A stretch of 64,000 nucleotides of DNA from Halobium salinum (GTDB lineage: Archaea; Halobacteriota; Halobacteria; Halobacteriales; Haloferacaceae). Location of the stretch: positions 93,332-157,331 of the forward strand of contig NZ_JAODIW010000008.1 in assembly GCF_026586625.1 (NCBI RefSeq). The letters are read 5' to 3'. The translations under genes were made by a program, and so were the position numbers. Of this stretch, positions 1 through 64,000 are shown one piece after another (the stretch's first letter is position 1; each line of letters starts with the position of its first letter). The notes under the pieces are model-generated. The model did no database searches, was not told the origin of the DNA, and was given only the letters and a program-made list of their open reading frames with translations.

Positions 1-138
1 GGCGGCGAGGAAGTCCATCCCGAGCGGGAGCGCCGGCCCGTGCTGTTCGGTCGCGCCGGTCGGAAACAGCGCCACCTGGACGCCGTCTAACTCGTCGAAC
101 GTAGTCGAGGTGTGGTGTGCGAGGAGCGTCGGGTCCAT
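1..138 (-). CDS. Creatininase-family amidohydrolase, N-terminal fragment (gene continues beyond window start)
   Basis: Reverse translation from ATG at 136-138 gives MDPTLLAHHTSTTFDELDGVQVALFPTGATEQHGPALPLGMDFLAA. The EQHGPxLPLGxD motif is typical of the creatininase / ArfB-type amidohydrolase family. Confidence 0.5.
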   Translation of the reverse strand, partial: MDPTLLAHHTSTTFDELDGVQVALFPTGATEQHGPALPLGMDFLAA

Positions 139-232
139 ACGACGCCGTGGACGGGGGGCCACTTAGGGGTTGACGCGGGCCGGAACGAGTCGGAGCGGTC
201 GCCGCTGAGGCCACCGACCCCGCCTCGGCGTC

Positions 233-1024
233 TCACTCACTGAAGTCGGCGACGCCGCGGGCAGGGTAGCCGACGACGCGGTCGACGCCGGCTTCCTTCA
301 GGGCGGCGACGCGCTCGCCGACCGTCTCGGGCGCCCCGACGAGCGCGTAGTCCCGCACCGCCTTCGAGAGGACTTCGCGGGCGCGCCCGGTCGCCGCGGC
401 GTCGGTGTCGGCGTCGTCGGGGAGCGCGCGGGCGACCGGTCGACGCCGGGCCGCGTAGCCACCGACCGCGTCGAGGACGGCGTCCTCGTCGTCGGTGAGG
501 ACGGTGGGCGCGTAGACGAGCACCTCCCCGTCGAAGCCGGCGGCGCGGAGTGCCCGCACGTCGCGTTCGGTCGACCGCGAGAGCAGTTCGTACTGGGGAC
601 CGCCCGCGGCGAGGGCGACGCGCTCGACGCCCTCCGTGCCGACCCACGCGTCGGGCGCCGCCTCCCGGGCCGCGCCGAGGCGGGGGGCGACCGGGCGGCC
701 CCGCTCCTCGTCGGTGAGGTACGCCGGGTGGCCGGCGACGACGACGCGGCCGACCTCGTCGGGAATCTCGGCGAGGAGTTCGCCGTCGCCGAGGGGGTCG
801 TACCCGTCGGCGCGGACCGGTGTCGTCAGCCGGACCCGTTTCTCCGCGGCGAGGGTGGCGAGGGTCTCCCGGTCGGGGACGTGCTCGCGGCCCTCGTAGT
901 CGACCGTGACGGTGTCGAGCGGGAGGTCGAGCGCCCGCCGTACGTCACACTCGGCGGGCTTGAGCGCGACCGCGTCGAGGCCCGCGAGGGCGACGCGGGA
1001 CTCGCCCGCCTCGCCGGTCAGCAT
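233..1024 (-). CDS. Putative TIM-barrel oxidoreductase (luciferase-like / methylene-H4MPT-reductase-like class)
   Basis: 263 aa ORF. The C-terminal segment ...GAPETVGERVAALKEAGVDRVVGYP resembles the C-terminal signature of luciferase-like monooxygenase-class proteins. The assignment is weak. Confidence 0.3.
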   Translation of the reverse strand: MLTGEAGESRVALAGLDAVALKPAECDVRRALDLPLDTVTVDYEGREHVPDRETLATLAAEKRVRLTTPVRADGYDPLGDGELLAEIPDEVGRVVVAGHPAYLTDEERGRPVAPRLGAAREAAPDAWVGTEGVERVALAAGGPQYELLSRSTERDVRALRAAGFDGEVLVYAPTVLTDDEDAVLDAVGGYAARRRPVARALPDDADTDAAATGRAREVLSKAVRDYALVGAPETVGERVAALKEAGVDRVVGYPARGVADFSE

Positions 1025-1210
1025 CGGCTCGCTTCCCCGGTTGTTTCGGACAGTGAGTCGAACATAGAGTCGGTGGTAGAAGGCTCGTTAGCGTCGTCGC
1101 GGAACGCGATCCATCGTCTGTGCGACCATGTACCCCTCTCTACCCCTGTCGCGTGGATAAGCGTTGCGTCGGGCGCACAAAGTTGCCGCTCTCCCGTCGG
1201 GCCGAGAGAC

Positions 1211-2014
1211 CTACCGCTCCACTTCGAGTACCCGCGCTCCGCAGTCGCCACAGTCGTAGGTGACGACGTCGACGGTGCGACAGCAGGACTCCGTCCGTTC
1301 CTCGCTGAAGGCGAGCGGCCCGTCACACGAGGGACAGTTCTCCGCGAAGATGCGTAGGCCCGCGAGCAGTTGCCCCTGTGTCACGCGGTCCAGTTCGTCC
1401 CAGTTCGCGACGCGCTCCCGGAGGAGCGGGACCGCCCCGAGGTCGGCGAGCAGGGCCGCCTCGGAGGGCCAGCGCGCCCGCTCGACGCCGCCGTCGGTGA
1501 CGATACAGGCGACCTCGCGGTCCTCGACTCGCGGCTCCTCCAGCGCCAGGAGCGACCCGACGTGGGCGGCCGTGTCGCGCCGGACCGACTCGATGGAGTC
1601 GCGCCAGGCCGCCCGGAACTCGTCGGTGATTCGGAGGTCGTCGTCGGCCTCCTCGACCGCACCGATGGCGAGCAGTTCGGTCTCTGGGTCGACCTGTGGC
1701 GTGTCGGGGTCGACCTCGACGCGTGCCTCGGCGCCGACCCCCGTGGCCGGCCCCTTGTCGAAGCGACGGAGCACCCAGTCGGGGAAGTACCGCTTCGTCA
1801 ACTCGGGCGTTCCCGGGACGAGGTAGCCGCGAAGCCAGATGGCCCCGAGCGAGAGTCCGAGGACGACGACGGCGAGGACCGGGGAGACGACGCCCGCGAC
1901 GAGCGTGAGCAGGGCGGCGATGGCGGTGTTCGCGACGGTGCAGGGGAGACACCGGTTCTCGCCGGTGTACTCCGGCCGGTGGAAGCGCCGCAGCGGCGCC
2001 GGTACCGAGTCCAT
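1211..2014 (-). CDS. Hypothetical membrane protein with C-terminal zinc-ribbon (CxxC...CxxC)
   Basis: Internal ATG (MDSVPAPL...) chosen because the upstream extension is Arg-rich. Two predicted TM helices (AIAALLTLVAGVVSPVLAVVVLGLSLGAIW). C-terminus carries CPSCDG ... CGDCG. Confidence 0.45.
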   Translation of the reverse strand: MDSVPAPLRRFHRPEYTGENRCLPCTVANTAIAALLTLVAGVVSPVLAVVVLGLSLGAIWLRGYLVPGTPELTKRYFPDWVLRRFDKGPATGVGAEARVEVDPDTPQVDPETELLAIGAVEEADDDLRITDEFRAAWRDSIESVRRDTAAHVGSLLALEEPRVEDREVACIVTDGGVERARWPSEAALLADLGAVPLLRERVANWDELDRVTQGQLLAGLRIFAENCPSCDGPLAFSEERTESCCRTVDVVTYDCGDCGARVLEVER

Positions 2015-2663
2015 GGTCGAATACGAGTGGGCTCTCGGTGAAAAGCCTCTCCCTCCCCGTCGTTCGGTTAGTTCGGGGGGCCGAAGCGCCCCTCCGAGGG
2101 CACAGTACTCATCCACAGACACATTCAGAGAGAATTAACAGTCAGTTTACCCAAAATTTTGGGCTCATTAGCTAAGGGGGAACGGGGCGACGGATGGAGT
2201 ACGGGGTTCGTGTGGGAATCCCGACGAAAGCGGCCGCGGTGCGGTACGACGTGGGTTGTGTGACCCGACGCGGTTCGACGCAGTTCGGTGTACGAGACGG
2301 TCGAGCGCGGTCGGGTGTGGATGCGGTCGGACGTGGGTACGGTCGGTCGGGAGCGCGGTGATGCGCCCCCGACACGGTGTGTCGGCGTGTCTGTCGCCCG
2401 TGGTGGGGCGGCGTCGACTGTGGTGGTGTAGTGTGAGACGCGCCGTCGCTCGTGGTGGAGCGACGGCACTCGGTGCGATGGCGGGCGCGCGGTCGTGCCG
2501 CCCGTCCCGGTGGTGTATCGCGAACGCGAACGGGCCCGGGTCGATGTCGGGGTGCGGTTCCCGACGCCGGTCCGGACTTCATCCTTCCCGACTACTCACG
2601 CCTCGTGACCGGACGGTTCCGGGAGCGGACGGTTCATTACCGTCGTGGGCCCAACGTGTGTGC

Positions 2664-2900
2664 ATGAGCTGGGTCGAAGCCGACGCCGACGGCGTCGTCG
2701 AGTGGGAGCGCTCGGACGGGTACGCGACCATCAGGCTCCGCGAGCGCCACGACGGCTCGTGGGCGGTACGACTCGACCGGCTGTTCCAGGCGCCCGAGGG
2801 CCAACTGTACCGCAGGGAGACGGCGCCGACCGAGACGGCGGCGCGGGCCGTGGTCGAGCGCTGGCAGACCGAGTTCGACGTCGAGGAGCCGGCGGCCTGA
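2664..2900 (+). CDS. Small conserved hypothetical protein (78 aa)
   Basis: ATG at 2664 begins MSWVEADADGVVEWERSDGYATIRLRERHDGSWAVRLDRLFQAPEGQLYRRETAPTETAARAVVERWQTEFDVEEPAA. The upstream part of the long ORF 2256..2900 is Cys/Arg-rich junk. Confidence 0.4.
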   Translation: MSWVEADADGVVEWERSDGYATIRLRERHDGSWAVRLDRLFQAPEGQLYRRETAPTETAARAVVERWQTEFDVEEPAA

Positions 2901-2946
2901 GGTCGGCCGCGTTCGCCCCCCGACCGCACGAGTAGGACGGCGAACC

Positions 2947-3717
2947 TCAGTAGTGACCGAGGACGCCGAGCCGCCGCGCCCGCCGGCTGGCGAGACCGAA
3001 CAGGACGTAGCCGACGAGGAGGTAGGCGACCGCGGTGCCCGACAGGACGGCGAGCGCGGACGGCTCGAACTCCCAGAGGCGCACCCCCTCGCGCATGGCT
3101 CGGCCGAGCAGGCTACTTCCCTGTGCCAGCGGGAGCCACCGGAGGAACGGGTACTGTCCCAGCGGGGCGGCGATGAGCCCGACGAACGCGAACTGGACGA
3201 GGCTGAACACGTTCTCGATGCGCTTGTAGACGAGCGCCAGCCCGCCGAAGACGAAGCCGACGCCGACGGCGGAGGCGAGCGTGAGGAGCGCGAGGGGGAC
3301 GACGGTGAAGAGGTCGACGACCAGCGTCCGTCCGGTCGTCAACAGCATCAGCCCGAGAATCAGGCCGCCCCAGAGGAGGCTGAACAGGACGTTTACCACC
3401 ACCTTGACCGCGAACACGCGGCCGAACCCGTGAGGCGACATGAACAGCTGTTCGAGGGTCCCCCACTGCGCCTCGCGGGTCACGTCCCAGGAGAGGCCGG
3501 CGTAGGCGACGACGGCCATGGTGAACAGGAAGAACCCGACGACCAGCCCGCCGAGACTCTCGTCGAACGCCGCCCCGCCGACCGCCTGTCCGCCGTAGAA
3601 CAACAGGAGGAAGAAGACGTAGAGGCCGAACACCTGCGAGACGGTGTTGAGCGGGTATCTGACGAGGAGGAGCGCCTGCTTGCGTGCCACCGCCCGGAGT
3701 AGGGTCAGGGTCGTCAC
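2947..3717 (-). CDS. ABC-2 type transporter permease
   Basis: 256 aa with six hydrophobic segments. ATGA overlap with the upstream ATPase gene at 3714-3717. Confidence 0.75.
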   Translation of the reverse strand: MTTLTLLRAVARKQALLLVRYPLNTVSQVFGLYVFFLLLFYGGQAVGGAAFDESLGGLVVGFFLFTMAVVAYAGLSWDVTREAQWGTLEQLFMSPHGFGRVFAVKVVVNVLFSLLWGGLILGLMLLTTGRTLVVDLFTVVPLALLTLASAVGVGFVFGGLALVYKRIENVFSLVQFAFVGLIAAPLGQYPFLRWLPLAQGSSLLGRAMREGVRLWEFEPSALAVLSGTAVAYLLVGYVLFGLASRRARRLGVLGHY

Positions 3718-4913
3718 CGGTCCGCTCCCACGTCGGCACCCGAGTTGGCGCCGGAACCGGGCCGAACTCCGGTGTCGGCTCCGTTCGCGGCGTCGGCTCC
3801 ACCCTCGGGGTCATCTCCGACCGGCGCGTCCGTCACCGGTGCCGCGTCCCGCTCGGTGAGCCGGAGGAACACCTCCTCGAAGTCCGGGTCGGCGGCGTCG
3901 ACGGACGCCACCTCGTGGCCCGCGTCGAGGACGGCCCCGAGTGCGGCGTGGAGCTCGCGACCGCTCTCGACCGCGAGTTCGAGGTGGGTGGTGTCGCCCA
4001 CGGGCTCGCTCCGAATGACCTCGTACTCCCGACGGAGGCGTGCGTCGAGGCGGTCGTCGATCCGGCCGTCGACGACGACCCGGTAGCGCTGGGTCCGGAA
4101 CAGAGCTTTGAGCGCCGCGACCGAGTCGTCGGCGACGACGCGACCCTCGCTCAGCACGACGACCCGGTCACAGACGGTCTCGATGACGCCCATGTCGTGA
4201 CTCGACAGGACGACCGTCGTCGACTCGTCCTCGGCCAAACGCCGAAGCTCCCGGCGGAGCGACAGAGAACTCTCCACGTCGAGCCCCAGCGTCGGCTCGT
4301 CGAGGAACACCACGGGGACCCCCCGTGAGAGCGTGCAGGCCAGCGCGGTCTTCTGCTTCATCCCGCGCGAGAGGTCGTTGACGGGGGTGTCGGCTTTCTC
4401 CTGCAGGTCGAGTCGGTCGAGTAGCTCCTCGCCTCGCTCCCGCGCCTTCGCCGGGTCGACGTCCCCCAGCGCGGCGAAGAACCGCAGGTTCTCCCGGACG
4501 GTGAGGCGCCAGTAGACGTTGCGGGCGCCCTCCAGCATCGCGCCGACGTGGCGGTACGCCTCCCGAGTGTCCGCGTACACGTCGACGCCGTCGATGTCCA
4601 CCGCCCCGGCGTCCGGCAGGACCAACCCCAGGACGGACTTGATGAGCGTCGTTTTCCCGGCGCCGTTCGGTCCGAGGAGGCCGACGACGGTTCCAGGCTC
4701 GACGTCGAATGAGACGCCGTCCACCGCACGCACGTCGTCGCCGTAGGTCTTCGTCAGGTTTCGGACGGAGACCGCGGCGGCGCCCGAGTCGAGGTGAGGG
4801 CGGGTCGCCGCGTCCCCGTCGGTCGCGGCCCCGTCGACCGCCTCCGGCGGCTCCGCGCCGGCACTCGTCGCGGCGGTCCCCTCGTCGGCGCCGGGAGGTT
4901 GCATAGCTGTCAC
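3714..4913 (-). CDS. ABC transporter ATP-binding protein (low-complexity N-terminal extension; true start may lie downstream)
   Basis: Walker A (LLGPNGAGKTTL), ABC signature (LSRGMKQK), and Walker B (VVFLDEPTLGLD). The N-terminal roughly 50 aa are A/G/D/T-rich. Confidence 0.85.
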   Translation of the reverse strand: MTAMQPPGADEGTAATSAGAEPPEAVDGAATDGDAATRPHLDSGAAAVSVRNLTKTYGDDVRAVDGVSFDVEPGTVVGLLGPNGAGKTTLIKSVLGLVLPDAGAVDIDGVDVYADTREAYRHVGAMLEGARNVYWRLTVRENLRFFAALGDVDPAKARERGEELLDRLDLQEKADTPVNDLSRGMKQKTALACTLSRGVPVVFLDEPTLGLDVESSLSLRRELRRLAEDESTTVVLSSHDMGVIETVCDRVVVLSEGRVVADDSVAALKALFRTQRYRVVVDGRIDDRLDARLRREYEVIRSEPVGDTTHLELAVESGRELHAALGAVLDAGHEVASVDAADPDFEEVFLRLTERDAAPVTDAPVGDDPEGGADAANGADTGVRPGSGANSGADVGADR

Positions 4914-4977
4914 CTGCGGTCGAACGCGGATAACGGTTTCCGGGCCGTGGACTCACGGATAGGGCCGCTCGCTACCC

Positions 4978-5131
4978 CAACCGCTTCGTCGTCTCGCACC
5001 TCCACGGTGGCAGGTATCGCGCCGATAAACCGGCGCGTCACTGCAACCGCTTCGTCGTCTCGCACCTCCGCGACGGCAGGTCGCTCACAGACGAGACTGC
5101 TAGCTACTGCAGTCGCTTCGTCGTCTCGACC
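4978..5131. repeat. Intergenic direct repeat, about 38 nt x2.5 (caaccgcttcgtcgtctcgcacctccRcgRYggcaggt)
   Basis: Copies at about 4978-5015, 5044-5081 and a partial copy at 5112-5131. They lie between the ABC ATPase gene start and the CBS/ParB gene stop. Confidence 0.5.
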
Positions 5132-5886
5132 AACGGATGCCGTGCGTAATCCACCACGGAGATGTCGTCGATGGAGCGCAGCCCCTCCTTCTCGGCGGTC
5201 TTCGCCATGCCGAGTTCGACGGACTTCGGGAGGACGATGACGTAGGCGTCCATCTCCGCCACCTCGATTCGGTCGGCCGCGAGCACGCGGTGGTGACCGT
5301 CGGCCAGCAGGAGCGTGCCGTCGTTGTCGATGACGACCAACGGCTCGGCGAGGCCGCGTTCGAGCTCGTACCGCCGTCCCTCCAGTTCGTCCGCGTACAC
5401 CCGCGCCTGCGTCGGGATGAGTTCGGCGAGGGGCACTCGCCGGCGCTCCTGTGCCACCTCGATGCCGTGAATCTGTTCCAGGGTCCGCATCAGCTTCCCC
5501 ACCTTCTCGGGGGTGACGCGTTCGATCTGTGAGCGCACCACGTCCGTGTTCGAGATGATACCGACGAGGTTGCCGGCGTCGTCGACGACCGGAAGCTTCT
5601 GGATGCCCGACCGGAGGATGACGCGGGCGGCGTCGGTCACCTTCATCTCCGGGTGGGCAACGATGAGGTCGTCGGTCATCACGGTGAAGATGAGCGCGTC
5701 GTCGTCCGCGAGCAGGAGGTCGCTCGCGGTGACGAACCCCTCGACCTTCCGCCCCTCACAGACGGGGAACCCGTTGTGCCCGTCGCTCTCGGCGATACGG
5801 CGGGCGACGGCCGCGACCGTGTCGTCCGGCGAGACGGTCTGGACGTCCCGCGTCATGTACTCGTCGACGGTCGCCTTTCCGGACAT
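5104..5886 (-). CDS. CBS-domain pair fused to ParB-like nuclease (ParBc/sulfiredoxin-fold) domain protein
   Basis: N-terminal CBS-type segments (MTRDVQTVSPDDTV... and LPVVDDAGNLVGIISNTDVV). The C-terminal region (ELIPTQARVYADELEGRRYELERGLAEPLVVIDNDGTLLLADGHHRVLAA) carries the ParB/Srx GHHR-type motif. Confidence 0.65.
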   Translation of the reverse strand: MSGKATVDEYMTRDVQTVSPDDTVAAVARRIAESDGHNGFPVCEGRKVEGFVTASDLLLADDDALIFTVMTDDLIVAHPEMKVTDAARVILRSGIQKLPVVDDAGNLVGIISNTDVVRSQIERVTPEKVGKLMRTLEQIHGIEVAQERRRVPLAELIPTQARVYADELEGRRYELERGLAEPLVVIDNDGTLLLADGHHRVLAADRIEVAEMDAYVIVLPKSVELGMAKTAEKEGLRSIDDISVVDYARHPLVETTKRLQ

Positions 5887-5975
5887 GCCGCCCGCTACGC
5901 GAGGCCGGATGAAAAGCGTGGCCCCGCCGAGTCGGCCGTGTGCGGTCGTGAAGCGACCGCCGACGGGGTCGTCGC

Positions 5976-7562
5976 CTACGTCCGCTCCTCCTCGTCGTCG
6001 CCGGACTCGTCCCCCTCCGCCCGTTCGAGCGCGGAGAGGCCGGCGCCGTCACCCCCCGACGTCGCCGATTCCCCGGCACTCGACGGGTCGGAATCGTCGA
6101 CGCCGTCTCCCGGAAGTTCGTACGCGAGGTCCGTGCCGAGGTCCCCCGGTGGCGTCTGCGGAGCGTCCTTCAGCGTCTCGAAGAAGCGCTCGGAGACGAT
6201 GTCCCGGACGACCTCGGCGAGCGACTCGGCCGACCCCTCGTCCACGTCGGCGAGGATGCCGAGCGGAATCTGGGCGCCCGCCATGTCGGCGTGACCGCCG
6301 GCGCTCCCGATGGCGTCGAAGGCGTCACGCAGGGTCTCGCCGAGGTCGAGACCGGTCCCGCGCGCCCGGGCGGAGACGTAGACGGTGCCGTTCTTGAACC
6401 CGTAGACGAGCGTCGCGGAGACGCCCTCCATGTCGAGCAGGCGGTCCGCCGCCTGCGCCAGCGCGTCGCGGTCGCGGATGCGGCCGACACCGGTCGCCAG
6501 CGCCGAGTCCCGCAGGTCGCGGTTTCGGATGGCCTTCGCCAAGGTCTCCAACACCTCGGCGCTCATGCTCGGCGTCTCGACGCGTTCGAGCACGCTCTCG
6601 TCGGCCGTCGAGAGGAGGTACGCCGCCGCCTCGAAGTCCATACTCGAGGCCTCTCGAGTGAAGTCCTTGGTGTCGATGCGGATGCCGTAGAGGAGCGCGG
6701 TGGCGGTCGTGCGGTCGGGAGCGACGCCGAAGCGTTCGAGGTAGTCCGTGAGGAGCGTGCTCGTCGCCCCCGCGTCGCTCCGAAGGTCGACGAAGCGGGC
6801 CTCGACGGGTGCGCGGGGCGGATGGTGGTCGACGACGATGTCCACTTTCGTGTCCTCGGAGAGGCCGTCGTTCACGCCCGGCCGGGAGTGGTCGACGAGC
6901 GCGATGCCGGCGTAGTCGTCGAGGGTCTCGTCGGGGTCGAGGTCCCGGAGGTCGAGGTCGAGCAGGTTCACCAGGGCGCGGTTCTCCTGGTGGGATATCT
7001 CCCCGAAGTAGCAGGCGTCGGCGTCGACGCCGGCGTCCTCGGCGAGCCTGACGAGGGCGACGGCGCTCGCGAGCGCGTCGGGGTCCGGGTTGTCGTGGGC
7101 GACGACCGCCAGCGGCCCGTCGAGCGACCAGAGGACGCGCCTGAGCTTCTGCATCCGCACCGCGGCGTCGCCGGTGGCGACGTCGAGCACGCGGTCCCCG
7201 ACGGCGTGTTCGAGGTCGAGCACGCGGTCCGCGACCGCTCCGATGGCGGCTTTGCTCTCCGCGTCGGCGCCCTCGCCGGTGTACGCGAAGAGGAGCGCGT
7301 CCGGATAGCGCGCGCGGGCGGCCTCGGCGGCGACTCGGTTGCGCTCGGGGTCGTCGCCGGCGACGACGACCACGTCGGCGCTGTCGGGGTACACCGCCGG
7401 CTCGGTGGGGTCGGCCTCGACCGCCCGGACGCTGTCGTCGCGGAGGACGTCCACGCGGCTCGGGTCGCTCGTGATGACGTGGAGGCGACCGGGCTGGTCG
7501 ACGGCCCACTCGATCACGTCGTGGCCGACGGTGCCACAGCCGAGCACCAGTCGCCTGTCCAT
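5976..7562 (-). CDS. DHH/DHHA1 phosphoesterase with N-terminal TrkA-N-like NAD-binding domain and acidic C-tail
   Basis: Rossmann-like LVLGCGTVGHDV. DHH motifs (AHDNPDPDALASAVAL and DHHPP). A GGH motif (GSAGGHADMAG) typical of DHHA1. C-terminal D/E/S/G-rich tail. Confidence 0.7.
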   Translation of the reverse strand: MDRRLVLGCGTVGHDVIEWAVDQPGRLHVITSDPSRVDVLRDDSVRAVEADPTEPAVYPDSADVVVVAGDDPERNRVAAEAARARYPDALLFAYTGEGADAESKAAIGAVADRVLDLEHAVGDRVLDVATGDAAVRMQKLRRVLWSLDGPLAVVAHDNPDPDALASAVALVRLAEDAGVDADACYFGEISHQENRALVNLLDLDLRDLDPDETLDDYAGIALVDHSRPGVNDGLSEDTKVDIVVDHHPPRAPVEARFVDLRSDAGATSTLLTDYLERFGVAPDRTTATALLYGIRIDTKDFTREASSMDFEAAAYLLSTADESVLERVETPSMSAEVLETLAKAIRNRDLRDSALATGVGRIRDRDALAQAADRLLDMEGVSATLVYGFKNGTVYVSARARGTGLDLGETLRDAFDAIGSAGGHADMAGAQIPLGILADVDEGSAESLAEVVRDIVSERFFETLKDAPQTPPGDLGTDLAYELPGDGVDDSDPSSAGESATSGGDGAGLSALERAEGDESGDDEEERT

Positions 7563-7675
7563 ACCACGACGGTCGGCGCGGCGGGTGAAAACGTTGCCGT
7601 CCGGCCCCGACGAGTCGGTTGTTTCCCGTCGCCCCCGATGGAATTATACATCCGTGCCTATTGGTGCCAAACGGC

Positions 7676-8053
7676 ATGAACGAACGGACCGGCCTCGTCG
7701 ACGGGGAGCGCGCCGACCGCTTCGAGAGCGCCTGCCGAACCGTCGTCGGCGACACGCTCAGGAGCATCACCTACTTCACGCCCGACGGCTTCGAGCAGAC
7801 CTACCTGCGGAGCGACCTCGACGCCGACGCCGACCTCGCCGGCTTCGTCGAACACGAGTCGCTCGGCTTCCGCGCCCGGACCGCCTACCGCGACTCCGAA
7901 CTCGGCGACTACGAACACACCGTCCGGTCGTTCGAGAACGGGTACATCACCCGCGTCGTCGGGCACGAGGAGGGCGTGTTCGTCACGACCGACGGCCTCA
8001 CCATGCGCCGCTCCGAGGAGGTGGCGACGGCGCTCGGAGAGCTCCTCGACTGA
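7676..8053 (+). CDS. Conserved hypothetical protein
   Basis: ATG at 7676 (MNERTGLVDGERADRFESACRTVVGD...) with coherent acidic composition. No recognisable motif. Confidence 0.4.
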   Translation: MNERTGLVDGERADRFESACRTVVGDTLRSITYFTPDGFEQTYLRSDLDADADLAGFVEHESLGFRARTAYRDSELGDYEHTVRSFENGYITRVVGHEEGVFVTTDGLTMRRSEEVATALGELLD

Positions 8054-8092
8054 GACGAAAGAGAGAACCGGCCGTGGGAATCGACGGACCGC

Positions 8093-9634
8093 TTACGCGC
8101 CGAAGAGCGCGGAGGCGGCCGTCTGGGCGGTCTCGATGATCGGGCCGAACGCCGGGAGGAGGAGGAACGTCCCCACCGCGGCGATCATGATGCCGGCGTA
8201 GAGGCCGACAGGCTTCGAGCGAATCTCGAACTCGCTCGTCGCGTCCTCTATCCACATCGCCTTGACGACGCGGGAGTAGTAGAACAGCGACAGCGCGCTG
8301 TTGATGGCGCCGAGCGCCGCCAGCCACCAGAAGCCGGCGAAGACGGCGTTGGCGAACAGGAAGTACTTCGAGAAGAACCCGCCGCCGACGGGGAGGCCCG
8401 CGAGGCTGAACATGAACAGCGCCATGGCCGCGCAGGCCATCGGCGCCTTCGACGCCAGCCCGTTGAAGTCCTCGAAGGTGCGGCCGATGCCCCAGTGTTC
8501 GGTGAGGGCGATGAACAGGAACGCGCCCGTGTTCATGAACCCGTAGACGAACAGGTGGGCCATCGCGGCGCCCATCACGTCGCCGTTCTGGCTACTCGCG
8601 CCGCCGGCGAGGGCGGCGAGGCCGATGAGCACGTACCCCGCCTGACCGATGGAGGAGTACGCGAGCATCCGCTTGACCGTGTCCTGGGTGGCCGCGGCGA
8701 AGTTGCCGAGCGTCATCGTGACGACGGCGAGAATCTGGAACAGGATGACCCAGTTGATGCCTTCCGGGATGGCCGAGAGCGAGAACGCCTCGACGAACAC
8801 GCGGAAGGCGACGGCGAAGCCGGCCGCCTTCGACGCCGAAGAGAGGAAGCCGCTGATGGGTGCGGGCGCGCCCTCGTAGGCCTCCGGCGCCCAGAAGTGG
8901 AACGGCACCGACGCCGTCTTGAACGCGAACCCGCCGGCTATCATCAGCACGCCGACGCCGGCGACGCCGACGAGTTCGGTCTCCCCGAGCGCCTCGGCCA
9001 CGTCGCTGAACAGCAGCGACCCCGTGACGGCGTAGACGAGCGAGATGCCGAACACGAAGATGGCCGAGGAGAGCGCGCCGATGAGGAAGTACTTGAGCCC
9101 CGCCTCGACGCTCCCCTTGTTCTTCTTGAGGAACGCGACGAGCGCGTAGGAGGGGAGCGAGGCGAGTTCGAGCGCGACGAACGCCGACGCGAGACTGTTG
9201 GCGGACGCCATGAGCGTCATCCCCGTCGCCGCCAGCATCGTCAGCGCGTAGAACTCGCCCTGGTACTCCTTGCCCGCGAGGTAGTCGTAGCTCGCGATGG
9301 CGACCATCGCCGCCACGGAGGCGAAGATGGCCGAGAAGAACAGGTACATGCCGTCCACGACGAGCGCCTCGCCGTAGAGGACGATCTCGCCGCCGGTGCC
9401 GGACTGGCCGGTGCCGGCCGCGAGGTACCAGCCGCTGAACGCGAGCGAGACGAACGACCCGACGGCCGTCGTGCCCGCGAGCAGGGCGTTGTTCTTCGTC
9501 TCCGGCGAGATGCTGTCGACGAGCAACAGCGCCAGCGCGGTGAGCGCAAGCGCGAGCGTCGGCGCGAGCGCCGTCCACTCGGGCAGGGCGCCACCGCTCT
9601 GGAGCAGCGTCGCGGTGACCGATGGGAGCGACAT
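8093..9634 (-). CDS. nuoN: NADH-quinone oxidoreductase (complex I-like) subunit N
   Basis: 513 aa polytopic antiporter-like subunit. It is the last gene of the nuo operon and its start overlaps the nuoM stop. Confidence 0.9.
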   Translation of the reverse strand: MSLPSVTATLLQSGGALPEWTALAPTLALALTALALLLVDSISPETKNNALLAGTTAVGSFVSLAFSGWYLAAGTGQSGTGGEIVLYGEALVVDGMYLFFSAIFASVAAMVAIASYDYLAGKEYQGEFYALTMLAATGMTLMASANSLASAFVALELASLPSYALVAFLKKNKGSVEAGLKYFLIGALSSAIFVFGISLVYAVTGSLLFSDVAEALGETELVGVAGVGVLMIAGGFAFKTASVPFHFWAPEAYEGAPAPISGFLSSASKAAGFAVAFRVFVEAFSLSAIPEGINWVILFQILAVVTMTLGNFAAATQDTVKRMLAYSSIGQAGYVLIGLAALAGGASSQNGDVMGAAMAHLFVYGFMNTGAFLFIALTEHWGIGRTFEDFNGLASKAPMACAAMALFMFSLAGLPVGGGFFSKYFLFANAVFAGFWWLAALGAINSALSLFYYSRVVKAMWIEDATSEFEIRSKPVGLYAGIMIAAVGTFLLLPAFGPIIETAQTAASALFGA

Positions 9635-11175
9635 CAGGCACCACCCCCGGTCTCGAGGACCGGCTCAACGGCGTCCAGAATCATCCCCCAGAACAGCTCG
9701 GGGGCGACACCCAGCGCGATGACCAGAAGCAGGAGCACCGCGATGGGGAGCTTGTCGTGCAGCGGCGCCGGCCCGACGGTGTAGTCGGTCTCCAGCCGGA
9801 ACGGGCCGAACAGCGTGCGCTGCATCGCAAACAGCAGGTAGCCGGCGACGACGACGATGCCGAACATCGCGAGCGCCGTGAACAGCGGCGCGAACGGCAG
9901 GGTCTGCGAGCCGAAGGAGCCGACGAAGATGAAGAACTCCGCGGCGAAGCCGGCCATCAGCGGCAGTCCCATGTAGCCGAACGCGGCCGCGACGAGGATG
10001 CCCACCGTGACGGGCATCCGGTCTGCGAGCCCGGACATGTCGCCGACCATCCGCGTGTGCGTCGTGTTGTAGATGACGCCGACCGTCATGAACATCAGCC
10101 CCGAGATGAGGCCGTGTGCGACCATCTGGAACGTCGCGCCGCCGACCCCGTAGAGGGTGTAGGCGACGAGACCCAGGATGACGTACCCCATCGACGAGAC
10201 GGAGGAGTACGCGACGATGCGCTTCAGGTCCTGCTGGGCCAGCGCGAGGAACGCGCCGTAGATGACCGAGACGACCGCGAACACCGCGATGATTATCGCG
10301 TACTGCGCTGCGACGTCCGGCAGCATCGTGAAGTTGAACCGCAGCAGGGCGTACGTCCCCATCTTCAGGAGGACGCCCGCCAGCATCACCGACACCGGCG
10401 TCGGCGCCTCGACGTGGGCGTCCGGCAGCCACGTGTGGAACGGGGCGATTGGCACCTTCACGCCGAAGCCGACGAACATCGCGGCGAAGGCGACCGTCTT
10501 GATGGCGCCGGCGCCGAGGCCGAAGTACGACCCCACTTCGCCGGCGCGGGTCGCCTGCGCGATTTCGGGGAGGCCGAGCGAGGTGACCGAGTCCCCGAGC
10601 GCGAACACGAGCGCCATGAAGCCGATGAACATCGCCAGCGACGCGACGTTCGTGTACACGAAGAACTTGATTGCTGCGTACTTCCGGCGCGGGCCGCCCC
10701 AGACGCCGATGAGGAAGTACATCGGGACGAGCACGGCCTCCCAGAAGACGAACCACGCGAAGAAGTCGAGCGCGGAGAACACGCCGAGGAGGCTCGCCTC
10801 CATGAACAGCATCAGGCCGTAGAACTGCGAGGCCCGCGTGTCGATGGGCGTCCACGCGCTGACGATAGCCAGCGACGTGAGCACCGTCGTCAGCACGAAC
10901 AGCGGCAGGCTGATGCCGTCCAGGCCGACGTGCCAGGCGATCTCGTACCCGCCGAGGGAAATCCACGGCATGTTCGTCTCGAACGCGACCTGGCTGCCCT
11001 GCAGCAGGGCGTTGCCGGACGCGTCGAACAGTGACCACATGTAGAGGCTCCCGACGACGGGAACCAGACTGAGCGCGAACGCCAGTTTCCCCGACACCCG
11101 GTCGGGTGCGAAGAACGTTGCCAGCGCCGCGACGAGCGTGAAGGCGATGAGAATCTCGATTATCACAGGAACCAC
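9634..11175 (-). CDS. nuoM: NADH-quinone oxidoreductase subunit M
   Basis: 513 aa antiporter-like subunit (…TWLPDAHVEAPTPVSV…) in the position between nuoL and nuoN. Confidence 0.9.
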   Translation of the reverse strand: MVPVIIEILIAFTLVAALATFFAPDRVSGKLAFALSLVPVVGSLYMWSLFDASGNALLQGSQVAFETNMPWISLGGYEIAWHVGLDGISLPLFVLTTVLTSLAIVSAWTPIDTRASQFYGLMLFMEASLLGVFSALDFFAWFVFWEAVLVPMYFLIGVWGGPRRKYAAIKFFVYTNVASLAMFIGFMALVFALGDSVTSLGLPEIAQATRAGEVGSYFGLGAGAIKTVAFAAMFVGFGVKVPIAPFHTWLPDAHVEAPTPVSVMLAGVLLKMGTYALLRFNFTMLPDVAAQYAIIIAVFAVVSVIYGAFLALAQQDLKRIVAYSSVSSMGYVILGLVAYTLYGVGGATFQMVAHGLISGLMFMTVGVIYNTTHTRMVGDMSGLADRMPVTVGILVAAAFGYMGLPLMAGFAAEFFIFVGSFGSQTLPFAPLFTALAMFGIVVVAGYLLFAMQRTLFGPFRLETDYTVGPAPLHDKLPIAVLLLLVIALGVAPELFWGMILDAVEPVLETGGGA

Positions 11176-13208
11176 CCTCCGTAGAGGCCGAGCGCGACCA
11201 TCAGCACGACCACGCCCAGCGTCAGCAGCGCCGCGTAGTTGCTCACGACGCCCGTCTGGACCCGCTTGACGCGACTACCCGAGAACAGGCTGACCGAGGA
11301 GACGCCGTTGACGACGCCGTCAACGACGCCCTGGTCGAACTTGTCGCTCCCGCGGGCGATGCCGAGACCGCCCGTCTCCGCGAGCCACACCTGGAACTCG
11401 TCCTGGTAGTAGTTGTGGTACCAGAGGTCCTTCACGGCGCCGAGCTTCGCGGTGTGCTCCTCGGGGCTCGGGTCGTTGTAGAGCATCCACGCGAGGCCGA
11501 CCCCCGCGAGGGCCATCCCCAGCGAGACGGCCGCCGAGATGAGGACGCTGAAGTCGGCGGCCGTGTAGCCGGCCACGTCGTGCAGCAGCGTCGAGTAGTG
11601 CTCGCCGTTGAGCGTCTCCGGCCCGTGGTAGAGCCAGTCGTGCAGGAAGTCGACGTTCGCACCGGTCAGTTTCTCGACCGGCACGAGGTTGGCGAAGCCG
11701 GCCGTCGCCGCCAGAACGCCGAGCACGACGAGCGGCCCCTTCACGTTCCAGCGCACGCCGTGGGGGTTGCGCGCCGTCTCCGAGCGGGGCTCACCGTGGA
11801 AGGTCAGGAGGACCATCCGGAAGGTGTAGAACCCGGTGAAGAAGACGGCGAGCAGGCCCATGGCGTAGGCGGCGAGGAGCAGGGGACTGCCCCCCAGTCC
11901 GTGGACGAGCGTCTCGTACAGCACCTCGTCCTTCGACCAGAAGCCGGCGAAGGGGAAGATGCCCGCGAGCGCGAGCGACCCCGAGAGGAACGTGTAGTAG
12001 GTGACGGGCATCCGCTCTTTCAGCCCGCCCATGTCCCACATGTTCTCGTTGTGGTGCATGGCGATGATGACCGACCCGGCGCCGAGGAACAGCAGCGCCT
12101 TGAAGAACGCGTGGGTCATCAGGTGGAAGGTCGCCGCGACGTACCCGCCGCCGCCCAGCGCGAGCATCATGTACCCGTACTGGGAGATGGTGGAGTACGC
12201 GAGCACCTGCTTGATTTCGCGCTTGACGACGCCCATCGTCGCCGCGAACAGGGCGGTGAACCCGCCGATGAACGCGATGATGGCGAGGGTCGTCGGGATG
12301 AGCGCGTAGAAGCCGTACATCCGGGCGACGAGGAACACGCCGGCCGCGACCATCGTCGCCGCGTGGATGAGCGCCGAGACGGGCGTCGGACCCTCCATGG
12401 CGTCGGGGAGCCAGGTGTGCAGTGGGAACTGCGCGGACTTCCCGACGACGCCGCCCAGCACGAGCAGGCCGACGATGTTGAACCACGTCGCCGCGTCGAA
12501 GCCGAACGTGTTGATGCCCTCGGCACTCCCGGTGAGCGCCTCTTCGGCGAGGACGGGGAACGCTTCCATCCCGCCGATGGGCGAGAACTGCGAGGTGCCG
12601 AACGTGGCGAACACGGCGACCACGCCGATGAGGAAGAAGTAGTCCCCGAAGCGAGTGACGAGGAACGCCTTCTTCGCGGCGCTCGGCGGGCCGGGCTCGC
12701 GGAACCAGAAGCCGATGAGGAGCCACGAGCAGAGTCCGACCAGTTCGAAGAACATGAACGCCATGAGGAGGTTGTCCGCGACGACGAAGCCGAGCATCGA
12801 CGCCGAGAACAGTCCGAGACCGGCGTAGTACCGCGGGAGGCCGGTCTCGTCCTCGTCGTTCATGTAGCCGAGGCTGAACACGTGGACCAGCAGCGAGACG
12901 AGCGTCACGATGACGAGCATCATCGCCGACAGCTGGTCGACGAGCACCCCGAAGGTGAGGGTGAACGTCCCCTCACCGGGGCCGGACGCCCACGTGTAGA
13001 GCGTCTGGTCGTACGCCCCCTGTGCCTCGACGGTGACGAACATCCAAATCGAGAGCAGCAGCGCGCCGGCCATCGCGACGATGCCCGGGAGCGCGCCGCC
13101 CTTCGGGAGGACGTTCTTCCCGCGCGCGAAGATGGCCGTGCCGATGGCCACGAGGAACGACAGGAAGGGAAGCAGGACGATGACGGGTGCGTAGTCGAAT
13201 GCTGCCAT
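11163..13208 (-). CDS. nuoL: NADH-quinone oxidoreductase subunit L
   Basis: 681 aa with the NuoL signature (…HTWLPDAMEGPTPVSALIHAATMV…) and a long C-terminal extension typical of NuoL. Confidence 0.9.
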   Translation of the reverse strand: MAAFDYAPVIVLLPFLSFLVAIGTAIFARGKNVLPKGGALPGIVAMAGALLLSIWMFVTVEAQGAYDQTLYTWASGPGEGTFTLTFGVLVDQLSAMMLVIVTLVSLLVHVFSLGYMNDEDETGLPRYYAGLGLFSASMLGFVVADNLLMAFMFFELVGLCSWLLIGFWFREPGPPSAAKKAFLVTRFGDYFFLIGVVAVFATFGTSQFSPIGGMEAFPVLAEEALTGSAEGINTFGFDAATWFNIVGLLVLGGVVGKSAQFPLHTWLPDAMEGPTPVSALIHAATMVAAGVFLVARMYGFYALIPTTLAIIAFIGGFTALFAATMGVVKREIKQVLAYSTISQYGYMMLALGGGGYVAATFHLMTHAFFKALLFLGAGSVIIAMHHNENMWDMGGLKERMPVTYYTFLSGSLALAGIFPFAGFWSKDEVLYETLVHGLGGSPLLLAAYAMGLLAVFFTGFYTFRMVLLTFHGEPRSETARNPHGVRWNVKGPLVVLGVLAATAGFANLVPVEKLTGANVDFLHDWLYHGPETLNGEHYSTLLHDVAGYTAADFSVLISAAVSLGMALAGVGLAWMLYNDPSPEEHTAKLGAVKDLWYHNYYQDEFQVWLAETGGLGIARGSDKFDQGVVDGVVNGVSSVSLFSGSRVKRVQTGVVSNYAALLTLGVVVLMVALGLYGGWFL

Positions 13209-13211
13209 AAG

Positions 13212-13514
13212 TTACCACCTCATCGTCGTCGCCGACGTGACGTCGGTGTCTCTGAAGTTGCGATACAGGACGAGGATGATGCCGATGCCGATGGCGACCT
13301 CCGCGGCCGCGATAGCCATCGTGAACAGGCCGAACGTCTGGCCCGTGACGTTCCCCCACTGCAGGGAGAACGCCACGAAGTTGATGTTGGCTGCGTTGAG
13401 CATCAGCTCGACGGACATCAGGAACATCAGCGCGTTGCTCCGGGTGAGCACGCCGAACACGCCGATGCAGAACACCGCGGCGGCGAGCAGGAGGTACCAC
13501 TGTGCCGGCACCAT
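13212..13514 (-). CDS. nuoK: NADH-quinone oxidoreductase subunit K
   Basis: 100 aa with three TM segments (…LLAAAVFCIGVFGVLTRSNAL…ELMLNAANINFVAF…AAAEVAIGIGIIL), NuoK/ND4L-like. Confidence 0.85.
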   Translation of the reverse strand: MVPAQWYLLLAAAVFCIGVFGVLTRSNALMFLMSVELMLNAANINFVAFSLQWGNVTGQTFGLFTMAIAAAEVAIGIGIILVLYRNFRDTDVTSATTMRW

Positions 13515-13882
13515 TACTGCTCGCCCTCCTCGGTCTCCGTCTCCTTACGCGTGCGCCCGCCGTCCGTGACGAGGGCCGTGAGACTGCGCCCGTCGGCCTC
13601 GCGGCGCGCGAGTAGAATCGCGCCCGCGAGCGCCCCCACGAGCACGAGCCCCATGACTTCGAGGGCGACGACCATCCCTTCGCCGGGGACGGTGTTCTCC
13701 ATGCCCGTGATGTTGAACATCGAGTAGCCGATGCTGCCGACGACGTTGGTTCCGTCGGGGAACCCGGCGGGCTCGGGGAACGACGCGCCGAGGAACACGA
13801 TCGCCAGTACGACGAACAGTGCGACCGCGGCGAGCCCCTGGACGAGGTTGCCGCCCGTGTTGAGCGACGGTTTGTCTGTCAT
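13514..13882 (-). CDS. nuoJ: NADH-quinone oxidoreductase subunit J, second part (NuoJ2)
   Basis: Internal ATG (MTDKPSLNTGGNLVQGLAAVALFVVLAIVFLG...) overlaps the stop of the preceding J1 ORF by an ATGA-type overlap. Split NuoJ is typical of haloarchaea. The upstream part of the 181 aa ORF is Arg-rich. Confidence 0.65.
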   Translation of the reverse strand: MTDKPSLNTGGNLVQGLAAVALFVVLAIVFLGASFPEPAGFPDGTNVVGSIGYSMFNITGMENTVPGEGMVVALEVMGLVLVGALAGAILLARREADGRSLTALVTDGGRTRKETETEEGEQ

Positions 13883-14148
13883 ACGCTCTCTACCTCCGGT
13901 CCGTCCCGGCGCGTGAGCATCACGGCGAACGTGATGAGGATGAGTACCCCGCCCACGTAGACGAGGATCTGCATCGCTGCGAGGAACTCCGCCTGCAGCA
14001 TCACGTAGTGCACCGCGACCGTCAGCAGGGCCCCGCCCATGAGAAGTGCGGCGTGCCACACGTCCTCGACGAGGACCATGCCGGCGCTGAACCCTATGGT
14101 GGTGAGGGCGAACAGCGCGAACGCGATTATCTCCACGACTGTAGCCAT
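13879..14148 (-). CDS. nuoJ: NADH-quinone oxidoreductase subunit J, first part (NuoJ1)
   Basis: 89 aa with two to three TM segments (MATVVEIIAFALFALTTIGFSAGMVLVEDVWHAALLMGGALLTVAVHYVMLQAEFLAAMQILVYVGGVLILITF), ND6/NuoJ-like. Confidence 0.7.
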   Translation of the reverse strand: MATVVEIIAFALFALTTIGFSAGMVLVEDVWHAALLMGGALLTVAVHYVMLQAEFLAAMQILVYVGGVLILITFAVMLTRRDGPEVESV

Positions 14149-14236
14149 TGTGTGTGTCTCCTATCGATATCCCTTTGAAGATTACTGAACCGACCCGAGC
14201 CGCGCCCCCGAAGGACGCACCCGCCGGTCCCGAGAG

Positions 14237-14698
14237 TTACTGGTAGTCGACCTCCCCTTCACCCTCGCCGATCCACGCGCCACGGTCGGGGTTCCGGGAG
14301 TTGAGCGGGTCGATGTCCTTGTACCACGGTACGTTCTTGAGCTGCTCCTTGTTGTAGACGAACTCGTCTTTCGTGTCCGCGGTGAACTCGAAGTTCTGCG
14401 TGAGCAGGATGGCGTCTACGGGGCAGACCTCCTCACAGAGTCGGCAGTAGATACACTGGCCGATGTGGAGGTTGTACTGTTCGCCGTTGCGCGAGCTGTC
14501 CGTGACGATCTGGATGGTGTCGTTCGGACAGACGTTCTCACACTGGCGACACCAGATGCAGCGCTCCTGGCTGAACTTGTGGACCCCGCGGAACCGGGGG
14601 CTCACCTCGGGTGCGACGTCCGGGTACTCGACCGTGAACGTCTCGCCGTCGAGCGCGTGCTTCAGCGTCGTCGCCATGCCTTTCAAAATTCCGATCAT
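14237..14698 (-). CDS. nuoI: NADH-quinone oxidoreductase subunit I (2x[4Fe-4S] ferredoxin)
   Basis: Internal ATG ([12 protein letters not shown]...) overlaps the nuoH stop (TAATG). Two CxxCxxCxxxCP motifs (CIWCRQCENVCP and CIYCRLCEEVCP). The upstream 260 aa of the long ORF is Arg-rich junk overlapping nuoH. Confidence 0.85.
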   Translation of the reverse strand: MIGILKGMATTLKHALDGETFTVEYPDVAPEVSPRFRGVHKFSQERCIWCRQCENVCPNDTIQIVTDSSRNGEQYNLHIGQCIYCRLCEEVCPVDAILLTQNFEFTADTKDEFVYNKEQLKNVPWYKDIDPLNSRNPDRGAWIGEGEGEVDYQ

Positions 14699-15954
14699 TA
14701 GATGATCACTCCCACGATGATGGCCGTGAGCACCAGGTTGGCGAAGGCGAGTTCGAGCATCCCCTTCCAACCGATTTCGATGAGCTGGTCGATGCGGACG
14801 CGGGGCACCGCCGACCGGCACCACTGGGTGAACAGGAAGAACGCCCAGATTTTGATGACGAACCAGACGAACCCGGGGATGAACCCGAGCGCCGGGACCG
14901 GCGGGGCGGCCCCGCCGAGGAACAGCACGGCCATCAGCGCGCCGCCCAGGAAGATGTGGATGAACTCCCCGAGGTAGAACAGCACGAAGTACACCGAGCT
15001 GTACTCGGTCTGGTACCCGGCGACGATTTCGGTCGGCGCCTCCGGAATGTCGAAGGGGTTCCGGCCGATTTCGGCCATGTTCGCCACGAGGAAGAGGACG
15101 AACGCGAACGGGTTGACGAACGCGAACCACGAGGGGATCGTCAGCGCGCCGGCCTCGATCAGCGGCTGGCTCTGCACGGCGACGATCTCGCTCATCCGCA
15201 GCGTCCCGGTGAAGATGACGACCGACGCGGCCGTCACCACGAGCGGAATCTCGTAGGCGAGGTTCTGCGCGATGGAGCGCAGCCCGCCGAGCATCGAGTA
15301 CTTGTTGTTCGAGGCGTAGCCGGCCATCACGAGGCCGAGCGAGGCGATGGAGGCCGCCGCGAAGGCGAACACCAGCCCCGTCTCGGGGTCGGCCAACTGG
15401 ATGCCGCTTCCCATCGGGATGACCGCGAACCCGAGCAGCGCCGAGAACGGCAGGATGATGGGCGCCAGGTCCCACGCCGGGCGGTCAGCGCCCTCGGGGA
15501 CGATGAGCTCCTTCGACAGGAGCCGGACGGCGTCGGCCACGATGATGAGCAGGCCGAACGGTCCGATACGGTTGACGGCGATGCGGTCCGTGAACGCGGC
15601 GGTAATCTTCCGCTTCGCCCACGGGCCGGCGACGGCCGTCATCGTGAGCATCACGTTGGCAATGAGGAACGCACCCAGCAGCGCGGCGACCGCGTCACCC
15701 CAGATGCCGAAGCCGTCGAGGCCCAGGAGGCCGGAGATGAGGTCCGGGAGCGGCGTCTCGGAGGTCGGCCCGGCGGCGGTCGCGTTGGTCGCGTTGCCGG
15801 CCGTGGCGTTGGTCGCGTTGCCGGCCGTGGCGTTGGTCGCGTTGCCGGCCGTGGCGTTGGTCGCGTTGCCGGCCGTGGCGTTCGTGGCGTTCCCCGTGGC
15901 GTTACCGCTGCCGTTCTGCTGGAGGAGTACCGAGGCGAGGTCGACCCCGCTCAT
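14698..15954 (-). CDS. nuoH: NADH-quinone oxidoreductase subunit H with unusual N-terminal N-A-T sequon tandem-repeat extension
   Basis: Core matches NuoH/ND1 (…[17 protein letters not shown]…, 8 TM segments). The start ATG overlaps the nuoCD stop. The N-terminal roughly 65 aa contain GNATGNATNATAGNATNATAGNATNATAGNATNATAGNATNATAAG. Confidence 0.85.
15781..15910. repeat. 24-nt perfect tandem repeat x4 (gcgttggtcgcgttgccggccgtg) plus degenerate copies, inside the nuoH 5' coding region
   Basis: Read directly from the sequence. On the minus strand it encodes (NATNATAG)n in the nuoH frame. Confidence 0.7.
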
Positions 15955-17678
15955 CGATCGACGCTCCCCAGCACGATGTCGAGGCTACCGAGGGCCGCGA
16001 CGAGGTCGGGGATGTACTCCCCGTTGGACATCGGCGCCAACGTGTGCAGGTTGTTGAAACAGCCGGCGCGAATCTTGAAGCGGGCCGGCGTGTCGGTGCC
16101 GTCCGAACGGATGTACACGCCCATCTCCCCCTTCGCGGCCTCGACGGCCTTGTACGTCTCCGTGTCGTCGTCGGGACGGATGGTCCGCGGCACGTTGCTC
16201 TGGATGGTGCGCTCCTCCTCGGGCCAGTCCTCGAGGAGGTCGATGCACTGCCGGATGATCTTCGCGGACTCCTCGACCTCGCGCAGGCGCACGAGCAGGC
16301 GCGAGTAGTTGTCACAGCCGTCCTCGACGGCCACGTCCCAGTCCAGCTCGTCGTAGTAGCCGTACGGGTCGTCCCGACGGAGGTCCATGTCGATGCCGGA
16401 AGCCCGGGCGACCGGCCCGGTCGCCCCGTACTGCTTCGCGGTCTCCTTCGGGAGCATCCCCTTGCCGACGGTGCGGAGCTGGAGAATCTCGTTCTGCGAG
16501 ATGAGGTCGTGGTACTCCTCCAGCGCGCTCGGGAGCTCGTCGAGGAAGTCGCGCACCTTCTCGAACCACTCCTCGCGGGGTTCGGGGAGGTCCCAGACGA
16601 CCCCGCCGAGCCGGAAGTAGTAGAACATCATCCGCTGCCCGGTGAGGTCCTCGAGAATGTTCTGTACCTTCTCGCGGTCCCGAATCGCGTACATGAAGAT
16701 GGCGGTGAAGTCGCCGTACACGTCGAGCGCGAACGTCCCCACCGCGAGGAAGTGCCCGAGCATCCGGCCGAACTCCGTCGCCATCGTCCGCAGAACCTGT
16801 GCGTACTCCGGCACCTCGAGGTCCGCGAGGTCCTCGATGGCGCGGGCGACCGCCCACTCGTTGGGCATGTTCGCCGTGTAGTCCCACCGGTCGGAGTAGG
16901 GGATGATCTGGTAGCGGTAGGTGCCCTGCTGGGCCATCTGCTCCTCACAGCGGTGGAGGTAGCCGATGTCGGGTTCGACGTCGACGACTTGCTCCCCGTC
17001 GAGGATGGTCTTCAGGTGGAGCACGCCGTGGGTCGCCGGATGGTGCGGCCCGATGTTGAGGTACATCGTATCCGAGTCCGCCGCGTCGTCGACGGCGCCC
17101 GACTCGACCGTGTTCGAGTGTGCGTTGGCACCCGTCCCGGACGCCCGCTGGTCCTCCTCGAGCGGGTTCGCGTGCTCGCGAAGGGTGACGATCTGCGGGC
17201 GGTCCTGGTCGTAGTCGAGCGACAGCGGGTGGCCCTGCCACGTCTCCGGCAGCAGGATGCGCCGCAGGTCCGGATGCCCCTCGTAGTCGATGCCGACGAG
17301 GTCGTACGCCTCGCGCTCGTGCCAGTCGGCCGTCTTGTAGACGGGTTCGGCCGTCTGGGACACCGGGTTCTGTTTCGAGGTGGGGACCACGACGCTGACC
17401 TCGTCCATCGGGTTGTCGTACCGCTTCAGGTGGTAGATGGACTCGTAGCGGTCCTCGTACTCCTGTGCGGTCACACAGGAGAGGAAGTCGTAGCCCGCCT
17501 GGTCGCGCAGGTCGAACAGCACGTCCTGCACCTCGTCCGGGCGGATGACGAACGCCGGCGCGTTCTTGTGGTCGTCACGCGAGAGCGCGCGCTCGCCGAG
17601 CAGGTCGGCGAGTTCGTCCTCGCGGGAACGACCCTCCAGTGCACCCTGTTGTTCCTTCTCCGGGTCTTCGAGGCTCAT
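15951..17678 (-). CDS. nuoCD: NADH-quinone oxidoreductase fused subunits C/D
   Basis: 575 aa. The N-terminal 30-kDa-subunit-like region and the C-terminal 49-kDa-subunit-like region (…[23 protein letters not shown]…) are in one reading frame. ATGA overlap with nuoB. Confidence 0.9.
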
Positions 17679-18376
17679 GGCGAATCAGCCCAGTTGTACC
17701 GCATGACGAGGTCGTCCTCGTTGATCTCCTCCGAGAGCTTGTCGACCACCTCGTCGCGCGGGAGGTCGCCGAACTGCTCCAGTTCGTACGGCTTCACGAC
17801 GACGGGGCTCGACTCGCCGTTGGCGATGCGCTCCTGAAGCTTGGCGATGCCGTAGACGAGCGCCTCGGGGCGGGGCGGGCAGCCGGGGATGTGGATGTCC
17901 ACCGGGATGACCTCCTCCGCACCCTTGATGACGTTGTACCCCTCCTGGAACGGCCCGCCGGAGATGGTACACGAGCCCATGCCGACGACGAACTTCGGCT
18001 CGGGCATCTGGTCGTACACCCGCTTCATCCGCGGGGCGAACTTCGAGACGATGGTCCCCGGGACGATGATGACGTCGGCCTGTCGCGGCGACGCGCGCGG
18101 CACCCCGGCGCCGAAGCGGTCGAGGTCGTGTTTCACCGCGTACGTGTGCATCATCTCGATGCTGCAGCAGGCGATGCCGAACTGCAGCATGAACATCGAC
18201 GACCCCCGCACCCAGTTCATGAACTTGTCGAACTTCGTGAGGATGAACGGAGAGGAGCCGAACGCTTCGCGAAGCTTCGAGTTGAAGCGGTTGTCCTGCC
18301 CCGTAATGCGGGAATCGCGGGTCTCGGTCTGTACTCGTGTGGTGTCTGCGACGAACGTATCTTTGTCGCTGCTCAT
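17675..18376 (-). CDS. nuoB: NADH-quinone oxidoreductase subunit B (20 kDa, [4Fe-4S] N2)
   Basis: Internal ATG at 18374-18376 (MSSDKDTF...) forms an ATGA overlap with the nuoA stop. Conserved ...[11 protein letters not shown]… and …[10 protein letters not shown]… Cys motifs. Confidence 0.85.
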
Positions 18377-18786
18377 GATTCTCCCTCTACTTTCCGGCTG
18401 GTCGCGCGCGGGCTCTTGACCCACTCGACCGCGCCGTTACGCCACGCCCAGACGAGAGGCATAGTCAAGATCCCGATGAAGAGAAGCATCGGGAAGAGAA
18501 CTTTCCCGAGCCCGACGCCGCTCTCCAGTGCGGACCGGTAGATGACGGTCCACGGGAAGATGAGGACGGTCTCGATGTCGAAGATGACGAACAACAGCGC
18601 AACCATGTAGTACTGGATGTTGAACCGGATGCGCGTCGTCCCCGTCGGAATCTCACCGCTCTCGTAGATGGCGCTCTTTCCTTGTTCGGGTACGCTCGGA
18701 CGTAGGATGGCCGACACCGCCATCATCCCTAACGGGATGCCGACCCCCATCACCGCCAGAGCCCCGATGGCTATCCATGGATTCAT
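18373..18786 (-). CDS. nuoA: NADH-quinone oxidoreductase subunit A
   Basis: 137 aa with three TM segments. It is the first gene of the operon and is preceded by an AT-rich promoter region. Confidence 0.85.
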   Translation of the reverse strand: MNPWIAIGALAVMGVGIPLGMMAVSAILRPSVPEQGKSAIYESGEIPTGTTRIRFNIQYYMVALLFVIFDIETVLIFPWTVIYRSALESGVGLGKVLFPMLLFIGILTMPLVWAWRNGAVEWVKSPRATSRKVEGES

Positions 18787-18825
18787 AACCGTAAGTCTCC
18801 GTAACGTCCGCCGGTTAGAAGCGCT

Positions 18826-18842
18826 CCCCTATAAACGTTGAT
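18826..18842 (-). promoter_or_regulatory. Putative TATA box / promoter of the nuo operon
   Basis: The minus-strand sequence TTTATAGGGG lies about 45-50 nt upstream of the nuoA ATG, in an AT-rich island (18790-18960) within an otherwise high-GC genome. Confidence 0.25.
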
Positions 18843-18947
18843 TGTTTCTCGCCCCGCCGAATTCGGATGTTTGAGGGCTTCTCGTGGCCGTTTTCGGGAG
18901 GGGTCGGAAAGGAAACCAGTGCTTTATCCTGTTCGGCCGCAGACAGC

Positions 18948-19015
18948 CGTCTCGACACCGATTTCGGTGACGACAGCGACCCCTGTCGTCATCGGGGCGC
19001 CTTGATATGACAGGG
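18948..19015 (-). terminator. Cluster of short hairpins downstream of purE (candidate terminator)
   Basis: CGACAG-cgaccc-CTGTCG, then CCCTGTCgTCAT...ATGACAGGG, and CACCG-attt-CGGTG, sitting 25-90 nt after the purE stop on the transcribed strand. Confidence 0.25.
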
Positions 19016-19038
19016 CCGACCCGCGACGGCACCGCTCG

Positions 19039-19653
19039 CTACTCGCGGTCGGCTCGGAACCCCTCGACACCGCGGTCGTGGAGGGCCGCCGAGACTTCGG
19101 CCACGTCGCCTCGGAGGTCGTCGTGGGACGCGACGAGTCGCTCGCGGAGGACGTCGTGTTCTCGCGCGAGTACCTGCACCGCCGACAGCGCGGCGTTGAA
19201 CGACTTGCCGGCGTCGACGGCGACGATGGGCGCCCCGGTCGGCATCCCGATGACCGAGTCGACGGATTTCTCCTGGACCGGGACGCCGATGACGGGCAGC
19301 GGGTACGCGAGCGAGGCGGTCATGTTCGGGAGGTCCGCGGACTTCCCGCCCGCGCCGGCGACGAGTACGTCGAGCCCGCGGTCCGCAGCGGTCTCCGCGT
19401 ACGCGTACATGAGGTCGGGCGTTCGGTGGGCGGAGACGACGTACGTCTCGTAGGTGAACCGCTCCTCGGGCGGGTCCTCGAAGTCGGTCTGTTCGGCGAA
19501 CCCCAGTTCGTCGAGCGCCTCGTGGGCGCCGCTCATCGCGTCGAGGTCCGAGTCAGAACCCATGATGATTCCCACGTCGGGGGTCGTCTCGGGGTCGCGG
19601 TGCTGGTCGGCTTCCGATTCGAGTCTGTCGATGAGGTCGGTGACGGTGGTCAT
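19039..19653 (-). CDS. purE: N5-carboxyaminoimidazole ribonucleotide mutase
   Basis: GIIMGSDSD and VVSAHRTPD motifs. An N-terminal roughly 25 aa acidic extension. Confidence 0.85.
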   Translation of the reverse strand: MTTVTDLIDRLESEADQHRDPETTPDVGIIMGSDSDLDAMSGAHEALDELGFAEQTDFEDPPEERFTYETYVVSAHRTPDLMYAYAETAADRGLDVLVAGAGGKSADLPNMTASLAYPLPVIGVPVQEKSVDSVIGMPTGAPIVAVDAGKSFNAALSAVQVLAREHDVLRERLVASHDDLRGDVAEVSAALHDRGVEGFRADRE

Positions 19654-19793
19654 GATTTGTGGGTTCTAGAAGGGCTGGCGACGGCGGTACGGTGATTCCC
19701 TACGGAAGCCCCACCCGATGTGGGTCGGCGGCGCGGCCGTCGCTCCGGCGGATTCTCGATGGGGGTCCGTCTCGCCGGCTGGTTCGACGCGCA

Positions 19794-21047
19794 TCAGTCG
19801 GTCCGGAACGTCATCCGGTCGCGAACCTCCCGCGCCCGAGCGAGCAGGTCGTCGCGGGCGCTCTCGTCCTCCGGGTCGGCGTCGGCCGTCGCCGTGATGT
19901 GGCCCATCTTCCGGAGCGGGCGGGCCTCGCGCTTGCCGTACCAGTGGAGGCTGACGTTCTCGGCGGCGAGCGCGGCGTCGACACCCCGGAGTTCCGCCGT
20001 TGTGGGCTCCTCCACGTCGCCGAGGATGTTCGCCGAGACCGTCGGGGCACGCAGGGCGGTCGACCCGAGCGGCCAGCCGAGCACCGCGCGGACGTGCTGT
20101 TCGAACTGGGAGGTTCGGGCGCCCTCGATGGTCCAGTGCCCGGAGTTGTGCGGGCGCGGGGCGATTTCGTTGACCAGAATCTCGCCGTCGCTGTCTCGCG
20201 GGCCTCGCCCGCTCGACGTTCCCGAGCCGCGTTGTGGCTCGCACTCGAACAGTTCGATGCCGAACACCCCCCGACCGTCGAGCACGGCGAGCACGTCCTC
20301 GGCGACTTCGTGGGCGCGCTCTGCGACCGCGTCGCTCGTCCGGGCGGGGGCCACGGTCTCGCGCAGAATCTCCGCCTCGTGCACGTTCTCCCCGAGCGGG
20401 AACTGTCGGGTCCCGTTCTCGCCGCGGACGCCGACCACCGACACCTCGCGTTCGAAGTCGATCAGTTCCTCGGCGACCGCGGGGGCGTTTCCGATGTCGG
20501 CGAGCGCGGCCTCCGGGTCGTCGCCGGGCTCGACCGGAACGTTCCCCCGACCGTCGTAGCCGCCGGTGCGGGCCTTGAGCATGACGCCGCCGGACGGCGC
20601 GAACGCCTCGAGCGCCTCCCGGAGGTCGTCGGCGTCGTCGACGCGGCGGTAGCGGGGGACGGGCACGCCCGCCTCGTCGAGCGTCTGTTTCTCGAGGAGC
20701 TTGTCGCCGGTCGTCCGGAGCGCCTCGGGAGAGGGGTGGACCGGGACGTCGTACTCCTCGCGCACGCTCGCGAGCAGGTCGGGGTCCGCGAGCTCGATTT
20801 CGAACGTCAGGGCGTCGACGCGCTCGGCCAGCGACCGGACGGCGTCCGCGTCGTCGAACGCCCCGGCGACGGCGTCGGCGACCCGTCCCGCCGGCGGCTC
20901 CGGCGTCGGGTCCAGCACGACCACGTCGACTCCGAGCGGCGACGCCGCCTCGGCGAGCATCCGCCCGAGCTGGCCGCCGCCGACCACGCCGAGGGTCGGA
21001 CCGGGTACGGATATCGTCACGCGCGACGGTACCGGACGAACCTGCAT
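19794..21047 (-). CDS. purK: N5-carboxyaminoimidazole ribonucleotide synthase (ATP-grasp)
   Basis: …TLGVVGGGQLGRMLAEAA… at the N-terminus and ATP-grasp motifs (…ELIDFEREVSVVGVRGENG…). Internal ATG at 21045-21047 chosen because the upstream roughly 100 aa of the long ORF is Arg/Ser-rich and overlaps the tandem-repeat region. Confidence 0.8.
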   Translation of the reverse strand: MQVRPVPSRVTISVPGPTLGVVGGGQLGRMLAEAASPLGVDVVVLDPTPEPPAGRVADAVAGAFDDADAVRSLAERVDALTFEIELADPDLLASVREEYDVPVHPSPEALRTTGDKLLEKQTLDEAGVPVPRYRRVDDADDLREALEAFAPSGGVMLKARTGGYDGRGNVPVEPGDDPEAALADIGNAPAVAEELIDFEREVSVVGVRGENGTRQFPLGENVHEAEILRETVAPARTSDAVAERAHEVAEDVLAVLDGRGVFGIELFECEPQRGSGTSSGRGPRDSDGEILVNEIAPRPHNSGHWTIEGARTSQFEQHVRAVLGWPLGSTALRAPTVSANILGDVEEPTTAELRGVDAALAAENVSLHWYGKREARPLRKMGHITATADADPEDESARDDLLARAREVRDRMTFRTD

Positions 21048-21120
21048 AAGAGTTGCCGTCGGCGACCACTCGATATGCACGTCAATGCATACACTGCAGC
21101 CTGAAGCAGCGACGGCTCTG

Positions 21121-21300
21121 ACGGAACCGAACCGGTTCCGAGTGGACTCCGGACCGGCCCCGACCAGAACCGACACCGACTCCGGCTCCGAATCGGCTTC
21201 GGGCCGGCTCCGAACCAACTCCGAATCGGCTTCGGGCCGGCTCCGAACCAACTCCGAATCGACTTCGGACCGACTCCGACCGACTTCGGACCGACTACGC
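21121..21300. repeat. Intergenic tandem repeat (about 33-36 nt unit ccgaatcggcttcgggccggctccgaaccaact, about 3 copies) rich in small hairpins
   Basis: Two perfect unit copies at about 21186-21251 then diverged copies through about 21300, plus the palindrome GGAACCGaACCGGTTCC at 21122-21139. Each unit contains CCGAA-tcggc-TTCGG. Confidence 0.6.
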
Positions 21301-23340
21301 CGACGCCGCCCGCCGCGCCGCGACCGCCGAGGGCCGAACGACGTCGGCCGCTCCGGGAGCGGTAGCCACACTCCCGGGAGCGCCGATTACACCCCCGGAG
21401 ATGGACTGGCGGCCGTCGTCGGGAGCGTCGCGGTCGGTCCGCGTCGACGCCCGCAACGCGGACCGGTCGACGAAGATTACGACGTGCTCCCCCCAGAGCT
21501 TGAACCGGTGTTCACGCTTCTCGTACCCCGGGAGGTGCGGTTCGATATCCGACGCGTTCCACCGGTAGGCGACCACGACCGGCGGGGCGTCGTCGAGCAC
21601 CGCCGCGGTCGAGGCGTTCGGGTGCGAACTCGTCACGTTCGCGCCGTAGGATTCGAAGTACCACGGGATCGGGAGCCGGCTGTGCCAGGCGGGACCGCCG
21701 GGTGGCATCCGCTGGAGGCTGGATTCGTCTTTCACGTAGAACAGCGCGTCACTCATGTCGGACCGGTCGCAGGCTCCACCCGCGGGGTTGCAGGTGCCGA
21801 AGAACAGCACGTCCTCGCCCGGGTTGGTCCGGGAGACGCGCTCGACGTCCGCCAGCGTCTCCTTCAGGTCGTTCTCGGGCTGGGCCCACTGGAGTAGCTC
21901 CTTCTGGTCCTCGCTCGCGGCGTTCACGTAGGTCGCGTTGGCGCCGACGACCCCGACCATCGCGGCGAGAACGACGAGTGCGGCGATACCGGTGCCGACC
22001 GCGTCGTCGACGGAGAGCGAACGCCGGGCGACCCGGTAGACGTACCCGCCGCCGACGCCCGCCGGGATGGCGAAGGCGACGACGACGTGCACCGCGGCCC
22101 ACGGCGCCTGGATGTCGGTCGCGATGGGGTAGCCGACGAGCGAGGCGACGCCCCAGTACATCGAGAACGCGACGAGGTCGCGCGGGCGGTCCTCGCCGTA
22201 CCCGTCGGCGACGAACCCGATGAGCGCGAACACCAGCAGGACGCCGGAGCCGTACACGAGCGTCTCGACCAGGTCCTTCGCGTAGGGCGCGTAGTCGTGG
22301 CTCTGGTGGGTCCCGGACGCCCACGTCGAGTAGAACTTCTCCCACGAGCCGACGGTCGCCGTCTCGAACACCCCGGGCAACTGCGTGGGGTTCGCGAGCG
22401 CCGTCCACAGCTCCGGGCGCGGGGCGTAGAAGAAGACAGTGACCGCGAGGAACGCGAGCACGGCCCCGACGGAGTAGACGCCGACGAGGCCGACGCCCGT
22501 CCACAGGTCGCCGGCCCACGCCGACAGCCGGCGCCTCGTCCGCCGGAGTTCGCCCGCGAGGACGGCCCTGACGTTCAGGAGCGGCTCCGTCTCGGATTCG
22601 GCCTCCCCACCCCAGTCCGCGTCCGCGCTCGGGCCGGCGTCCTCGCCTCCGTCCGGAACCGACGGCGGGGTCGATTCGGCAGCGTGGGTCGGGGACCGAC
22701 GTGACTCCGACGCCGACCTCGCCTCGCGCGTGCGTCGGACGAGGTAGTGGTCGAAGAGGAGGACGCCCGCGCCGGCGAAACAGGCCAAGTAGAGCAGGCC
22801 GTTCTCCTTCGCCGCGAGGCCGGTCGCGAAGGCGGCGCCCGCCGGGACGAAGTAGGCGGGGTTGCGCCGGTCGATGCCGCGGACGACGAAGCCGAGCGCG
22901 AACACGGAGAACACGGCGACGATGACGTCGCTGCGCATGAACCGCGAGTAGTAGACGAGCAGGGGGTCGGCGGCGAGAAACAGCGAGAGCGCGACCGTCT
23001 CGGCATTTCTGAGCCGGTCACGGAAGAGGAGGGCGGCGAGGGGGAACAGCCCACCGACGACCGCGACGACGAGGCGGGCGCTGAAGTCGGTCGGCGGGAG
23101 GACCGTGAACACGTAGTCGTTGACGACCGGGAGGAAGGGTCCGTGGATGATGGGTCGGTAGAAGAACTCCCCGTTCTCGTGGTACCGGAGAATCCAGTAG
23201 CCGACCCGACCTTCGTCCCAGTGCATGACTCGCGCGCCGAGGCCGACGAGGCGGACGGCGAGGGCGAGTGCGGCCACCGCGAGCACCCCGAGTGCGGTCG
23301 CATCGAGGCCGCCGCGGGAGCCGACTCCGTCGGTTCGCAT
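21295..23340 (-). CDS. Multi-pass membrane glycosyltransferase, GT-C fold (PMT_2/ArnT-like; TIGR03663/Agl23- or AglS-type)
   Basis: ATG at 23338-23340 (MRTDGVGSRGGLDATALGVLAVAALALAV…). First-loop HWDEGRVGY matches the GT-C DE-type motif. At least 10 TM segments and a large C-terminal soluble domain. The upstream 290 aa of the 973 aa ORF is Arg-rich junk. Confidence 0.55.
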   Translation of the reverse strand: MRTDGVGSRGGLDATALGVLAVAALALAVRLVGLGARVMHWDEGRVGYWILRYHENGEFFYRPIIHGPFLPVVNDYVFTVLPPTDFSARLVVAVVGGLFPLAALLFRDRLRNAETVALSLFLAADPLLVYYSRFMRSDVIVAVFSVFALGFVVRGIDRRNPAYFVPAGAAFATGLAAKENGLLYLACFAGAGVLLFDHYLVRRTREARSASESRRSPTHAAESTPPSVPDGGEDAGPSADADWGGEAESETEPLLNVRAVLAGELRRTRRRLSAWAGDLWTGVGLVGVYSVGAVLAFLAVTVFFYAPRPELWTALANPTQLPGVFETATVGSWEKFYSTWASGTHQSHDYAPYAKDLVETLVYGSGVLLVFALIGFVADGYGEDRPRDLVAFSMYWGVASLVGYPIATDIQAPWAAVHVVVAFAIPAGVGGGYVYRVARRSLSVDDAVGTGIAALVVLAAMVGVVGANATYVNAASEDQKELLQWAQPENDLKETLADVERVSRTNPGEDVLFFGTCNPAGGACDRSDMSDALFYVKDESSLQRMPPGGPAWHSRLPIPWYFESYGANVTSSHPNASTAAVLDDAPPVVVAYRWNASDIEPHLPGYEKREHRFKLWGEHVVIFVDRSALRASTRTDRDAPDDGRQSISGGVIGAPGSVATAPGAADVVRPSAVAARRAASA

Positions 23341-23504
23341 ACCCGGTACCTCCGGACCGACGACTACAACTCTTGTGCTCTGCGTCGGCGAGAGCGGACG
23401 GGGATGCGCCTCCGACACCGTCGCGTCGCGCAGACCGCCGTAGCGGCCTCGGACGGCGCTTAGCCGGTGCATAGTAAACCCCGACGCGCCGGAACCGTCG
23501 GTGC

Positions 23505-24143
23505 ATGCGAAGACGCCGCCTCCTCGGAGCCCTCGGCGCACTCGTCGGACTGGCCGGCTGTGGTGCCGGTACCGACGGTGGGTCGACGGTCCACACCGTC
23601 GGCCCGAACGCGACGAGCGACACCGACGAGGGCGCCGCCGACGCCGGCGCCGAAGGGACGACTGCGGACACGACCGCCACCGCGACCGGGACGGACGGGT
23701 CGAGTGGGACAGACGAGACGAGTGGGACGGGCGAATCGAGCGGGACGAACGGGACCGGCGGCGCGGGCACGGGTGACGGGTCGGCTTCCGACGGCGCCGC
23801 TGGTGCGAGCGGGAACGGAACGGGGAACGGAACGGGCGGAGGCGGACCCGACGAGAGCGGCGGCGGCCCCGGGAACGGCTCGGGGAGCGGTGCAGGCGGG
23901 GGCCCGAACGGCACCGGTGCCGGAGGCGGTACCCGGACCGGGGCGAACGGGACCGGCGCCGCCGACGGTGGTGGGACGAACAACGGGACGACGGGCGACC
24001 GGGCGCTCGGCAACGGGACGAGCGACGGAACAGTCGGCAACGGAACGGCCGGTAACGGAACTGGGGGCACCGCCGGAGGGAACGGGACCGGGGACCGGAG
24101 CGAAGACGACACCGGGAACGGCTCGAGCGGCGGCGCGTTCTAG
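23505..24143 (+). CDS. Tat-secreted lipoprotein, G/T/N/D-rich low complexity with about 15 N-x-T/S sequons
   Basis: Twin-arginine plus lipobox: MRRRRLLGALGALVGLAGC. The remainder is ...NGTGGAGTGDGS…NGTGNGTGGGG…NGSGSG…NGTGAGGG…NGTGAADGGGTNNGTTGD…NGTSDGTVGNGTAGNGTGGTAGGNGTGD…NGSSGG. Confidence 0.6.
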   Translation: MRRRRLLGALGALVGLAGCGAGTDGGSTVHTVGPNATSDTDEGAADAGAEGTTADTTATATGTDGSSGTDETSGTGESSGTNGTGGAGTGDGSASDGAAGASGNGTGNGTGGGGPDESGGGPGNGSGSGAGGGPNGTGAGGGTRTGANGTGAADGGGTNNGTTGDRALGNGTSDGTVGNGTAGNGTGGTAGGNGTGDRSEDDTGNGSSGGAF

Positions 24144-24252
24144 TCGGCCGCGGTCGGGGACGGTGTGGGATTCGCCAACAGACATATGCCGACCCCCGCC
24201 GTACCGTAGGTTGCAACCTGAGACGTACGCTTCGTCTACGATGGAGCGGTCG

Positions 24253-24395
24253 TCGGGTTGCGGCATTCCGGCACTCGCCCCCCGGCGGGTGTTTTCGAGC
24301 GCGTCACACCCCTCAGATACGTATATATCGATGCCCTTCGTAGAGGACGCCGTCTGCTCAGTCACTGGGCAGACATCGGAATGCCGCAACCCTTC
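24253..24395. repeat. Perfect 16-bp inverted repeat (GGGTTGCGGCATTCCG / CGGAATGCCGCAACCC) flanking a roughly 105 bp core containing a TATATAT tract and an internal hairpin
   Basis: Read directly from the sequence: the left arm is at 24255-24270 and the right arm at 24376-24391. Inside is GTCTGCTCAG-tca-CTGGGCAGAC. Beyond the arms lie direct-repeat-like gggtgttttcgagcg and ggggttttcccgagcg. It sits in a 476-bp intergenic region. Confidence 0.45.
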
Positions 24396-24619
24396 GCGGG
24401 GTTTTCCCGAGCGGGGCGGCTTCCGCGGAATGTAGGCAGTTACCGTCCGCCACGCGGGTGGTATCGCGCCTGCACTCTGTCACGGACTCCGAGCCCGTGC
24501 GAACGCACGTCTCGTACGCCTCGAGCGATGCGACTGGTCGGTGGATTACTGAGGACTCCCGGACGGTTTCCCGACGACCACCGGAACCGATTCCCACCCC
24601 GGCCCCGACTGACGGCACG

Positions 24620-24907
24620 ATGAGTGACCACGACGAGCACGGCACCGGCGAGGACTCGACGGACGTGGACGCTGAAGCGCGCGACCAGGCCGGCGACCTC
24701 GAGTCGGTCGCGCTGCCCATCACGGTGTCTGTCGACGTCGCCGAGACCATCCTCGAAGAGCTCGAAGCCGGCCGGTCCGTCGAGGCGGAGCTGGACCCGG
24801 AGCTGATGCCGCAGCTCGCGGAGCGAATCCGGTGGCAACTGGCGCACGGCCGACGAATCACGGAGCTCGTGGCCGAGTACGACGACGAGCGCGAATCGGA
24901 GGAGTAG
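24620..24907 (+). CDS. Small acidic hypothetical protein (95 aa)
   Basis: ATG at 24620 (MSDHDEHGTGEDSTDVDAEARDQAGDLESVALPITVSVDVAETILEELEAGRSVEAELDPELMPQLAERIRWQLAHGRRITELVAEYDDERESEE). The antisense 301 aa ORF is Ser-rich and was rejected. Confidence 0.4.
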   Translation: MSDHDEHGTGEDSTDVDAEARDQAGDLESVALPITVSVDVAETILEELEAGRSVEAELDPELMPQLAERIRWQLAHGRRITELVAEYDDERESEE

Positions 24908-25038
24908 GTCGCGAGCGGGTCGGCCCCGGCGGACGGCGAGGGCGAGCCGACCACGCCGGGTCGGCGACCTGTCGCCGACCCGGCATCCGGATTACGGGTA
25001 TGGAACCTTTCTTTTAGCGGGACCGTGAACCGACGCGC

Positions 25039-25443
25039 ATGGTCGCACTCGGACTGGTGGTCGCGCGCTTCAACGCGTCGGTCACCGAAGAGATGGAAGC
25101 ATCGGCTCGCGACGCCGCTCAGGACCGCGGCGCCGACGTGGTCGAGACGGTACACGTCCCGGGCGCGTACGACGCCCCGCTCGCCGCGGACCGCCTCGCC
25201 CGCCGCGACGACGTCGACGCCGTCGCCGTCGTCGGCGCCATCGTCACCGGCGATACGAACCACGACGAGGTCATCGGACAGGCCGCCGCCGACGCGCTCA
25301 CGCGAGTGAGCCTCGACCGCGACAAACCGGTCACCTTCGGCGTGAGCGGTCCCGGTCAGAGCGGCGCTGAGGCCCGGGATCGCGTCGGGAAGGGCGCCGA
25401 AGCGGTGGACGCCGCCGCCGACCTCACGGAGGCCCTGCCATGA
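25039..25443 (+). CDS. ribH: 6,7-dimethyl-8-ribityllumazine synthase
   Basis: 134 aa. MVALGLVVARFN…VVETVHVPGAYDAPLAA… matches the archaeal lumazine synthase pattern. Confidence 0.85.
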   Translation: MVALGLVVARFNASVTEEMEASARDAAQDRGADVVETVHVPGAYDAPLAADRLARRDDVDAVAVVGAIVTGDTNHDEVIGQAAADALTRVSLDRDKPVTFGVSGPGQSGAEARDRVGKGAEAVDAAADLTEALP

Positions 25444-26594
25444 GCTTCGAGTTCGACTTCGCCGAGCGCGTCGAGCGCGTCGAGCCGAGCGCGACGCTCG
25501 CCATCAGCAACGCCGCGAACGAACTCCGGGCGCAGGGTGAGGACGTCGTCGACCTCTCGGTCGGCGCCCCCGACTTCCCCACCCCGGAGAACGTCACGCA
25601 GGCCGGCAAGGACGCCATGGACGCCGGCCACACCGGCTACACCTCCTCGAACGGCGTCCCCGAACTGAAGGAGGCCATCGCCGAGAAACTGCAGGGTGAC
25701 GGCGTCGACGCCGCGCCCGGCGAGGTCATCGTCACGCCCGGCGCGAAGCAGGCGCTGTACGAGACGGTCCAGACCCTCGTCGACGACGGGGACGAGGTCG
25801 TCCTGTTCGATCCAGCGTGGGTCTCCTACGAGGCGATGGTCAAGCTCGCCGGCGGGTCGCTGAACCGCGTCGACACCGCGCCGTACGACTTCCAGCTCGA
25901 ACCCGCCCTCGACGACTTCGCGGAGGCCGTCTCCGACGACACCGAACTCGTCGTCGTCAACTCCCCGTCGAACCCGACGGGCGCGGTGTACTCCGACGCG
26001 GCCCTCGAAGGCGTGGCCGACCTCGCCGTCGACCACGACTTCGCCGTCATCTCCGACGAGATATACGAGAAAATCACCTACGGCGTCGAGCCGACCAGCC
26101 TCGCGACGTTCGACGGGATGAGAGAGCGGACGGTGACCATCAACGGGTTCTCGAAGGCGTACTCGATGACGGGGTGGCGCCTCGGCTACCTCCACGCGCC
26201 GGAGGAGCTGATTTCGCAGGCCGGTAAGCTCCACTCGCACTCGGTGTCGTGTGCGACGAACTTCGTCCAGCGCGCGGGCATCGAGGCGCTCCGCAACACC
26301 GACGACGCCGTCGAGGAGATGGTCGGCGCCTTCGAGGAGCGCCGGGACCTGCTCGTCGACCGTTTCGGCGACCTCGGCGTCGACGTGGCCGTCCCCGACG
26401 GCGCGTTCTACATGATGCTCCCGGTCGACGAGGACGACTCGGCGTGGTGTGAGGAGGTCATCGAGGAGGCCCACGTCGCCACGGTTCCGGGGAGCGCGTT
26501 CGGCTCTCCCGGCTACGCGCGCATCTCCTACGCCGCGAGCACCGAACGGCTGAACGAGGCCGTCGACCGCCTCGACGCGGGCGGCTTCTTCTGA
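25440..26594 (+). CDS. Pyridoxal-phosphate-dependent aminotransferase class I/II (aspartate aminotransferase-like)
   Basis: …VVNSPSNPTGAVYS… and …NGFSKAYSMTGWRLGY… (PLP lysine motif SKxxxxTGxR). ATGA overlap with ribH. Confidence 0.85.
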   Translation: MSFEFDFAERVERVEPSATLAISNAANELRAQGEDVVDLSVGAPDFPTPENVTQAGKDAMDAGHTGYTSSNGVPELKEAIAEKLQGDGVDAAPGEVIVTPGAKQALYETVQTLVDDGDEVVLFDPAWVSYEAMVKLAGGSLNRVDTAPYDFQLEPALDDFAEAVSDDTELVVVNSPSNPTGAVYSDAALEGVADLAVDHDFAVISDEIYEKITYGVEPTSLATFDGMRERTVTINGFSKAYSMTGWRLGYLHAPEELISQAGKLHSHSVSCATNFVQRAGIEALRNTDDAVEEMVGAFEERRDLLVDRFGDLGVDVAVPDGAFYMMLPVDEDDSAWCEEVIEEAHVATVPGSAFGSPGYARISYAASTERLNEAVDRLDAGGFF

Positions 26595-26618
26595 GCCGGT
26601 AGCTCCCCGTTTTCGACG

Positions 26619-26956
26619 TCAGCGACCGACCGAGCCGTCGCCGCCGTCGTCGCTCTCGACGGTGGTGTCGCTACCATCGGCACCGACGTCGGCCGTCCGG
26701 TCGCCGCCGAGGTCGGTCGTCCGGTCGCTGCCGAGACCGCTACCGTCTCGCCGCCCGACACGGGAGGCGAGCCCGTCGGCCCGCTCGCGCACGCCCCAGG
26801 ACTCCGAGCCGAGGTCGTCGCGACCCCAGTAGCGGTAGCAGGCGTAGACGAGCAGCGGGATGCCGACGAACTGCGTGACCAGCGGAATCGGGACGAAGAG
26901 GACGAGCACGCCGAGCGCTCCGACGGCGAACGTCAGCTTGTCGGGTCGGTGTATCA
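26619..26956 (-). CDS. Small hypothetical membrane protein with G/D/S-rich C-tail
   Basis: Possible GTG start (VIHRPDKLTFAVGALGVLVLFVPIPLVTQFVGIPLLVYACYRYW…). The upstream part of the ORF is Arg-rich junk. Confidence 0.3.
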
Positions 26957-27046
26957 CGTCGACATCGAGACGGGCCGAACGGGTAAACGACGTGGCGGAG
27001 TTCGAAACGCGGGGGTCGGGGAGCCGAGAGTAGCGGGCCGACCGAC

Positions 27047-27421
27047 TCAGCCCAGCGCCTGTACGACCCACAGCGCGACCATCCCGACGCCGATGGTCGC
27101 GAGCACGTTCTCCGTGCGCCACGCGACCAGCGCCGCGACCGCGCCGGCGACGAGCTTCGGCGTCTCGAAGTCGAGTCCGAGGCCGAGGCGGGACACCGCC
27201 ACCGGCGCCGAGGCCGGGTCGGCCGACAGAGCGAGAAACGCGGGGGCGACGAGCGCCGCGAGCACCGCGGCGGGGACGAACCTGAGGAGGCCGACGACGC
27301 GGTCGGGCACCTCGTCGACCCGGCCGAACAGGAGGACGAACGACAGCCGGAGGGCGAACGTCCCGAGGCCGGCGGCGAGGACGACGAGCCAGATTTCGCC
27401 TGCGGTGTAGGAGGTGCTCAC
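27047..27421 (-). CDS. azlD: Branched-chain amino acid exporter small subunit
   Basis: 124 aa with four TM segments, of typical AzlD size and composition. Overlaps upstream azlC by 4 nt. Confidence 0.65.
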   Translation of the reverse strand: MSTSYTAGEIWLVVLAAGLGTFALRLSFVLLFGRVDEVPDRVVGLLRFVPAAVLAALVAPAFLALSADPASAPVAVSRLGLGLDFETPKLVAGAVAALVAWRTENVLATIGVGMVALWVVQALG

Positions 27422-28200
27422 CGGCTCTCACCGCCGTTCGTGTGCTCGGCGGCGCCGCCGTCCGTTTCGGGCCGGTCCTCGACGGCCGACCCGCCCTCGA
27501 CCGTGGGGAACGTCCCCCGCCGGAGTTCGAGGGCCGCCCCGGCGACGACGCCGACCAGCGCGCCGGCGACGAGCCCGAAGTTGAACGGGAGCGGCGCGGC
27601 GACGACCCCCACGAGCGCGCCGACGACGGCGGCGACGGCGGTCGCTCGGTCGTCGAGCGCGTGAAAGAGGAGCGCCATGAACGTCAGCGGCACCGCGAAC
27701 TCGAGCGAGAGCCCGTCGGGGACGCGGGCGCCGAGGAGGGCGCCGAGGACGGTCGTGACCTGCCAGACGACCCAGAGGGTCGCCGCGGCGCCGAAGTAGT
27801 ACCACCAGCGACTCCGGGTCTCGGGGGTCGTCTCGCCGTACTCGGTGACGGAGAGCGCGTACGCATGGTCGGTGAGGACGTACGCCGCGAGCCACTTCGC
27901 CCCCGCCGAGAAACGACGGAAGTGCGGGGCGATGGAGGCGCTGTACATCACCAGCCGGAGGTTGATGACGAGCGCCGTCGCGACCGCGACGACGACGGGC
28001 GCGTCCCGTGAGACGAGGTCGATGGCGGCGAGTTGGGAGGCGCCGGCGAAGACGACGACCGACATGGCGACCGTCTGTACGACGGAGAGTCCGGCGTTCA
28101 CCCCGGCCGCGCCGGCGACGAGCCCGAACGGAGCGATTCCGAGGAGGATGGGGGCGACCGCCCGCGCGCCGGCGAGAAAATCGTCGCGGCCGTCGCTCAC
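27418..28200 (-). CDS. azlC: Branched-chain amino acid exporter permease (AzlC family)
   Basis: …LLGIAPFGLVAGAAGVNAGLSVVQTVAMSVVVFAGASQLAAIDL… is the AzlC signature. A GTG start near 28200 is assumed because no ATG precedes the conserved region. The N-terminal roughly 150 aa of the ORF is Arg-rich junk. Confidence 0.6.
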   Translation of the reverse strand: MSDGRDDFLAGARAVAPILLGIAPFGLVAGAAGVNAGLSVVQTVAMSVVVFAGASQLAAIDLVSRDAPVVVAVATALVINLRLVMYSASIAPHFRRFSAGAKWLAAYVLTDHAYALSVTEYGETTPETRSRWWYYFGAAATLWVVWQVTTVLGALLGARVPDGLSLEFAVPLTFMALLFHALDDRATAVAAVVGALVGVVAAPLPFNFGLVAGALVGVVAGAALELRRGTFPTVEGGSAVEDRPETDGGAAEHTNGGESR

Positions 28201-28404
28201 CGGCTCCTCCCCGGTGCTCTCTCGCGGCTCCGCCTTCCGCACGTGACCCGTCGTCTGAACACGGCGGTTGTTGGTCGACGCCCGCCATGAACGCCTCGGA
28301 GTCGGCTGGACTCGCCACGTCGCTCCCGAGCCACCCCATGAGATATTTACTCGCACAGGCGTAGCACCGCCGGGCTTTTTGAATCGGTGCGCGTACCGCC
28401 CGAC

Positions 28405-30168
28405 ATGAGAAACGCGAAAATCGTCTGTACGCTCGGGCCCGCCTCGGACGACCGGGGGACGATTCGGGACCTCGTCGACGCCGGCATGTCGGTGGCGCGG
28501 CTCAACGCCAGCCACGGGACGCCGGAGCACCGCGCCGAAGTCATCGACCGCATCCGCACCGTCGACGCGGCGACGGAGCCGCCGGTCGCCGCCATGGTCG
28601 ACCTGCAGGGACCGGAGGTCAGGACCGCACCGCTCGACGAGCCCATCCACCTCGACACCGGCTCCGAGGTGCGCTTCGTCGAGGGCGACGACGCCACCTC
28701 CGAGGAGGTCGGCCTCTCGTACTCCATCTCAGCGGCCGAACGGGGCGACCGCATCCTGCTCGACGACGGCCGCATCGAGGCGACCGTCGAGCGCGTCGAC
28801 GGCGAGACCGTAATCGGTACCGTCGTCTCCGGCGGCGACCTGGGCGGCCGGAAGGGCGTGAACCTCCCGGGCGTCGCGCTCGACATCGACCTCATCACGG
28901 AGAAAGACTGGAAGGAACTGGAGGTCGCCGTCGAGAAGGAGGCCGACTTCGTCGCCGCCTCGTTCGTCCGGAGCGCCGAGGACGTGTACGCCATCAGCGA
29001 CGCGCTCGACGAGCTCGGCGACGGCGGGGTCGACATCCCCATCGTCGCGAAAATCGAGCGCGCCGGCGCCGTCGACAACCTCGACGGCATCGTCGACGCC
29101 GCCTACGGCGTGATGGTCGCCCGCGGCGACCTCGGCGTCGAGTGCCCGCTGGAGGACGTGCCGATGATTCAGAAGCGCATCATCCGCAAGTGCGTCGAGA
29201 CGGGAACGCCCGTCATCACGGCCACGGAGATGCTGGACTCGATGGTCCACGCCCGCCGACCCACCCGCGCGGAGGCCTCAGACGTGGCGAACGCCGTCCT
29301 CGACGGCACCGACGCGGTGATGCTCTCCGGCGAGACGGCGGTGGGCGACCACCCCGTCCGCGTCGTCGAGACGATGGACCGCATCGTCCGACAGGTCGAG
29401 GACAGCGAGGAGTACTACGAGTCCCGCGAACAGCGCGTCCCGACCGCCGGCGAGGACTCGCGAACGGAAGCGCTCGCGCGTTCCGCCCGCTATCTCGCCC
29501 GCGACATCGGGGCGTCGGCGGTCGTCGCCGCCTCCGAGTCCGGCTACACGGCCAGGCGGACCGCGCAGTTCCGTCCGCCGGTGCCGGTCGTGGCGACGAC
29601 GCCGAACGACCGCGTGCGGCGTCAGCTCACCCTCTCGTGGGGCGTCGCGCCGCGGTACGCCGAGTACGCCGAGGGCGTCGACTCCATCATCGAGGGCGCC
29701 GTCGACGCCGCGATGGACGGCGGCGTCGCCGAGAGCGGCGACACGGTCGTCGTGCTCTCGGGGATGATGACCGAACTGGAGGGGACGAACTCGACGAACA
29801 TGCTGAAGGTCCACGTCGCCGCCGAGTCCATCGCCCACGGGCGGAAGATCGTCGGCGGCCGCGTCGCCGGCCCCGTCTTCCGCTCGACCGACGGCGACCT
29901 CTCTGCCGCCCCGAAGGGCGCGCTGCTCGTCCTCCCCGCGGAGTTCGACGGGGAGTTCGACGGCGACGCCCGGAAACTCGGCGGCATCGTCGACGCCCGC
30001 GCCGGCATGACGGGCTACCCGGCGCTCGTCGCCCGCGAACTCGACATCCCGATGGTGAGCGGCGCCCCGCTCCCCGACGAACTGCGCGACGGCGAGACCG
30101 TCACCCTCGACGCCGAACGCGGCGTCGTCTACGAGGGCGACGTGCTGACGCCGGGCCGGGGCCGGTAG
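28405..30168 (+). CDS. pyk: Pyruvate kinase with C-terminal PEP-utilizing-enzyme mobile domain
   Basis: MRNAKIVCTLGPAS…ARLNASHG… and …MVARGDLGVE… are pyruvate kinase motifs. The C-terminal roughly 90 aa (…GGIVDARAGMTGYPALVARELDIPMVSGAP…) resembles the PEP-utilizer domain. Confidence 0.9.
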   Translation: MRNAKIVCTLGPASDDRGTIRDLVDAGMSVARLNASHGTPEHRAEVIDRIRTVDAATEPPVAAMVDLQGPEVRTAPLDEPIHLDTGSEVRFVEGDDATSEEVGLSYSISAAERGDRILLDDGRIEATVERVDGETVIGTVVSGGDLGGRKGVNLPGVALDIDLITEKDWKELEVAVEKEADFVAASFVRSAEDVYAISDALDELGDGGVDIPIVAKIERAGAVDNLDGIVDAAYGVMVARGDLGVECPLEDVPMIQKRIIRKCVETGTPVITATEMLDSMVHARRPTRAEASDVANAVLDGTDAVMLSGETAVGDHPVRVVETMDRIVRQVEDSEEYYESREQRVPTAGEDSRTEALARSARYLARDIGASAVVAASESGYTARRTAQFRPPVPVVATTPNDRVRRQLTLSWGVAPRYAEYAEGVDSIIEGAVDAAMDGGVAESGDTVVVLSGMMTELEGTNSTNMLKVHVAAESIAHGRKIVGGRVAGPVFRSTDGDLSAAPKGALLVLPAEFDGEFDGDARKLGGIVDARAGMTGYPALVARELDIPMVSGAPLPDELRDGETVTLDAERGVVYEGDVLTPGRGR

Positions 30169-30268
30169 TCGTCGCCGCCGACCACGCGGTGTCGTGTCGG
30201 CCGACGCGTCGGTGACCGCGTCGCGAGACCCCGGAATCCCTTTGTCGTCCCCGCGGATACGAACGAGT

Positions 30269-30514
30269 ATGAGCGACAGGAGCGGTCGGCGCCGCGACGG
30301 GCCGAGCGCCGGCGACGGCGACGGGGACGGCGACGGCGAGGGCGAAGAGGGGGAGTGGCGCTTCGGACTCGACGAGGTTGGCGAGGACGCCGAACCGGAG
30401 CGCGAGCCACGAGAGCCGCTCGAACCGGAGTCGGTGTCGGTCGAGAACGCCTTCTTCGTCCTCGTCGGCGCGCTGGCGACGGTCCTGCTGTTCTGGGCGC
30501 TGGCGATGCCCTGA
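30269..30514 (+). CDS. Small acidic protein with C-terminal TM anchor
   Basis: MSDRSGRRRDGPSAGDGDGDGDGEGEEGEWRFGLDEV…NAFFVLVGALATVLLFWALAMP. Confidence 0.3.
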   Translation: MSDRSGRRRDGPSAGDGDGDGDGEGEEGEWRFGLDEVGEDAEPEREPREPLEPESVSVENAFFVLVGALATVLLFWALAMP

Positions 30515-30598
30515 GCGGGTCAGGGCGGACGGTCGGCGGCGGGCGGACCGCCGGGGTCCGTCCAAAGGGTTAATCGGTCGGCTTCCCTACCCGTCGAC

Positions 30599-31246
30599 AT
30601 GGACCGAGCGCGTGCCATCGTCCTCCAGTCGGGCCTCGTCGGTCCCGACACCCTTCCCCTCCTCCTCGTCATCGCCGGCATCGGCCTCTCCATCGCGGAG
30701 GCGTTCGCCCCCGGCGCCCACTTCATCGTCGTCGGCGTTGCCCTGCTGGCCGCGGGGCTCGTCGGCCTCCTACTGGGCTCGTTCGCGAGCCCCATCGTCC
30801 TCGCGCTGCTCGTCTTTCTGTTCGGCGCGCTGGCGCTGTACGGCTACCGCGAGTTCGACCTCTACGGCGGGAAGGGGACGGGCCAGACCTCCGACTCCGA
30901 CTCGCTGACGGGGAAAACCGGCCGCGTCACCGAGCGCGTCACGCCCACCGAGGGACAGATAAAGCTCGACGAAGGGGGGTTCAACCCCTTCTACGCGGCA
31001 CGGTCGGTCGACGGCGAGATTCCCGTCGGCAACGAGGTGATGGTCGTCGACCCCGGCGGCGGCAACGTCGTCACCGTCGAGTCCCTCGACGTCGTCGAGC
31101 GCGACGAAATCGACCGCGAGCTGGCGCGAGAGCGCGAGCGGTCGGCCGCCCGAAACGGGGACGACGGCGAGGCGGCGTCGGAAGACGCCGGGACGGGCGG
31201 GGACGAGTCGGAGCGCGAAGCCGAAACCGAGTCCGAGCGCAACTGA
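30599..31246 (+). CDS. nfeD: NfeD-family membrane protein (stomatin operon partner)
   Basis: N-terminal TM helices plus a C-terminal OB-fold-like region (…LTGKTGRVTERVTPTEGQIKLDEGGFNPFYAARSVDGEIPVGNEVMVVD…). Lies immediately upstream of the SPFH gene. Confidence 0.7.
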   Translation: MDRARAIVLQSGLVGPDTLPLLLVIAGIGLSIAEAFAPGAHFIVVGVALLAAGLVGLLLGSFASPIVLALLVFLFGALALYGYREFDLYGGKGTGQTSDSDSLTGKTGRVTERVTPTEGQIKLDEGGFNPFYAARSVDGEIPVGNEVMVVDPGGGNVVTVESLDVVERDEIDRELARERERSAARNGDDGEAASEDAGTGGDESEREAETESERN

Positions 31247-31372
31247 AGCGCTCGAGGGTCGCGCCGGCGTGGCGACGAGAGCCACCGAGGCGCCCGAAAC
31301 GGGCCGTTTACTCCTGTCGACCGCCCGACGCGCAGGGGAAGTATTATCCCTGCGACATACCAAGCGTCCGAT

Positions 31373-32629
31373 ATGGCCCCCGTATCAGCCATCGTGCCGT
31401 TGCAGGCCCTTGGTATCGGCGTGGCAGTCGTCGGACTGCTGTTGCTGATCCTCGCGGTCGTCGTCGTGTTCTCGATGGTCGAGATCGTGAACGCCTACGA
31501 GAAGCGTGCCCTCACCGTGTTCGGCGAGTACCGGAAGCTCCTCGAACCCGGCATCAACTTCGTGCCGCCGTTCGTCTCCCGGACGTACCCCTTCGACATG
31601 CGCACCCAGACGCTCGACGTGCCGCGTCAGGAGGCCATCACCCGGGACAACTCGCCCGTGACCGCCGACGCCGTCGTCTACATCAAGGTGATGGACGCGA
31701 AGAAGGCGTTCCTCGAAGTCGAGGAGTACAAGGTCGCCGTCTCCAACCTCGCTCAGACCACCCTCCGTGCCGTCCTGGGCGACATGGAACTCGACGACAC
31801 GCTGAACAAGCGCCAGGAGATCAACGCCCGCATCCGCCGCGAACTCGACGAGCCAACCGACGAGTGGGGGATTCGCGTCGAGTCCGTCGAGGTGCGCGAA
31901 GTGAACCCGAGCGCCGACGTCCAGCAGGCGATGGAGCAGCAGACCTCCGCCGAGCGCCGCCGGCGCGCCATGATTCTCGAGGCGCAGGGTGAGCGCCGCA
32001 GTGCCGTGGAGTCCGCGGAGGGTGAGAAGCAGTCGAACATCATCCGCGCCCAGGGTGAGAAGCAGTCCCAGATTCTGGAAGCGCAGGGTGACGCCATCTC
32101 GACCGTCCTGCGTGCGAAGTCCGCCGAGTCGATGGGCGAGCGCGCCATCATCGACAAGGGGATGGAGACGCTCGAGAACATCGGCCAGTCCGAGTCGACG
32201 ACGTTCGTCCTGCCCCAGGAGCTCACCAGCCTCGTCGGCCGGTACGGCAAGCAGCTCTCCGGCAGCGACGTACAGGAGAAGGCCGGCCTCGACTCGCTCG
32301 ACTTCGACGAGGAGACCCGCGAGCTCATCGGTCTCGACGACATCGAGGAGATAATCGGACAGATAGACGAGGCCGCCGAGATGGACGTCGAACAGCTCGA
32401 ACAGGAGGCCGAAGCCGTCAAGGCCGGCGAAGGTGCCGACATGAAGAGCGCCGAGGAGGTCATCTCCGAGGCGAACGAGGAGGACGGTCTCGGCGACGGG
32501 TCGACCGCCGGCGGGAGCACGGCCAGCGCCGACGACACCGGTACCGCCACTGCCGACACCGCCGACGGCGCCGCCGCGGACGGCGAATCGGCCGCGACGG
32601 ACCGCGAGCCCGAGCCCGAGACGGAGTAG
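31373..32629 (+). CDS. SPFH/Band-7 (stomatin/prohibitin-like) protein with repeat-containing coiled-coil C-terminus
   Basis: N-terminal TM helix then the SPFH core (…LTVFGEYRKLLEPGINFVPPFVSRTYPFDMRTQTLDVPRQEAITRDNSPVTADAVVYIKV…). Internal AQGE(K/R)xS repeats and an acidic tail. Confidence 0.8.
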   Translation: MAPVSAIVPLQALGIGVAVVGLLLLILAVVVVFSMVEIVNAYEKRALTVFGEYRKLLEPGINFVPPFVSRTYPFDMRTQTLDVPRQEAITRDNSPVTADAVVYIKVMDAKKAFLEVEEYKVAVSNLAQTTLRAVLGDMELDDTLNKRQEINARIRRELDEPTDEWGIRVESVEVREVNPSADVQQAMEQQTSAERRRRAMILEAQGERRSAVESAEGEKQSNIIRAQGEKQSQILEAQGDAISTVLRAKSAESMGERAIIDKGMETLENIGQSESTTFVLPQELTSLVGRYGKQLSGSDVQEKAGLDSLDFDEETRELIGLDDIEEIIGQIDEAAEMDVEQLEQEAEAVKAGEGADMKSAEEVISEANEEDGLGDGSTAGGSTASADDTGTATADTADGAAADGESAATDREPEPETE

Positions 32630-32687
32630 CGGCCGGGCCGACACGCAGCCGAAGCTTTTTCTTCACGAGCCGTCTACCCCGAAGCAG

Positions 32688-33320
32688 ATGCCACGGGGGG
32701 AGGACTCGTCCGTCGACGAGGGGAAGCGGGCTACGCTCCGTCGGTTCGCGGCGCTCGGAGCGGCGACGCCGCTGGTCGGGCTCGGCGACGCGAAGGATGC
32801 CGACGGCGACGGCGCCGACCGTAGCGACGCCCGCGACGCCATCGTCGGCTACCTCGCCGCGACCCCCGGCGCGCACTTCTCGAAGATTCGCGACGACCTC
32901 CAACTGGGCACCGGTGAGACCCAGCACCACCTCCGGCGGCTGGGCTCGGCGGGAGTGGTCACGTCGCGCAAGGACGGCGACTACAGCCGGTTCTTCCCGA
33001 CGGGTCGCTTCTCGGAGTACGAGCAGGTCGCGCTGGGGTACCTCCGGCGTTCGACTCCCCGCGGGATGCTCATCGAACTCCTGCGGGACCCCGACGCGAC
33101 CGGGAGCGACCTCGCCGACGCGCTCGACGTGTCGCGCGCCACCGTCTCGAACTACGCCGCCGACCTCGACGAGGCGGGGCTGATGACCCGCGAGGACGGG
33201 TACGCCGTCGCCAAGCCGGAGGTCGTCATCACGCTCCTTCTCAGGTACGCCGACTCCTTCGGCGCCGACGCCGCGACGTTCGCGGCCGAGGCGGACCGGT
33301 ACATTCGGTTCGATCCGTAG
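32688..33320 (+). CDS. Putative winged-helix transcriptional regulator (two wHTH-like segments) with Tat-like N-terminal motif
   Basis: RATLRRFAALGAATPLVGLG at the N-terminus. wHTH-like IVGYLAATPGAHFSKIRDDLQLGTGETQHHLRRLGSAGVVTSRKDGDYSRFFP and a second …LIELLRDPDATGSDLADALDVSRATVSNYAADLDEAGLMTREDG…. Confidence 0.45.
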   Translation: MPRGEDSSVDEGKRATLRRFAALGAATPLVGLGDAKDADGDGADRSDARDAIVGYLAATPGAHFSKIRDDLQLGTGETQHHLRRLGSAGVVTSRKDGDYSRFFPTGRFSEYEQVALGYLRRSTPRGMLIELLRDPDATGSDLADALDVSRATVSNYAADLDEAGLMTREDGYAVAKPEVVITLLLRYADSFGADAATFAAEADRYIRFDP

Positions 33321-33337
33321 CCGGTCCCACCAGCCCG

Positions 33338-34009
33338 TCAGCCCGTCGGACGTAACTCCGTCAACGCCGTCAGCGACTCGACTTCGTACGTCGGCTCCCG
33401 CTCCAACGTCACGTCCCGATTGTGCGAGCGACGAACGAACGCCGCGTCCATCTCCGCCCGGTCGGCGGCGACCACGTCGCTCTCGCGGTCGCCGACGTAC
33501 AGCGAGTCTTCGGCCGCGACGCCGAGGTCGTCGAGCGTCTCGCGGAGGTAGTGCGGATCGGGCTTCTTGCGTTCGTACCCCTCGACGGTCGGGTCGCGTC
33601 CCCGGAGCACCGACGCCGACTCGGCGAACCCGACCCAGTCGGCGACGAACTCGACGGTCGCCTGTCGGTTGTTGCTGACGACGGCGATTTCGTGCGTCTC
33701 GGCGAGCGTCGAGAGGACCGCGGCGTCGTCGTAGGGGGCGCGGTCGCCCGCGTCGAGGCGCTCGTGTTCGAGTTCGCTCGCGCGCGCCTCCCGGTCGGCC
33801 CAGAAGGCGTCGGGGTCGAGTCCCTCGGCCGCGGCGGCGTCGAGGATGTCGCAGTGAGCGCCGTCGTGGTGGTCGAGGAGGTCGTCGGGCACGTCGGTGA
33901 CGCCGGCGTCGGCGAACAACTCGCGCGTCGCGTCGTGGTAGAGCGTCGGGTCCGTTCCACGGCCGTCGAGCAACACCCCGTCCATGTCGAACAGAATCGC
34001 GTCGTACAT
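33338..34009 (-). CDS. HAD-superfamily hydrolase
   Basis: MYDAILFDMDGVLLD (motif I DxDGVL), and a C-terminal …VGDRESDVVAA… (motif IV). Confidence 0.75.
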   Translation of the reverse strand: MYDAILFDMDGVLLDGRGTDPTLYHDATRELFADAGVTDVPDDLLDHHDGAHCDILDAAAAEGLDPDAFWADREARASELEHERLDAGDRAPYDDAAVLSTLAETHEIAVVSNNRQATVEFVADWVGFAESASVLRGRDPTVEGYERKKPDPHYLRETLDDLGVAAEDSLYVGDRESDVVAADRAEMDAAFVRRSHNRDVTLEREPTYEVESLTALTELRPTG

Positions 34010-34261
34010 TCGAGCGCTCGCGCTTGGGGAGGCGAGAGCAAACCGTTTCCGGGGACTGGGCGGGGTCCGGTCGAGGCCGGTGCGAGGTCTGGACCGGCCG
34101 CTGTCGACGTCACGTCCGAGTCGAGCGCTGGTCCGGACGGGGCGGAGGGCCACCGGCGAGTGACTGGGCGGTGGGACGATGCCAGCCCAGTGCGGTAACG
34201 CCGGCCCGGTGGGGCGATACCGGTGGCCGACTCGGTGAGATGACGCCGAGGCGAGCGGCGG

Positions 34262-34525
34262 TCAGACCGTAACCTTCCAGGTCGTCCCCGAGGAGTAGCC
34301 CCACTTCTCGACGGACACGTCGAACTCGCCGTCGAGCAGAGGCGACATGTTGGCACCGACCTCCTTCGCCGTCAGGTCGAGCTCCTCGGCGATGAGCCGG
34401 GACTTGAAGTAGGTCTTCGTCGCCCCCTCCTCGCGGAGGTAGGCGAGGATTCGACGCTGTTTGTCGGTGAGGTCGGTGGTGGGGTCGGCAGCGGTTGCGG
34501 CGCCGGTCGCGGAAGTCGCGCTCAT
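34262..34525 (-). CDS. Small winged-helix protein, paralog A
   Basis: 87 aa from the internal ATG (MSATSATGAATAADPTTDLTDKQRRILAYLREEGATKTYFKSRLIAEELDLTAKEVGANMSPLLDGEFDVSVEKWGYSSGTTWKVTV). By eye it aligns with ORF 56819..57043 (RRILxYL…YF+…IAEx+xL+AKxVG…L…E…V…EKWG…TTW+VT). Confidence 0.5.
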   Translation of the reverse strand: MSATSATGAATAADPTTDLTDKQRRILAYLREEGATKTYFKSRLIAEELDLTAKEVGANMSPLLDGEFDVSVEKWGYSSGTTWKVTV

Positions 34526-34722
34526 ACATCTACGGAGGAGAGTATCTCCAAAAGGGGATTTGGTACGGGAGGTTAACACGGCGCCGTCGAGCGGTTTTTG
34601 CGTCGTGTGAAGGACGTGACCGGTGTGGCACCCCCGCCAGCGGACGACGACGAGGTCGACAGGTACAGTCGGCTAACGGGCCTGACGGTCGAGAGAGCGG
34701 GGGAGCGTGGCTGGCGACGGGG

Positions 34723-35142
34723 TCAGTGGTGTGGCTCGTCGGGACGCGGGTCCTCGAACTCGAGCGTACACCAGTGACAGAACCCCATCTCGGGGTCGAC
34801 GGGCCGGGCACAGGCGGGGCAGGTCGGTCCCTCGGTCCCCGCGTGACTCCGCCGGCCGAGGACGTACGCGTCGAATATCGAGAGCGAGAGCAGCACGAAC
34901 AGTGTGACGACGACCCACCGGGGCCACTGCTGGACGTCGAGCAGGAACCCCGGCTCCATGAGTCGGGCCGGGTCGAACGCCATCGTGAGGAGTACCAGCG
35001 AGGCGCCCGCAGAGAGCGCGAACCAGGCGACGGCGCGTCGCCACTCGCGTAGGAAGAGGTGGCCGAGGCCGGCGACGCCGACGACGGCGCCGATGGCGCC
35101 GATCATGGCGGCCACGAACGCACGACGGCTCGTATCGGTCAT
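34723..35142 (-). CDS. Small membrane protein with C-terminal zinc ribbon
   Basis: 139 aa from the internal ATG (MTDTSRRAFVAAMIGAIGAVVGVAGLG…). Three TM segments, then CPACARPVDPEMGFCHWC. Confidence 0.45.
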   Translation of the reverse strand: MTDTSRRAFVAAMIGAIGAVVGVAGLGHLFLREWRRAVAWFALSAGASLVLLTMAFDPARLMEPGFLLDVQQWPRWVVVTLFVLLSLSIFDAYVLGRRSHAGTEGPTCPACARPVDPEMGFCHWCTLEFEDPRPDEPHH

Positions 35143-35249
35143 TGCACGTCCTACGAACCGGATGTGGGATAAAGACCGGGGGTCCGAGACTCGAAACTGA
35201 TACTGCCAGGGGTCGGCGGCGGCGCCGTCGACAGCCGCGACGCCGTCGC

Positions 35250-35942
35250 TCAGTCGCCCCCGAGCAGGTCCACCAGCGTCCGGAGCGTCCCGAGGTCGTA
35301 CTGGCCCGGCGCGGTGGCGTCGGCCGGGTCGACCGGCGCGTAGCCGATTCGCGACCCGTAGACGGGGGCGACGGCGCGGGTGTGCCGTCCCGGCTCCCCC
35401 ATCGCCATCGTGGCCGGCGTCCCGCCGTCGGCCGCGACCGCGTAGGTCGCCTGCAACAGCGCGAGCGCGTCGCCGCGGTCGGTCGCCGTCGTCGCGAGCT
35501 TCCCCACGTCGCCGGCGTCGCAGGCGGCCGAGAGCTGTTCGCGGAGCGCGTCGGGACGCGCCGTCCCCTCGAAGTCGTGGACCGAGGCGACGACGGCGAC
35601 GCCCGACTCCCGGGCGTGCTCGCGCAGCGCGTCCGCCTCCGCCGCGTCGACGCCGCCCCGTCCCTCGAAGCAGGCCGCTTCGACGTCGACCGCCTCGACG
35701 GCGTCGTGGTCGACCGCCTCGGCGAGGACGGCGAGTCGCCCCTCGTCGTCGGCCTCGCCGCCCTCCCACGTCGCCCGGTTGGTCGCGAGAAGCGGCAGCG
35801 TCCCGTCGTAGTCGTCGAGCGCCGCGAGCGGGTCGTCCGCGAGGTCCATTCGGAACTCCACGGCGTCAGCGTCGTCGCGGGCGGCGGCCTCGTCGTCGAG
35901 GTCCGCCGTCGAGGCCGCGAGCACGAACGAATCGAACTCCAT
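35250..35942 (-). CDS. aroD: 3-dehydroquinate dehydratase, type I
   Basis: MEFDSFVLAASTADLDD…VEFRMDL…LLATNRATWEGG… matches the AroD type I pattern. Internal ATG used. Confidence 0.8.
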   Translation of the reverse strand: MEFDSFVLAASTADLDDEAAARDDADAVEFRMDLADDPLAALDDYDGTLPLLATNRATWEGGEADDEGRLAVLAEAVDHDAVEAVDVEAACFEGRGGVDAAEADALREHARESGVAVVASVHDFEGTARPDALREQLSAACDAGDVGKLATTATDRGDALALLQATYAVAADGGTPATMAMGEPGRHTRAVAPVYGSRIGYAPVDPADATAPGQYDLGTLRTLVDLLGGD

Positions 35943-36002
35943 AGTCCGACCTCCGGCGCCGGCGACAAAACGCTGTCTCACCCGCGCGGACGAAGCGCCG
36001 GC

Positions 36003-36150
36003 GCGGGACGGGGTGGGAAGCGGGGAAGAAGGAAAAGAGAAGAGCGGAGGGAATGGGAGGAAAGCGGACAGGGAGGAGAGCAGAGGGGAGGAAAGCGGAC
36101 AGGGAGGAGAGCAGAGGGGAGGAGAGCAGAGGAGAGGAAAACGGAGGGGA
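36003..36150. repeat. Polypurine (GA-rich) tract with a 31-nt direct repeat (ggaaagcggacagggaggagagcagagggga x2)
   Basis: Seen directly in the sequence. Lies between the MTase gene 3' end and the aroD 5' end. On the transcribed (minus) strand it is a CT-rich tract. Confidence 0.5.
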
Positions 36151-36161
36151 TACCGGGCGCG

Positions 36162-37331
36162 TCACCCCTCGAAGGGGGTGTAGTCGACGCGGTACCGACG
36201 GGCGGGTGCGGTGGTCTCGCGGGTGCCACCCTCGCCCGAGTCGGTGTCGTCGATGCGGTCGACGCCGTCGACGGCGTAGAACCGGATGCGGCGCTCCTGC
36301 TTCGTGACGACGGGCACGTCGTAGTGGACCGCCTCGTAGTTCGGGTCGCGGTCGCGGTCGGCGAGGAAGTCGCGGTGTCGCTCGAGGCGGGCGCTGAGGT
36401 GCCGGTCGGAGCGCTCGGCGAGACCGCTCCGGCGGTCGTCGAAGGCGGCGACGAAGTCGGGGTCGAGTTCGTAGCCGACCGAGTCACGAGCCGCGAGCAT
36501 CGCGGCGAGGGTCGTCGTCCCCGTCCCCCAGAAGGGGTCGAGGACGGTGTCGCCGTACGCGGAGTACATCCGAACCAACCGGAGCGGGAGTTCGAGGGGG
36601 TACGCCGCAGAGCGGTCGCGGACGTCCGTCGCCCCCTCCGATTCGGTCGCGTCGTCCGCGTCACCCGCTCCCCCGGTGCCCCCCGCTCCGGTGCCGGCTC
36701 CGCTGTCGGCCGCGTCCTCGCGGTCGGCGAGCGTCTGCGTCGTCCCGCCCAACTCCCACAGGTCGGAGAACCAGCGGTTGCGCTCCTCCCAGAAGAAGGC
36801 GCTCTCGTAGCGGGCGTCGTCGCCGGGGGGGAACCGGCGGGTCTCCCCCTTCCGGAAGACGAGGACGTACTCGTGTTCGAGCGTGACGTAGGCGTTCGAG
36901 GGGAGCATCCCCGAACCCATGAACTTCGTGAGGCTGTTGGTCGGCTTGCGCCAGAGGATATCGGGGAGCGCTCGTAGGCCCCGTTCACGGAGGGCGGCGA
37001 GGACGCGGGCGTGATTGGGGTACTGCCGGAACCCGTCGTCGAGCGAGCGGGTCGCGTCGCCGACGTTGACGCAGGCGATTCCCCCCGGCGCGAGCACCCG
37101 AACGACCTCGTCCCAGACGGCGTCGAGCGTCTCGTGCATCCGCTCGAACGCCGTCTCCCCGTCGCCGCGGTCGAGCGCGTCCCGGACCGCCGGCTCCTGC
37201 TCGGCGAACAGGTCGTCCCACATCTCTATCATCGGGTACGGCGGGGAGGTGACGACGAGGTCGACGGCGCCGTCGTCGACGGCGGCCATGTCGGCGGCGT
37301 CGGCGACGTAGAGGCGGTGCTCGGTTCGCAC
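36162..37331 (-). CDS. Site-specific DNA methyltransferase (N4-cytosine/N6-adenine, beta-class), apparently orphan
   Basis: Motif IV DLVVTSPPY lies near the N-terminus and motif I (VLDPFWGTGTT) near the C-terminus, the beta-class order. A low-complexity insert (…DSGAGTGAGGTGGAGDADD…). No restriction endonuclease candidate is adjacent. Confidence 0.8.
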   Translation of the reverse strand: MRTEHRLYVADAADMAAVDDGAVDLVVTSPPYPMIEMWDDLFAEQEPAVRDALDRGDGETAFERMHETLDAVWDEVVRVLAPGGIACVNVGDATRSLDDGFRQYPNHARVLAALRERGLRALPDILWRKPTNSLTKFMGSGMLPSNAYVTLEHEYVLVFRKGETRRFPPGDDARYESAFFWEERNRWFSDLWELGGTTQTLADREDAADSGAGTGAGGTGGAGDADDATESEGATDVRDRSAAYPLELPLRLVRMYSAYGDTVLDPFWGTGTTTLAAMLAARDSVGYELDPDFVAAFDDRRSGLAERSDRHLSARLERHRDFLADRDRDPNYEAVHYDVPVVTKQERRIRFYAVDGVDRIDDTDSGEGGTRETTAPARRYRVDYTPFEG

Positions 37332-37574
37332 TGCGTAGCGGTTGGTGTGGAGGGTACTAGTCTTTTCGCCGAGTTGGGGGGTACTCTGAAAACGGCGGCG
37401 TGTCGACGGAGACGGAACTGTACCGGCGTCCCACGGAGGCCCCCGCTCCCTTCCGGAGCTTCACCCTACGTCGGCTGGCCGGTTAGTCGCCGTTGGCGCC
37501 ACGAACGGTGAGTCGTCGCTCGCAGTCGCGTCCGGTTCCGACAGCCCGATGTGGGTCGGCGTCGGACCGCGACC

Positions 37575-38129
37575 ATGACCACTCGAGTCGGCGTCGGCAG
37601 CGGCAACCCGGTGAAGCGACGGGCGGTCGAAGCGGTGTTGAACGACGGGAACGGCGGCTTCGCCGAGGCGTCGGTGGAGGCCGTCCCGGTCGACTCCGGC
37701 GTGAGCGAACAGCCCGAGGGCCACGCGGAGACCCTCGAAGGCGCCGAGAACCGCGCGCGGGCCGTCGTCGAGGCGGGGTCGGACCTCGGAGTCGGCGTGG
37801 AGGGCGGCGTGGCGACGTTGGACGCCGGTGCCGGAGACGCCCGAGGCGACCTCTACCTCGTCATGTGGGCCGCCGTCACCGACGGCGACCGCTGGGGCCG
37901 GGGGTCGGGGCCGGCGCTCGCGCTCCCCGCTGACGTCGCCGAGCGCGTGCGCGACGGCGAGGAACTCGGCCCGGTGATGGACGACACGCTCGGCGAGGAG
38001 CACGTCGCGCGAAAGCAGGGTGCGGTCGGGGCGTTCACCGGCGGTCGCGTCGACCGCGCGGACGCGTTGGCGACGGCGGTCGCGGGGGCGCTCGGACCGT
38101 TCGTCACGGACCACTACCGAACGCGCTGA
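37575..38129 (+). CDS. Inosine/xanthosine triphosphatase (YjjX/DUF84 family non-canonical NTP pyrophosphatase)
   Basis: MTTRVGVGSGNPVKRRAVEAVL…DSGVSEQPEGHAETLEGAENRARAV… matches the YjjX family pattern. Confidence 0.65.
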   Translation: MTTRVGVGSGNPVKRRAVEAVLNDGNGGFAEASVEAVPVDSGVSEQPEGHAETLEGAENRARAVVEAGSDLGVGVEGGVATLDAGAGDARGDLYLVMWAAVTDGDRWGRGSGPALALPADVAERVRDGEELGPVMDDTLGEEHVARKQGAVGAFTGGRVDRADALATAVAGALGPFVTDHYRTR

Positions 38130-38145
38130 CGGACGCCGCCGGGAC

Positions 38146-40035
38146 TCAGTCCTGGGCGGACTCCGCGCCCTCGACCCGCTCTCCCACGTCCGCGGACTCG
38201 TCGACCGCGGTGGTGAGCGAGACGTTGAGCGACGCCATCGAGACGACCCCGCCGGCGAGGGTGACGAGGTTCTTCACGGCGTGGTCGACGAACGCGGCGC
38301 CGACCACGACGGCGGGAGAGATGGCCGGGACGAGGACGACGACGAGCACGGTGAAGGCGGCCTCGTACAGTCCGATGCCGCCGGGCGACAGCGGGAGCAC
38401 CTTCGCGAGGTTGCCGACGCTCACCGCGAAGAAGGAGACGGCGAGCAGGTAGCCGAGCGGGACGCCGGCGGGGATTCCGAACGCCAGCAGGACGAGGAAC
38501 GCGGTGAGCACGTCGAGCGTCCAGATGGCGAGACTCGACAGGCCGACGCGGGCGAACGCGCCGGGCGTGCCGGCCGCCCGCTGGAGGTCGCCGACGAACC
38601 GCTCGACGACCCCGGCGACCATGTCCGCGTAGGAGTCGTCACTGAGGCGAGCGACGACCGGGCGCACGAGGTTGCGCTCGGAGCGCGCGGAGGCGACGAT
38701 GGCGACGACGGCGCCGACCGCGGCGACGCCGACGAACGCGGCGACGCCGGCCGCGACGCGAGCCGCGTTCTTGTCCACGTCGCCGACGGTGCCCGAGCCG
38801 GTGATGCCGACGATTAGCTCCGTGGTGCGGCCGGTGGCGACGAGTCCGACGAAGACGAGGCCAGCGAGTGCGACCAGCGAGAGCAGGTCGAACACCCGCT
38901 CTGCGGCGAGGGAGGCGAACCCGGAGGCGTACGGGATGCGCCGGCGGGCCTTCACGACGTACGCGCGCACGGCGTCGCCGGCGCGGGCCGGGAAGACGAG
39001 GTTCCCCGTCTGGCTGATGAAGATGGCCCCCGTCAGGAAGCCGACCGACTCGCGATACCCCAACTCGGAGAGGATGTCGCGGTAGCGCGTCCCCCGGAGG
39101 GGCCACGAGAACAGGTAGACCAGCGCCGCGCCGGCGATGAGCGCCGGGTCGGCCTCGCTGGCGCGGGCGACAACCTGCTCGAAGTCGATGTACAGCGTCA
39201 TCAGCCCGACCGCGACGACCGTCATCAGGATGCCGACGGCCATCGAGACCTTCCGAGTGATACGGGGTTGAACCGACAGCTCCCACCACGTCCGGAGAAC
39301 CTGACTCCCCATCCCGAGCACGTCGCGGACGAGGTCGACTTTCGTGTCACCCTTCGGCGTCCAGTCGACCGGGAACTCGGCGACGCGGTACCCCCGACGC
39401 TGAGCGCGCACGAGCAGTTCGGTGTCCCAGAACCAGTGGTTGTCGCGGATGTCGTGGTGGAGCACCTCGAACGCCTCCCGCGAGACGGCCTTGAATCCGC
39501 ACTGGTGGTCACGTAGGGAAGACCGGAGGAAGAGCCGCACGAACCCGTTGTAGACGCGGCTCGGGACGCCCCGTTTCGGCGGTCGGTCCGCGGTGCGGCC
39601 GGGCATCCAGCGCGAGCCGGTCGCCACGTCGGCCTCGCCGGAGCGCACCGTCTCGACGAGCTCCTCGAGGTGACGCATGTCGGTCGCGAGGTCGGTGTCG
39701 AAGTACACCAGCACGTCGCCGTCGGCGGCGGCGAAGGCCCGCTCCAAGGCGCCGCCGCGACCGAGGCGCTCGTCGCTGTGGAAGTGTCGGACCCGGGCGT
39801 CCTCGGCGGCGAGGCGACCGGCGATGTCGGGCGTGGCGTCGTCACAGCCGTCCTCCGCAACCATCACCTCGAAGCTCCCGCTCGGAAGGAAGCGTGAGAG
39901 CGTCGACAGCGTCTCGCGGACCGTCCCCTCAATGGTCTGCGCCTCGTTGTACGCGGGGAGGACGACGCTCACCTCGACGCTCGCGGGGGACCGGCGAGCC
40001 TCAGGTGCGTCGGCCGCGGCGGCCGGGCCACTCAT
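38146..40035 (-). CDS. GT2 dolichyl-phosphate hexosyltransferase fused to flippase-like (lysyl-PG synthase TM-type) membrane domain; AglD-like
   Basis: The N-terminal GT-A domain (VSVVLPAYNEAQTIEGTV…) has DxD motifs (EDGCDD and YFDTDLA). The C-terminal roughly 330 aa has about 8 TM segments and a PGGIGLYEAAF motif. Internal ATG (MSGPAAAAD…) used. Confidence 0.65.
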   Translation of the reverse strand: MSGPAAAADAPEARRSPASVEVSVVLPAYNEAQTIEGTVRETLSTLSRFLPSGSFEVMVAEDGCDDATPDIAGRLAAEDARVRHFHSDERLGRGGALERAFAAADGDVLVYFDTDLATDMRHLEELVETVRSGEADVATGSRWMPGRTADRPPKRGVPSRVYNGFVRLFLRSSLRDHQCGFKAVSREAFEVLHHDIRDNHWFWDTELLVRAQRRGYRVAEFPVDWTPKGDTKVDLVRDVLGMGSQVLRTWWELSVQPRITRKVSMAVGILMTVVAVGLMTLYIDFEQVVARASEADPALIAGAALVYLFSWPLRGTRYRDILSELGYRESVGFLTGAIFISQTGNLVFPARAGDAVRAYVVKARRRIPYASGFASLAAERVFDLLSLVALAGLVFVGLVATGRTTELIVGITGSGTVGDVDKNAARVAAGVAAFVGVAAVGAVVAIVASARSERNLVRPVVARLSDDSYADMVAGVVERFVGDLQRAAGTPGAFARVGLSSLAIWTLDVLTAFLVLLAFGIPAGVPLGYLLAVSFFAVSVGNLAKVLPLSPGGIGLYEAAFTVLVVVLVPAISPAVVVGAAFVDHAVKNLVTLAGGVVSMASLNVSLTTAVDESADVGERVEGAESAQD

Positions 40036-40221
40036 TGGGAGCCTCTCACCCCGGCGAGTGTAAGAACTTTCTGTCTCGCCGGAGGTCGGCCGTCTCCCGC
40101 TCCGAGATGCGCTGTGGCGACGAGACGCTCCGTCCGGACGGTTCGACCCCGAAAACCAGTTGTCCAGATTATCAATCAGTACGCCGAACATTTTTCACGG
40201 TGGACTGTGAGAGGCCAGTCG

Positions 40222-40749
40222 ATGAGCCTCGACCCGCGCGACTACGACCTCACCGAGCTCCGGTCGGTTGCCGGCGGCGAGTTCGTCGCCGACCCCGACG
40301 CGAGCGGCGACGAACCCACCGACGAGAGCACCGTATCGCCGGGTGAGCGGCTCCGCCGCCGGGAGCGCGACCGCGAACTGCTGACGCTCGCGGCCGCCGA
40401 CGGCGACAGCGTCGAACGCCCCTTCGTCGACCGAATCCCGGTGTCGCGGGCCGCAGAGCGGGTCGTCTTCGACTGGCTCGACTTCCTGCTCACCGTCGGC
40501 GGCGAGACGGGTGCACGCGACGCCCTCACCTACTACGAACGCGTCGAGTGGCTCGGCACGTCCGCCCGGGAGTCCCTCGAACGCTACTTGGACGGGTTCC
40601 CCGAGGCCCACCGCGGCGGCGAGGGCCGCGTCACGCTCGACGACCATCGCGAGAGCCTCGCCTTTGTCGCCCGTATCCGCGCCTTCGACGCGCCGCGCCG
40701 GCGACGCGAGGCGCTGCGAGACGCCCGCACGCCGGCCGACGGCGAGTAG
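40222..40749 (+). CDS. Hypothetical protein with FlaD/FlaE (ArlD/E)-like C-terminal domain
   Basis: MSLDPRDYDLTELRSVAGGEF…VVFDWLDFLLTVGGETGARDALTYYERVEWLGTSARESLERYLDGF… This resemblance to the archaellum FlaD/E domain comes from memory of the family pattern and has not been aligned. Confidence 0.35.
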   Translation: MSLDPRDYDLTELRSVAGGEFVADPDASGDEPTDESTVSPGERLRRRERDRELLTLAAADGDSVERPFVDRIPVSRAAERVVFDWLDFLLTVGGETGARDALTYYERVEWLGTSARESLERYLDGFPEAHRGGEGRVTLDDHRESLAFVARIRAFDAPRRRREALRDARTPADGE

Positions 40750-40795
40750 TCCCTCGGTGGTCGAGCGGCGCCGAATCCTGTCACCGAGTTGTATT

Positions 40796-40846
40796 CAGAT
40801 ATTTACCAGTGATAAATTGAAAGTCAGGTTTTTCAATAAGGAGTGG
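40796..40846 (+). promoter_or_regulatory. AT-rich promoter (TATA-like AGATATTTA / GATAAATT) plus Shine-Dalgarno-like GGAGTG for the actin-like gene
   Basis: This roughly 60 nt AT-rich island is the most AT-rich stretch in the window. GGAG sits 13-19 nt before the ATG at 40859. Confidence 0.3.
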
Positions 40847-40858
40847 GTCGGCCCTCGT

Positions 40859-41977
40859 ATGGCACCCGAAACCGAAACGGACGCAGCCCCGAACGCAGCC
40901 GCGGACGACGCCGAGGCTTCGAGTTCCGACGCGGCGTTCGGCGACGAGTCGAGCGCCGCCCAGCGAACCGCGGTCGGCGTCAAACTCGGCAGTACCCGGA
41001 CCGTACTCTCGATGGGTCGCGACGAGGAACGACGCGTCGTGAAGACGCTCACCTGTCTCGCCACGTACGAGGACGCCCTCACGGGCGACGAGCGCGTCCT
41101 CTACGGCGAGACGGCCGCCGCCGAGTACCCCGACCGCGTCCAGTACATGCTCCGCTCCGGCCTCCCGGAGGACGACGAGCGCGCCGAACTCACCGAGCGC
41201 TTCTTCGCCGAACTGCTCCGTTCGGAGTCGGTTCCCGAGGACAGCGGCGTCGTCTACGCCATCCCGACCATCGACAACGAGCCCGGGCTGGAGAACCTCG
41301 GCGCGGTCGTCGAGGACAGCGAAATCGGCTCCGAGGGCGTCCGTTCGTACCCCGAGTCGCTCTGTGGCGCCATCCCGGCGATGGGCGACGGCCTCGAAGC
41401 CATCAACGACATCTTCGTCTCCATCAACCTCGGCTCGACGAACCTCGAGGCCTGTGCGTACCGCCGCGGCGAGCAGCTCGCCCCGTGGGCGACGGGCGCC
41501 GTCACCGGCGTCGGCGTCGACCGGGCCATCACGGGCTACGTCGAGGAGGAGACCCAGCGCCGGGTCACCGTCGACCAGCAGACCGCCCGCGAGTACAAGG
41601 AACAGCACGCCGACTTCGTCGACTACGAGCCGTTCACGGACATCGTCCAGCAGCCCGGCGGCGGCTCCCACGAGTTCACCATCGAGTGGGCGGTCATGGA
41701 CGCCGTCGACGAGTTCGTCGACGCCGCCGTCGAGGCCGTCGCCGACGACTTCCTCCCCGGCGTCGCCCAGGAGCACGTCCGCGTCTACCGCCGCGCCCTC
41801 GACCGACCCATCGTCCTCACGGGCGGGATGGCCTGCATCCCCGGCCTCGTCGAGGAGTTCGAGACCCGTCTGAGCGAGACGCTCGACCGCGAGGTCACCT
41901 GCGTCGCCCCCGACGACCCCGAGCTGGCGGCCGCCGAGGGCGCCCAGCGCATCGCCGAGCGCCTGCTCGAGAACTGA
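40859..41977 (+). CDS. Actin-fold (ASKHA superfamily, MreB/ParM/actin-like) ATPase
   Basis: Phosphate-1 VGVKLGSTRTVLS, phosphate-2 VSINLGSTNLEACAY, and adenosine motif VLTGGMACIPGLVEEFETRLSE. 372 aa with an acidic N-terminus. Confidence 0.55.
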   Translation: MAPETETDAAPNAAADDAEASSSDAAFGDESSAAQRTAVGVKLGSTRTVLSMGRDEERRVVKTLTCLATYEDALTGDERVLYGETAAAEYPDRVQYMLRSGLPEDDERAELTERFFAELLRSESVPEDSGVVYAIPTIDNEPGLENLGAVVEDSEIGSEGVRSYPESLCGAIPAMGDGLEAINDIFVSINLGSTNLEACAYRRGEQLAPWATGAVTGVGVDRAITGYVEEETQRRVTVDQQTAREYKEQHADFVDYEPFTDIVQQPGGGSHEFTIEWAVMDAVDEFVDAAVEAVADDFLPGVAQEHVRVYRRALDRPIVLTGGMACIPGLVEEFETRLSETLDREVTCVAPDDPELAAAEGAQRIAERLLEN

Positions 41978-41990
41978 GCTGAACCGACCG

Positions 41991-43019
41991 ATGGCCGCCG
42001 GCGCCGACGGAACGGACGGTCGTCACCCCGCCGAGAGCGACGCCGGCGGGGCCACCGGCGGCGACGCCGACGACGGTACCGACGCTACACCGGTCTCCGG
42101 TCCGGAGCGGTGGTGTTACGCCGGCGAGAAGCCCGTCGAGACCGTCCCGGTCGCGGACGGGTGGGCCGCCGTCACGACCCACCGACTCCTCCTCTCCGAC
42201 CCGAGCGACGGCGGGTCGAACCTCCTCGCCGTCGACCGGCCGAACGTGACCGACGTGCGCGTCGACGCGGCCGGCACGACGCGGTACCTCGAACACCTCC
42301 CCGACCTCGTCGTCTACACGCTCGTCCTCCTCGGCGGCCGGGCCGGGCTCGCCTTCGTCGACTTCGGTTCGACGCTGTCGACGAGCATCCCGTCGGGGAC
42401 CGGAATCGGCGGGCTCTCCTCGATGCTGTCGATGTTCCAGACGGGGTTTCGACTGCTCTCGACCGGCCTTCTGGTCGGCGGGGTCCTCTGTGGGGCCGCG
42501 GCGCTGGCGCTCGGTGGGCTCTACGTCCGCTCGCGGGAGCGGCGACTGGTCGTCGACCGCGCCGGCGACGAACCGCTCGAACTCCCGCTTCCGGACGGCG
42601 CCGTCGACGCCGGACGGCTCCGGGCGGCGCTCGGGCTGGACACCGACGCTCAGGGCGCCGGACCGAGCGCGCCGGACGAACCCAGCGCGAGACCTGTCGG
42701 CGCGAGCGGGACCGACGCCGCCGACACGCCGACCGGCGCCGACACGCGGAACGTCACTGACACGCGGAACGTCACCGACGTACCGACCGGCGTCGACACT
42801 CCGAACGTCGCCGACACTCCCGAGACTCGGACGGCTTCCGACGTCCGTGCAGACCCCGACCGTCGTCCCCCCGCCGACCGGGACGCCGCACCCGGACCGG
42901 ACGCGCCTGTCGCCGGTCGGGACGAGGAGGGCTCTGACGAGCCGTTCGACCTGAGCGAGTTCGAGCGGGCGGAGGCGTACGACTCGATAGAGTCGATTCC
43001 GCCGGACGAACGGCTCTGA
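41991..43019 (+). CDS. Membrane protein with N-terminal bacterial-type PH (bPH_2/GRAM-like) domain and disordered repeat-containing C-tail
   Basis: WCYAGEKPVETVPVADGWAAVTTHRLLLSDP…LLAVDRPNVTDVRVD… is PH-like. Two to three TM segments (…LVVYTLVLLGGRAGLAFVDF… and …LLSTGLLVGGVLCGAAALALGGLYV…). The tail carries …ADTRNVTDTRNVTDVPTGVDTPNVADTPE… tandem repeats. Starts 14 nt after the actin-like gene. Confidence 0.5.
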   Translation: MAAGADGTDGRHPAESDAGGATGGDADDGTDATPVSGPERWCYAGEKPVETVPVADGWAAVTTHRLLLSDPSDGGSNLLAVDRPNVTDVRVDAAGTTRYLEHLPDLVVYTLVLLGGRAGLAFVDFGSTLSTSIPSGTGIGGLSSMLSMFQTGFRLLSTGLLVGGVLCGAAALALGGLYVRSRERRLVVDRAGDEPLELPLPDGAVDAGRLRAALGLDTDAQGAGPSAPDEPSARPVGASGTDAADTPTGADTRNVTDTRNVTDVPTGVDTPNVADTPETRTASDVRADPDRRPPADRDAAPGPDAPVAGRDEEGSDEPFDLSEFERAEAYDSIESIPPDERL

Positions 43020-43073
43020 GACGGCGTCGACCCGGTCGCAACTCTCGGCTCCACCTGTCGGTCGCTCGCCGGC

Positions 43074-43877
43074 TCACAACAGTTCGTCCAACCGCTCCTT
43101 GCTCGTCCCGACGTAGTCGTAGTTCAGCGTGTACACCTCGAGCGAGAGCGTCCCGTCCCACTCGGCGGGAAACGCCTCGAACACCTGCTCGAAGTCGATG
43201 GTGCCGGCGCCGAAGGGGAGGTGTTCGTCCTTCGACCCGCGGGTGTCGTTGAGGTGGACGTGCGAGATGCGCTCCCCGTGGTCGGCGACGAACGAGGCGA
43301 TGCCGCCGGAGTCCCGCCCGTCCATCCGGGCGTGACCGGTGTCGAGGGTCATCGACACCTCCGTATCGGCGAGCAGTCGGTCGAACTCGTGGGTCCGAAA
43401 GACGCTGTAGGGGACGTTCTCCGCGCAGAGTTCCACGTCGCGGTCGGCGGCGTACGCGTCGAGCGTCCGAACCGACTCGACGACACCCTCGCGAACCGTC
43501 GAGCGGTCCCACGCGGCGCCCCAGGCGTGGGAGTCGGGGTGGACGACCGCCTTCTCGACGCCGATGTCGGCGGCGAGGTCGAGGTACGCCTCCAGTTCAC
43601 GGACCGTCCCCTCCCGAACCCGTTCGTGCGGGGAGCCGAGGTCGAATCCGCCGAAAGGGAGGTGTGCGAGCACGGAGAGCGCCCGACCCGCCGGTCGGTC
43701 CGTGTTCACCGCGTCGACGGCGTTCCGAACCGACGCGGGGTCGAGTCGGCTCCGGGCGCCCGCTCCGTCCAGCATCAACTCGACGAAGTCGAACCCGAAG
43801 TGGTCGGCGGCCTCGACAGCCTCGTCGAACGCCATCCCCTGTTGCGTGACGAACCCGGTCCGGACGTTCGGGTTCAC
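43074..43877 (-). CDS. Sugar phosphate isomerase/epimerase (xylose-isomerase-like TIM barrel)
   Basis: 267 aa with …VELCAENVPYSVF… and …HVHLNDTRGSKDEHLPFGAGTIDFEQVF…, typical of AP-endonuclease-2 / xylose-isomerase-like TIM-barrel proteins. Confidence 0.7.
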   Translation of the reverse strand: MNPNVRTGFVTQQGMAFDEAVEAADHFGFDFVELMLDGAGARSRLDPASVRNAVDAVNTDRPAGRALSVLAHLPFGGFDLGSPHERVREGTVRELEAYLDLAADIGVEKAVVHPDSHAWGAAWDRSTVREGVVESVRTLDAYAADRDVELCAENVPYSVFRTHEFDRLLADTEVSMTLDTGHARMDGRDSGGIASFVADHGERISHVHLNDTRGSKDEHLPFGAGTIDFEQVFEAFPAEWDGTLSLEVYTLNYDYVGTSKERLDELL

Positions 43878-44080
43878 GATTGCCTCATGGCCCGTCGTTC
43901 GGACCGTGCGCGTTTATCTCCGTGGGTGACCCCGAGACCTCCGTGGGTGGCCCCGAGGCGGACGCCGTCGTCGCCACCTGCGCCGCCGCCCCCGCTGTCG
44001 CCGTCGAATCGACCGACGGCGGCCCACGAACGTCCGCCGTAGCCGGACTCCTTTTGCGTCTGCCGGTCCAAGAGCCGGCG

Positions 44081-44455
44081 ATGAGCGACGACCGGGACCC
44101 GCTCGCCGTCTTCGACGACGCACTCGTCGCCGCGGTCGCCCAGGAGCGCAGCCTCGACCCGACCGCCCTCAGGACGCTCGTCCGCCGCCACCAGGAGGCC
44201 GTCCGGTCGCTCCCCGGCGTCGACGGCCTCGTCTACGAGTGGCGGAAGGCGTTCGCCAACGACCCCCTGCTCGAACGCCGGCCGGAGGCGTACTTCCTCG
44301 CGCTCCCGGGACACGTCTGGATAGAGTTCGCCTCGACCATCGAGGCCGACGGGGACGAACTCGCCGCCGTCCGCGACGTCCACGAGCGGTTCCTCCGACG
44401 CGAACTCGGCGACGTGCTCGACGACCGCGAGGCGATGGTGCTCGTGCGGCCCTGA
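44081..44455 (+). CDS. Conserved hypothetical protein (124 aa)
   Basis: Internal ATG (MSDDRDPLAVFDDALVAAVAQERSLDPTALRTLVRRHQEAVRSLPGVDGLVYEWRKAF…). The antisense 386 aa ORF was rejected. Confidence 0.4.
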   Translation: MSDDRDPLAVFDDALVAAVAQERSLDPTALRTLVRRHQEAVRSLPGVDGLVYEWRKAFANDPLLERRPEAYFLALPGHVWIEFASTIEADGDELAAVRDVHERFLRRELGDVLDDREAMVLVRP

Positions 44456-44551
44456 GGCCACCGGAGCCTCGCTCGTCGGTCCCGGTTTCGGTTCGACAGT
44501 CAGTACCACGGCACGGAAACGTTCACCTTCCAGCGCCCGGCATTCGGAGGT

Positions 44552-45085
44552 ATGCCCGGTGCAGTGTTTCTGGAGAACGAGACGGTCGAACTCCGAACCG
44601 TCGAGGAGGAGGACCTCGAGTTCGTCCGCGACAACGTCAACGACCCCGAGGTCTGGCGCACGCTCGGTATGTCCCGGCCGAACAACATGAAGGATGAGGA
44701 GCAGTGGCTCGAGCGAATCTCCGAGGAGGACGACGACGTGCACCTCCTGATGGCCGACGACGGCGAACCGGTCGGCTCGGTCGGCCTCCACGTCAATCAG
44801 GAGTGGGGCGTCGGCGAGTTCGGCTACTGGGTCGCCGCCGACCACTGGGGCAACGGTTACTGTACCGCCGCCGTTCGCCTCCTCAGCGGCTACGCCTTCG
44901 ACCACCTCCGGCTCCACAAGGTCGCCGCCGGCGTCTACGACCACAACCCCGGCTCGGCGAAGGTGCTCGAGAAGGTCGGCTTCGAGCGCGAGGGCGTCCG
45001 CCGCGAGGAGGCGTTCGTCGACGGCGAGTACCACGACGTGTTGCGGTACGGACTGTTGGCCGACGAACTGGAGCGCGAGCAGTAG
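44552..45085 (+). CDS. GNAT-family N-acetyltransferase (RimL/RimJ-like)
   Basis: …VGSVGLHVNQEWGVGEFGYWVAADHWGNGYCTAAVRLLSGYAFDHLRLHKV… is the acetyl-CoA binding core. Confidence 0.8.
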   Translation: MPGAVFLENETVELRTVEEEDLEFVRDNVNDPEVWRTLGMSRPNNMKDEEQWLERISEEDDDVHLLMADDGEPVGSVGLHVNQEWGVGEFGYWVAADHWGNGYCTAAVRLLSGYAFDHLRLHKVAAGVYDHNPGSAKVLEKVGFEREGVRREEAFVDGEYHDVLRYGLLADELEREQ

Positions 45086-45307
45086 TCAGAACAGCGCGAA
45101 CGGCCCGCCGACGGAGATGCTCAGGCCGACGGCGACAAAGACGACGCCGAGGACGCGCGTGAACGTCGTCCGCGCGCCCGTCGGCTCGACCGTCGCGGTC
45201 GACCCGTCGCTACCGGCGATTCTCCGGGAGGCGGACCGTAGCTGTCGCTCTCCCGTCGGAAATGAAGAACGCTGTGGTCGGGTGTCGGAGCCGACCCCGT
45301 TAGCCAT
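45086..45307 (-). CDS. Small hypothetical protein with C-terminal TM helix
   Basis: MANGVGSDTRPQRSSFPTGE…TRVLGVVFVAVGLSISVGGPFALF. Weak call. Confidence 0.25.
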   Translation of the reverse strand: MANGVGSDTRPQRSSFPTGERQLRSASRRIAGSDGSTATVEPTGARTTFTRVLGVVFVAVGLSISVGGPFALF

Positions 45308-45356
45308 CCGAATCCGCCTGGGAGGCCGAGCTGTCGCCCCTGGAGGCTCCACCAGG

Positions 45357-46496
45357 TTACAGTCCGAGTTGGCGGCCGATGACGAGGTGCTGAATCTCGC
45401 TCGTGCCCTCGCCTATCTCCATCAGCTTCGCGTCGCGGTAGAACCGCTGGGGCGCGAAGTCGGTGGTGTAGCCGTAGCCGCCGAGCACCTGCACGGCGTC
45501 TTCTGCGTTCTCGCGGGCGGCCTCGCTGGCGTCGAGCTTGGCGAGCGCGGACTCGCGGTTGACCTCGTTGCCCTGGTCGTACGTCCAGGCGGCTTTGTGT
45601 GTGAGGAGGCGCGCGGACTCGACCTTGCGGTGCATGTCGACGATTTTGTCCCGAATCGCGTCGAACTTCGAGATGGGCTGGCCGAACTGCTCGCGCTCAC
45701 CTGCGTACTCCTTCGCGTGGTCGTAGGCGCCCTGTGCGAGCCCGGTCGACAGCGCGGCGATGGAGATGCGCCCGCCGTCGAGGGTCTTCTTCGTCTGCTC
45801 CCAGCCCTCGCCCTCCTCGCCGAGCAGGCGGTCCTCGGGGACGCGCACGTCGTCGAGGGCGATTTCACAGGTCGGCGAGCAGTTGAGTCCCATCTTGTCC
45901 CAAACGGTCGTGACTTCGAACCCGTCGTCCTCGGGGTCGACGATGAACGTAGAGATGCCGTCGTAGCCCGCACCGGGCTCGGTGACGGCCTTCACGAGGA
46001 CGGAGCCGGCGACGGAGGCGTTCGTGATGAACTGCTTGGTGCCGTTCAGGACGTACTCGTCGCCGTCTCTCTCCGCCATCGTGTCCATGTCGCTTGCGTC
46101 GGAGCCGGAGCCGGGTTCGGTGAGCGCCCAGGCGCCCATCGCGTCACCGGAGGCGAGCGGCGCGAGCCACTCCGCTTTCTGTTCCTCGGTGCCGAACATC
46201 TCGATGGGTTTGGAGGCGAGGGAGACGTGCGCGGCGTAGGAGAGGCCGATGCCGCCGGAGACGCGACCGAGTTCCTCGGTGACCAGCGCGTACATGAGCT
46301 GGTCGCCGCCGAGACCGCCGTACTCTTCGGAGACGGGAACGCCCATCACGTCGAGGTCGGCGAGCTGGTCGAACACCTCCTGCGGGAAGCGGTGCTCGTC
46401 CTCGATCTCCTGTGCGATGGGGGCGATCTCCTCCTGACAGAACTCCCGGACGGTGTCCCGAATCATCCGGTGTTCCGCGGGCAGCTCGAAGTCCAT
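45357..46496 (-). CDS. Acyl-CoA dehydrogenase
   Basis: 379 aa. MDFELPAEHRMIRDTVREFCQEEIAPIAQEIE… and the C-terminal …YDQGNEVNRESALAKLDASEAARENAEDAVQVLGGYGYTTDFAPQRFYRDAKLMEIGEGTSEIQ… are typical of acyl-CoA dehydrogenases. Confidence 0.85.
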   Translation of the reverse strand: MDFELPAEHRMIRDTVREFCQEEIAPIAQEIEDEHRFPQEVFDQLADLDVMGVPVSEEYGGLGGDQLMYALVTEELGRVSGGIGLSYAAHVSLASKPIEMFGTEEQKAEWLAPLASGDAMGAWALTEPGSGSDASDMDTMAERDGDEYVLNGTKQFITNASVAGSVLVKAVTEPGAGYDGISTFIVDPEDDGFEVTTVWDKMGLNCSPTCEIALDDVRVPEDRLLGEEGEGWEQTKKTLDGGRISIAALSTGLAQGAYDHAKEYAGEREQFGQPISKFDAIRDKIVDMHRKVESARLLTHKAAWTYDQGNEVNRESALAKLDASEAARENAEDAVQVLGGYGYTTDFAPQRFYRDAKLMEIGEGTSEIQHLVIGRQLGL

Positions 46497-46570
46497 GTCC
46501 GACCTTACAGCAGGCCACGCATAAAGACAGCGAACGACCGTGAGGAACCGCGTCCGCGGGGCGTTGGTGG

Positions 46571-46730
46571 GGGACGAGGCGAAGCGAAACGAAGCGAGGC
46601 GAGGCGAAGCGAGCCGGGACGGACCCGAGGCGAAGCAAAAGCGGAGTGACCGACGCCGGGCGGGCCGGTCGGTCCCGGCGCTCGAAGAGTGAAGCGGAGA
46701 GAGAGAGAGCGGGAGTGAAACGGGGGTGGG
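46571..46730. repeat. Polypurine tract with short tandem repeats (gaggcgaagcga units; gagagagagagag)
   Basis: Seen directly in the sequence. Between the acyl-CoA dehydrogenase 5' end and the HalOD1 gene 3' end. CT-rich on the transcribed strand. Confidence 0.4.
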
Positions 46731-46736
46731 TCGGAG

Positions 46737-47018
46737 CTACGGCGGAGTGACGACGACGCGACCTTCGCTGTAAACCGTGACCTCGCACTCGGCCAGTTCG
46801 AACGTGAGTCGGCCGCCGGTCCTGATGGCGCCGTCGGCCTTCTTTCCGAACACCTGTTCGAGCCCGTCCGGGTCGACCACGTCGTACAGACGCGTGTCGA
46901 GTTTGAGCGGGTCGATTCCGGTCGCTTCGGCCACCGCCTCTACGACGGCCGTGCCGAGTCGCTCCCCGTGGGCGAACCGTTCCACCGTCTCCACCTGAGT
47001 TCCGTGCGTCCCTCCCAT
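46737..47018 (-). CDS. HalOD1-domain small protein
   Basis: 93 aa. …AVVEAVAEATGIDPLKLDTRLYDVVDPDGLEQVF…GRLTFELAECEVTVYSEGRVVVTP matches the HalOD1 output-domain pattern. Confidence 0.55.
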   Translation of the reverse strand: MGGTHGTQVETVERFAHGERLGTAVVEAVAEATGIDPLKLDTRLYDVVDPDGLEQVFGKKADGAIRTGGRLTFELAECEVTVYSEGRVVVTPP

Positions 47019-47068
47019 CCCTGACTGGTGAGAGGACCGTGTTTGAGTCTTAAATATCTATGGGTGAA

Positions 47069-47100
47069 TGAACGGTTCACCCCCGCCAATGAACGGTTCA
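47069..47100. promoter_or_regulatory. Two copies of the perfect 11-bp palindrome TGAACgGTTCA spaced 21 bp centre-to-centre (candidate dimeric TF operator) in a divergent promoter region
   Basis: aTGAACGGTTCAc at 47069-47079 and aTGAACGGTTCAc at 47090-47100. A TATA-like TTAAATATC sits at 47050-47058. Downstream are gtgtcgcNgtcgac-type repeats (47170-47240). Confidence 0.35.
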
Positions 47101-47293
47101 CACGGTGTCTGCGGGCGAGAGGGGGTCGTCGTAGGAAGTCACAGTCGACGGGGAGGAGTCGGTGCGGAGATGTCGCGGTCGGTGTCGAGGTGTCGCAGTC
47201 GACGCGGTGTTGTCGCGGTCGACGGGGGGGACGGCCCTCGAGGCGCCCGCCGGCCGAAGGGTATTATGCCCGCCCCGCTCTTACCGCCTGTCG

Positions 47294-48118
47294 ATGGATT
47301 TTCGCCGGTTCGTTCGTGGCGCGGTCGACTGGCCGCGTCTCGAAGCCGTCGCCCGCGAACTCGCGCGACGCTACGGTCGCGAGGAGCTTCACGTCCGCTA
47401 CCTCGAAGCCGACAACTGGCTCTCCACGCCGATGGTCGTCGACGACGAGTGGTTCGTGAAGGTCGTCTCCAGACAGAACTCGGTCGTCCACGCGCTGTTC
47501 ACCACGGGCCGGAACCTCGGAGCGTTCTCCTCGGGCACCGAGGGGTTCTTCGAACACTTCGGCACGCCGCTCGACATGGCCGAACACGAGTTGGAGGCGA
47601 CCGAACGGATGCGCGAAATCGGCGTCAACGCCCCCGCGCCGGTCGAGGCGTTCGAGGTCGACGGGCTCGGCGTGCTCGTCCTCGAGTACCTTCCCGCGTT
47701 CCGCTCGCTCGACCAACTCGACCGCGAACGGGAACGCGAGGTCGCGCCACAGCTGTTCGAGTCGCTTCGTCTACTTCACGAGAACGGGCTGGCCCACGGC
47801 GACCTCCGGGCCGAGAACGTCCTCATCTGTGACGGCGAACTCTACTTCATCGACGCGACGAGCGTCAGAAAGGACGCCGCCGCCGACGCGCGGGGGTACG
47901 ACCTCGCCTGTGCGCTCGCGGCGCTCGAACCCCTCATCGGGACGCGTGCCGCGGTCGAGGCGGCCCTCGGCGTCTACGACAGCACCGAACTGCTCGCCGC
48001 CCGCGAGTTCCTCGACTTCGTCAACATCCGTCCGGACCACGACTTCGACGCCGCCGCGCTGAAGGGTGAAATCGAGAAGCGCGCCACCGACTCGGGGTCG
48101 GGCCACGGCGTCGCCTGA
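47294..48118 (+). CDS. Protein-kinase-like fold phosphotransferase (RIO/Kdo-kinase-like)
   Basis: Catalytic-loop-like LAHGDLRAENVLICDGELYFIDATS (HGDxxxxN … D) and N-lobe-like …EWFVKVV…. Internal ATG used. Confidence 0.55.
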   Translation: MDFRRFVRGAVDWPRLEAVARELARRYGREELHVRYLEADNWLSTPMVVDDEWFVKVVSRQNSVVHALFTTGRNLGAFSSGTEGFFEHFGTPLDMAEHELEATERMREIGVNAPAPVEAFEVDGLGVLVLEYLPAFRSLDQLDREREREVAPQLFESLRLLHENGLAHGDLRAENVLICDGELYFIDATSVRKDAAADARGYDLACALAALEPLIGTRAAVEAALGVYDSTELLAAREFLDFVNIRPDHDFDAAALKGEIEKRATDSGSGHGVA

Positions 48119-48175
48119 GCGTCGGGGCGCCCGCGTCGGCCGGTTACGAGCCGACTCGGCGCGACCGACGCGACG

Positions 48176-48634
48176 TTACTCCTCGTCTTCGCTCTCGTCG
48201 TCGATGTCGATGGTGACCGCGTCGGTGTCGGGGTCGGAGCCCTCCGTCGTCTCGGCGCGTTCCAGGTGCTTCTCGATGGTATCGACGTTCCACAGGTTCG
48301 ACCGCCAGAACGTGTCGAACACCGTACCGACGACGGGAATCGAGCCGACGCCGAAGTCGATGCCGGTGAGCAGGAGCATCTTGGCGAGTTCCTCCTTCGG
48401 GACGCCCGCACGGGCGCCCTCCGCAACGATGTACAGCGACATTCCGGCGCTGACCGCGTCGCCGCCCACGGGGAGGATGCCGAGGATGGGGTCCAGCCCC
48501 ACCTCGATGTCGGTGCCGGGGACGGTGAAGGCACTGTCCATCAGGTTCGCGACGTAGCGGGCGCGTTCGAGCGCCGCTTCGGGTGTCGGGTCGGTCATCG
48601 ACGGGAAGCCATCCGACGCGTCGGGGTCGTCCAT
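48176..48634 (-). CDS. DUF4112-like membrane protein
   Basis: …LDPILGILPVGGDAVSAGMSLYIV… and …GIDFGVGSIPVVGTVFDTFWRSNLWN… match the DUF4112 pattern. Acidic C-tail. Confidence 0.5.
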   Translation of the reverse strand: MDDPDASDGFPSMTDPTPEAALERARYVANLMDSAFTVPGTDIEVGLDPILGILPVGGDAVSAGMSLYIVAEGARAGVPKEELAKMLLLTGIDFGVGSIPVVGTVFDTFWRSNLWNVDTIEKHLERAETTEGSDPDTDAVTIDIDDESEDEE

Positions 48635-48722
48635 GTACCCCTACTGCGCGCGGCGGGAGCAAGTCGTTGGCGGCCGCTTCGTCTCCCGAGCCGTCGGCTC
48701 ACCGGCCGGGGGTCGCCGCCGT

Positions 48723-49823
48723 TTACTCGTCGGGACCGAATCCGCTGTCGGCTCCTCGGTCGCGTACCCGTCGCATCGTCGCCCGGAGGTCGTCGGGGAC
48801 GGCCGGCGCGTCCGGGGCGGACCCGTGGCCCGCGTCCCTCCGGCCGTCCCCGCGCTCGGCTCCTTCGGTACCCTCCGCCGGTCGCGGAAACGCTCTGAGG
48901 GCCTTGTGGACCGCGATACCCGTCCGCGCGCCGTCCCCGATGGCGATGGGCGTCTGGTTCTGGCCGTGCGTGAGGTCGCCGGCGGCGTACACGCCGTCGA
49001 CGCTCGTCCGGCCGACCTCGTCGGCCGCGACGGAGCCGTCCGCGTTCAGGTCGCAGCCGAGGTCGTTTGCCAGCCCGCTCTCGAACGTCCGGCCGTACAT
49101 CGCGAACCCTCCGAGGTAGTCGCGGCGCTCGCCGTCGGCAAACGTCAACCCGCCGAGCCACAGCTCGTCGCGGTCGTCTGCGGCCTCGTCGGTCGCGTAG
49201 GCCCCGTCGACGATGCGGTCGTCGACGGTCACCGAGTAGGCGTCGAGCTGTGCCGCGACCTCGTCGCTCCAAGTCGGGTCGGCGCCGTCGGGAAACAGGT
49301 CCACGTCCGCCGTGAAGTTCAGCATCGTCAGCGCCACGTGGGCGGCGTGGTCGTCGTGGCCGAGGACGAACACCGGGCCGTCCGCGAGCCCGTAGGCGTC
49401 GCAGTGGAGGCAGTAGTGGAGCCCGCGGCCGGTGAACCGTTCGATTCCGGGGACGCCGGGGTCCTGGTCGCTGAACCCCGTCGCCAGCACGACGGCGTCG
49501 GCCCGTACCGTCGAGCGGTCCCCCCGGAGTTCGAAGCGTTCGGGGACGGCGTCGCCCGGCCGTTCGACGGTCTCGACGCGCTCCTCGTACACGTCGCCAC
49601 CGTACTCGTCGAGCTGTGCTTTCGCCTCGGCGCTCAGTTCGGCGCCGCTGGTCGCCTCCGAGAGCCCGATGAGGTTGTGGACGTGGCTCGCCGACTCGTG
49701 ACGCCCGCCGACGCCGTCGACGAGGGCGGTCCGATGACCGAGACGCGTCGTGTACAGGGCCGCGGTCGCGCCGGCCGGCCCGCCGCCGACGACCGCGACC
49801 TCGTAGGAGGGGTTCCGTCTCAC
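48723..49823 (-). CDS. Thioredoxin-reductase-like FAD/NAD(P)-dependent pyridine nucleotide-disulfide oxidoreductase
   Basis: YEVAVVGGGPAGATAALY (FAD GxGxxG), …LHYCLHCDAYG… (redox-active CxxC), and …VYAAGDLTHGQNQ…. GTG start assumed at 49823 because no ATG precedes the conserved region. The upstream roughly 320 aa of the ORF is Arg-rich junk. Confidence 0.7.
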   Translation of the reverse strand: MRRNPSYEVAVVGGGPAGATAALYTTRLGHRTALVDGVGGRHESASHVHNLIGLSEATSGAELSAEAKAQLDEYGGDVYEERVETVERPGDAVPERFELRGDRSTVRADAVVLATGFSDQDPGVPGIERFTGRGLHYCLHCDAYGLADGPVFVLGHDDHAAHVALTMLNFTADVDLFPDGADPTWSDEVAAQLDAYSVTVDDRIVDGAYATDEAADDRDELWLGGLTFADGERRDYLGGFAMYGRTFESGLANDLGCDLNADGSVAADEVGRTSVDGVYAAGDLTHGQNQTPIAIGDGARTGIAVHKALRAFPRPAEGTEGAERGDGRRDAGHGSAPDAPAVPDDLRATMRRVRDRGADSGFGPDE

Positions 49824-49903
49824 GTCCCCTGGTCCGACGGGCGGACGGTTCCGCGTTGGGGCAGGCGTCGGCCGGCCCGAGTGATCCTCCCCGAAACACT
49901 CGC

Positions 49904-51319
49904 CTACCACCGCTCGACGACGGTCGCGTCCCCGCCGACGGCGACGATACGCTCGTCGCCGGCCGCGACCCCGAACAGGTCCGCCTCGGTCGGTACCGGC
50001 ACCGCCGTCCACGAGCCGTCGCCCTCGTCGAGGACGACCGTGCCGCCGTCCCCGACCGCGACCCCGAGTCGGGTTCCGGCGTCCCTGTCGACGCCGGCGA
50101 GCGTCGACTCGGCGACCCGCTCGGGCGTCCAGACGCCGTCCGCGTGTCGGTGGACGCGGCCGTCCGCCGCGGCGACCTCGACATCGGCTTTCGCGACGGT
50201 CGCGTCGCGAAGCGCGTCGGCACCGTCGATGCCGACCGTCTCGAACGTCCCGCCGTCGCCCTCGGCGAGGAACACCGAGCCGTTCGTGTCGCAGGCGACG
50301 ACGCGTCCCGTGCCCGGGTCGGCCACGACGGCGCTCAGACTCGACCCGCTGCCGGGTTTCGTCGGCTCGTCCCACGTCGGTTCGGCGTCGCCGTCGGTCC
50401 GCGACCCCCGCATCACCGCGCCGGAGCCGTTCACGAGGTACACCGTCTCTTCGCCGGCGTCGCCGACGACCGCCACGTCGTTCCAGGTGCTCGTCCGGTC
50501 CTCGGGCGCGGAGAGGTCGACGTGTCGCCTCCGCTCGGTGTCGTAGACGCCGAGCGCGCCGCCGTCGCCGGCGACCCAGATGGCCCGTCCGTCGTCGCTG
50601 AGGTCGACCCCGCGGAGGGTCTCCCCCTCGGCTCCGGGTCCGTGGCCGAGAATCGACTCCCAGCGGTCGTCCTCGCGAGCGAGGAGAACGCCGCCGTCGC
50701 CGACCGCGTAGGCGGCGCCGTCGGCGACGGCGACGGCGTTGAGTGCCGCGTCGGTGGGGACGGTCGCCGTCGTCCACTCGGCCGACGTGACGTCCGCGTC
50801 GGCGTCGCGGTCGGTGTCGGTATCCCCGCCCCTGTCGGCGTCGCTCTCAGCGTCGGCGTCACCGTCCGTGTCGACATCCTCGCCCGTATCGGTATGTTCG
50901 TCTCCGTGCGCCGACGTGGCGTCGTCGACCCCCGTCGTCGGCGCCCCCTCGGCGGGGTCGGCCGGGTCGGTCGCGGCGGTCGTCGCGTCCGGTTCGCCGC
51001 GTTCGTCGGTGGACACAGCGGCCCGTTCGTCGGGAGCGGAGTCGGTCGCGGACCCGTCGCGTGCCGGGTCCGTCGACCGGGAGTCGTCGCCGGTGTCGGC
51101 CCCGGTTCGTCGGCTCCCCCGAGTCGCGTAGAGGTACGCCGGCGGGAGGACGTAAATCACGATGCCGGCGACCGCGAACGCCGGGTTCCCGGCGACCGAG
51201 TAGAGCAGTGCGAACAGCGTGAGCAGCGCCGCCGCTCCGGCGTGAATCCCCGACCGCCCGTACCGACGGAAGAACGACACGAAATCGTCGCCCTCGCGTC
51301 CGGTCGTCTCGGTAGCCAT
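49904..51319 (-). CDS. Membrane-anchored beta-propeller-like (Ycf48/BNR-like repeat) protein with long acidic linker
   Basis: Two N-terminal TM helices, roughly 130 aa of D/T/E-rich linker, then repeated …G..G.V……DGG.TW… blocks (…WESILGHGPG…, …IWVAGDGGALGVYD…, …VYLVNGSGAVMRG…, …VVACDTNGSVFLAEGDGGTFE…). Confidence 0.45.
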   Translation of the reverse strand: MATETTGREGDDFVSFFRRYGRSGIHAGAAALLTLFALLYSVAGNPAFAVAGIVIYVLPPAYLYATRGSRRTGADTGDDSRSTDPARDGSATDSAPDERAAVSTDERGEPDATTAATDPADPAEGAPTTGVDDATSAHGDEHTDTGEDVDTDGDADAESDADRGGDTDTDRDADADVTSAEWTTATVPTDAALNAVAVADGAAYAVGDGGVLLAREDDRWESILGHGPGAEGETLRGVDLSDDGRAIWVAGDGGALGVYDTERRRHVDLSAPEDRTSTWNDVAVVGDAGEETVYLVNGSGAVMRGSRTDGDAEPTWDEPTKPGSGSSLSAVVADPGTGRVVACDTNGSVFLAEGDGGTFETVGIDGADALRDATVAKADVEVAAADGRVHRHADGVWTPERVAESTLAGVDRDAGTRLGVAVGDGGTVVLDEGDGSWTAVPVPTEADLFGVAAGDERIVAVGGDATVVERW

Positions 51320-51455
51320 TACCCGGCCGTTCGCCGGTGAGACGTTTCAGGCTTGTCGCCGTCGCGGATACTGTCGCGGCCGCGCGACGTGTCAGGCGTC
51401 ACCCGGCGTCCAACCACCTGGATTTTTCTCCCCCGCTCTCGCAAGTTTTACCGAC

Positions 51456-52994
51456 ATGAGTCAGCAGACAGCCGAGGTCTATCAGCACTACATCGGCGGC
51501 GAGTGGACCGACGGCGAGGGAGAGGAGACGTTCGAGAGCGAGAACCCGGCGACCGGCGAGACGCTCGGGGAGTTCACACGCGGCACCGAGGCGGACGTCG
51601 ACCGCGCGATGACTGCGGCCGACGAGGCGTTCGAGGAGTGGCGCGCGCTCTCGCGAATCGAGCGCGCCGAGTACCTCTGGGACATCTACCAGGAGCTCAA
51701 AGACCGCCACGACGAACTCGGCGAGGTCGTCACGAAGGAGTGCGGCAAGGAGATTTCGGAAGGGAAGGCCGACGTGGCCGAGGCGTGGCACATGGTCGAG
51801 TGGGCCGCCGGCGACGCCCGCCACCCGAAGGGCGACGTGGTACCCAGCGAAATCGCCGAGAAGGACGCGTACATGCGCCGCAAGCCCCGCGGCGTCGTCG
51901 GCTGCATCACGCCGTGGAACTTCCCGGTCGCCATCCCGTTCTGGCACATGGCCGTCGCCCTCGTGGAGGGGAACACGGTCGTCTGGAAGCCCGCCGAGCA
52001 GACGCCGTGGTGCGGGCAGATAATCGCCGAGATGTTCGAGTCGACCGGCATCCCCGACGGCGTGTTCAACATGGTTCAGGGCTTTGGTGACGCCGGCGCC
52101 GCCGTCGTCGACGACGAGCGCACCGCCACGGTCCTGTTCACGGGGAGCGCCGAGGTCGGCCACCAGGTCGCCCAGGAGGTCGCCCAGAAGCCCGGCACGC
52201 TCGCGGCGTGTGAGATGGGCGGGAAGAACGGCATCGTAATCACCGAGAACGCGGACCTCGACATCGCCGTCCACTCGGCCATCATGTCGAGCTTCAAGAC
52301 GACCGGCCAGCGCTGTGTCTCCTCGGAGCGCCTCATCGTCCACGAGGACGTGTACGACGAGTTCAAGGAGCGCTACGTCGACATCGCGAAGGAAGTCTCC
52401 GTCGGCGACCCCCTCGACGAGGGGACGTTCATGGGGCCGCTCATCGAGGCCGAGCACAAGGAGAAGGTCACGAAGTACAACCAGCTCGCCGAGGACGAGG
52501 ACGTGAACGTGCTCGTCGACCGCACCGAACTCGACGAGAGCGAGATTCCCGACGGCCACGAGGGCGGTCACTGGGTCGGCCCGTTCGTCTACGAGGCCGA
52601 CGCGGGCGCCGACCTGCGCTGCACCCACGAGGAGGTGTTCGGTCCGCATGTCGCCCTCCTCGAATACTCCGGCGACGTCGACGACGCCATCGAGATTCAC
52701 AACGACACCGAGTACGGCCTCGCCGGCGCCATCATCTCCGAGGACTACCGGCAGATCAACCGCTTCCGCGACCGCGCCGAAATCGGCCTCGCGTACGGCA
52801 ACCTCCCCTGCATCGGTGCGGAGGTCCAGCTTCCCTTCGGCGGCGTGAAGAAGTCCGGCAACGGCTACCCGAGCGCCCGAGAGGTCATCGAGGCCGTCAC
52901 CGAGCGCACCGCGTGGACGCTCAACAACTCGAAGGACATCCAGATGGCCCAGGGGCTGTCTGCCGATATCAAGACGAGCGGGCAGGACGACTAA
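51456..52994 (+). CDS. NAD(P)+-dependent aldehyde dehydrogenase
   Basis: …VVGCITPWNFPVAIPFW… and the catalytic …FKTTGQRCVSSERLIVH… (Cys), with …LEMGGKNG…-type ACEMGGKNG (Glu). Confidence 0.9.
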   Translation: MSQQTAEVYQHYIGGEWTDGEGEETFESENPATGETLGEFTRGTEADVDRAMTAADEAFEEWRALSRIERAEYLWDIYQELKDRHDELGEVVTKECGKEISEGKADVAEAWHMVEWAAGDARHPKGDVVPSEIAEKDAYMRRKPRGVVGCITPWNFPVAIPFWHMAVALVEGNTVVWKPAEQTPWCGQIIAEMFESTGIPDGVFNMVQGFGDAGAAVVDDERTATVLFTGSAEVGHQVAQEVAQKPGTLAACEMGGKNGIVITENADLDIAVHSAIMSSFKTTGQRCVSSERLIVHEDVYDEFKERYVDIAKEVSVGDPLDEGTFMGPLIEAEHKEKVTKYNQLAEDEDVNVLVDRTELDESEIPDGHEGGHWVGPFVYEADAGADLRCTHEEVFGPHVALLEYSGDVDDAIEIHNDTEYGLAGAIISEDYRQINRFRDRAEIGLAYGNLPCIGAEVQLPFGGVKKSGNGYPSAREVIEAVTERTAWTLNNSKDIQMAQGLSADIKTSGQDD

Positions 52995-53276
52995 GCGCAA
53001 CGACGCCGGGCAGTCTCGGCTGCCTGGCCATCACTGACGCGGTAGTGCAGGTGGCCGAACGCAACGGCGCGGGTGGGCTCGTCCGTCTGCGACTCGCCGA
53101 AGCGACCGCGTGACGACTCGGGTTCGGGACGACCGGTTTGCGGCTGCTGACCGAGTTACCGACGCGACAACGCGAGAATCACGACGGAGCGTAGCGACCC
53201 CGGCGCGGCCGCTGTGAGGGTGATTTTCAAAGAAAGTCGATGTGAGTCGGACGCGAACTGAACGCCGTTCGGCGCG

Positions 53277-53948
53277 TCAGTTCGCGGTCGTGTTGCCGGC
53301 CGTCGAATTACCCATCGTCTCGTTGCCCATCGTCGTGTTTCCGGTCGCGTTGCCGCCCGAGAGGTTCCCCTCGTCGCCGGCCGTCTGTGCGACGTCGCCG
53401 TCGAGGTTGACCGTGTAGTTCGTCACTTCGGCCATCTGGGCCTCCTCGAACACGACGTCGAAGTCCCAGGACTCTCCCGTCGGGAGGCCGGCGGTCTGGG
53501 CCTCCTCGGTTTCGTCGACGAACTCGTAGAGGACCTCACCTTGGTCGTCCTGGAGCGTGACCTCGGCTTCGACGGTCTCGTAGGCCTGCTCACCGGTGTT
53601 CTCGACCGTCCCGCGGAGACCGACCTCGCCGTTGGTCTGGTAGAGTTCACGGGTCGTGACCTCCAGACCCTCGGGCGAATCACCGATTTCACCGTCGACG
53701 TCGACGACGTCGCCGTCGGTCCCTGCGGCACTCTCGTTGCCGCCGGACTCGTTGCCGGCCATCGACTCGTTACCCGCCATCGACTCGTTGCCGGCGGTCC
53801 CGTTGTCGGTGGCCTCACTACCGCTCTCGTTCTCTGCGGAGGCGTTCTCGCTCCCGCCACCCGACTGTCCGCCACAGCCGGCGAGCGCCATCCCGCCGGC
53901 GACCGCGCCTGCCGTCTTCAGCAGTTTGCGTCGATGCATCACGTCCAC
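53277..53948 (-). CDS. Tat-secreted lipoprotein with sequon-rich (N-E-S / N-x-T) low-complexity termini flanking an acidic globular core
   Basis: RRKLLKTAGAVAGGMALAGC (Tat plus lipobox). The N-terminal region contains …NASAENESGSEATDNGTAGNESMAGNESMAGNESGGNES…. The C-terminus ends …NLSGGNATGNTTMGNETMGNSTAGNTTAN. Confidence 0.55.
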   Translation of the reverse strand: MDVMHRRKLLKTAGAVAGGMALAGCGGQSGGGSENASAENESGSEATDNGTAGNESMAGNESMAGNESGGNESAAGTDGDVVDVDGEIGDSPEGLEVTTRELYQTNGEVGLRGTVENTGEQAYETVEAEVTLQDDQGEVLYEFVDETEEAQTAGLPTGESWDFDVVFEEAQMAEVTNYTVNLDGDVAQTAGDEGNLSGGNATGNTTMGNETMGNSTAGNTTAN

Positions 53949-54154
53949 GTGCTCACGAAACGGGGTTACCGAGTGAGGCTGTATTTACAGCCCTTTTTCC
54001 GACGGTCGGGGGACCGCCGGGGCAACGCCCCCACCGCGAGAGCGTTTGACACGGTCCCGTACGGGTTCGGCGCCCTCCCCGGTTCCCTGCCCATAATCGT
54101 TTTGCGCACACGGTCCTTCCCTGCGGACGAGTAGCTCTCCTCCAGACCCCTACC

Positions 54155-54826
54155 ATGACTACCGACACCGTCTCCGACACGTTCGCGGGGAACGCACTGC
54201 GTATCCGGGCGGCCGGCGGCGCTAGCCTGCTCGGCGCCCTACTGATGACGTTCGCCGTCCTCCGCCGGGCCACCGCCGACTTCACCAACTTCGGGCCGGT
54301 CGACGACGGCGTGCTGTTCGACGTCCAGCGCGTCGTCTTCCGCGTCGACAACGGCGTGCTCGTGCTCTCCATCGCCCTGCTGTTCATCGGGCTTCTCGGG
54401 CTCTGGACCCGCCAACAGTGGGTCTCCGGCTGGCTGTGGAACGCCGGCATCGCCGCCACCGGCGGCGGGTTCATCCTCGCTCTGCTCTCGGCGGTCGCCC
54501 AGACCGCCTTCGTCGGGAGCGACACCGCCCTCGGCGGCGTCGTCGGCATCGGCTTCGCCCTCGGAAACTTCCTGTTTTTCATGGGCGGGCTCCCGCTCGG
54601 TCTCGCGCTGTACCTGCAGGCCGAACCGGCCATCCTGAAGATAGCCGGCCTCGCACTGATGGGCGCCGGCCCCTCGCTGTCGATGGCCGCGATGTTCTAC
54701 ACCGTGAACACCGTCCTCGGTGCCCTGCTGTTCGTCGGCCCCATCGCCACCGCCTGGGGGCTCGTCGGTTACTACCTCGTCGCCGAGGGGACCGGGGCCC
54801 CGATGCCGCTGCGCGGTTGGGCCTGA
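54155..54826 (+). CDS. Hypothetical polytopic membrane protein
   Basis: 223 aa with six to seven hydrophobic segments and Gly-rich helices. Confidence 0.5.
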   Translation: MTTDTVSDTFAGNALRIRAAGGASLLGALLMTFAVLRRATADFTNFGPVDDGVLFDVQRVVFRVDNGVLVLSIALLFIGLLGLWTRQQWVSGWLWNAGIAATGGGFILALLSAVAQTAFVGSDTALGGVVGIGFALGNFLFFMGGLPLGLALYLQAEPAILKIAGLALMGAGPSLSMAAMFYTVNTVLGALLFVGPIATAWGLVGYYLVAEGTGAPMPLRGWA

Positions 54827-55431
54827 GCACTCCCTGTTCGACGTTCGACCGTCGTCCGACGCTCAACTTTCGGCTCGCCGCGTCTCCAATACCGACCCCG
54901 ATACGGCGCGGACCCTCCGCGCCGACCGTCGATGACAGACGGCCGACACCGACGGCTCACGGTGGACGGTCGACGGTGAACGCACCGTGGTCGGCGCGTG
55001 CGAGAATCGGGAATGCCGACGCGTCGCTCGGGGGCGGGGTTCGAGTCGAGAGGACGACGTCGGTACGGGTCGACTCCACGGAGCGAGGCGCACGAGCGGA
55101 GCGCCGTCGCTCCCTGGAAGTTGGAACGCCCCTGCCGGGCTCAGGGGCGGGCGTCGTCACGCCTTGAGTCGGCGGCTGTCCGGCCGCCGGTCGCGGTACC
55201 ACAGCGGACCCCTACGCCGTGGATGTGCGCGGTTTCGTGCCGGAATGACGAGAAAAGCGTCAATCACCGGCATCAGTTCGTTGCGCTCCCCCTTTAATAA
55301 ACCCTTCGACCGCGAGTACGCGACGTCGTCACACGCTCACGTGTCCGGGAGCGTCGCTCCCGGCGACCGGAGTGGGACCGAGCGGTCGTGGGTCGCTCGG
55401 GGCGGCCGTGGTTCAGTCGGGGGGCTGTCGT

Positions 55432-56241
55432 TCACTCCCGACGGTCGCCGAGCGCCGGGAACTCCTCGCGGACGGCGTCGACGCGCTCGGGGTCGACCTC
55501 CGCCGTGACGAGCGCGGGGTCGTCGCCGGCGCTCGCGAGCGTCGTCCCCCACGGGTCGTAGACGGTGGAGCGCCCGAGCAGCGTCGCCGACTCGAACTCG
55601 GTTGCCCCGTTGACCGTCGCGACGTAACAGAGGTTCTCGATGGCGCGGGCGCGCGGGAGCGTCGTCCAGTGCTCCACCCGGGGGTAGGGCCACGCGCTGG
55701 GGACGAGCACGAGCGTCGCGCCGGCGTCGGCCAGTTCGCGGTACAGTTCGGGAAAGCGTAGGTCGTAGCAGGTGGTGACGCCGACCTCGAACCCCTCGAA
55801 GCGCGTCGTCTCGACGGCGTCCCCGGGGGTGAGCAGACGCGACTCGGCGGATTCGTAGCCGAACAGGTGATGCTTGCGGTAGACCGCTCGGCGTTTCCCG
55901 TCCCGGTCGTAGAACACCGCCGTGTTCGCGAGCCCCTCCGCGGCGGGGACGTCGACGCCGGCCTCGGCGCTCTCGGCGAGGTCCTCGACGTGGCTCCCGG
56001 CGAGCAGGCCGACGCCGTGGTCGGCGGCGAGGTCGGCGAGGCGGGAGAACGTCGGTCCGTCGAGCCCCTCGGCGTCGCGGGCGTACGACTCGAAGGCGAA
56101 GTAGCCGACGGTGAACAGCTCCGGGAGGGCGACGAGGTCGGCCCCCCTGCTCGCGGCGTCCGCGACGGCCGCGGCGGCGCGGTCGACGTTCCCCTGCACG
56201 TCGCCGGCCTCCTGGTCGAGCTGTGCGAGTGCGAGCTTCAT
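55432..56241 (-). CDS. Carbon-nitrogen hydrolase (nitrilase superfamily)
   Basis: MKLALAQLD…LVALPELFTVGY (Glu), …AVYRKHHLF… (Lys), and …GVTTCYDLRFPE… (Cys). Confidence 0.85.
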   Translation of the reverse strand: MKLALAQLDQEAGDVQGNVDRAAAAVADAASRGADLVALPELFTVGYFAFESYARDAEGLDGPTFSRLADLAADHGVGLLAGSHVEDLAESAEAGVDVPAAEGLANTAVFYDRDGKRRAVYRKHHLFGYESAESRLLTPGDAVETTRFEGFEVGVTTCYDLRFPELYRELADAGATLVLVPSAWPYPRVEHWTTLPRARAIENLCYVATVNGATEFESATLLGRSTVYDPWGTTLASAGDDPALVTAEVDPERVDAVREEFPALGDRRE

Positions 56242-56669
56242 GCTTTCAGTTCCAGGTCGCGCCGGAGCGCCGCCTCGAGGTTGTCGAGCTCGCGGTCGAG
56301 ATTGCGCTTGAAGAACTTCTCGACGCCGGGGAGTTTCCCGTCGACGACGAACTCGTTCTGTAGCGTCGTCCCCGACTCGGTCGACTCGATGGTGTGCTCG
56401 CCGGTGACGCGCATCGCACGGGAGCGCCCGACGAACTTCACGTAGCGGGGCTCCTCGCGGGTCACGTCCTCGGTCTCGACGGCGACCGTCGAGGAGATGA
56501 GGGGGATGGGGAGTTTCACGTGCCAGGTGGCCGTACGACCGTCGTCACCGACGTCGTACTCGTCGACGACGCTGATGGCGGCGGCTCGTTTCTCGGGGTC
56601 GGCGATGAACGCCCAGACCTCCTCGGGGTCGGCGTCGAACTCGAAGGTCCGGCTGACGCGGACAGTCAT
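56238..56669 (-). CDS. SRPBCC (START/Bet v1-like, polyketide-cyclase-type) family protein
   Basis: 143 aa. …FEFDADPEEVWAFIADPEK… is typical of SRPBCC proteins. Its stop overlaps the nitrilase gene start. Confidence 0.65.
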   Translation of the reverse strand: MTVRVSRTFEFDADPEEVWAFIADPEKRAAAISVVDEYDVGDDGRTATWHVKLPIPLISSTVAVETEDVTREEPRYVKFVGRSRAMRVTGEHTIESTESGTTLQNEFVVDGKLPGVEKFFKRNLDRELDNLEAALRRDLELKA

Positions 56670-56818
56670 GAACGAGGGTACGGACGAGAGCGGTAAAAGC
56701 GTGGTAGCTCGCGGACGCTATCGTACATCGTCTATCGTCTGGGTCCGTCGACGACTCCCGTGGTCGGTCTCTCGGGACACGGGGACGGTGGCCTCGGGAC
56801 ACGGAGAGGAGGTCTCGA

Positions 56819-57043
56819 TTAGCTGAGCGTGACGCGCCAGGTCGTCGAGCGGGCCCGACCCCACTTCTCGATGTCGACGTCCTCCGACTCCTCTGCGAGC
56901 CGCGGCAGCCGGGAGCCGACCTGCTTCGCCGAGAGCCCGATGGCTTCGGCGATGTTCTTCGCGCGGAAGTATCGCTCGCCACCGGTTACGCTGTCGTGGA
57001 GGTAGGAGAGGATGCGTCGGTCCTCGTCGCTCATTTCGCTCAT
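56819..57043 (-). CDS. Small winged-helix protein, paralog B
   Basis: 74 aa (MSEMSDEDRRILSYLHDSVTGGERYFRAKNIAEAIGLSAKQVGSRLPRLAEESEDVDIEKWGRARSTTWRVTLS), alignable with ORF 34262..34525. Confidence 0.5.
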   Translation of the reverse strand: MSEMSDEDRRILSYLHDSVTGGERYFRAKNIAEAIGLSAKQVGSRLPRLAEESEDVDIEKWGRARSTTWRVTLS

Positions 57044-57157
57044 TCCCGGCGACGATTGGAGCGTGAGGATATTAACGGTTGTCGCTTACCAGTATGCTTG
57101 CTTGTCGGGACCGGTCCGCCCGGCCCGCTCGGTCTACCAGTCCGGCGGTCCGACGGG

Positions 57158-57337
57158 CTACCAGTACGCCTGCGCACCGACGACCGCGAGCGCGGCCGCC
57201 GTCATCGCCGCGGCGAACCCCCACGCCGCCGTCGACTGGTCCCCCACGAGCATCACGACCGCGCCGCCGAGCGCGAGCACCGAGCAGACGACGGCGAGGC
57301 CGACGCCCATGTCCGAATCCGCTGTGGCCGTTTCCAT
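57158..57337 (-). CDS. Small hypothetical membrane protein
   Basis: METATADSDMGVGLAVVCSVLALGGAVVMLVGDQSTAAWGFAAAMTAAALAVVGAQAYW has two TM segments. Weak call. Confidence 0.25.
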   Translation of the reverse strand: METATADSDMGVGLAVVCSVLALGGAVVMLVGDQSTAAWGFAAAMTAAALAVVGAQAYW

Positions 57338-57483
57338 ACCCGGAGGTGCGCCGGGCCGACCTAATACGTTGTGTTCCTGTCCGCTCCGGGGCCGACGCGC
57401 GTCTGACACCCCCGTCGGCTCCCCCTCGGCGCCGCTACCTCGAGCCGCGTGAGATTTATACGATTGTATGACTGTCTCCGATT

Positions 57484-58680
57484 ATGGATAGAATTCGGGC
57501 ACTGCTGTCGGGCACTCGTCGGTTGGTGACCGTCGCGGCCGTCCTCGTCCTCGTCGCCGCCGGCGTGGCGGTGGCGACGGGCGTCTTCGGCGCCCCGTCG
57601 GTGGCGGGCGTCGACAACCGTTTCGGCCCCGTCGACGACGAGACGACCGCCGTCGAGACCGACCTCCACGTGTCGAACCCGAACCCACTCGGCGTGTCGT
57701 TCGGGGACGCGACGGTCGACTACGCGGTGTCGATGAACGGGGTCGGGATGGCCGAAGGGACGAAGTCGGGCGTCGCGCTCGACCGCGGAGCGTCGACCCT
57801 CGCCTTTCGCACCGACATGCACAACGAGCGCATCCCCGACTGGTGGGTGAGCCACGTCCGAAACGACGAGCGGACGACGCTGACCGTCGACGCGTCGGTC
57901 TCCTCGCCCCTCCTCGGCGGAGCGGGCGTCGACGCGCCGGCGGTCGAGCGCGAGGTCGAAACGGACCTCGTCGGCGGGTTCGCCTCGAACGAGACGCGGC
58001 CGGTGAACGCGAGCCGGCCGCTCGTCTCGGACCCCGTCCTCTACGTCAACGAGACCGACGCCGCGTGGGGCGAGGTGAACGACTCCGCGACGCCCATCGA
58101 CACGAACTTCACGCTCTACAACCCGAAGCCGGTCCCCGTCGCGCTGACGGAGGTCGGCTACACCGTGACGATGAACGACGTGACCGTCGGCCAGGGGGCA
58201 TCCGACCGCACGTACGTCGTCCCGAGCGGGGAGGCTCGCACGCTGGAGACGACGACGCGAATCGACAACTCGGAGCTCGACGAGTGGTGGGTCAGCCACC
58301 TCCAGCGGAACCAGACCACCGACCTCCGCATCGAGTTCTACGCGACGCTCCGAGTCGGCGGCGACTCGATTCGCGTCCCGCTGGACTCGCTGACCTACGA
58401 GAAGACGTTCGAGACGGACGTGTTCGGGACGAAGGCCGACGGGGGCGAGGTCGCGAACGCGAGTGGAGGGTCGACGACCGCGACCACCACGGCGACCGAC
58501 GGCGAGTCGGGGTCCGAGGGGACGACGGGTACGACGGCCGGCGGGTCGACGACGACCGCGACCACCACGACCGACGCCGGCGGTCTGTTCGGAGGCGGCG
58601 ACGGGAACGGGAGCGCCGGCGACGGCGGCGGACCGGGGACGACCACGACCGACGACGGCCTGCTCGGCCTCCGGTCGTAG
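57484..58680 (+). CDS. Signal-anchored LEA_2 (LEA14/WHy-like) tandem-domain protein with Thr/Gly-rich C-tail
   Basis: N-terminal TM anchor, then two repeats of the LEA_2-type pattern (…DLHVSNPNPLGVSFGDATVDYAVSMNGVGMAEG… and …NFTLYNPKPVPVALTEVGYTVTMNDVTVGQGAS…). C-terminal …GGSTTATTTATDGESGSEGTTGTTAGGSTTTATTTTD…. Confidence 0.6.
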   Translation: MDRIRALLSGTRRLVTVAAVLVLVAAGVAVATGVFGAPSVAGVDNRFGPVDDETTAVETDLHVSNPNPLGVSFGDATVDYAVSMNGVGMAEGTKSGVALDRGASTLAFRTDMHNERIPDWWVSHVRNDERTTLTVDASVSSPLLGGAGVDAPAVEREVETDLVGGFASNETRPVNASRPLVSDPVLYVNETDAAWGEVNDSATPIDTNFTLYNPKPVPVALTEVGYTVTMNDVTVGQGASDRTYVVPSGEARTLETTTRIDNSELDEWWVSHLQRNQTTDLRIEFYATLRVGGDSIRVPLDSLTYEKTFETDVFGTKADGGEVANASGGSTTATTTATDGESGSEGTTGTTAGGSTTTATTTTDAGGLFGGGDGNGSAGDGGGPGTTTTDDGLLGLRS

Positions 58681-58816
58681 CGAGGTCGCGACGCTCTCCG
58701 TCGCGGGCGGCGATGGCTTTTTCACCCGGTGTGTCATACGACCACGTACATGTCCCGGAGTACCCAGTCTCCTGGTCGAGTTCTCCTCGCGTGATGAGGA
58801 ACCCGACACGGTAGAC

Positions 58817-59281
58817 GTGACTGCGGACGGGGAATCGATTCTGCTGACGGTCGACGGTACGGAGCACGAGCTCTCCAGAGCCGACGCCGCGGGGTTGCAG
58901 GAGGCGCTGGGGACGGCGCTGACCGAGAAGCGCGAGTTCTTCCGCACCGCCGGCGAGTACCGCGAGGACGGCAGCTACGTCGTCTCCCGGCGCGGCGCCG
59001 ACTCGACGGGCAACGCCAAAGTGTTCGACTCGTTCGACGCTCTGCGCCGACTGTTCGGCCGCCTGCCCGAGGAGTTCACCGCCGAGGCGGTGGGCCGTTC
59101 GGGTATCACCGGCTCGCGTCGACACATGGTGTTACAGCACTTCGCGGAGCATCCGGCGTTCGACTGCGAAATCAGCCACCGGAACCCGATGACCGCGCGG
59201 AAGACGGGCGAGTCCGTGAGCGAGGTGGCGCCGGTGGCGACGGTCGAGAACCAGACCGAGCCGGAGGTGCCCGCGGACTGA
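58817..59281 (+). CDS. Hypothetical protein (start uncertain; GTG at 58817 assumed)
   Basis: A coherent non-Arg-rich frame (…SILLTVDGTEHELSRADAAGLQEALGTALTEKREFFRTAGEYREDGSYVVSRRGADSTGNAKVFDSFDALRRLFGRLPEEFTAEAVGRSGITGSRRHMVLQHFAEHPAFDCEISHRNPMTARK…). No ATG lies upstream in frame within the plausible region. Confidence 0.3.
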   Translation: MTADGESILLTVDGTEHELSRADAAGLQEALGTALTEKREFFRTAGEYREDGSYVVSRRGADSTGNAKVFDSFDALRRLFGRLPEEFTAEAVGRSGITGSRRHMVLQHFAEHPAFDCEISHRNPMTARKTGESVSEVAPVATVENQTEPEVPAD

Positions 59282-59694
59282 GTCGGAGTCGGAGATAGTA
59301 GGCCGGAGTTCTCTCCCGACGGCGGGCAAACCGAACGCGGTGAGCGTCGAGACTACCGAGTCACAACGAGACGCCACATCCTCCCCAGCCGACTGCGATG
59401 CTCGCTCGCTGCGGTCGCTGCGCTTCTCGTCCCTCGCACGGCCTCGCTCGCCGACGAACCGGCTCGCGGCGCGCGCCTCGTGTCGCCCGCGGCACGAGCG
59501 TTCGTGCGAGGGATGGCTGAGCGACCGAGTGAAACGAGGGAGCGAAGGAAACGGTTGGGGAGGGTGTGGCAATTCGCTGTGACTCGGAAGTCGCTCGACA
59601 CCCCGCGGTAGCAGGCGCCACGCGCTTCCGACTACCTGTAAAAGATGAAAGAATCCGAAACGAAGCGCGCCCGAAAACGACTACAGCCCAGAAC

Positions 59695-60729
59695 TCACCT
59701 GATGGTGACGTGCTCGTTCTCCTCGTTGAGCGCGAGGTTCGCCGCGATCTCCGCGTTGCGCATCGCGTACTGGGCGGTCTGCTGGAGGCTGACGAGCACC
59801 TCCCGCACCCGTAGCAGGGCCCGGTTGTCCATCTCGGGGAGGTCGTTCAGAATCTCGGACTCCCGGTCGCCGATCTGCCTGAACAGGTGACGCACCTCGA
59901 TGGTCTTGTCGTAGTCGCGGTCGACGACCGCCTCGACGGCCTTCACCGTTATCTCGTCGACCTGGTCGGTGAACTCCCGGATGCGTCGCATCGTCCCCGA
60001 GTCCACGTCGAGGGTGTGGCCCTCGGTCTCCAGGACGATGTCCGCGATATCCTCCGCGTTGTCGGCGGTGAGTTCGAGGTTCTTCGCCACGGAACGGTAG
60101 CCGATGAGCGGGAAGCCCGACTCGAGCCCCACGGCCCGGCAGAGGTTCGGGTTCTGGTAGGCGGTGAAGATGAGCCGCAGGAGGAGGACGAATATCTTGT
60201 TCGCCTGCCGCTCCCGGTTGAGCGCGCGCTGAGCGAGGTCGGGGTTGCCGTGAGCCAGCGCCTTGACCGCCTCGCCCCGCATCGTGCTCCCCGTGCTCTC
60301 GAGTCGCTTGAGGAGGTTGTCGAGCGTGAAGTCCTCAGGGTCCACCGAACAGCGGATGGCGATGTTCTCGGGTGTCTCCTCGATGACGCCGAGCCCCATC
60401 AACTGCGTCTCGGCCTTGTAGACGGCGTTGATCTGCTCGCTGTCCAGGGCGCCCTCGTCGGACTGGACGTGGATGACCCGCCGACCGAGGACATACTGGG
60501 CGAGGATGGCCCGCTCGAGGGAGTTTGCGTCGAGGTTGTCCGCGTGGAGGATGGCCTCGGAGTCCTCCGTGCTCGCCGACTCGGGGAGGACGGTGAGGGT
60601 ACCCTTGCCGCCCATCCGAATCGACACCTCGTCGCCCTTGTTCACGCCGTGTTCCTTCGCCCACTCCGCGGGTAACGTCATCGCAAGCGTCGAAGGCCCC
60701 AGCCGCTGGACCTTGCGCGTCTCGACCAT
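59695..60729 (-). CDS. PhoU-domain regulator with N-terminal AbrB/SpoVT-type DNA-binding domain
   Basis: MVETRKVQRLGPSTLAMTLPAEWAKEHGVNKGDEVSI is the AbrB-like swapped-hairpin domain, followed by two PhoU-like helical repeats. Confidence 0.75.
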   Translation of the reverse strand: MVETRKVQRLGPSTLAMTLPAEWAKEHGVNKGDEVSIRMGGKGTLTVLPESASTEDSEAILHADNLDANSLERAILAQYVLGRRVIHVQSDEGALDSEQINAVYKAETQLMGLGVIEETPENIAIRCSVDPEDFTLDNLLKRLESTGSTMRGEAVKALAHGNPDLAQRALNRERQANKIFVLLLRLIFTAYQNPNLCRAVGLESGFPLIGYRSVAKNLELTADNAEDIADIVLETEGHTLDVDSGTMRRIREFTDQVDEITVKAVEAVVDRDYDKTIEVRHLFRQIGDRESEILNDLPEMDNRALLRVREVLVSLQQTAQYAMRNAEIAANLALNEENEHVTIR

Positions 60730-60867
60730 GGCACTCGGTACCCCTTGTAGGACCTTAATCTTGCCCCTCCAATCCTTATATGTTCATAATGAACGTCCGG
60801 CCGGCGGATGCGCCCCGGTCTCGGCCCGCGGCACGGGCTCGGTCCTCGGGGGAGGCTCGGTCCCCGC

Positions 60868-62001
60868 CTACTCGACCCGCATCATCCGGCGCTCGAAGCG
60901 GCCGACGCGGACCTTCGTCCACCCGCGGAGCGCGGCGTCGAGTTCTGGGTCGTCGGTGTCGACCCGGAGGCTGTCCAGCCCGTCGAGCTTCGCGCGGGAG
61001 GCGACGACCTCCACGTCGCAGCGTCGGATGACGGCGGGGGAGAGCTGTGGGTTCCCCCGACCGAAGACGAACCCCTGCCCGCCGATGGGGGAGACGACGA
61101 TGACGTTCCGGTCGCCGAGGGCGTCGAGAATCTCGGTCTCGCTCCCGTCGCGGACCAAAAGCTCCCCGCGACGAGAGCGCCCCTCGCTCTCGTCTGCTCC
61201 CGAGTCCTCGTCGGACTCGGGGACGACTCGCCACACGTCGACGCCCAGCGGCGACCCCTCGAAACCGAGTTCCGCTTTGACGGCGCCGACGGTGCTCCCC
61301 GGGCCGAGCACGTAGGTGACACCGGGTTCGACTGCGTCGGCGACGCCCTTCGCGAGCGCTTCGACGGTCCCGCCCCCCAACTGTTTGGAAGACTGGAGGT
61401 CGTCGGCGACGGGCACTCGAACCACGGCACGGAGTTCGGGGTGGACCTCCCCGGAACGGTACTCGTCCTCGTCGATGTCCATCACCTCGCGGCTCTCGGT
61501 CCGGTCGAAGGTGGCGGCGACCTCGCCGGCGTCCTCCGGAGAGACGGCGAACACCGAGGAGTAGACCTTGACGCCCGCCGGCACGCCGAGCACGGGAACC
61601 TCCCCCTCGGCACCCGTCGCGTCGAGCGCGTCGGCCACGTCCGCGGCGGTGCCGTCGCCGCCGACGAACAGCACGAGGTCGACGCCGGCGTCGGCGAACC
61701 GCTCGACGGCCGCGCGGGTGTCGGCCGCGCTCGTCTCCCCGTCTTCGAGGCTCGGGTCGCCGACGACTTGGGGGTCGAAGCCGGCCGCGCGGGCCTCGGC
61801 CTCGCCCATCGGGTCGCCGTAGGTCAGGAGGGTGACCCCGGGCGCGGCGTCGGAGAGTGCGTCAAGCGCGCGCCGGGCGCGGTCCGGTGCGCGGGGGGCT
61901 GCGCCCCGCTCGCGCGCCTCCGCGACCTTTCCGTCGGTCCCCTTCAACCCGACCCGTCCGCCCATCCCGGCGACGGGGTTGAGCACGAAGCCGATTCGCA
62001 T
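60868..62001 (-). CDS. ATP-NAD kinase / diacylglycerol-kinase-catalytic-domain family protein
   Basis: Internal ATG (MRIGFVLNPVAGMGG…) followed by …DLVLFVGGDGT… (GGDG motif). Confidence 0.65.
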   Translation of the reverse strand: MRIGFVLNPVAGMGGRVGLKGTDGKVAEARERGAAPRAPDRARRALDALSDAAPGVTLLTYGDPMGEAEARAAGFDPQVVGDPSLEDGETSAADTRAAVERFADAGVDLVLFVGGDGTAADVADALDATGAEGEVPVLGVPAGVKVYSSVFAVSPEDAGEVAATFDRTESREVMDIDEDEYRSGEVHPELRAVVRVPVADDLQSSKQLGGGTVEALAKGVADAVEPGVTYVLGPGSTVGAVKAELGFEGSPLGVDVWRVVPESDEDSGADESEGRSRRGELLVRDGSETEILDALGDRNVIVVSPIGGQGFVFGRGNPQLSPAVIRRCDVEVVASRAKLDGLDSLRVDTDDPELDAALRGWTKVRVGRFERRMMRVE

Positions 62002-62347
62002 ACCGGGAGCGCGGCCCGCTCGGAGAAAGTCGCGTCGGTTCACGGGAAGGGGGTTAACTGTTTAGGCGCCGGGGTTAGGTGACCCGACCCGATAGCACGG
62101 ATGCGGACGGGACGGACCGTCGACTGACCGACCGAAGCCGGTTCGCGTCAGGTCGAGAGCGACGCCGTCCGCCCCGAAGCCGGAATGCCACGCCACGCCG
62201 GGCCACCAGTCCCGGACCGACCGGAATGCCGACCGACGCGGCGGGCCGAGAGCCGACCCCGGCTCGGAGGCCCGCTTCGAAGATTCTCTCGCCGAGCCCC
62301 GCCGCCGGAACTCGAAGCTTGAAGTGCCGGGCCGCGGAAGGGCGGGT

Positions 62348-62461
62348 ATGATGCTCGCAGAAGCAGGCGAAGTCGCCTTCGACCCGAACCTGAGCGGCGG
62401 CGTCGTCCTCGTGGTCAGTCTCCTCATTACCGTCGGCTGGCTGGCCTACCTGTACCGCTGA
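62348..62461 (+). CDS. Candidate small membrane protein (37 aa)
   Basis: ATGATGCTCGCAGAAGCAGGC… translates to MMLAEAGEVAFDPNLSGGVVLVVSLLITVGWLAYLYR*. One TM helix. Sits in a 440-bp intergenic region. Below the length cutoff of the ORF track. Confidence 0.3.
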   Translation: MMLAEAGEVAFDPNLSGGVVLVVSLLITVGWLAYLYR

Positions 62462-62485
62462 GCCGCCGTTACTCCGTGTTTGGAG

Positions 62486-63184
62486 TTACTCCGATTGCGT
62501 AGCGACGTCCACGCGCTCGCGAAGCCACGCGACCGCCGACTCCACCTCCGACTCGTCGGTTCCCGTCAGCTTGAGCCGGACGCCCTCGCCCGGGTAGCTC
62601 CCGACCCGCACGTCGAACGCCTCGCGGACCCCCTCGATGCGGTCGAGGAGGGCCGACTCCGGCTCGTCGGCGAGCAGCGTCCGGACGTACCGCGGCTCTC
62701 CCGAGAACTCCGTCTCGATGGCCGCGAACATCGCCTCCATCTCGTCCGGGACGCCCGGGAGCACGTACACCGACTCGACGACACAGCCGGGGGCGACGCC
62801 CTCCGTGTTCGGGAGGAATCGCGCGCCGGCCGGGAGGTCGGTCGTCCCGGCCGCGAGGTCGGAGGCCGAGTAGCCGCCGTGTTCGGTGAGCCAGTCGAGC
62901 GCCTCGTCGTGCGGTTCGAGGTCGCGGCCGAACGCCGCGGCGACGGCCGCCATCGTCAGGTCGTCGTGAGTCGGGCCGAGTCCGCCGGTGACGAGGACTG
63001 CGTCGTACTCGGCGTGGTACTCGTTGACGACGCGGGCGATGTCGGCGACGCGGTCGGGGAGCGTGATCACGCGTTCGACGTCCACGCCCCGCTCGGCGAG
63101 TCGGGCACAGAGCCACGAGGCGTTCGTGTTGACGGTGTCTCCGGCGAGAATCTCGTCGCCGACGGTGACCACGGCTACCTGCAT
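62486..63184 (-). CDS. Molybdopterin-binding domain protein (MoaB/MogA/CinA-N-terminal family)
   Basis: MQVAVVTVGDEILAGDTVNTNASWLCARLAERGVDVERVITLPD…VLVTGGLGPTHDDLT… is the MoCF-biosynthesis / CinA-like fold signature (GGxGxT.DD). Confidence 0.7.
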   Translation of the reverse strand: MQVAVVTVGDEILAGDTVNTNASWLCARLAERGVDVERVITLPDRVADIARVVNEYHAEYDAVLVTGGLGPTHDDLTMAAVAAAFGRDLEPHDEALDWLTEHGGYSASDLAAGTTDLPAGARFLPNTEGVAPGCVVESVYVLPGVPDEMEAMFAAIETEFSGEPRYVRTLLADEPESALLDRIEGVREAFDVRVGSYPGEGVRLKLTGTDESEVESAVAWLRERVDVATQSE

Positions 63185-63274
63185 GGTCGGGGCGAGGCGT
63201 GGGGCGAGTAAAAGCGCGCGGGTCGGCGGGAGCGTTGCCGTCGTCGACTGCCGATGCGGGTTCGGGGTTCCGCC

Positions 63275-63889
63275 TCAGCCCATCCCCGGCGGCGGGTCGT
63301 CGCCGAAGTCGTCGTCCTCGAGTTCGGCCTTCCCGCCCATCTCCTCGCGGCGTTCCCGCAGTTCCTCGATCTGTCGGCGGTAGTACACCAGCCCGACCAG
63401 CCCGACCAGCAGGAGCGCGGCGGCGATGCCGCCGAAGACGTACACGTCGCGCTGGAGGTAGTACTGGACCGAGACGGAGCCGGCGGTCACGTCGGACCAG
63501 ACGATGCGCACCCGGTCACCCTGGTCGCGGGCCTCGTAGCCGCCCGGCCGGACGTTCCCGAAGACGGGGAGGTCGACCGAGCGCTGGGGCGGGAGCACGA
63601 CCTCGTAGCTGGTGCCGCCGACCCAGTCGTACGCCGGGAGCGAGAATCGCTTCGGCGTCGACGAGGAGGTGAACGCCAGGCGTCCGGGCTCGCCGGACGT
63701 GCCGTTCGGCAGGTCGACGACGACCTCGTCGCGGGTCTGCCTGACGCTCCCGCCGTAGTCCTCGAACTCGCCGCCGCTGATGGTGGTCCCGTTCGGATAC
63801 CGATAGCGCACCGCCGAGACGTCGATGGCGTTCGTCCCGCCGAAGCCGTCGTTGCGGTAGAGGGTTATCTCGGAGCGGTTCGCGGGCAC
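63275..63889 (-). CDS. Hypothetical membrane-anchored protein (C-terminal TM helix, acidic tail); N-terminus may extend
   Basis: 204 aa. …VYVFGGIAAALLLVGLVGLVYYRRQIEELRERREEMGG…. The reading frame may continue upstream toward the window end. Confidence 0.4.
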   Translation of the reverse strand: MPANRSEITLYRNDGFGGTNAIDVSAVRYRYPNGTTISGGEFEDYGGSVRQTRDEVVVDLPNGTSGEPGRLAFTSSSTPKRFSLPAYDWVGGTSYEVVLPPQRSVDLPVFGNVRPGGYEARDQGDRVRIVWSDVTAGSVSVQYYLQRDVYVFGGIAAALLLVGLVGLVYYRRQIEELRERREEMGGKAELEDDDFGDDPPPGMG

Positions 63890-64000
63890 CTGATAGACGG
63901 CGAGGAACCGGGCGTTCTCCGTCAGCGTGAAGTGCGCCGCCCGGTCGGCGTCCCACTCGTACTCGTAGCCGTCGGGTGGCGCCTGGTCCAGACGCTCGTC

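Follow-up and report, generated by a model that had tools for sequence, protein, structure and literature searches.

Two apparently ancient DUF7123 winged-helix paralogs in Halobium salinum, with predicted promoters of their own and, for one of them, a candidate pair of operator sites

Two DUF7123 genes and their upstream membrane-protein genes

The window analysed here, a stretch of 64,000 nucleotides of Halobium salinum, contains two small reverse-strand genes, A and B, whose products match ACFO0N_18955 and ACFO0N_18835 at 100% (Table 1). Each is located downstream of a same-strand gene for a small membrane protein, as a preliminary description of this DNA had pointed out. The gap is 197 bp between A and a gene whose product ends in a CPAC...CHWC ribbon, and 114 bp between B and a gene for a protein with two hydrophobic segments. 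All four proteins score above the curated cutoffs of Pfam families. A and B belong to DUF7123 (PF23438), with whole-protein HMM scores of 134.1 and 58.2 bits against a gathering cutoff of 27 bits, while the membrane protein upstream of A belongs to DUF7575 (PF24460; 41.5 bits, cutoff 28.5) and that upstream of B to DUF7525 (PF24369; 70 bits, cutoff 27). These three families are catalogue entries without a function. The literature searched mentions none of them in any paper, and gave only unrelated mentions of HVO_0163 and HVO_0034-0039, tried as neighbours in Haloferax volcanii. Homologs already carry the name 'DUF7123 family protein' in NCBI and UniRef. Neighbouring genes in this high-GC DNA were called with a gene caller based on codon-position GC and checked against the window.

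Table 1. Features of the A and B loci, in window coordinates
Feature	Position	Strand	Description
NfeD-like gene	30599-31246	(+)	convergent neighbour of A; weak Pfam match, below cutoff
SPFH/Band 7 gene	31373-32629	(+)	convergent neighbour of A; Pfam
HVO_0163-type gene	32688-33320	(+)	double wHTH regulator, convergent neighbour of A; Pfam
Gene A	34262-34525	(-)	87-aa DUF7123 winged-helix protein; ACFO0N_18955
Core promoter of A (predicted)	34548-34566	(-)	GTACCAAA (BRE-like) then CCTTTTGG (TATA-like)
Proximal 16-bp motif	34562-34577	(-)	GTTAACCTCCCGTACC; abuts BRE
A-rich/CG conserved block	34582-34599	(-)	AAAAnCGCAnGACnGCG; immediately 5' of proximal motif; conserved columns
Distal 16-bp motif	34662-34677	(-)	GTTAGCCGACTGTACC; 100 bp upstream of proximal copy
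DUF7575 membrane gene	34723-35142	(-)	upstream of A; 139 aa; hydrophobic segments, C-terminal zinc ribbon CPAC...CHWC
aroD	35250-35942	(-)	type I 3-dehydroquinase; Pfam
N6_N4 DNA methylase gene	36162-37331	(-)	Pfam
CN_hydrolase gene	55432-56241	(-)	downstream of B; 4-nt overlap with SRPBCC gene
SRPBCC/Polyketide_cyc2 gene	56238-56669	(-)	downstream of B; conserved neighbour
Gene B	56819-57043	(-)	74-aa DUF7123 winged-helix protein; ACFO0N_18835
Core promoter of B (predicted)	57069-57080	(-)	AACCGTTAATAT (BRE + TATA)
DUF7525 membrane gene	57158-57337	(-)	upstream of B; 59 aa, two hydrophobic segments (2-TM)

The ATG at 34525 is preferred as the start of A over the GTG at 34579, from which a longer form is possible, because A homologs are 78-90 aa long and all open with MS(A/T)T, with the ATGAGC conserved. 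The protein begins with a variable tail of about 16 residues rich in Ser, Thr and Ala, which is followed by a conserved 70-aa core. A and B are identical at 29 of 72 positions (40%, with 69% positives; BLASTP, E 6e-20 in a single comparison), which confirms the likeness that had been noticed by eye, and the motifs quoted for it (RRIL.YL, YF[KR], AK[EQ]VG, EKWG and TTW[KR]VT) are invariant columns of the family alignment. The two genes fall into separate orthogroups. A orthologs are 65-90% identical to A across about 27 genera and B orthologs 67-96% identical to B; within each orthogroup, identity across genera is 65-85%, against about 40-47% between them. By these comparisons, A and B appear to be two ancient, very slowly evolving DUF7123 paralogs. 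The named homologs of both are all from Halobacteria, in agreement with the earlier suggestion of a haloarchaea-specific, uncharacterised family. A viral origin was rejected, since the family alignment retrieved no relatives from IMG/VR and PHROGs gave a single weak, generic 'transcriptional regulator' match, for B.

Predicted fold and comparison with known winged-helix proteins

In the AF2 model, A is predicted to be a minimal winged helix (H1-b1-H2-H3-b2-b3, with a beta-hairpin wing), and the core pLDDT is about 90. Model and alignment together assign the invariant residues R25, K54, K74 and T81/T82 to H1, the beginning of H3 and the wing, and both H3 and the wing carry conserved basic residues. 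We further note that A and B are more basic than most proteins of the window (pI 5.0 for the A core and 5.8 for B, compared with a median of 4.55), and that one metagenomic protein has a helix-hairpin-helix DNA-binding motif fused to DUF7123. At 74-87 aa, with no second domain, A and B are each most likely a small DNA-binding regulator.

Known families of small winged helices differ from DUF7123 in several respects. PapI, FaeA and PefI, which co-regulate fimbrial operons in enterobacteria, are stand-alone winged helices of about 70 aa, and PapI works in bacteria together with Lrp, at GATC sites that are methylated. Against the PapI/FaeA family (PF04703; cutoff 20.7 bits), B reaches only 18.8 bits (E 0.002) and A is not matched at all. 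The small single-domain archaeal wHTH regulator ST1889 (Sulfurisphaera tokodaii; PDB 2d1h) shares only 15% identity. The resemblance to the Z-alpha domains of ADAR1, PKZ and E3L is structural only: the profile comparison with PDB sequences is not significant (E 1.1-1.2), H3 of DUF7123 reads AK[EQ]VG..., and the comparison of sequence and fold with Z-alpha gives no sign of Z-DNA binding. Neither A nor B has a TrmB or MarR Pfam match above threshold. B stays below the cutoffs of an HTH_AsnC-type family (19.5 bits, cutoff 27) and of HTH_24 (16 bits, cutoff 21.9), A matches neither, and the effector or dimerisation domain of Lrp/AsnC, MarR and ArsR proteins is absent from both. JGI labels some homologs as Lrp/AsnC, MarR or ArsR. 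OxsR, a haloarchaeal single-winged-helix factor of the TrmB family, is a thiol-based sensor with additional helices on its flanks (PMC9426492); DUF7123 has neither the additional helices nor a thiol-sensor feature.

A profile search of PDB sequences returned no solved-structure relative below E 0.5. The fold matches include winged helices that are not regulators (DsrD, eS25, ScpB and TFE), and small winged helices such as DsrD, eS25 and ScpB can also be adaptor proteins or bind RNA. DUF7123 could accordingly be imagined as a protein-binding or general nucleic-acid-binding winged helix that is not sequence-specific, for example a protein of chromatin or a transcription-machinery cofactor. Such a role would explain conservation at a housekeeping level (70-85% identity across genera, with B the slowest-evolving gene of its neighbourhood), and it is consistent with the conservation of the core promoters across genera and with a plasmid subfamily that is translationally coupled to DUF63 (see below). 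However, the fold matches are generic, and the more than 400 diverged clusters of the family, with many plasmid copies, form a pattern typical of ordinary regulators, so that we consider a non-specific role very unlikely.

Core promoters of A and B

In the window sequence, A, B, the DUF7525 gene and the SRPBCC gene each have a predicted BRE/TATA element about 30 bp ahead of the start codon, with the TATA-like box at a distance of 25-33 bp. For A and B, such boxes recur at the corresponding place in other loci. Upstream of A, TTTT lies at -28 to -25 from the ATG, which implies a leaderless or near-leaderless mRNA, and GTACCAA is present in fixed register in 79 of 81 A loci. Upstream of B, TTAA lies at about -32 to -29, and (G)AAACCGTTAAG is kept at the same promoter position in nearly all B loci. 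The DUF7525 gene has its own TATA-like TATTA and the SRPBCC gene its own TTTTA, both at -29 to -25. Because A and B have conserved BRE and TATA elements of their own, a promoter further upstream would not be needed, and the promoter positions suggest that each gene is made from its own leaderless promoter. Read-through from the membrane-protein genes is possible as well, since no T-rich terminator is visible in either gap. A GTTAA half-site recognised by the family might be common to the TATA region of B (CCGTTAAG) and the putative operator of A (GTTAACC); the idea was set aside, as the resemblance is too short to be told from an ordinary TATA box.

A conserved pair of 16-bp motifs upstream of A

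The promoter region of A contains two direct copies of the 16-bp sequence GTTAnnCnnnnGTACC on the strand of the gene, and no further match occurs in the 64 kb of the window. Across a scanning sample of about 1.2 Mb of fetched loci, the same-strand pair is present in 52 of 81 A loci and a single copy in 21 more; in 582 kb of non-A loci, it occurs only in three loci of the Halobium type. The two copies are 79-82 bp apart in 45 loci, 89-91 bp in four and 99-100 bp in two. This conserved two-copy arrangement of GTTAnnCnnnnGTACC in the A promoter is new here, and its conservation across genera makes it a likely operator pair. A structured RNA in the gap, and with it in the conserved block, was rejected: Rfam, searched at a permissive E-value, returned nothing at or near any gathering score, and RNAalifold predicted 0 pairs on 22 upstream regions.

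These observations suggest that A is governed by a promoter architecture of unusual conservation, in which the proximal site touches the BRE and the distal site lies 80, 90 or 100 bp upstream. As the spacing differs between loci by roughly whole helical turns, both sites are probably bound in a fixed rotational register by one protein or complex. The simplest candidate for this protein is A itself, which would make the gene autoregulated; this is also the least certain step, and we offer it tentatively. The sites could alternatively be bound by the HVO_0163-type neighbour, by a specific TFB paralog or by another factor.

Different histories of the two membrane-gene neighbours

The gene next to A is found in other company elsewhere. 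The order methylase-aroD-DUF7575 recurs in Halegenticoccus, Halogeometricum and Haloferax with no DUF7123 gene nearby, and a DUF7575 homolog is directly upstream of A in none of 76 other A-ortholog loci from about 27 genera. Seen from the DUF7575 loci, the order of the window is repeated only in Halobium palmae and two metagenome relatives. On gene order, then, the DUF7575 gene belongs to the methylase-aroD string and not to A. By this comparison, a rearrangement at the level of Halobium brought the methylase-aroD-DUF7575 block beside A, and the adjacency is an accident of this genus. The convergent neighbours of A (positions 30599 to 33320), by comparison, are conserved, with synteny counts of 42 of 65 and 47 of 65 loci. 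A gene upstream of A in loci of the Natronomonas type was considered as an equivalent of the membrane gene and rejected, as it encodes a soluble TRAM protein.

For B, the adjacency noted earlier does extend across genera, while for A it does not. A DUF7525 gene is upstream of B in 70 of 76 loci (92%), or 35 of 39 sequence clusters at 90% identity, which is stronger than chance synteny. SRPBCC follows B in 71 of 77 loci and the CN hydrolase comes next in 43 of 64, and the order DUF7525, B, SRPBCC, CN-hydrolase was confirmed by independent gene calls and Pfam labels in Haloferax, Halovivax and Natronoarchaeum. DUF7525 stands beside B as a member of an old, widely conserved gene string, and the pairing appears to be a matter of conserved gene order only. 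B is conserved at 78% identity compared with 44% for DUF7525, which evolves much faster, and the sequence of the latter holds little beyond a 2-TM hairpin, with no soluble domain.

A third, plasmid-borne subfamily of DUF7123 (34-108 bits against the family) shares a 4-nt overlap with a gene for a DUF63 membrane protein on plasmids of several genera, in a genuine, translationally coupled operon, and plasmid members of the family sit within metal-resistance operons. With the DUF7123-DUF63 operon, a membrane link is conceivable for part of the family.

Probable stand-alone paralogs rather than a duplicated sensor-regulator module

The preliminary description had further proposed that A and B, each with its membrane gene, could be copies of a duplicated two-gene module, anti-sigma-like or a signal relay, in which each small membrane protein would sense a signal and hold or release its cognate winged helix. 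The same-strand adjacency of both genes in the window speaks for this proposal, as do the frequent pairing of B with DUF7525 and the plasmid overlap with DUF63. However, DUF7575 and DUF7525 share no similarity, and phmmer with either protein retrieves only its own kind; as the membrane proteins come from unrelated families, no module was duplicated. Several further points argue against a sensor couple: the A-DUF7575 pairing is missing both from the other A loci and from the DUF7575 loci of the three other genera, the two hydrophobic helices of DUF7525 offer no domain to hold a soluble partner, DUF7525 is far less conserved than B, and each gene has a predicted promoter of its own. Judged from sequence, the properties expected of a sensor-regulator couple are seen in neither membrane-gene pairing, and this proposal has little chance of being correct. 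As a duplicated sensor-regulator module, the finding is not sustained and carries little weight.

We instead favour, at a probability of roughly 60%, that A and B are ancient stand-alone winged-helix paralogs with their own promoters, which would act as small regulators without being part of a sensor couple, with A controlled through the paired 16-bp sites. B may be a regulator of its conserved neighbourhood, or its role may be broader. A narrower version, in which B is a local regulator of DUF7525, SRPBCC, the CN-hydrolase and perhaps a divergent LEA_2 gene while A governs a separate regulon, agrees with the conservation of the B gene order across families of Halobacteria and with the plasmid members in metal-resistance operons, a setting typical of local regulators. 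It fits less well with the 78% conservation of B against 44-67% for its putative targets, and with the short gaps, which contain no repeated operator-like motif beyond BRE/TATA; we therefore regard it as rather unlikely.

The reading of stand-alone paralogs leaves two winged-helix proteins of very small size that are among the slowest-evolving of their neighbourhoods and are present in all haloarchaeal genera sampled. It is improbable, at about the level of the sensor module, that A is tightly autoregulated by binding to the phased pair while A and B together serve haloarchaeal transcription or chromatin as general cofactors and not as local regulators of the ordinary kind; if this were true, their conservation (65-85%) would mark a missing core component specific to Halobacteria. 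The phased dual site upstream of A gives a concrete, testable handle on the role of the family, and the DUF7525-B-SRPBCC-CN-hydrolase string and the plasmid DUF7123-DUF63 operons provide two contexts for assigning several DUF families.

DUF7123 paralogs A and B

The small winged-helix genes A and B (table) encode proteins that align over 72 residues with 40% identity (E 6e-20). Each is a perfect match to an annotated protein of Halobium salinum, which identifies the window as DNA of that species. Both belong to the Pfam family DUF7123, with scores of 134 bits for A and 58 bits for B against a cutoff of 27, and the likeness of the two ORFs noted in a preliminary description is thereby borne out. 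A longer GTG-initiated ORF for A is not supported, because its orthologs are 78-90 aa long and begin at a common conserved ATGAGC. The AlphaFold2 model of A, based on an alignment of 66 sequences, is a minimal winged helix (H1-b1-H2-H3-b2-b3; core pLDDT about 90) with a disordered N-terminal tail. This fold, the basic residues that are conserved in the wing and in helices H1 and H3, the isoelectric points (A core 5.0 and B 5.8 versus a window median of 4.55) and a fusion to a helix-hairpin-helix motif suggest that A and B bind DNA. The fusion, a 275-aa protein from a metagenome contig (P0367), joins DUF5786, DUF7123 and the helix-hairpin-helix motif, and may be genuine or a gene-calling artefact.

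Used as queries, A and B each recover their own ortholog set, 65-96% identical over many named genera (including Natronomonas, Haloferax, Halorarius, Halorarum and Salinirubrum for A; Natronoarchaeum, Halogeometricum, Halovivax, Haloferax, Halobellus and Haloplanus for B), while identity between the sets is only about 40-47%. A and B are old paralogs rather than products of a recent duplication. When 1.84 billion representative proteins were searched with a DUF7123 profile, 446 clusters (50% identity) matched at E <= 0.001 and 206 at E <= 1e-10, nearly all of them single-domain proteins of 60-130 aa. Every organism-named match comes from Halobacteria, in agreement with the haloarchaea-specific distribution proposed earlier.

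The closest catalogue entries for the window proteins are the Pfam DUFs themselves. The nearest functional analogues belong among the small single-domain winged-helix regulators, namely ST1889, the OxsR-type haloarchaeal factors and PapI/FaeA/PefI, although A and B belong to none of these at the sequence level. They are new, uncharacterised DUF7123 proteins of an already known kind. Their interest is modest and lies mainly in the putative operator arrangement at A, which is open to testing, and in how unusually well both proteins are conserved.

Features discussed in the text (window positions, except the plasmid locus)
Feature	Position	Strand	Remarks
NfeD-like gene	30599-31246		convergent to A
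SPFH/Band 7 gene	31373-32629		convergent to A
HVO_0163-type double wHTH regulator gene	32688-33320		convergent to A
Gene A	34262-34525	minus	87 aa from ATG 34525; from ORF and ortholog starts
Motif GTTAnnCnnnnGTACC, proximal copy	34577-34562	minus	exact
Conserved AAAAnCGCAnGACnGCG block	34582-34599	minus	directly 5' of proximal motif
Motif GTTAnnCnnnnGTACC, distal copy	34677-34662	minus, as proximal	exact
DUF7575 gene	34723-35142	minus	139 aa; hydrophobic segments, C-terminal CPAC/CHWC ribbon
Methylase-aroD-DUF7575 block	37331-34723	minus	separates A from NTPase/glycosyltransferase pair
NTPase_I-T (DUF84) and GT2/LPG_synthase_TM genes	37575-39972		directly flank A in most genera
Gene B	56819-57043	minus	74 aa
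B promoter (G)AAACCGTTAAG	57069-57080	minus	C(C/G)TA(C/G) element about 13 nt further downstream; L081-L165 (loci around B)
DUF7525 gene	57158-57337	minus	59 aa, two-helix membrane protein
Plasmid DUF7123-DUF63 pair	L166 3968-5190		multi-TM DUF63; also L168, L169, L172

Membrane-protein neighbours

As described previously, A is preceded by the gene for the CPAC/CHWC protein (DUF7575) and B by that for the two-helix protein (DUF7525); the gaps measure 197 and 114 bp. The accompanying proposal of a duplicated sensor-regulator module is not upheld: the A adjacency is confined to Halobium and close relatives, and the string around B does not resemble a sensor-regulator pair.

We sampled 80 ortholog loci of A in genomes that represent species of about 27 named genera. 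Genes were called by codon-position GC, with a caller that had been validated on the window, and their products were clustered. A DUF7575 homolog lies directly upstream of A on the same strand in 0 of the 76 other loci where A was called. The usual upstream gene encodes a divergent glycosyltransferase-2/LPG_synthase_TM protein (39 of 69 loci with room) or, in Natronomonas-type loci, a soluble TRAM-domain protein. Phmmer and jackhmmer matches to DUF7575 within A loci fall in three Natrialbaceae loci, where they lie beside aroD on the other strand at a distance of about 3 kb; of the few further matches elsewhere, none immediately precedes A. Halegenticoccus, Halogeometricum and Haloferax carry the string [TFB]-N6_N4 DNA methylase-aroD > DUF7575, after which comes a dehydroquinate synthase II gene in convergent orientation, with no DUF7123 gene near the string. 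The N6_N4 methylase may resemble the haloarchaeal orphan CTAG methyltransferase. The order aroD > DUF7575 > DUF7123 recurs only in Halobium palmae and two metagenomic relatives. DUF7575 homologs are weakly conserved (38-69% identity); between Halobium palmae and the window, the DUF7575 proteins share 65% identity and the A proteins 90%. The adjacency of A and DUF7575 is a genus-level accident. Inversion of the NTPase/glycosyltransferase pair relative to A, with the methylase-aroD-DUF7575 block in between, marks a local rearrangement in the window. The conserved surroundings of A lie downstream and convergent, and comprise the HVO_0163-type regulator (42 of 65 loci), the SPFH/Band 7 protein (47 of 65) and the NfeD-like protein. 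We further note a twin-arginine-like motif, MTDTSRRAFVAAM, at the N-terminus of the DUF7575 protein (35119-35142, minus strand), before its first hydrophobic segment.

For B, the analysis covered 80 metagenomic loci and named Haloferax, Halovivax and Natronoarchaeum genomes, whose genes had been called and Pfam-labelled independently; neighbours were detected with HMMs built from the neighbour clusters. Here the synteny is real, and the adjacency to a membrane gene is conserved: DUF7525 is the next gene upstream, in the same orientation, in 70 of 76 loci with enough sequence (35 of 39 B clusters at 90% identity). An SRPBCC/Polyketide_cyc2 gene directly follows B in 71 of 77 loci and a CN_hydrolase gene comes next in 43 of 64; in the window these two genes overlap by 4 nt, the sole overlap of the string. 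Median identities to the window proteins (55432-58680; L081-L165) make B the slowest-evolving gene of its neighbourhood (78%), followed by CN-hydrolase (67%), SRPBCC (66%), LEA_2 (53%) and DUF7525 (44%). Apart from its short acidic N-terminus, DUF7525 consists of two hydrophobic helices and lacks a soluble domain for holding a cytoplasmic partner. B and DUF7525 are not convincing as a functional couple.

The interval between the stop codon of DUF7525 and the ATG of B (median 60 bp) is nearly filled by a strikingly conserved promoter, whose TTAA mostly lies 28-34 nt before the ATG across loci. In the window, DUF7525 (TATTA) and SRPBCC (TTTTA) have TATA-like boxes of their own, both at -29..-25. 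The positions of the TATA boxes suggest that the genes, A and B included, are transcribed independently and leaderless.

A true operon with a membrane protein does exist on plasmids, but it involves another DUF7123 subfamily and another membrane family than those of A and B. A tblastn search of PLSDB with B found DUF7123 genes (34-48% identity) on 26 haloarchaeal plasmids, and all six proteins tested pass the Pfam cutoff. On Haloarcula marismortui pNG600, Halorubrum pCBA1229, Halobaculum XH14 and Salinigranum rubrum, the DUF7123 gene shares its last 4 nt with the beginning of a gene for a 333-aa DUF63 membrane protein, and the pair usually directly follows a heavy-metal P-type ATPase gene. A copy with an identical score is present on about ten further plasmids, and the DUF7123-DUF63 element is common to plasmids of more than 10 genera. 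Elsewhere, plasmid DUF7123 genes have methyltransferase, integrase or nuclease-family genes in their vicinity. The family is used in several settings, as these plasmid operons, the other plasmid contexts and the helix-hairpin-helix fusion indicate.

A paired 16-bp motif upstream of A

The 197-bp gap before A, treated as a spacer in the preliminary description, contains non-coding DNA more conserved than any other in the region, and its conserved cis-element is a new observation. In 79 of 81 A loci, GTACCAA(A) keeps a fixed register before a TATA box that drifts between genera (CTTTTGG, CTGATAGG, CTATTA, CTAAGG and others) and is followed after about 25-30 nt by the ATG. The B promoter with its C(C/G)TA(C/G) element is far more tightly conserved than this TATA box. 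Directly upstream of GTACCAA(A) stands GTGTTAACCnnnC, completing the 16-bp motif. The adjoining AAAAnCGCAnGACnGCG block is, on the opposite strand, a T-run and in that form could serve a divergent promoter.

The two window copies are the only matches at up to one mismatch in 64 kb. At that stringency, 52 of the 81 A loci carry the pair and 21 a single copy, and the pair is conserved across about 27 genera (loci L001-L080 and L174-L176). The rest of the fetched sequence, about 1.2 Mb, yields 26 one-mismatch matches and 0 exact ones, and about 580 kb of non-A loci lack the motif apart from three Halobium-type loci. The distance between the copies is 79-82 bp at 45 loci, 89-91 bp at 4 and 99-100 bp at 2, and there is one outlier; in Halobium-type loci the spacing is always 100-101 bp. 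Since the spacing shifts in steps of about 10 bp, the rotational setting of both sites is kept. RNAalifold found no conserved RNA pairing upstream of A, and the region has no Rfam match. Together with the stepped spacing, the lack of conserved pairing points to a likely DNA-level operator pair for one protein or complex.

The simplest candidate for the binder is A itself, which would then be autoregulated. The proximal site abuts the BRE, and so could act in activation or in repression. For the Haloferax single-winged-helix factor OxsR, the position of the site relative to BRE/TATA decides between the two (PMC9426492).

GTTAA is common to the B promoter and the operator-like motif of A. A few genera have a third, one-mismatch motif copy on A's strand near its 3' end (L063, L041, L026 and L034; at about +200 to +280, counted from where the A core begins), and none is found there in the window. 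Natrinema (L060) and Haloterrigena (L077) have A-like genes with 66-79% identity that show neither the usual synteny nor the GTACCAA element in the promoter; these may be additional A-type paralogs of Natrialbaceae.

Follow-up and report, generated by a model that had tools for sequence, protein, structure and literature searches.

A predicted orphan CTAG-type DNA methyltransferase gene and an aglD orthologue in a conserved chromosome segment of Halobium salinum

The window is a 64,000-nucleotide stretch of Halobium salinum DNA that contains genes for a probably stand-alone DNA methyltransferase (MTase), a DUF84 pyrophosphatase, and an orthologue of the glycosyltransferase AglD. These are most probably functionally unrelated housekeeping genes of one conserved chromosome segment, neighbours through inherited gene order and not through joint action, a reading to which we assign a probability of about 0.85. 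The methylase and AglD families and the domain architecture of AglD have already been described.

The open reading frames of the methylase and of the GT2 fusion protein are both present on the minus strand (Table 1), and their products are 100% identical to annotated H. salinum proteins. Because each of the two also has hundreds to thousands of full-length homologues, neither is a chance feature of the sequence.

Table 1. Features of the methylase-aglD segment, in window positions
Feature	Position	Strand	Evidence or remark
aroD, type I 3-dehydroquinate dehydratase	35250..35942	-	PF01487 E 4.4e-38; directly downstream of MTase
Predicted orphan beta-class N4-cytosine DNA methyltransferase, HVO_0794 (Zim; Cm4TAG) orthologue	36162..37331	-	389 aa, GTG start
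AdoMet-binding motif I DPFWGTGTT, aa 265-273	36513..36539	-	translation
Gly/Asp/Ala-rich low-complexity insert of MTase, 35 aa, aa 203-237	36621..36725	-	alignment gaps
Catalytic motif IV SPPY, aa 29-32	37236..37247	-	translation; invariant in 16 orthologues
CTAG site, 1 of only 5 in the window	37357..37360	.	-29 to -26 of MTase start codon
DUF84 / NTPase_I-T inosine/xanthosine triphosphatase	37575..38129	+	PF01931 E 3.1e-45; TIGR00258 120 bits (cutoff 117)
AglD orthologue, predicted dolichyl-phosphate hexosyltransferase (GT2) with MprF-type flippase-like membrane domain	38146..40035	-	629 aa
LPG_synthase_TM / TIGR00374 flippase-like domain, aa 267-595	38251..39237	-	PF03706 E 6.4e-40
GT2 (GT-A) catalytic domain, aa 23-190	39466..39969	-	PF00535 E 6.5e-26
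DXD motif D113-T114-D115, equivalent to D110-T111-D112 of H. volcanii AglD	39691..39699	-	alignment, translation

Gene order in the window and across haloarchaea

Exactly one gene lies between the methylase gene and aglD. It encodes a DUF84 ITP/XTP pyrophosphatase, is read on the opposite strand, diverging from the methylase gene and converging with aglD, and its product shares 60% identity with the Haloferax volcanii neighbour of AglD. With this opposite-strand gene between them and a separate upstream region in front of each, aglD and the methylase gene are likely transcribed separately.

The initial annotation mentioned a reported linkage of such a methylase with an AglD-type gene in a model haloarchaeon and proposed conserved synteny rather than chance. 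The linkage itself exists in H. volcanii, where three genes separate HVO_0794 from HVO_0798 (aglD), compared with the pyrophosphatase (NTPase) gene alone in the window. In the literature searched, no paper was found that describes the linkage or mentions both HVO_0794 and HVO_0798. Conserved synteny does hold, though within a restricted set of lineages. Of 80 methylase loci examined in other species, 29 have aglD upstream of the methylase gene, on the same strand and within 10 kb. These 29 include 24 of 25 Haloferacaceae-type loci and a few from other lineages but none of the 32 Natrialbaceae-type loci, and the linkage is also absent from Haloarchaeobius and Halococcus. Beyond the NTPase gene, zero to two unrelated genes, such as those for TFB or a periplasmic binding protein, stand between aglD and the methylase gene elsewhere, and the methylase gene adjoins aroD at 32 of the 80 loci. 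The order aglD, NTPase, zero to two further genes, MTase, and aroD was most probably passed down by descent within Haloferacaceae and in a small number of lineages beyond it.

Genes for Band_7, HTH_HVO_0163, DUF7123, and NTPase flank both the window aglD and HVO_0798, but in the window the block aglD-NTPase-MTase-aroD-DUF7575 is inverted as one unit relative to Band_7-HTH-DUF7123. The methylase gene is followed by aroD in the window and directly by the DUF7575 gene in H. volcanii. In Haloplanus, Salinirarus, Halomarina, and Haloarcula pellucida, the aglD-MTase-aroD core persists without Band_7, HTH, and DUF7123. One Natrialbaceae-assigned contig has the series DUF7312-NfeD-Band_7-HTH-DUF7123-AglD-NTPase-TFB-aroD intact without the methylase gene, which in Natrarchaeobaculum adjoins the SecY/ribosomal-protein operon. 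The restriction to certain lineages and the retention of the AglD neighbourhood without a methylase both argue that the segment reflects inherited gene order, which is why the methylase gene adjoins aglD, and is not a functional unit.

A coupled module is the alternative, for example one joining two determinants of self-identity, DNA methylation and surface glycosylation. It could account for the survival of the aglD-(NTPase)-MTase-aroD core at those 29 loci even where the outer flanks differ and for its inversion as one block. Moreover, cell-surface glycosylation (PMC5496957) and restriction-modification (RM) systems (10.1101/2020.06.06.138198) have each been examined as influences on Haloferax mating. 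Such coupling is nevertheless highly improbable, given the opposite-strand gene and the unrelated genes that intervene, the many loci where the linkage is absent, the two genes' separate existence in other neighbourhoods, and a literature in which no joint mention of them was found. Even under inherited gene order, mild selection may favour the linkage, since some lineages retain the core where its flanks are gone and in the window it was inverted as a unit. A conserved FlaD/E-like-salactin gene pair is also present in the window.

The methylase and its probable orphan status

The methylase matches PF01555 (N6_N4_Mtase) over aa 23-296 with an E value of 5.9e-35 and 121.7 bits (cutoff 26.7), and the PADLOC model MTase_II PDLC03283 with 544 bits. 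The beta class was reportedly defined by Malone, Blumenthal and Cheng in 1995 by an N-terminal motif IV (S/DPPY) and a C-terminal motif I (FxGxG). The window enzyme has the beta-class order because its motif I lies C-terminal to its SPPY, as the initial annotation had recognised. Residues D265, P266, F267, and G269-T273 of motif I are invariant across 16 aligned orthologues. The serine form SPPY of motif IV is typical of N4-cytosine enzymes.

Among the closest known relatives is HVO_0794 (Zim) of H. volcanii, with 63% identity from end to end (E 2e-163). The two proteins share the PF01555 domain, the order of SPPY and FxGxG, and a conserved C-terminal extension, and both genes have aglD upstream in a matching neighbourhood and no adjacent nuclease. 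They differ in the start codon of the window gene and in its low-complexity insert, which alignments show to be missing in most orthologues. The closest solved structure is Thermus thermophilus TTHA0409 (PDB 2zie), a putative modification methylase that aligns with aa 5-193 (E 1.8e-31); at 297 aa it lacks the haloarchaeal C-terminal extension.

By sequence and gene context, the window methylase is thus an HVO_0794 orthologue, and its identity to that enzyme points to m4C modification of CTAG. It most likely acts as a stand-alone beta-class enzyme that, with AdoMet as methyl donor, would methylate both strands of CTAG at the N4 position of the first cytosine. The earlier suggestion of a haloarchaeal CTAG m4C-type methylase therefore gains support from this identity, from the matching context without a nearby nuclease, and from the CTAG depletion described below. 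[quoted passage not shown] That paper describes M.MthZI, M.MjaI, and M.BfaI as HVO_0794 homologues and as Type II subtype-beta m4C enzymes of CTAG specificity; their likeness to the window methylase is taken from this description. The HVO_0794 family occurs in 174 of 217 Halobacteria genomes, and the broader homologous group includes members whose best REBASE match is to other motifs, CATTC and CCCGGG (PMC6471742), which counts against a firm CTAG assignment.

The proposed orphan status was examined over about 6 kb to either side of the methylase gene, a screen that takes in roughly one-fourth of the window. A Pfam scan of 17 neighbouring ORFs from 30.2 to 45.1 kb found no restriction-nuclease domain, and a PADLOC scan of eight neighbours of the methylase matched no defence model. 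No cognate restriction endonuclease was thus found within about 6 kb of the methylase gene, in agreement with the initial annotation. PADLOC models do label the enzyme a Type II MTase, and CTAG methylases characterised in organisms other than Halobacteria, M.MthZI among them, are components of RM systems (PMC5867850). Both points would fit an enzyme that provides the modification activity of an RM system with its nuclease gene at a distant site. This is very unlikely, however. Besides the negative scans of the neighbouring genes, the gene is flanked by aroD and the NTPase gene, and its pairing with aroD recurs across species. HVO_0794 is itself deletable and has no cognate nuclease in H. volcanii (PMC5867850), and its family is vertically conserved whereas RM genes are not (PMC6471742).

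The AglD orthologue

The 629-aa protein, counted from the ATG at 40035 in an ORF that extends to 40191, is an AglD orthologue as judged by sequence and synteny. It shares 70% identity over 97% coverage with H. volcanii AglD (HVO_0798), combines GT2 and PF03706 domains as HVO_0798 does, and is encoded between matching DUF7123, HTH, Band_7, and NTPase flanks, so the AglD-type architecture originally proposed holds. Nine of nine residues that were mutagenised or noted as conserved in H. volcanii AglD are retained: D110, D112, D133, R139, R152, D173, G177, D195, and D201. Among them, the activity-required D110/D112, R139, and catalytic base D201 correspond to D113, D115, R142, and D204 of the window protein. 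EDGCDD, FDTD, and PGGIGLYEAAF are all present. The first two had both been taken as DxD motifs, but the DXD motif of AglD established by experiment is DTD and not EDGCDD.

The C-terminal domain scores 79.5 bits against TIGR00374 (cutoff 43.2) and contains at least six strongly hydrophobic segments. The H. salinum copy is named only "flippase-like domain-containing protein" by NCBI. The pairing of PF00535 with PF03706 is found in 120 of 120 homologues among the matches listed, and identities of 67-85% extend across many genera. A closer affinity to non-Agl GT2 proteins without the flippase-like domain was not found; the closest relatives all carry the domain. Membership in the AglJ family or among the haloarchaeal Dol-P hexose transferases was rejected, with scores far below the cutoffs for TIGR04182 (63.9 against 325 bits) and NF041391 (57.7 against 375 bits).

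The nearest solved structure to the GT-A domain is the P. furiosus Dol-P-Man synthase (PDB 5mlz, E 3e-13), followed by the polyprenyl-phosphate GT2 enzymes ArnC and GtrB (E 1e-7 to 8e-5). These similarities fit a lipid-phosphate acceptor, although none of the three proteins has a PF03706 flippase-like domain. The C-terminal 330 aa of the window protein (PF03706, TIGR00374) resemble the flippase domain of bacterial MprF (PF03706 / COG0392). There the partner is a lysyl-PG synthase, whereas in the window protein it is a glycosyltransferase and the predicted lipid substrate is Dol-P-hexose. The multi-spanning domain of AglD is classified as PF03706 / arCOG00899, and Makarova et al. [quoted passage not shown] Most likely, the cytoplasmic GT-A domain (D113/D115, R142, base D204) would charge dolichyl phosphate with a hexose from a nucleotide sugar, and the fused MprF-type domain is predicted to help the charged lipid reach the outer leaflet. 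There, a GT-C enzyme would add the sugar to the N-glycan.

In H. volcanii, AglD is responsible for the terminal mannose of the N-glycan. It is conceivable, though rather unlikely, that the H. salinum protein, while orthologous to AglD in ancestry, supplies Dol-P-hexose for a purpose other than adding the last sugar to the N-glycan of the S-layer, be it a different sugar, O-glycosylation, or a general Dol-P-hexose pool. AglD is strongly conserved across genera, yet S-layer glycans vary even within Haloferax (PMC5867893). Furthermore, aglD is not part of the agl cluster but sits in a segment of housekeeping genes, and one database entry calls a Haloferax orthologue "dolichol-P-glucose synthetase". 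An Agl23-family gene is present in the window, 14.7 kb from aglD; the family is a putative Dol-P-hexose flippase that serves both N- and O-glycans in Haloarcula, which could suit a wider role. Against this, every residue defined by mutagenesis is conserved, synteny supports orthology with HVO_0798, and the terminal mannose is the sole subject of experimental data on the AglD family.

CTAG depletion and the methylase promoter

The window is markedly poor in CTAG, with 5 sites against 43 expected under a Markov model. The observed/expected ratio of 0.12 is the lowest among all 16 palindromic tetramers, and CTAG depletion has also been described for genomes that carry an HVO_0794-family methylase. 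One of the five sites lies inside the methylase's own promoter, at the expected position of its TATA box. A CTAG at -26 to -30 of the methylase start codon recurs at 8 of 80 other loci, compared with about 0.12 expected from overall site density.

The Caulobacter ccrM promoter provides a feedback loop for the bacterial orphan methylase CcrM. By analogy, m4C at the promoter CTAG could modulate binding of TBP/TFB and create a feedback loop on the methylase, although this is improbable. Methylation-sensitive expression of this CcrM-like kind would give meaning to the placement of so rare a site in the promoter and to its recurrence at the same position in other species. However, a CTA-containing element is conserved there in any case, as CTAAG in Natrialbaceae, and CTAG is only modestly enriched within it: given CTA at the position, 9 of 51 loci have CTAG against 7.9% expected (p ~0.02 without phylogenetic correction). 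Close relatives also differ, with CTAG in Halegenticoccus soli and CTAA in H. tardaugens, and Haloferax has a different, T-rich element without CTAG. Autoregulation is accordingly a doubtful explanation of the promoter site. If true, autoregulation through CTAG would be one function for the orphan methylase of Halobacteria.

AglD orthologue and probable CTAG methyltransferase

The G+C content of the window is about 70%. Each protein of interest has a 100% identical counterpart among the annotated proteins of Halobium salinum (Haloferacaceae). The coordinates, lengths, and quoted motifs that the initial annotation gave for the DNA methyltransferase and the GT2 fusion protein are all right. Genes in the rest of the window were called by GC3, with about one third of those annotated with Pfam. 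An Rfam scan of the entire window at gathering thresholds, intergenic regions included, returned no matches to known RNA elements.

Coordinates of the genes and sequence elements discussed
Feature	Position	Strand	Length	Remarks
Agl23-family ORF	21295-24216	-		TIGR03663, PF13231
aroD	35250-35942	-
Purine-rich tract	36027-36150			methyltransferase stop-aroD start spacer
DNA methyltransferase	36162-37331	-	389 aa	PF01555
Methyltransferase insert	36621-36725	-	35 aa	DREDAADSGAGTGAGGTGGAGDADDATESEGATDV
Promoter CTAG	37357-37360			26-29 nt upstream of the methyltransferase start codon
DUF84 inosine/xanthosine triphosphatase	37575-38129	+
GT2 + flippase-like fusion	38146-40035	-	629 aa	PF00535, PF03706
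FlaD/E-like gene	40222-40749	+	175 aa	C-terminal Arch_fla_DE PF04659, E 3.8e-21; start 40222 probable
Salactin	40859-41977	+		PF25229, E 1e-175
ORF following salactin	41991-43019	+	342 aa

The GT2 fusion is the orthologue of AglD (HVO_0798) of Haloferax volcanii, with which it shares 70% identity over 97% of its length. It combines a PF00535 domain (aa 23-190) with a PF03706 domain (aa 267-595) and exceeds the cutoff of TIGR00374, the model for the flippase-like domain. The same two-domain architecture is common to all of its best 120 homologues, which bears out the AglD architecture proposed for it. Its start is the ATG at 40035, consistent with the NCBI model and with homologue N-termini, and the A/T-rich TTCTTACA lies about 30 nt upstream of this codon.

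Kaminski and Eichler (PMC2877612) tested or singled out nine AglD residues, namely D110, D112, D133, R139, R152, D173, G177, D195, and D201, and the alignment shows all nine retained. Two DxD motifs had been suggested for the protein; FDTD, not EDGCDD, matches the experimentally defined DXD. Of the solved structures, Pyrococcus Dol-P-mannose synthase is nearest to the GT domain, with ArnC and GtrB next, and a predicted polyprenyl-phosphate acceptor fits these matches. AglJ and the haloarchaeal Dol-P hexose transferase were rejected as its family, with NCBIfam scores far below the cutoffs.

In H. volcanii, the final mannose is loaded by AglD onto a separate dolichyl phosphate, AglR takes part in the membrane crossing of the charged lipid, and AglS transfers the mannose; aglD is the sole pathway gene located outside the agl cluster (PMC3871713, PMC5867893). 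The AglD domain fusion was described in 2015, as was the homology of its C-terminus, a putative flippase, to the MprF flippase domain (PMC5898192).

In the window, the Agl23-family ORF and the AglD orthologue are 14.7 kb apart. The ORF scores 374 bits against TIGR03663, "flippase activity-associated protein Agl23" (cutoff 126), and contains a PF13231 PMT_2 domain; its first ~300 codons are probably untranslated. Agl23 of Haloarcula hispanica is a putative Dol-P-hexose flippase (PMC11182771). In H. volcanii, no Agl23-family gene was found within 10 kb of aglD.

The DNA methyltransferase matches PF01555 (E 5.9e-35) and the PADLOC Type II methyltransferase model (544 bits). It aligns end to end with HVO_0794, encoded at 14728-15822 of the H. 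volcanii locus (L001), at 63% identity. Its SPPY motif (aa 29-32) lies N-terminal to DPFWGTGTT (aa 265-273), an order that confirms the beta class initially assigned to it, and both motifs are invariant across 16 orthologues from different genera. Motif IV in its serine form is typical of N4-cytosine enzymes. Among solved structures, TTHA0409 (2zie) is the closest in sequence. A Gly/Asp/Ala low-complexity insert separates the target-recognition region from motif I; HVO_0794 and most orthologues lack it, and a comparable insert occurs in one Natrialbaceae sequence. The C-terminal extension (aa ~300-389) is conserved. An AlphaFold2 model built from the 16-sequence alignment has a mean pLDDT of 51.5, which is too low to use.

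HVO_0794 has no cognate restriction endonuclease in H. volcanii, and its gene can be deleted (PMC5867850). Of 217 Halobacteria genomes, 174 carry the family, which is classed as orphan (PMC6471742), and m4C at CTAG is credited to the Halobacterium salinarum homologue (PMC7002104). In agreement with the initial view that no nuclease adjoins the gene, the flanking genes scanned between 30.2 and 45.1 kb contain no match to a nuclease domain or defence model. CTAG occurs five times in the 64-kb window versus 43 expected under a second-order Markov model, making it the most depleted of all 16 palindromic tetramers there. On every comparison that sequence analysis allows, the methyltransferase and the GT2 fusion are placed within their respective families.

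Inherited gene order around the methyltransferase

The methylase-aglD linkage that the initial annotation ascribed to a model haloarchaeon is real. The H. volcanii gene order is Band_7, HTH, DUF7123, AglD, NTPase, periplasmic-binding-protein gene, TFB, methyltransferase, and DUF7575, and HVO_0798 and HVO_0794 are therefore neighbours. A search of a literature library for a published report of the linkage found no paper naming both locus tags, and aglD is absent from the text of the two main methylase papers (PMC5867850, PMC6471742).

The synteny survey scanned one genome per species with the 16-orthologue alignment and confirmed 570 relatives, of which 80 loci with 10-kb flanks were compared by tblastn with the proteins of the window; in six loci the upstream sequence is too short to judge. 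Of the 80 loci, 29 have aglD upstream in the same orientation, and 24 have the NTPase gene. In 32 loci the methyltransferase is directly followed by aroD on its own strand; all but two of these have a spacer of 7-270 nt. Adjacency to aroD is slightly more widespread than linkage to aglD and is also seen in Halococcus and Halomicrococcus.

The aglD-positive loci comprise 24 of 25 Haloferacaceae-type loci together with Halomarina rubra, Haloarcula pellucida, and three uncultured lineages. No aglD was found within 10 kb of the methyltransferase in any of the 32 Natrialbaceae-type loci, in five Haloarchaeobius loci, or in Halococcus and Halomicrococcus. In Natrarchaeobaculum the methyltransferase adjoins the SecY/ribosomal-protein operon, and a contig with a Natrialbaceae-assigned AglD keeps DUF7312-NfeD-Band_7-HTH-DUF7123-AglD-NTPase-TFB-aroD intact without a methyltransferase; thus, the two genes can be parted. 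The segment around aglD is old and conserved, and only in some lineages does it include the methyltransferase. The linkage is accordingly conserved synteny rather than chance, as had been suspected, and is a gene order that one part of the Halobacteria has inherited. For this reason, it is not to be taken for a functional module.

Compared with other Haloferacaceae (L001, L003-L016), the block aglD-NTPase-methyltransferase-aroD-DUF7575 (34723-40035) is inverted as a unit relative to the flanking Band_7-HTH-DUF7123, which puts aglD next to the FlaD/E-like-salactin pair.

The spacer between the methyltransferase stop and the aroD start includes a homopurine-rich tract in which purines account for 92% of 100 nt on the + strand; no other 100 nt of the window is as strand-asymmetric. 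Within it is a tandem repeat of 31 nt (GGGAGGAAAGCGGACAGGGAGGAGAGCAGAG; 2.4 copies, 97% match). The corresponding spacer of 28 other species lacks it, and it is specific to H. salinum.

FlaD/E-like gene and salactin

The FlaD/E-like gene lies 109 nt upstream of salactin. The pair recurs, adjacent and in one orientation, at L085-L097 and L100-L102: all 13 assessable metagenomic salactin loci have it, and so do three of four genomes checked (Haloarcula marina, Natronocalculus, and Halorhabdus; not Halobacterium hubeiense). A ParA/MinD-like ATPase gene lies divergently upstream of the FlaD/E-like gene in L086-L089, L100, and L102, and the four loci with long enough contigs (L087, L088, L100, and L102) have a CheW-domain gene on its far side. 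The salactin paper describes synteny as poor and makes no mention of FlaD (PMC10746226); hence, the FlaD/E-like protein may be an unreported salactin partner, with a tie to polar or chemotaxis machinery.

The ORF following salactin begins 14 nt past its stop and contains two hydrophobic segments and a repetitive Thr/Asp/Pro-rich tail, with no Pfam, NCBIfam, or PADLOC match. Weak homologues of this ORF follow salactin in three of the 13 metagenomic loci, and an orf43880-like gene does so in three others.

CTAG in the methyltransferase promoter

CTAG is the presumed target of the methyltransferase, and one of the five CTAG sites in the window precedes the methyltransferase gene, occupying the spot where a haloarchaeal TATA box is expected. 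CTAG is found at -26 to -30 in loci of eight other species (L003, L020, L021, L022, L037, L042, L049, and L076) versus about 0.12 expected from site density, as would suit a methyltransferase that regulates its own expression through methylation of its promoter CTAG. However, aligned upstream regions place a conserved CTA-containing element at this same position (GAAGGAGCTAAGG in Natrialbaceae), and CTAG and CTAA interchange there between close relatives. Given CTA at this position, CTAG is only mildly enriched (9/51 vs 7.9%; p about 0.02, uncorrected for relatedness). Because the CTA core is conserved and relatives alternate between CTAG and CTAA, autoregulation is downgraded to a low-probability explanation for which the evidence is weak.

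The methyltransferase and the GT2 fusion are further members of well-described families, in a context that is expected and typical of the lineage, and the initial finding is correct and ordinary. Both genes are orthologous to experimentally studied H. volcanii genes, and their import beyond correct annotation is small. The useful outcome is negative, in that the methylase-aglD linkage is no functional module. The promoter CTAG, the conserved FlaD/E-like-salactin pair, and the nearby Agl23-family gene are small leads for specialists.

Follow-up and report, generated by a model that had tools for sequence, protein, structure and literature searches.

Gene content of the locus

The window, a 64-kb stretch of Halobium salinum DNA, is the salactin locus of this organism. 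Three open reading frames on the plus strand, at 40222-40749 (175 aa), 40859-41977 (372 aa) and 41991-43019 (342 aa), are referred to here as genes A, B and C. Each coincides with a gene annotated by NCBI on Halobium salinum JBHSDS010000010.1, and their codon-position GC content (GC3 0.80-0.87) was as in real genes. All three, together with the peptides quoted from them in a first-pass annotation of the DNA, were found in the sequence. The interval between the actin gene and the next gene, given there as 14 nt, was counted as 13 nt from the salactin stop codon to the next ATG. The gene identities and domain architectures described below are regarded as established.

40222..40749, plus strand: gene A, an ArlD-type FlaD/E-domain protein of 175 aa, acidic (pI 4.75), matched by Pfam Arch_fla_DE
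40859..41977, plus strand: gene B, salactin, an actin-family ATPase of 372 aa, matched by Pfam PF25229 and NCBIfam NF053533
41991..43019, plus strand: gene C, a two-helix membrane protein of 342 aa; its PH-like cytoplasmic domain is split and its acidic tail disordered

Gene B encodes salactin

Gene B was matched by the Pfam Salactin model PF25229 (E-value 1.1e-175; 583.9 bits, cut-off 27.1; profile positions 2-334 of 335) and by the NCBIfam equivalog model NF053533 (573.7 bits, cut-off 400). By these profile matches, the middle ORF is a full-length salactin, a family characterised in 2023 in Halobacterium salinarum, and not a new actin. The actin fold proposed in the first-pass annotation, which had not named salactin, is borne out by the salactin models. 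Salactin homologues formed more than 670 clusters. The secondary matches of gene B, to MreB_Mbl, MamK and BeeR, were all weak; MamK, the closest solved sequence relative of salactin, was also its sole PDB sequence relative in a profile search. The three nucleotide-binding signatures attributed to the middle ORF were present, on columns that were invariant in an alignment of 20 salactins.

40973..41011, plus strand: phosphate-1 motif of salactin, residues 39-51, with G40, V41, K42, G44, S45 and T46 invariant
41417..41461, plus strand: phosphate-2 motif of salactin, residues 187-201, with N190, G192, S193, T194 and N195 invariant
41813..41872, plus strand: adenosine-binding motif of salactin, residues 319-338, with T321, G322, G323, M324, C326, P328 and G329 invariant

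Residues 1-36, which lie outside the Pfam match, make up an acidic, disordered N-terminal tail (pI 4.05, with nine acidic residues and one basic residue); a charged, disordered N-terminal tail is a described feature of salactin. The Halobium protein resembles H. salinarum salactin (VNG0153C) in its full-length model match, its nucleotide motifs and this tail. The genomic context is different: the Halobium gene lies between an ArlD-type gene and the gene for a split-PH membrane protein, whereas Halobacterium salactin adjoins neither.

Only two haloarchaeal actins, salactin among them, have been studied in cells. Salactin filaments in H. salinarum are dynamically unstable and grow from the cell poles (Zheng et al. 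2023, PMC10746226). Deletion left motility normal, and loss of salactin perturbed the DNA distribution in low phosphate; a kinetochore-like partner was postulated by the authors (PMC10746226). Synteny within Halobacterium was reported to be poor and no informative neighbourhood was recognised (PMC10746226), because mainly Halobacterium was examined, where the gene pair described below is separated.

Gene A encodes an ArlD-type protein

The protein encoded by gene A was 100% identical to the NCBI entry 'FlaD/FlaE family flagellar protein [Halobium salinum]'. Arch_fla_DE (PF04659) matched residues 66-153 above its curated cut-off (E-value 2.6e-21; 75.8 bits, cut-off 21), in agreement with the FlaD/E call made for the upstream gene in the first pass. 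A nearly invariant N-terminal peptide is followed by an acidic disordered linker and then by the C-terminal helical Arch_fla_DE domain.

40222..40263, plus strand: conserved N-terminal peptide of A, MSLDPRDYDLTELR, with the family pattern [DN]P-x-x-[YF]-D-x-x-[ED]-L
40417..40680, plus strand: Arch_fla_DE domain of A, residues 66-153, all-helical

Residues P5, Y8, D9, E12, L13 and R14 of the peptide showed about 95-96% conservation among 74 distinct homologues encoded next to salactin, and the pattern was present at the N-terminus in 93 of the top 150 cluster representatives. Gene A shares the Arch_fla_DE domain with H. volcanii ArlD (HVO_1203) and is of near-equal size (175 aa compared with about 176 aa); collinearity, traced via Salinigranum and Halobellus-like loci, puts it at the HVO_1203 position. 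It differs from ArlCE in lacking a FlaC domain and in its N-terminal [DN]PxxYDxxEL peptide, which was not found in ArlCE (P0278); the identity of A to the ArlCE domain of locus L111 was 37%. An ArlD paralogue, ArlD2 (HVO_1200), exists in H. volcanii.

At its base, the archaellum has a switch complex formed by ArlD and ArlCE (HVO_1203, HVO_1213; Li et al. 2020, PMC7534055). In H. volcanii, ArlD has a role in archaellum assembly, and both proteins are polar even without the motor. Through the CetZ1 and MinD proteins, the cytoskeleton controls the positioning of ArlD.

The A-salactin gene pair is widely kept

An A-family gene was located directly upstream of salactin in 83 of the 95 loci with enough flank to be scored, the metagenome loci among them being phylogenetically non-independent. 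The two genes were on the same strand in 81, and 74 distinct A sequences were represented. When the salactins were collapsed at 90% identity, 21 clusters had A, 3 did not and 2 were mixed. Further A-salactin pairs were identified in L109, L112, L113 and L114. Gaps of -9 to 22 nt between the two genes in about 20 loci indicate operons. An arlD-type gene followed by salactin is an old, widely kept haloarchaeal gene pair, and this synteny is considered established.

The genes flanking the pair vary: those before A belong to 19 families and those after salactin to more than 20. Several lineages have lost the adjacency, among them Halobacterium and those in which ThyX or an MMPL protein stands upstream. 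No A gene was found within 5 kb of salactin in Halobacterium hubeiense. This species is the nearest available relative of the organism in which polar salactin growth was observed.

The two genes could be neighbours simply through an ancestral gene order that is still unbroken, with no functional tie. Their vertical inheritance and the splitting of the pair in the lineages named above would be in keeping with this; however, the pair persists though both flanks have been reshuffled many times, its spacing is operon-type in many loci, and a single transcription unit has been reported in H. volcanii. We consider adjacency without function highly improbable.

The pair at the edge of motility gene clusters

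The first-pass annotation had stated that the locus contains no other fla or che genes. This was correct for the 64-kb window, in which tblastn with flagellin, ArlCE/H/I/J, CheF and CheW/Y/C/D identified no arl or che gene except A. It did not hold in the sense of a locus unconnected with motility, as related genomes have the pair at the edge of a che/arl cluster. A homologous A gene was located within or beside an arl/che cluster in L011, L089, L101, L107, L109 and L114. The gene order HTH_20-DUF7500-CheY-CheC-CheD-A-salactin was found in L011, L089 and L101 and again in Salinigranum rubrum, where ArlCE and the flagellins are encoded still further upstream. In Haloferacaceae the che cluster ends with this pair; in the Salinigranum and Halobellus-like contigs, it completes a csmR-cheY-cheC-cheD cluster. 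In L109, the distance between the pair and ArlCE is 2-4 kb.

The gene order and gene lengths of H. volcanii HVO_1209..1197 match these loci, and the pair corresponds by position to HVO_1203 (ArlD) and HVO_1202. HVO_1202 is 1097 nt long (about 365 aa), and the salactin ORF of L011 is 365 aa. HVO_1202 is therefore presumably salactin, as judged by collinearity and length and not by sequence comparison. A transcription unit called 'ArlD/HVO_1202' has been reported in H. volcanii; it responds to CsmR, a regulator of motility and cell shape.

Promoter region and regulatory boxes

The spacer before the actin gene had been described as the most AT-rich 60 nt of the window. The 60-mer from 40789 did rank first, with 41 of 60 positions A+T compared with 38 for the runner-up in the 64 kb, and is likely the salactin promoter region. 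The stretch around 40153 likewise belongs to the window's most AT-rich 60-mers. A TATCA half-site is present at 40170-40174, near the TATA-like box of gene A.

40188..40199, plus strand: putative TATA-like box of gene A, ACATTTTTCACG, at -34..-23 from the ATG, by position only
40789..40848, plus strand: most AT-rich 60-mer of the window, A-salactin spacer, 41/60 A+T, rank 1
40801..40814, plus strand: weak candidate for a degenerate CsmR-type box, ATTTACCAGTGATA, with its start at -58 relative to the salactin ATG, a lead only
40829..40839, plus strand: putative TATA-like box of salactin, TTTTTCAATAA, at -30..-20 from the ATG, its position matching homologous spacers
40840..40845, plus strand: GGAGTG, read in the first pass as an SD-like element, between the TATA-like box and the ATG

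The GGAGTG element was present 13 nt before the ATG, as claimed, but the leadered, SD-bearing transcript deduced from it was not upheld. An AT-rich box was found at -26..-33 from the salactin ATG, where a leaderless mRNA would be expected to have it, in 42 of 52 distinct homologous spacers, and an SD-like motif in only one of the 52. The recurrence of the box points to a transcription start at or near the salactin ATG. This promoter geometry is established; the AT-rich spacer would fit a TATA box at about -25 of a leaderless salactin mRNA, and not a Shine-Dalgarno leader.

The consensus of the CsmR-type box is TATCA-N4-TGATA. With three mismatches, ATTTACCAGTGATA was the only candidate at three mismatches or fewer in 40101-40860, and a whole-window scan at two mismatches or fewer gave none at the salactin site. 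Elsewhere, boxes with no more than one mismatch started at -58..-62 from salactin in 18 of 81 distinct loci, and in L011, L089 and L107 CsmR-type boxes precede cheY and A.

These boxes, the position of the pair at the che/arl cluster edge and the change of 'ArlD/HVO_1202' together with the arl and che genes could also mean that the dependence runs the other way. Salactin would then belong to a motility and cell-shape programme, in which its polar filaments help to position or assemble ArlD, the archaellum base or the chemosensory arrays. The precedent of CetZ1 and MinD for cytoskeletal control of ArlD positioning agrees with this, as do Haloarcula-type loci, where the divergent neighbours are a ParA/MinD-like ATPase and a CheW-domain protein. 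However, the H. salinarum salactin deletion showed no motility difference, its phenotype being in DNA distribution in low phosphate, and che/arl genes are absent from the window; this direction of dependence is possible but doubtful.

Gene C encodes a membrane protein with a predicted split PH-like domain

Gene C had no Pfam or NCBIfam match. It has 26 homologues of 200-240 aa; the Pfam bPH models did not match C, and 1 of the 26 family members gave bPH_10 at an E-value of 0.12. In the AlphaFold2 model, pLDDT (in blocks of ten) was about 82-95 in the core and 59-71 in the inter-helix loop.

42102..42272, plus strand: residues 38-94 of C, first five strands of the PH-like sandwich, with the YxGE...VTTHR...DRPNV motifs
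42282..42530, plus strand: residues 98-180 of C, helical hairpin with two membrane segments by hydropathy (model helices 98-128 and 140-180)
42537..42650, plus strand: residues 183-220 of C, last two strands and capping helix of the PH-like fold
42651..43016, plus strand: residues 221-342 of C, disordered acidic tail (pI 4.05, pLDDT about 41-61), Halobium-specific

The modelled strands before the hairpin span residues 50-54, 57-61, 65-69, 78-82 and 86-94, and those after it 183-190 and 196-199, followed by a helix at 207-213. Residues G45, E46, V61, T62, H64, R65, D82, P84, N85 and V86 were invariant. Two strong hydrophobic segments were identified by hydropathy, at residues 105-125 and 152-180. 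The positive-inside rule would put the YVRSRERR stretch on the inner face of the membrane, with the uncharged loop on the outer side. The best Foldseek matches of the model were bacterial PH domains (DUF1696, 3dcx and 3hsa; YdbS/YdbT-type, 3b77), with probabilities of 0.97-1.0 and E-values of about 1e-2, in alignments of about 188 columns that span the hairpin insertion. As modelled, C has seven strands and a C-terminal helix, and the membrane hairpin with its two helices interrupts the fold after strand 5, before strand 6. The bPH_2 type differs in that the membrane helices come before an intact domain. The N-terminal PH-like domain of the first-pass annotation was supported as regards the fold only; there was no Pfam bPH match, and in the model the hairpin splits the fold, so that the domain is not N-terminal. 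The tail was missing from 23 of 25 aligned homologues, with short tails in P0022 and P0026 only. It contains the TRNVTD tandem repeats already noted, encoded by an 18-nt repeat (5.7 copies, 42715-42817) that yields TRNVTD-type hexapeptides. C represents an unannotated family with an unusual domain topology and is by itself of modest interest.

In the first-pass annotation, the PH-domain protein was envisaged as the membrane tether of an actin-like filament and the FlaD/E-like protein as an adaptor; both roles are putative, and in its strict form this model would make the three genes an obligate unit. Co-location in related genomes was found, for A before salactin in the 83 of 95 loci above, and for all three genes together in Halobium, Halogranum, Salinigranum, Halobaculum and a Haloferacaceae MAG. 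C follows salactin by 7-17 nt in six Haloferacales loci, the flanks of which differ, including those of Halobaculum, and its modelled membrane hairpin and PH-like fold would suit a tether. However, C adjoined salactin in none of 80 metagenome loci and in 3 of 19 genome loci. In Haloplanus-type genomes, its homologues follow a xanthine/uracil permease gene, away from salactin, while the A-salactin pair is intact in Haloplanus ruber. Elsewhere, salactin is followed by a PH/TPR/Mrr protein, Pth2 or an esterase. As C is rarely beside salactin and other genes stand there instead, it cannot be a general membrane anchor, and an obligate trio is unlikely.

Proposed arrangement

On balance, and with moderate confidence, we favour a locus made up of a known filament, a conserved and previously unremarked ArlD-type partner, which may be its polar anchor, and a clade-specific membrane accessory. 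ArlD proteins sit at the pole or archaellum base and reach the pole without the motor; for this reason, the ArlD-type protein is proposed to dock or nucleate salactin filaments there. C would be co-transcribed with salactin as a clade-specific accessory, its membrane hairpin keeping the PH-like domain at the cytoplasmic membrane face, and in Halobium and its relatives it would give salactin an extra membrane attachment point. Where the motility supercluster is intact, the A-salactin pair closes the csmR-cheY-cheC-cheD block. We infer the polar-anchor role of A and all physical contacts among A, salactin and C.

Several observations stand against this favoured reading: salactin of H. hubeiense is without a nearby A, and the H. 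salinarum deletion is as motile as normal; the role of ArlD in archaellum assembly means that the adjacency could reflect a different shared process; and the window is without che/arl genes and without a convincing CsmR box.

A ParMRC-like cassette for chromosome segregation, in which A would bind a centromere-like site and, as a ParR-like adaptor, tie DNA to growing salactin filaments, would accommodate the dynamic instability of salactin, the perturbed DNA distribution on its loss and the kinetochore-like partner postulated by its authors. The gene for a small acidic protein does adjoin the actin gene, and downstream of salactin, other lineages encode a protein with an Mrr-type nuclease-fold domain. 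Nevertheless, Pfam and NCBIfam searches gave A an Arch_fla_DE domain but neither a ribbon-helix-helix nor an HTH domain, the repeats around the locus were chance GC-rich ones and not iterated centromere-like repeats, and copies of salactin/A numbered 0 among 72,556 plasmids, where such cassettes usually lie. Such a cassette is very unlikely. Bacterial actin-like filaments have adjacent adaptor genes, as in MamK with its acidic partner MamJ and ParM with ParR. The salactin locus is similar in that the filament gene has the gene of a small partner at its side; A has no domain in common with MamJ or ParR, and its adaptor role is putative.

A more far-reaching version of the favoured reading, which we rate as less likely than not, is that salactin is the cytoskeletal element of the haloarchaeal polar motility organelle, co-transcribed with arlD, under CsmR-type control and anchored at the pole by ArlD. 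If true, salactin would be a candidate component or organiser of the polar cap and could tie pole organisation to chromosome distribution. A link between ArlD and salactin would join two literatures, on archaellum positioning and on archaeal actins, between which no join was found in the literature searched. The ArlD-type gene before salactin, the che-cluster edge and the CsmR-responsive 'ArlD/HVO_1202' unit provide testable partners for the filament; in the clade of Halobium, C is also a candidate partner.

Identity of the Central Gene

The locus contains the following features.

36162–37331, N6/N4 DNA methylase gene, further upstream
37551–38129, DUF84 NTPase gene, further upstream
38146–40191 (−), divergent upstream neighbour of gene A; 681-aa fusion of a family-2 glycosyltransferase and a lysyl-phosphatidylglycerol-synthase-type membrane domain
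40222–40749 (+), gene A, ArlD-type protein with a FlaD/E domain
40859–41977 (+), gene B, actin-family protein
41991–43019 (+), gene C, two-helix membrane protein with a predicted PH-like fold split by a hairpin

The three ORFs, and the peptides quoted for them in the first-pass annotation, are present in the window sequence (G+C ~70%) and correspond to NCBI gene calls on JBHSDS010000010.1 of 175, 372 and 342 aa; the A and B proteins are 100% identical to NCBI entries of Halobium salinum. The observation behind that annotation was confirmed and its interpretation was partly supported.

Gene B matched the Pfam family Salactin (PF25229) from end to end (E 1e-175) and scored 574 bits against the NCBIfam salactin equivalog, which has a cut-off of 400. 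MreB, MamK and BeeR were weak secondary matches, and MamK is the only sequence relative of salactin with a solved structure. All three nucleotide-binding motifs fall in invariant columns of a 20-sequence salactin alignment. The full-length match upholds the actin-fold assignment of the middle ORF. Salactin was described in 2023 (Zheng et al., PMC10746226), so gene B adds one more member to an established family. What gives the locus its value is a conserved ArlD-type partner and a tie to the motility regulon, neither of which was found in the literature searched. No phenotype data were found in the Halobium literature.

A Conserved ArlD-Type Gene Precedes Salactin

The FlaD/E-like call for the upstream gene held, with an Arch_fla_DE domain at residues 66–153 (E 2.6e-21). 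Using a locally built A profile, 19 salactin loci from GTDB genomes and 80 from metagenomes were searched. Of the 95 loci whose flank reached 700 nt or more, 83 had an A homologue immediately 5′ of salactin; the two genes shared a strand in 81 of these pairs, which comprised 74 distinct A sequences. When the salactins were collapsed at 90% identity, 21 clusters had A, three lacked it and two were mixed. The pair was seen again in four further cases (the metagenome contig L109, Haloplanus ruber, Halogranum and Salinigranum), and the gap between the genes was −9 to 22 nt in ~20 loci. The expectation that the neighbouring genes stay together in related genomes was thereby borne out for A and salactin. 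Plain inherited adjacency is a rival explanation for the pair; the surrounding genes vary, belonging to 19 families on the A side and to more than 20 beyond salactin.

The salactin study reported "poor synteny conservation" and no partner (PMC10746226). Loci without an adjacent A are confined to a few lineages, including Halobacterium hubeiense, and since these exceptions include the lineage on which that study centred, no neighbourhood signal was seen there. DUF7522, the divergent salactin neighbour in Halobacterium, was considered as an equivalent of A and rejected, having neither similarity to the A profile nor the N-terminal motif.

Members of the A family begin with the peptide M-x-[ILV]-[DN]-P-x-x-Y-D-x-x-E-L-R (~95–96% conserved among 74 sequences). 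Next come an acidic linker, variable and ~50 to more than 200 residues long, and a helical domain, which resembles none of the solved structures searched. When 1.84 billion cluster representatives were searched with a profile, 853 relatives were found, and the peptide was N-terminal in 93 of the top 150, in short- and long-linker forms alike. The peptide is missing from ArlCE, whose gene shares a canonical arl operon with those for ArlH/I/J and CheF. In Salinigranum rubrum (L114:6257–6980; CP026309.1), a frame change splits the ArlD-type gene, placing the motif (MNVNPEDYDPEELRR) and Arch_fla_DE in different frames, and the gene call, of 97 aa, covers only the Arch_fla_DE part; a pseudogene and a sequencing error are among the candidate causes.

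Another rival, by analogy with ParMRC, gives A a ParR-like role. The analogy is weakened, as A lacks a DNA-binding domain, the locus is free of repeats and plasmid searches returned no copies of salactin or A.

Other genes accompany the pair in Haloarcula-type loci. The genes divergent to A encode a ParA/MinD-like ATPase and a 310-aa protein whose C-terminal part is a CheW domain (L003:2456–4311, − strand; 32 and 26 other salactin loci, respectively); both are absent from the window. Together they resemble ParC and ParP, by which bacteria position their chemotaxis arrays. A further protein, D, of 500–670 aa, is encoded 300–400 nt 3′ of salactin on the same strand (L002:6415–8316, L008:6435–8384; 35 of the 80 loci with enough downstream flank) and combines a weak N-terminal bPH_3 match with TPR/helical repeats; its long forms end with an Mrr_cat domain at the C-terminus. 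D, too, is absent from the window.

Association with the Motility Cluster

Three Halobellus-like loci share the gene order HTH_20, DUF7500, CheY, CheC, CheD, A and salactin. The complete genome of Salinigranum rubrum extends this order on both sides: ArlCE, a KaiC-like ATPase and two flagellins precede HTH_20, DUF7500, CheY, CheC and CheD, after which come A, salactin, a C homologue, PfkB, DUF8048, a PAS histidine kinase, an acyl-CoA dehydrogenase and RIO1. The supplement of the paper on CsmR, the H. volcanii motility and cell-shape regulator, gives the order HVO_1213 (ArlCE), archaellins, HVO_1209 (HTH), HVO_1208, CheY, CheC, CheD, HVO_1203 (ArlD), HVO_1202 ("uncharacterized", 1097 nt), HVO_1201 (histidine kinase), HVO_1200 (ArlD), HVO_1199 (acyl-CoA dehydrogenase), UspA and RIO. 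The two orders are collinear, with HVO_1202 (~365 aa) at the position of salactin, and the salactin ORF of L011 likewise has 365 aa. By collinearity and length, HVO_1202 is probably an unrecognised H. volcanii salactin. The possibility that A is the motility-dispensable paralogue ArlD2 was considered; the collinearity with HVO_1203/HVO_1202 makes the ArlD (ArlD1) position more likely. The CsmR paper names "ArlD/HVO_1202" as one transcription unit, with changes that accompany those of the arl and che genes; in the csmR mutant HVO_1202 changes strongly, and a CsmR peak lies 117 nt upstream of HVO_1203.

As the first-pass annotation had remarked, the Halobium locus has no other fla or che genes, and none occurs in the 64-kb window. 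The genes 3′ of the locus (AP_endonuc_2, DUF8048, GNAT, acyl-CoA dehydrogenase and RIO1; 43074–46496) form the same conserved stretch as in relatives, kept across Haloferacales with GNAT variably present (L107, L113, L114). As this block directly follows the che/arl cluster in some relatives, a motility supercluster seems once to have ended in this region.

On L109 (8717–12539), A–salactin lies 2–4 kb from a convergent ArlCE (FlaC plus Arch_fla_DE), an 80-aa KaiC-like fragment and DUF7385, with a 261-aa apolipoprotein-like helical-repeat protein between the pair and these genes; the region looks like a partly decayed arl operon.

Promoters and CsmR-Type Boxes

The 60-mer at 40789 is indeed the most AT-rich of the window, and GGAGTG is present at 40840–40845, between TTTTTCAATAA (−30 to −20 from the salactin ATG) and the ATG. 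No inverted repeats were found in the AT-rich spacer. Among 52 distinct A–salactin spacers that reach 45 nt or more, the octamer richest in A+T lay at −26 to −33 from the ATG in 42, and an SD-like motif occurred in one. An archaeal TATA box would occupy that position, so the mRNA is predicted to be leaderless or nearly so; the AT-rich spacer stands as an observation, but its reading as the source of a leadered, SD-bearing transcript is not supported. Scans for sigma-70 promoters and intrinsic terminators, models that do not apply to archaea, found nothing.

The published H. volcanii CsmR motif, TATCA-N4-TGATA, adjoins the TATA box. Of 81 distinct loci, 18 have it with at most one mismatch, starting −58 to −62 from the salactin ATG, and every one of these is Haloarcula-type.

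L003:4955–4967, CsmR-type box upstream of salactin
L005:4893–4906, CsmR-type box upstream of salactin
16 other distinct loci, CsmR-type box upstream of salactin

Such boxes also precede cheY and A in L011 (1526–1539 and 3881–3894), L089 and L107. The window locus has no CsmR box with up to two mismatches; its only candidate, with three, lies at 40801–40814, at the same offset as the boxes of relatives. The distribution of the motif points to a CsmR-type regulon that includes salactin in several families.

Proposed Role of the ArlD-Type Protein

At the archaellum base, ArlD and ArlCE form polar foci, and some of the protein is still polar after deletion of the motor, which may reflect binding to the polar cap. 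Salactin filaments originate at the poles (PMC10746226). In the simplest model joining these two properties with the gene pair, salactin would be docked or nucleated at the pole by the ArlD-type protein, and the contact would be either the N-terminal peptide conserved in A or its helical domain; every physical step of this model is inferred. In a rival, the reverse dependence, salactin would position ArlD and the motility machinery; motility and shape were unaffected in the salactin study of H. salinarum (PMC10746226).

The Downstream Membrane Protein

The gap between salactin and the third gene is short, as noted, but measures 13 nt rather than 14. C had no match in Pfam or NCBIfam and has 26 detectable homologues of 200–240 aa that lack the Halobium acidic tail, two having short tails of their own. 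An AF2 model built on the homologue alignment was confident over the core (residues 38–220; ten-residue blocks ~82–95, inter-helix loop 59–71) and comprised five strands, two long helices holding both hydrophobic segments, two strands and a short helix. The inter-helix loop carries no charge and the second helix is followed by YVRSRERR, which predicts a cytoplasmic location for both halves of the PH-like domain.

A C homologue lies 7–17 nt after salactin in Halobium, Halogranum, Salinigranum, two Halobaculum species and a Haloferacaceae MAG, and the flanks in Halobaculum are unrelated. In Haloplanus-type genomes, C follows a divergent xanthine/uracil permease, while A and salactin are together in Haloplanus ruber; none of the 80 metagenome salactin loci has C. 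Being near salactin in few genera and elsewhere or absent in the others, C is a clade-restricted accessory, so that of the proposed three-gene module the A–salactin pair is widespread and C is not. C is probably co-transcribed with salactin, and in Halobium-like species, it would add membrane attachment to ArlD-type docking. No homology between C and D is claimed, as an hhalign comparison of the C family with the D family N-terminus was not significant (probability 2.5%).

The acidic tail of C (42651–43016) has 122 residues and is missing in nearly all detected homologues; it carries the hexapeptide repeats described previously and a predicted C-terminal helix (residues 322–331, DLSEFERAEAY).
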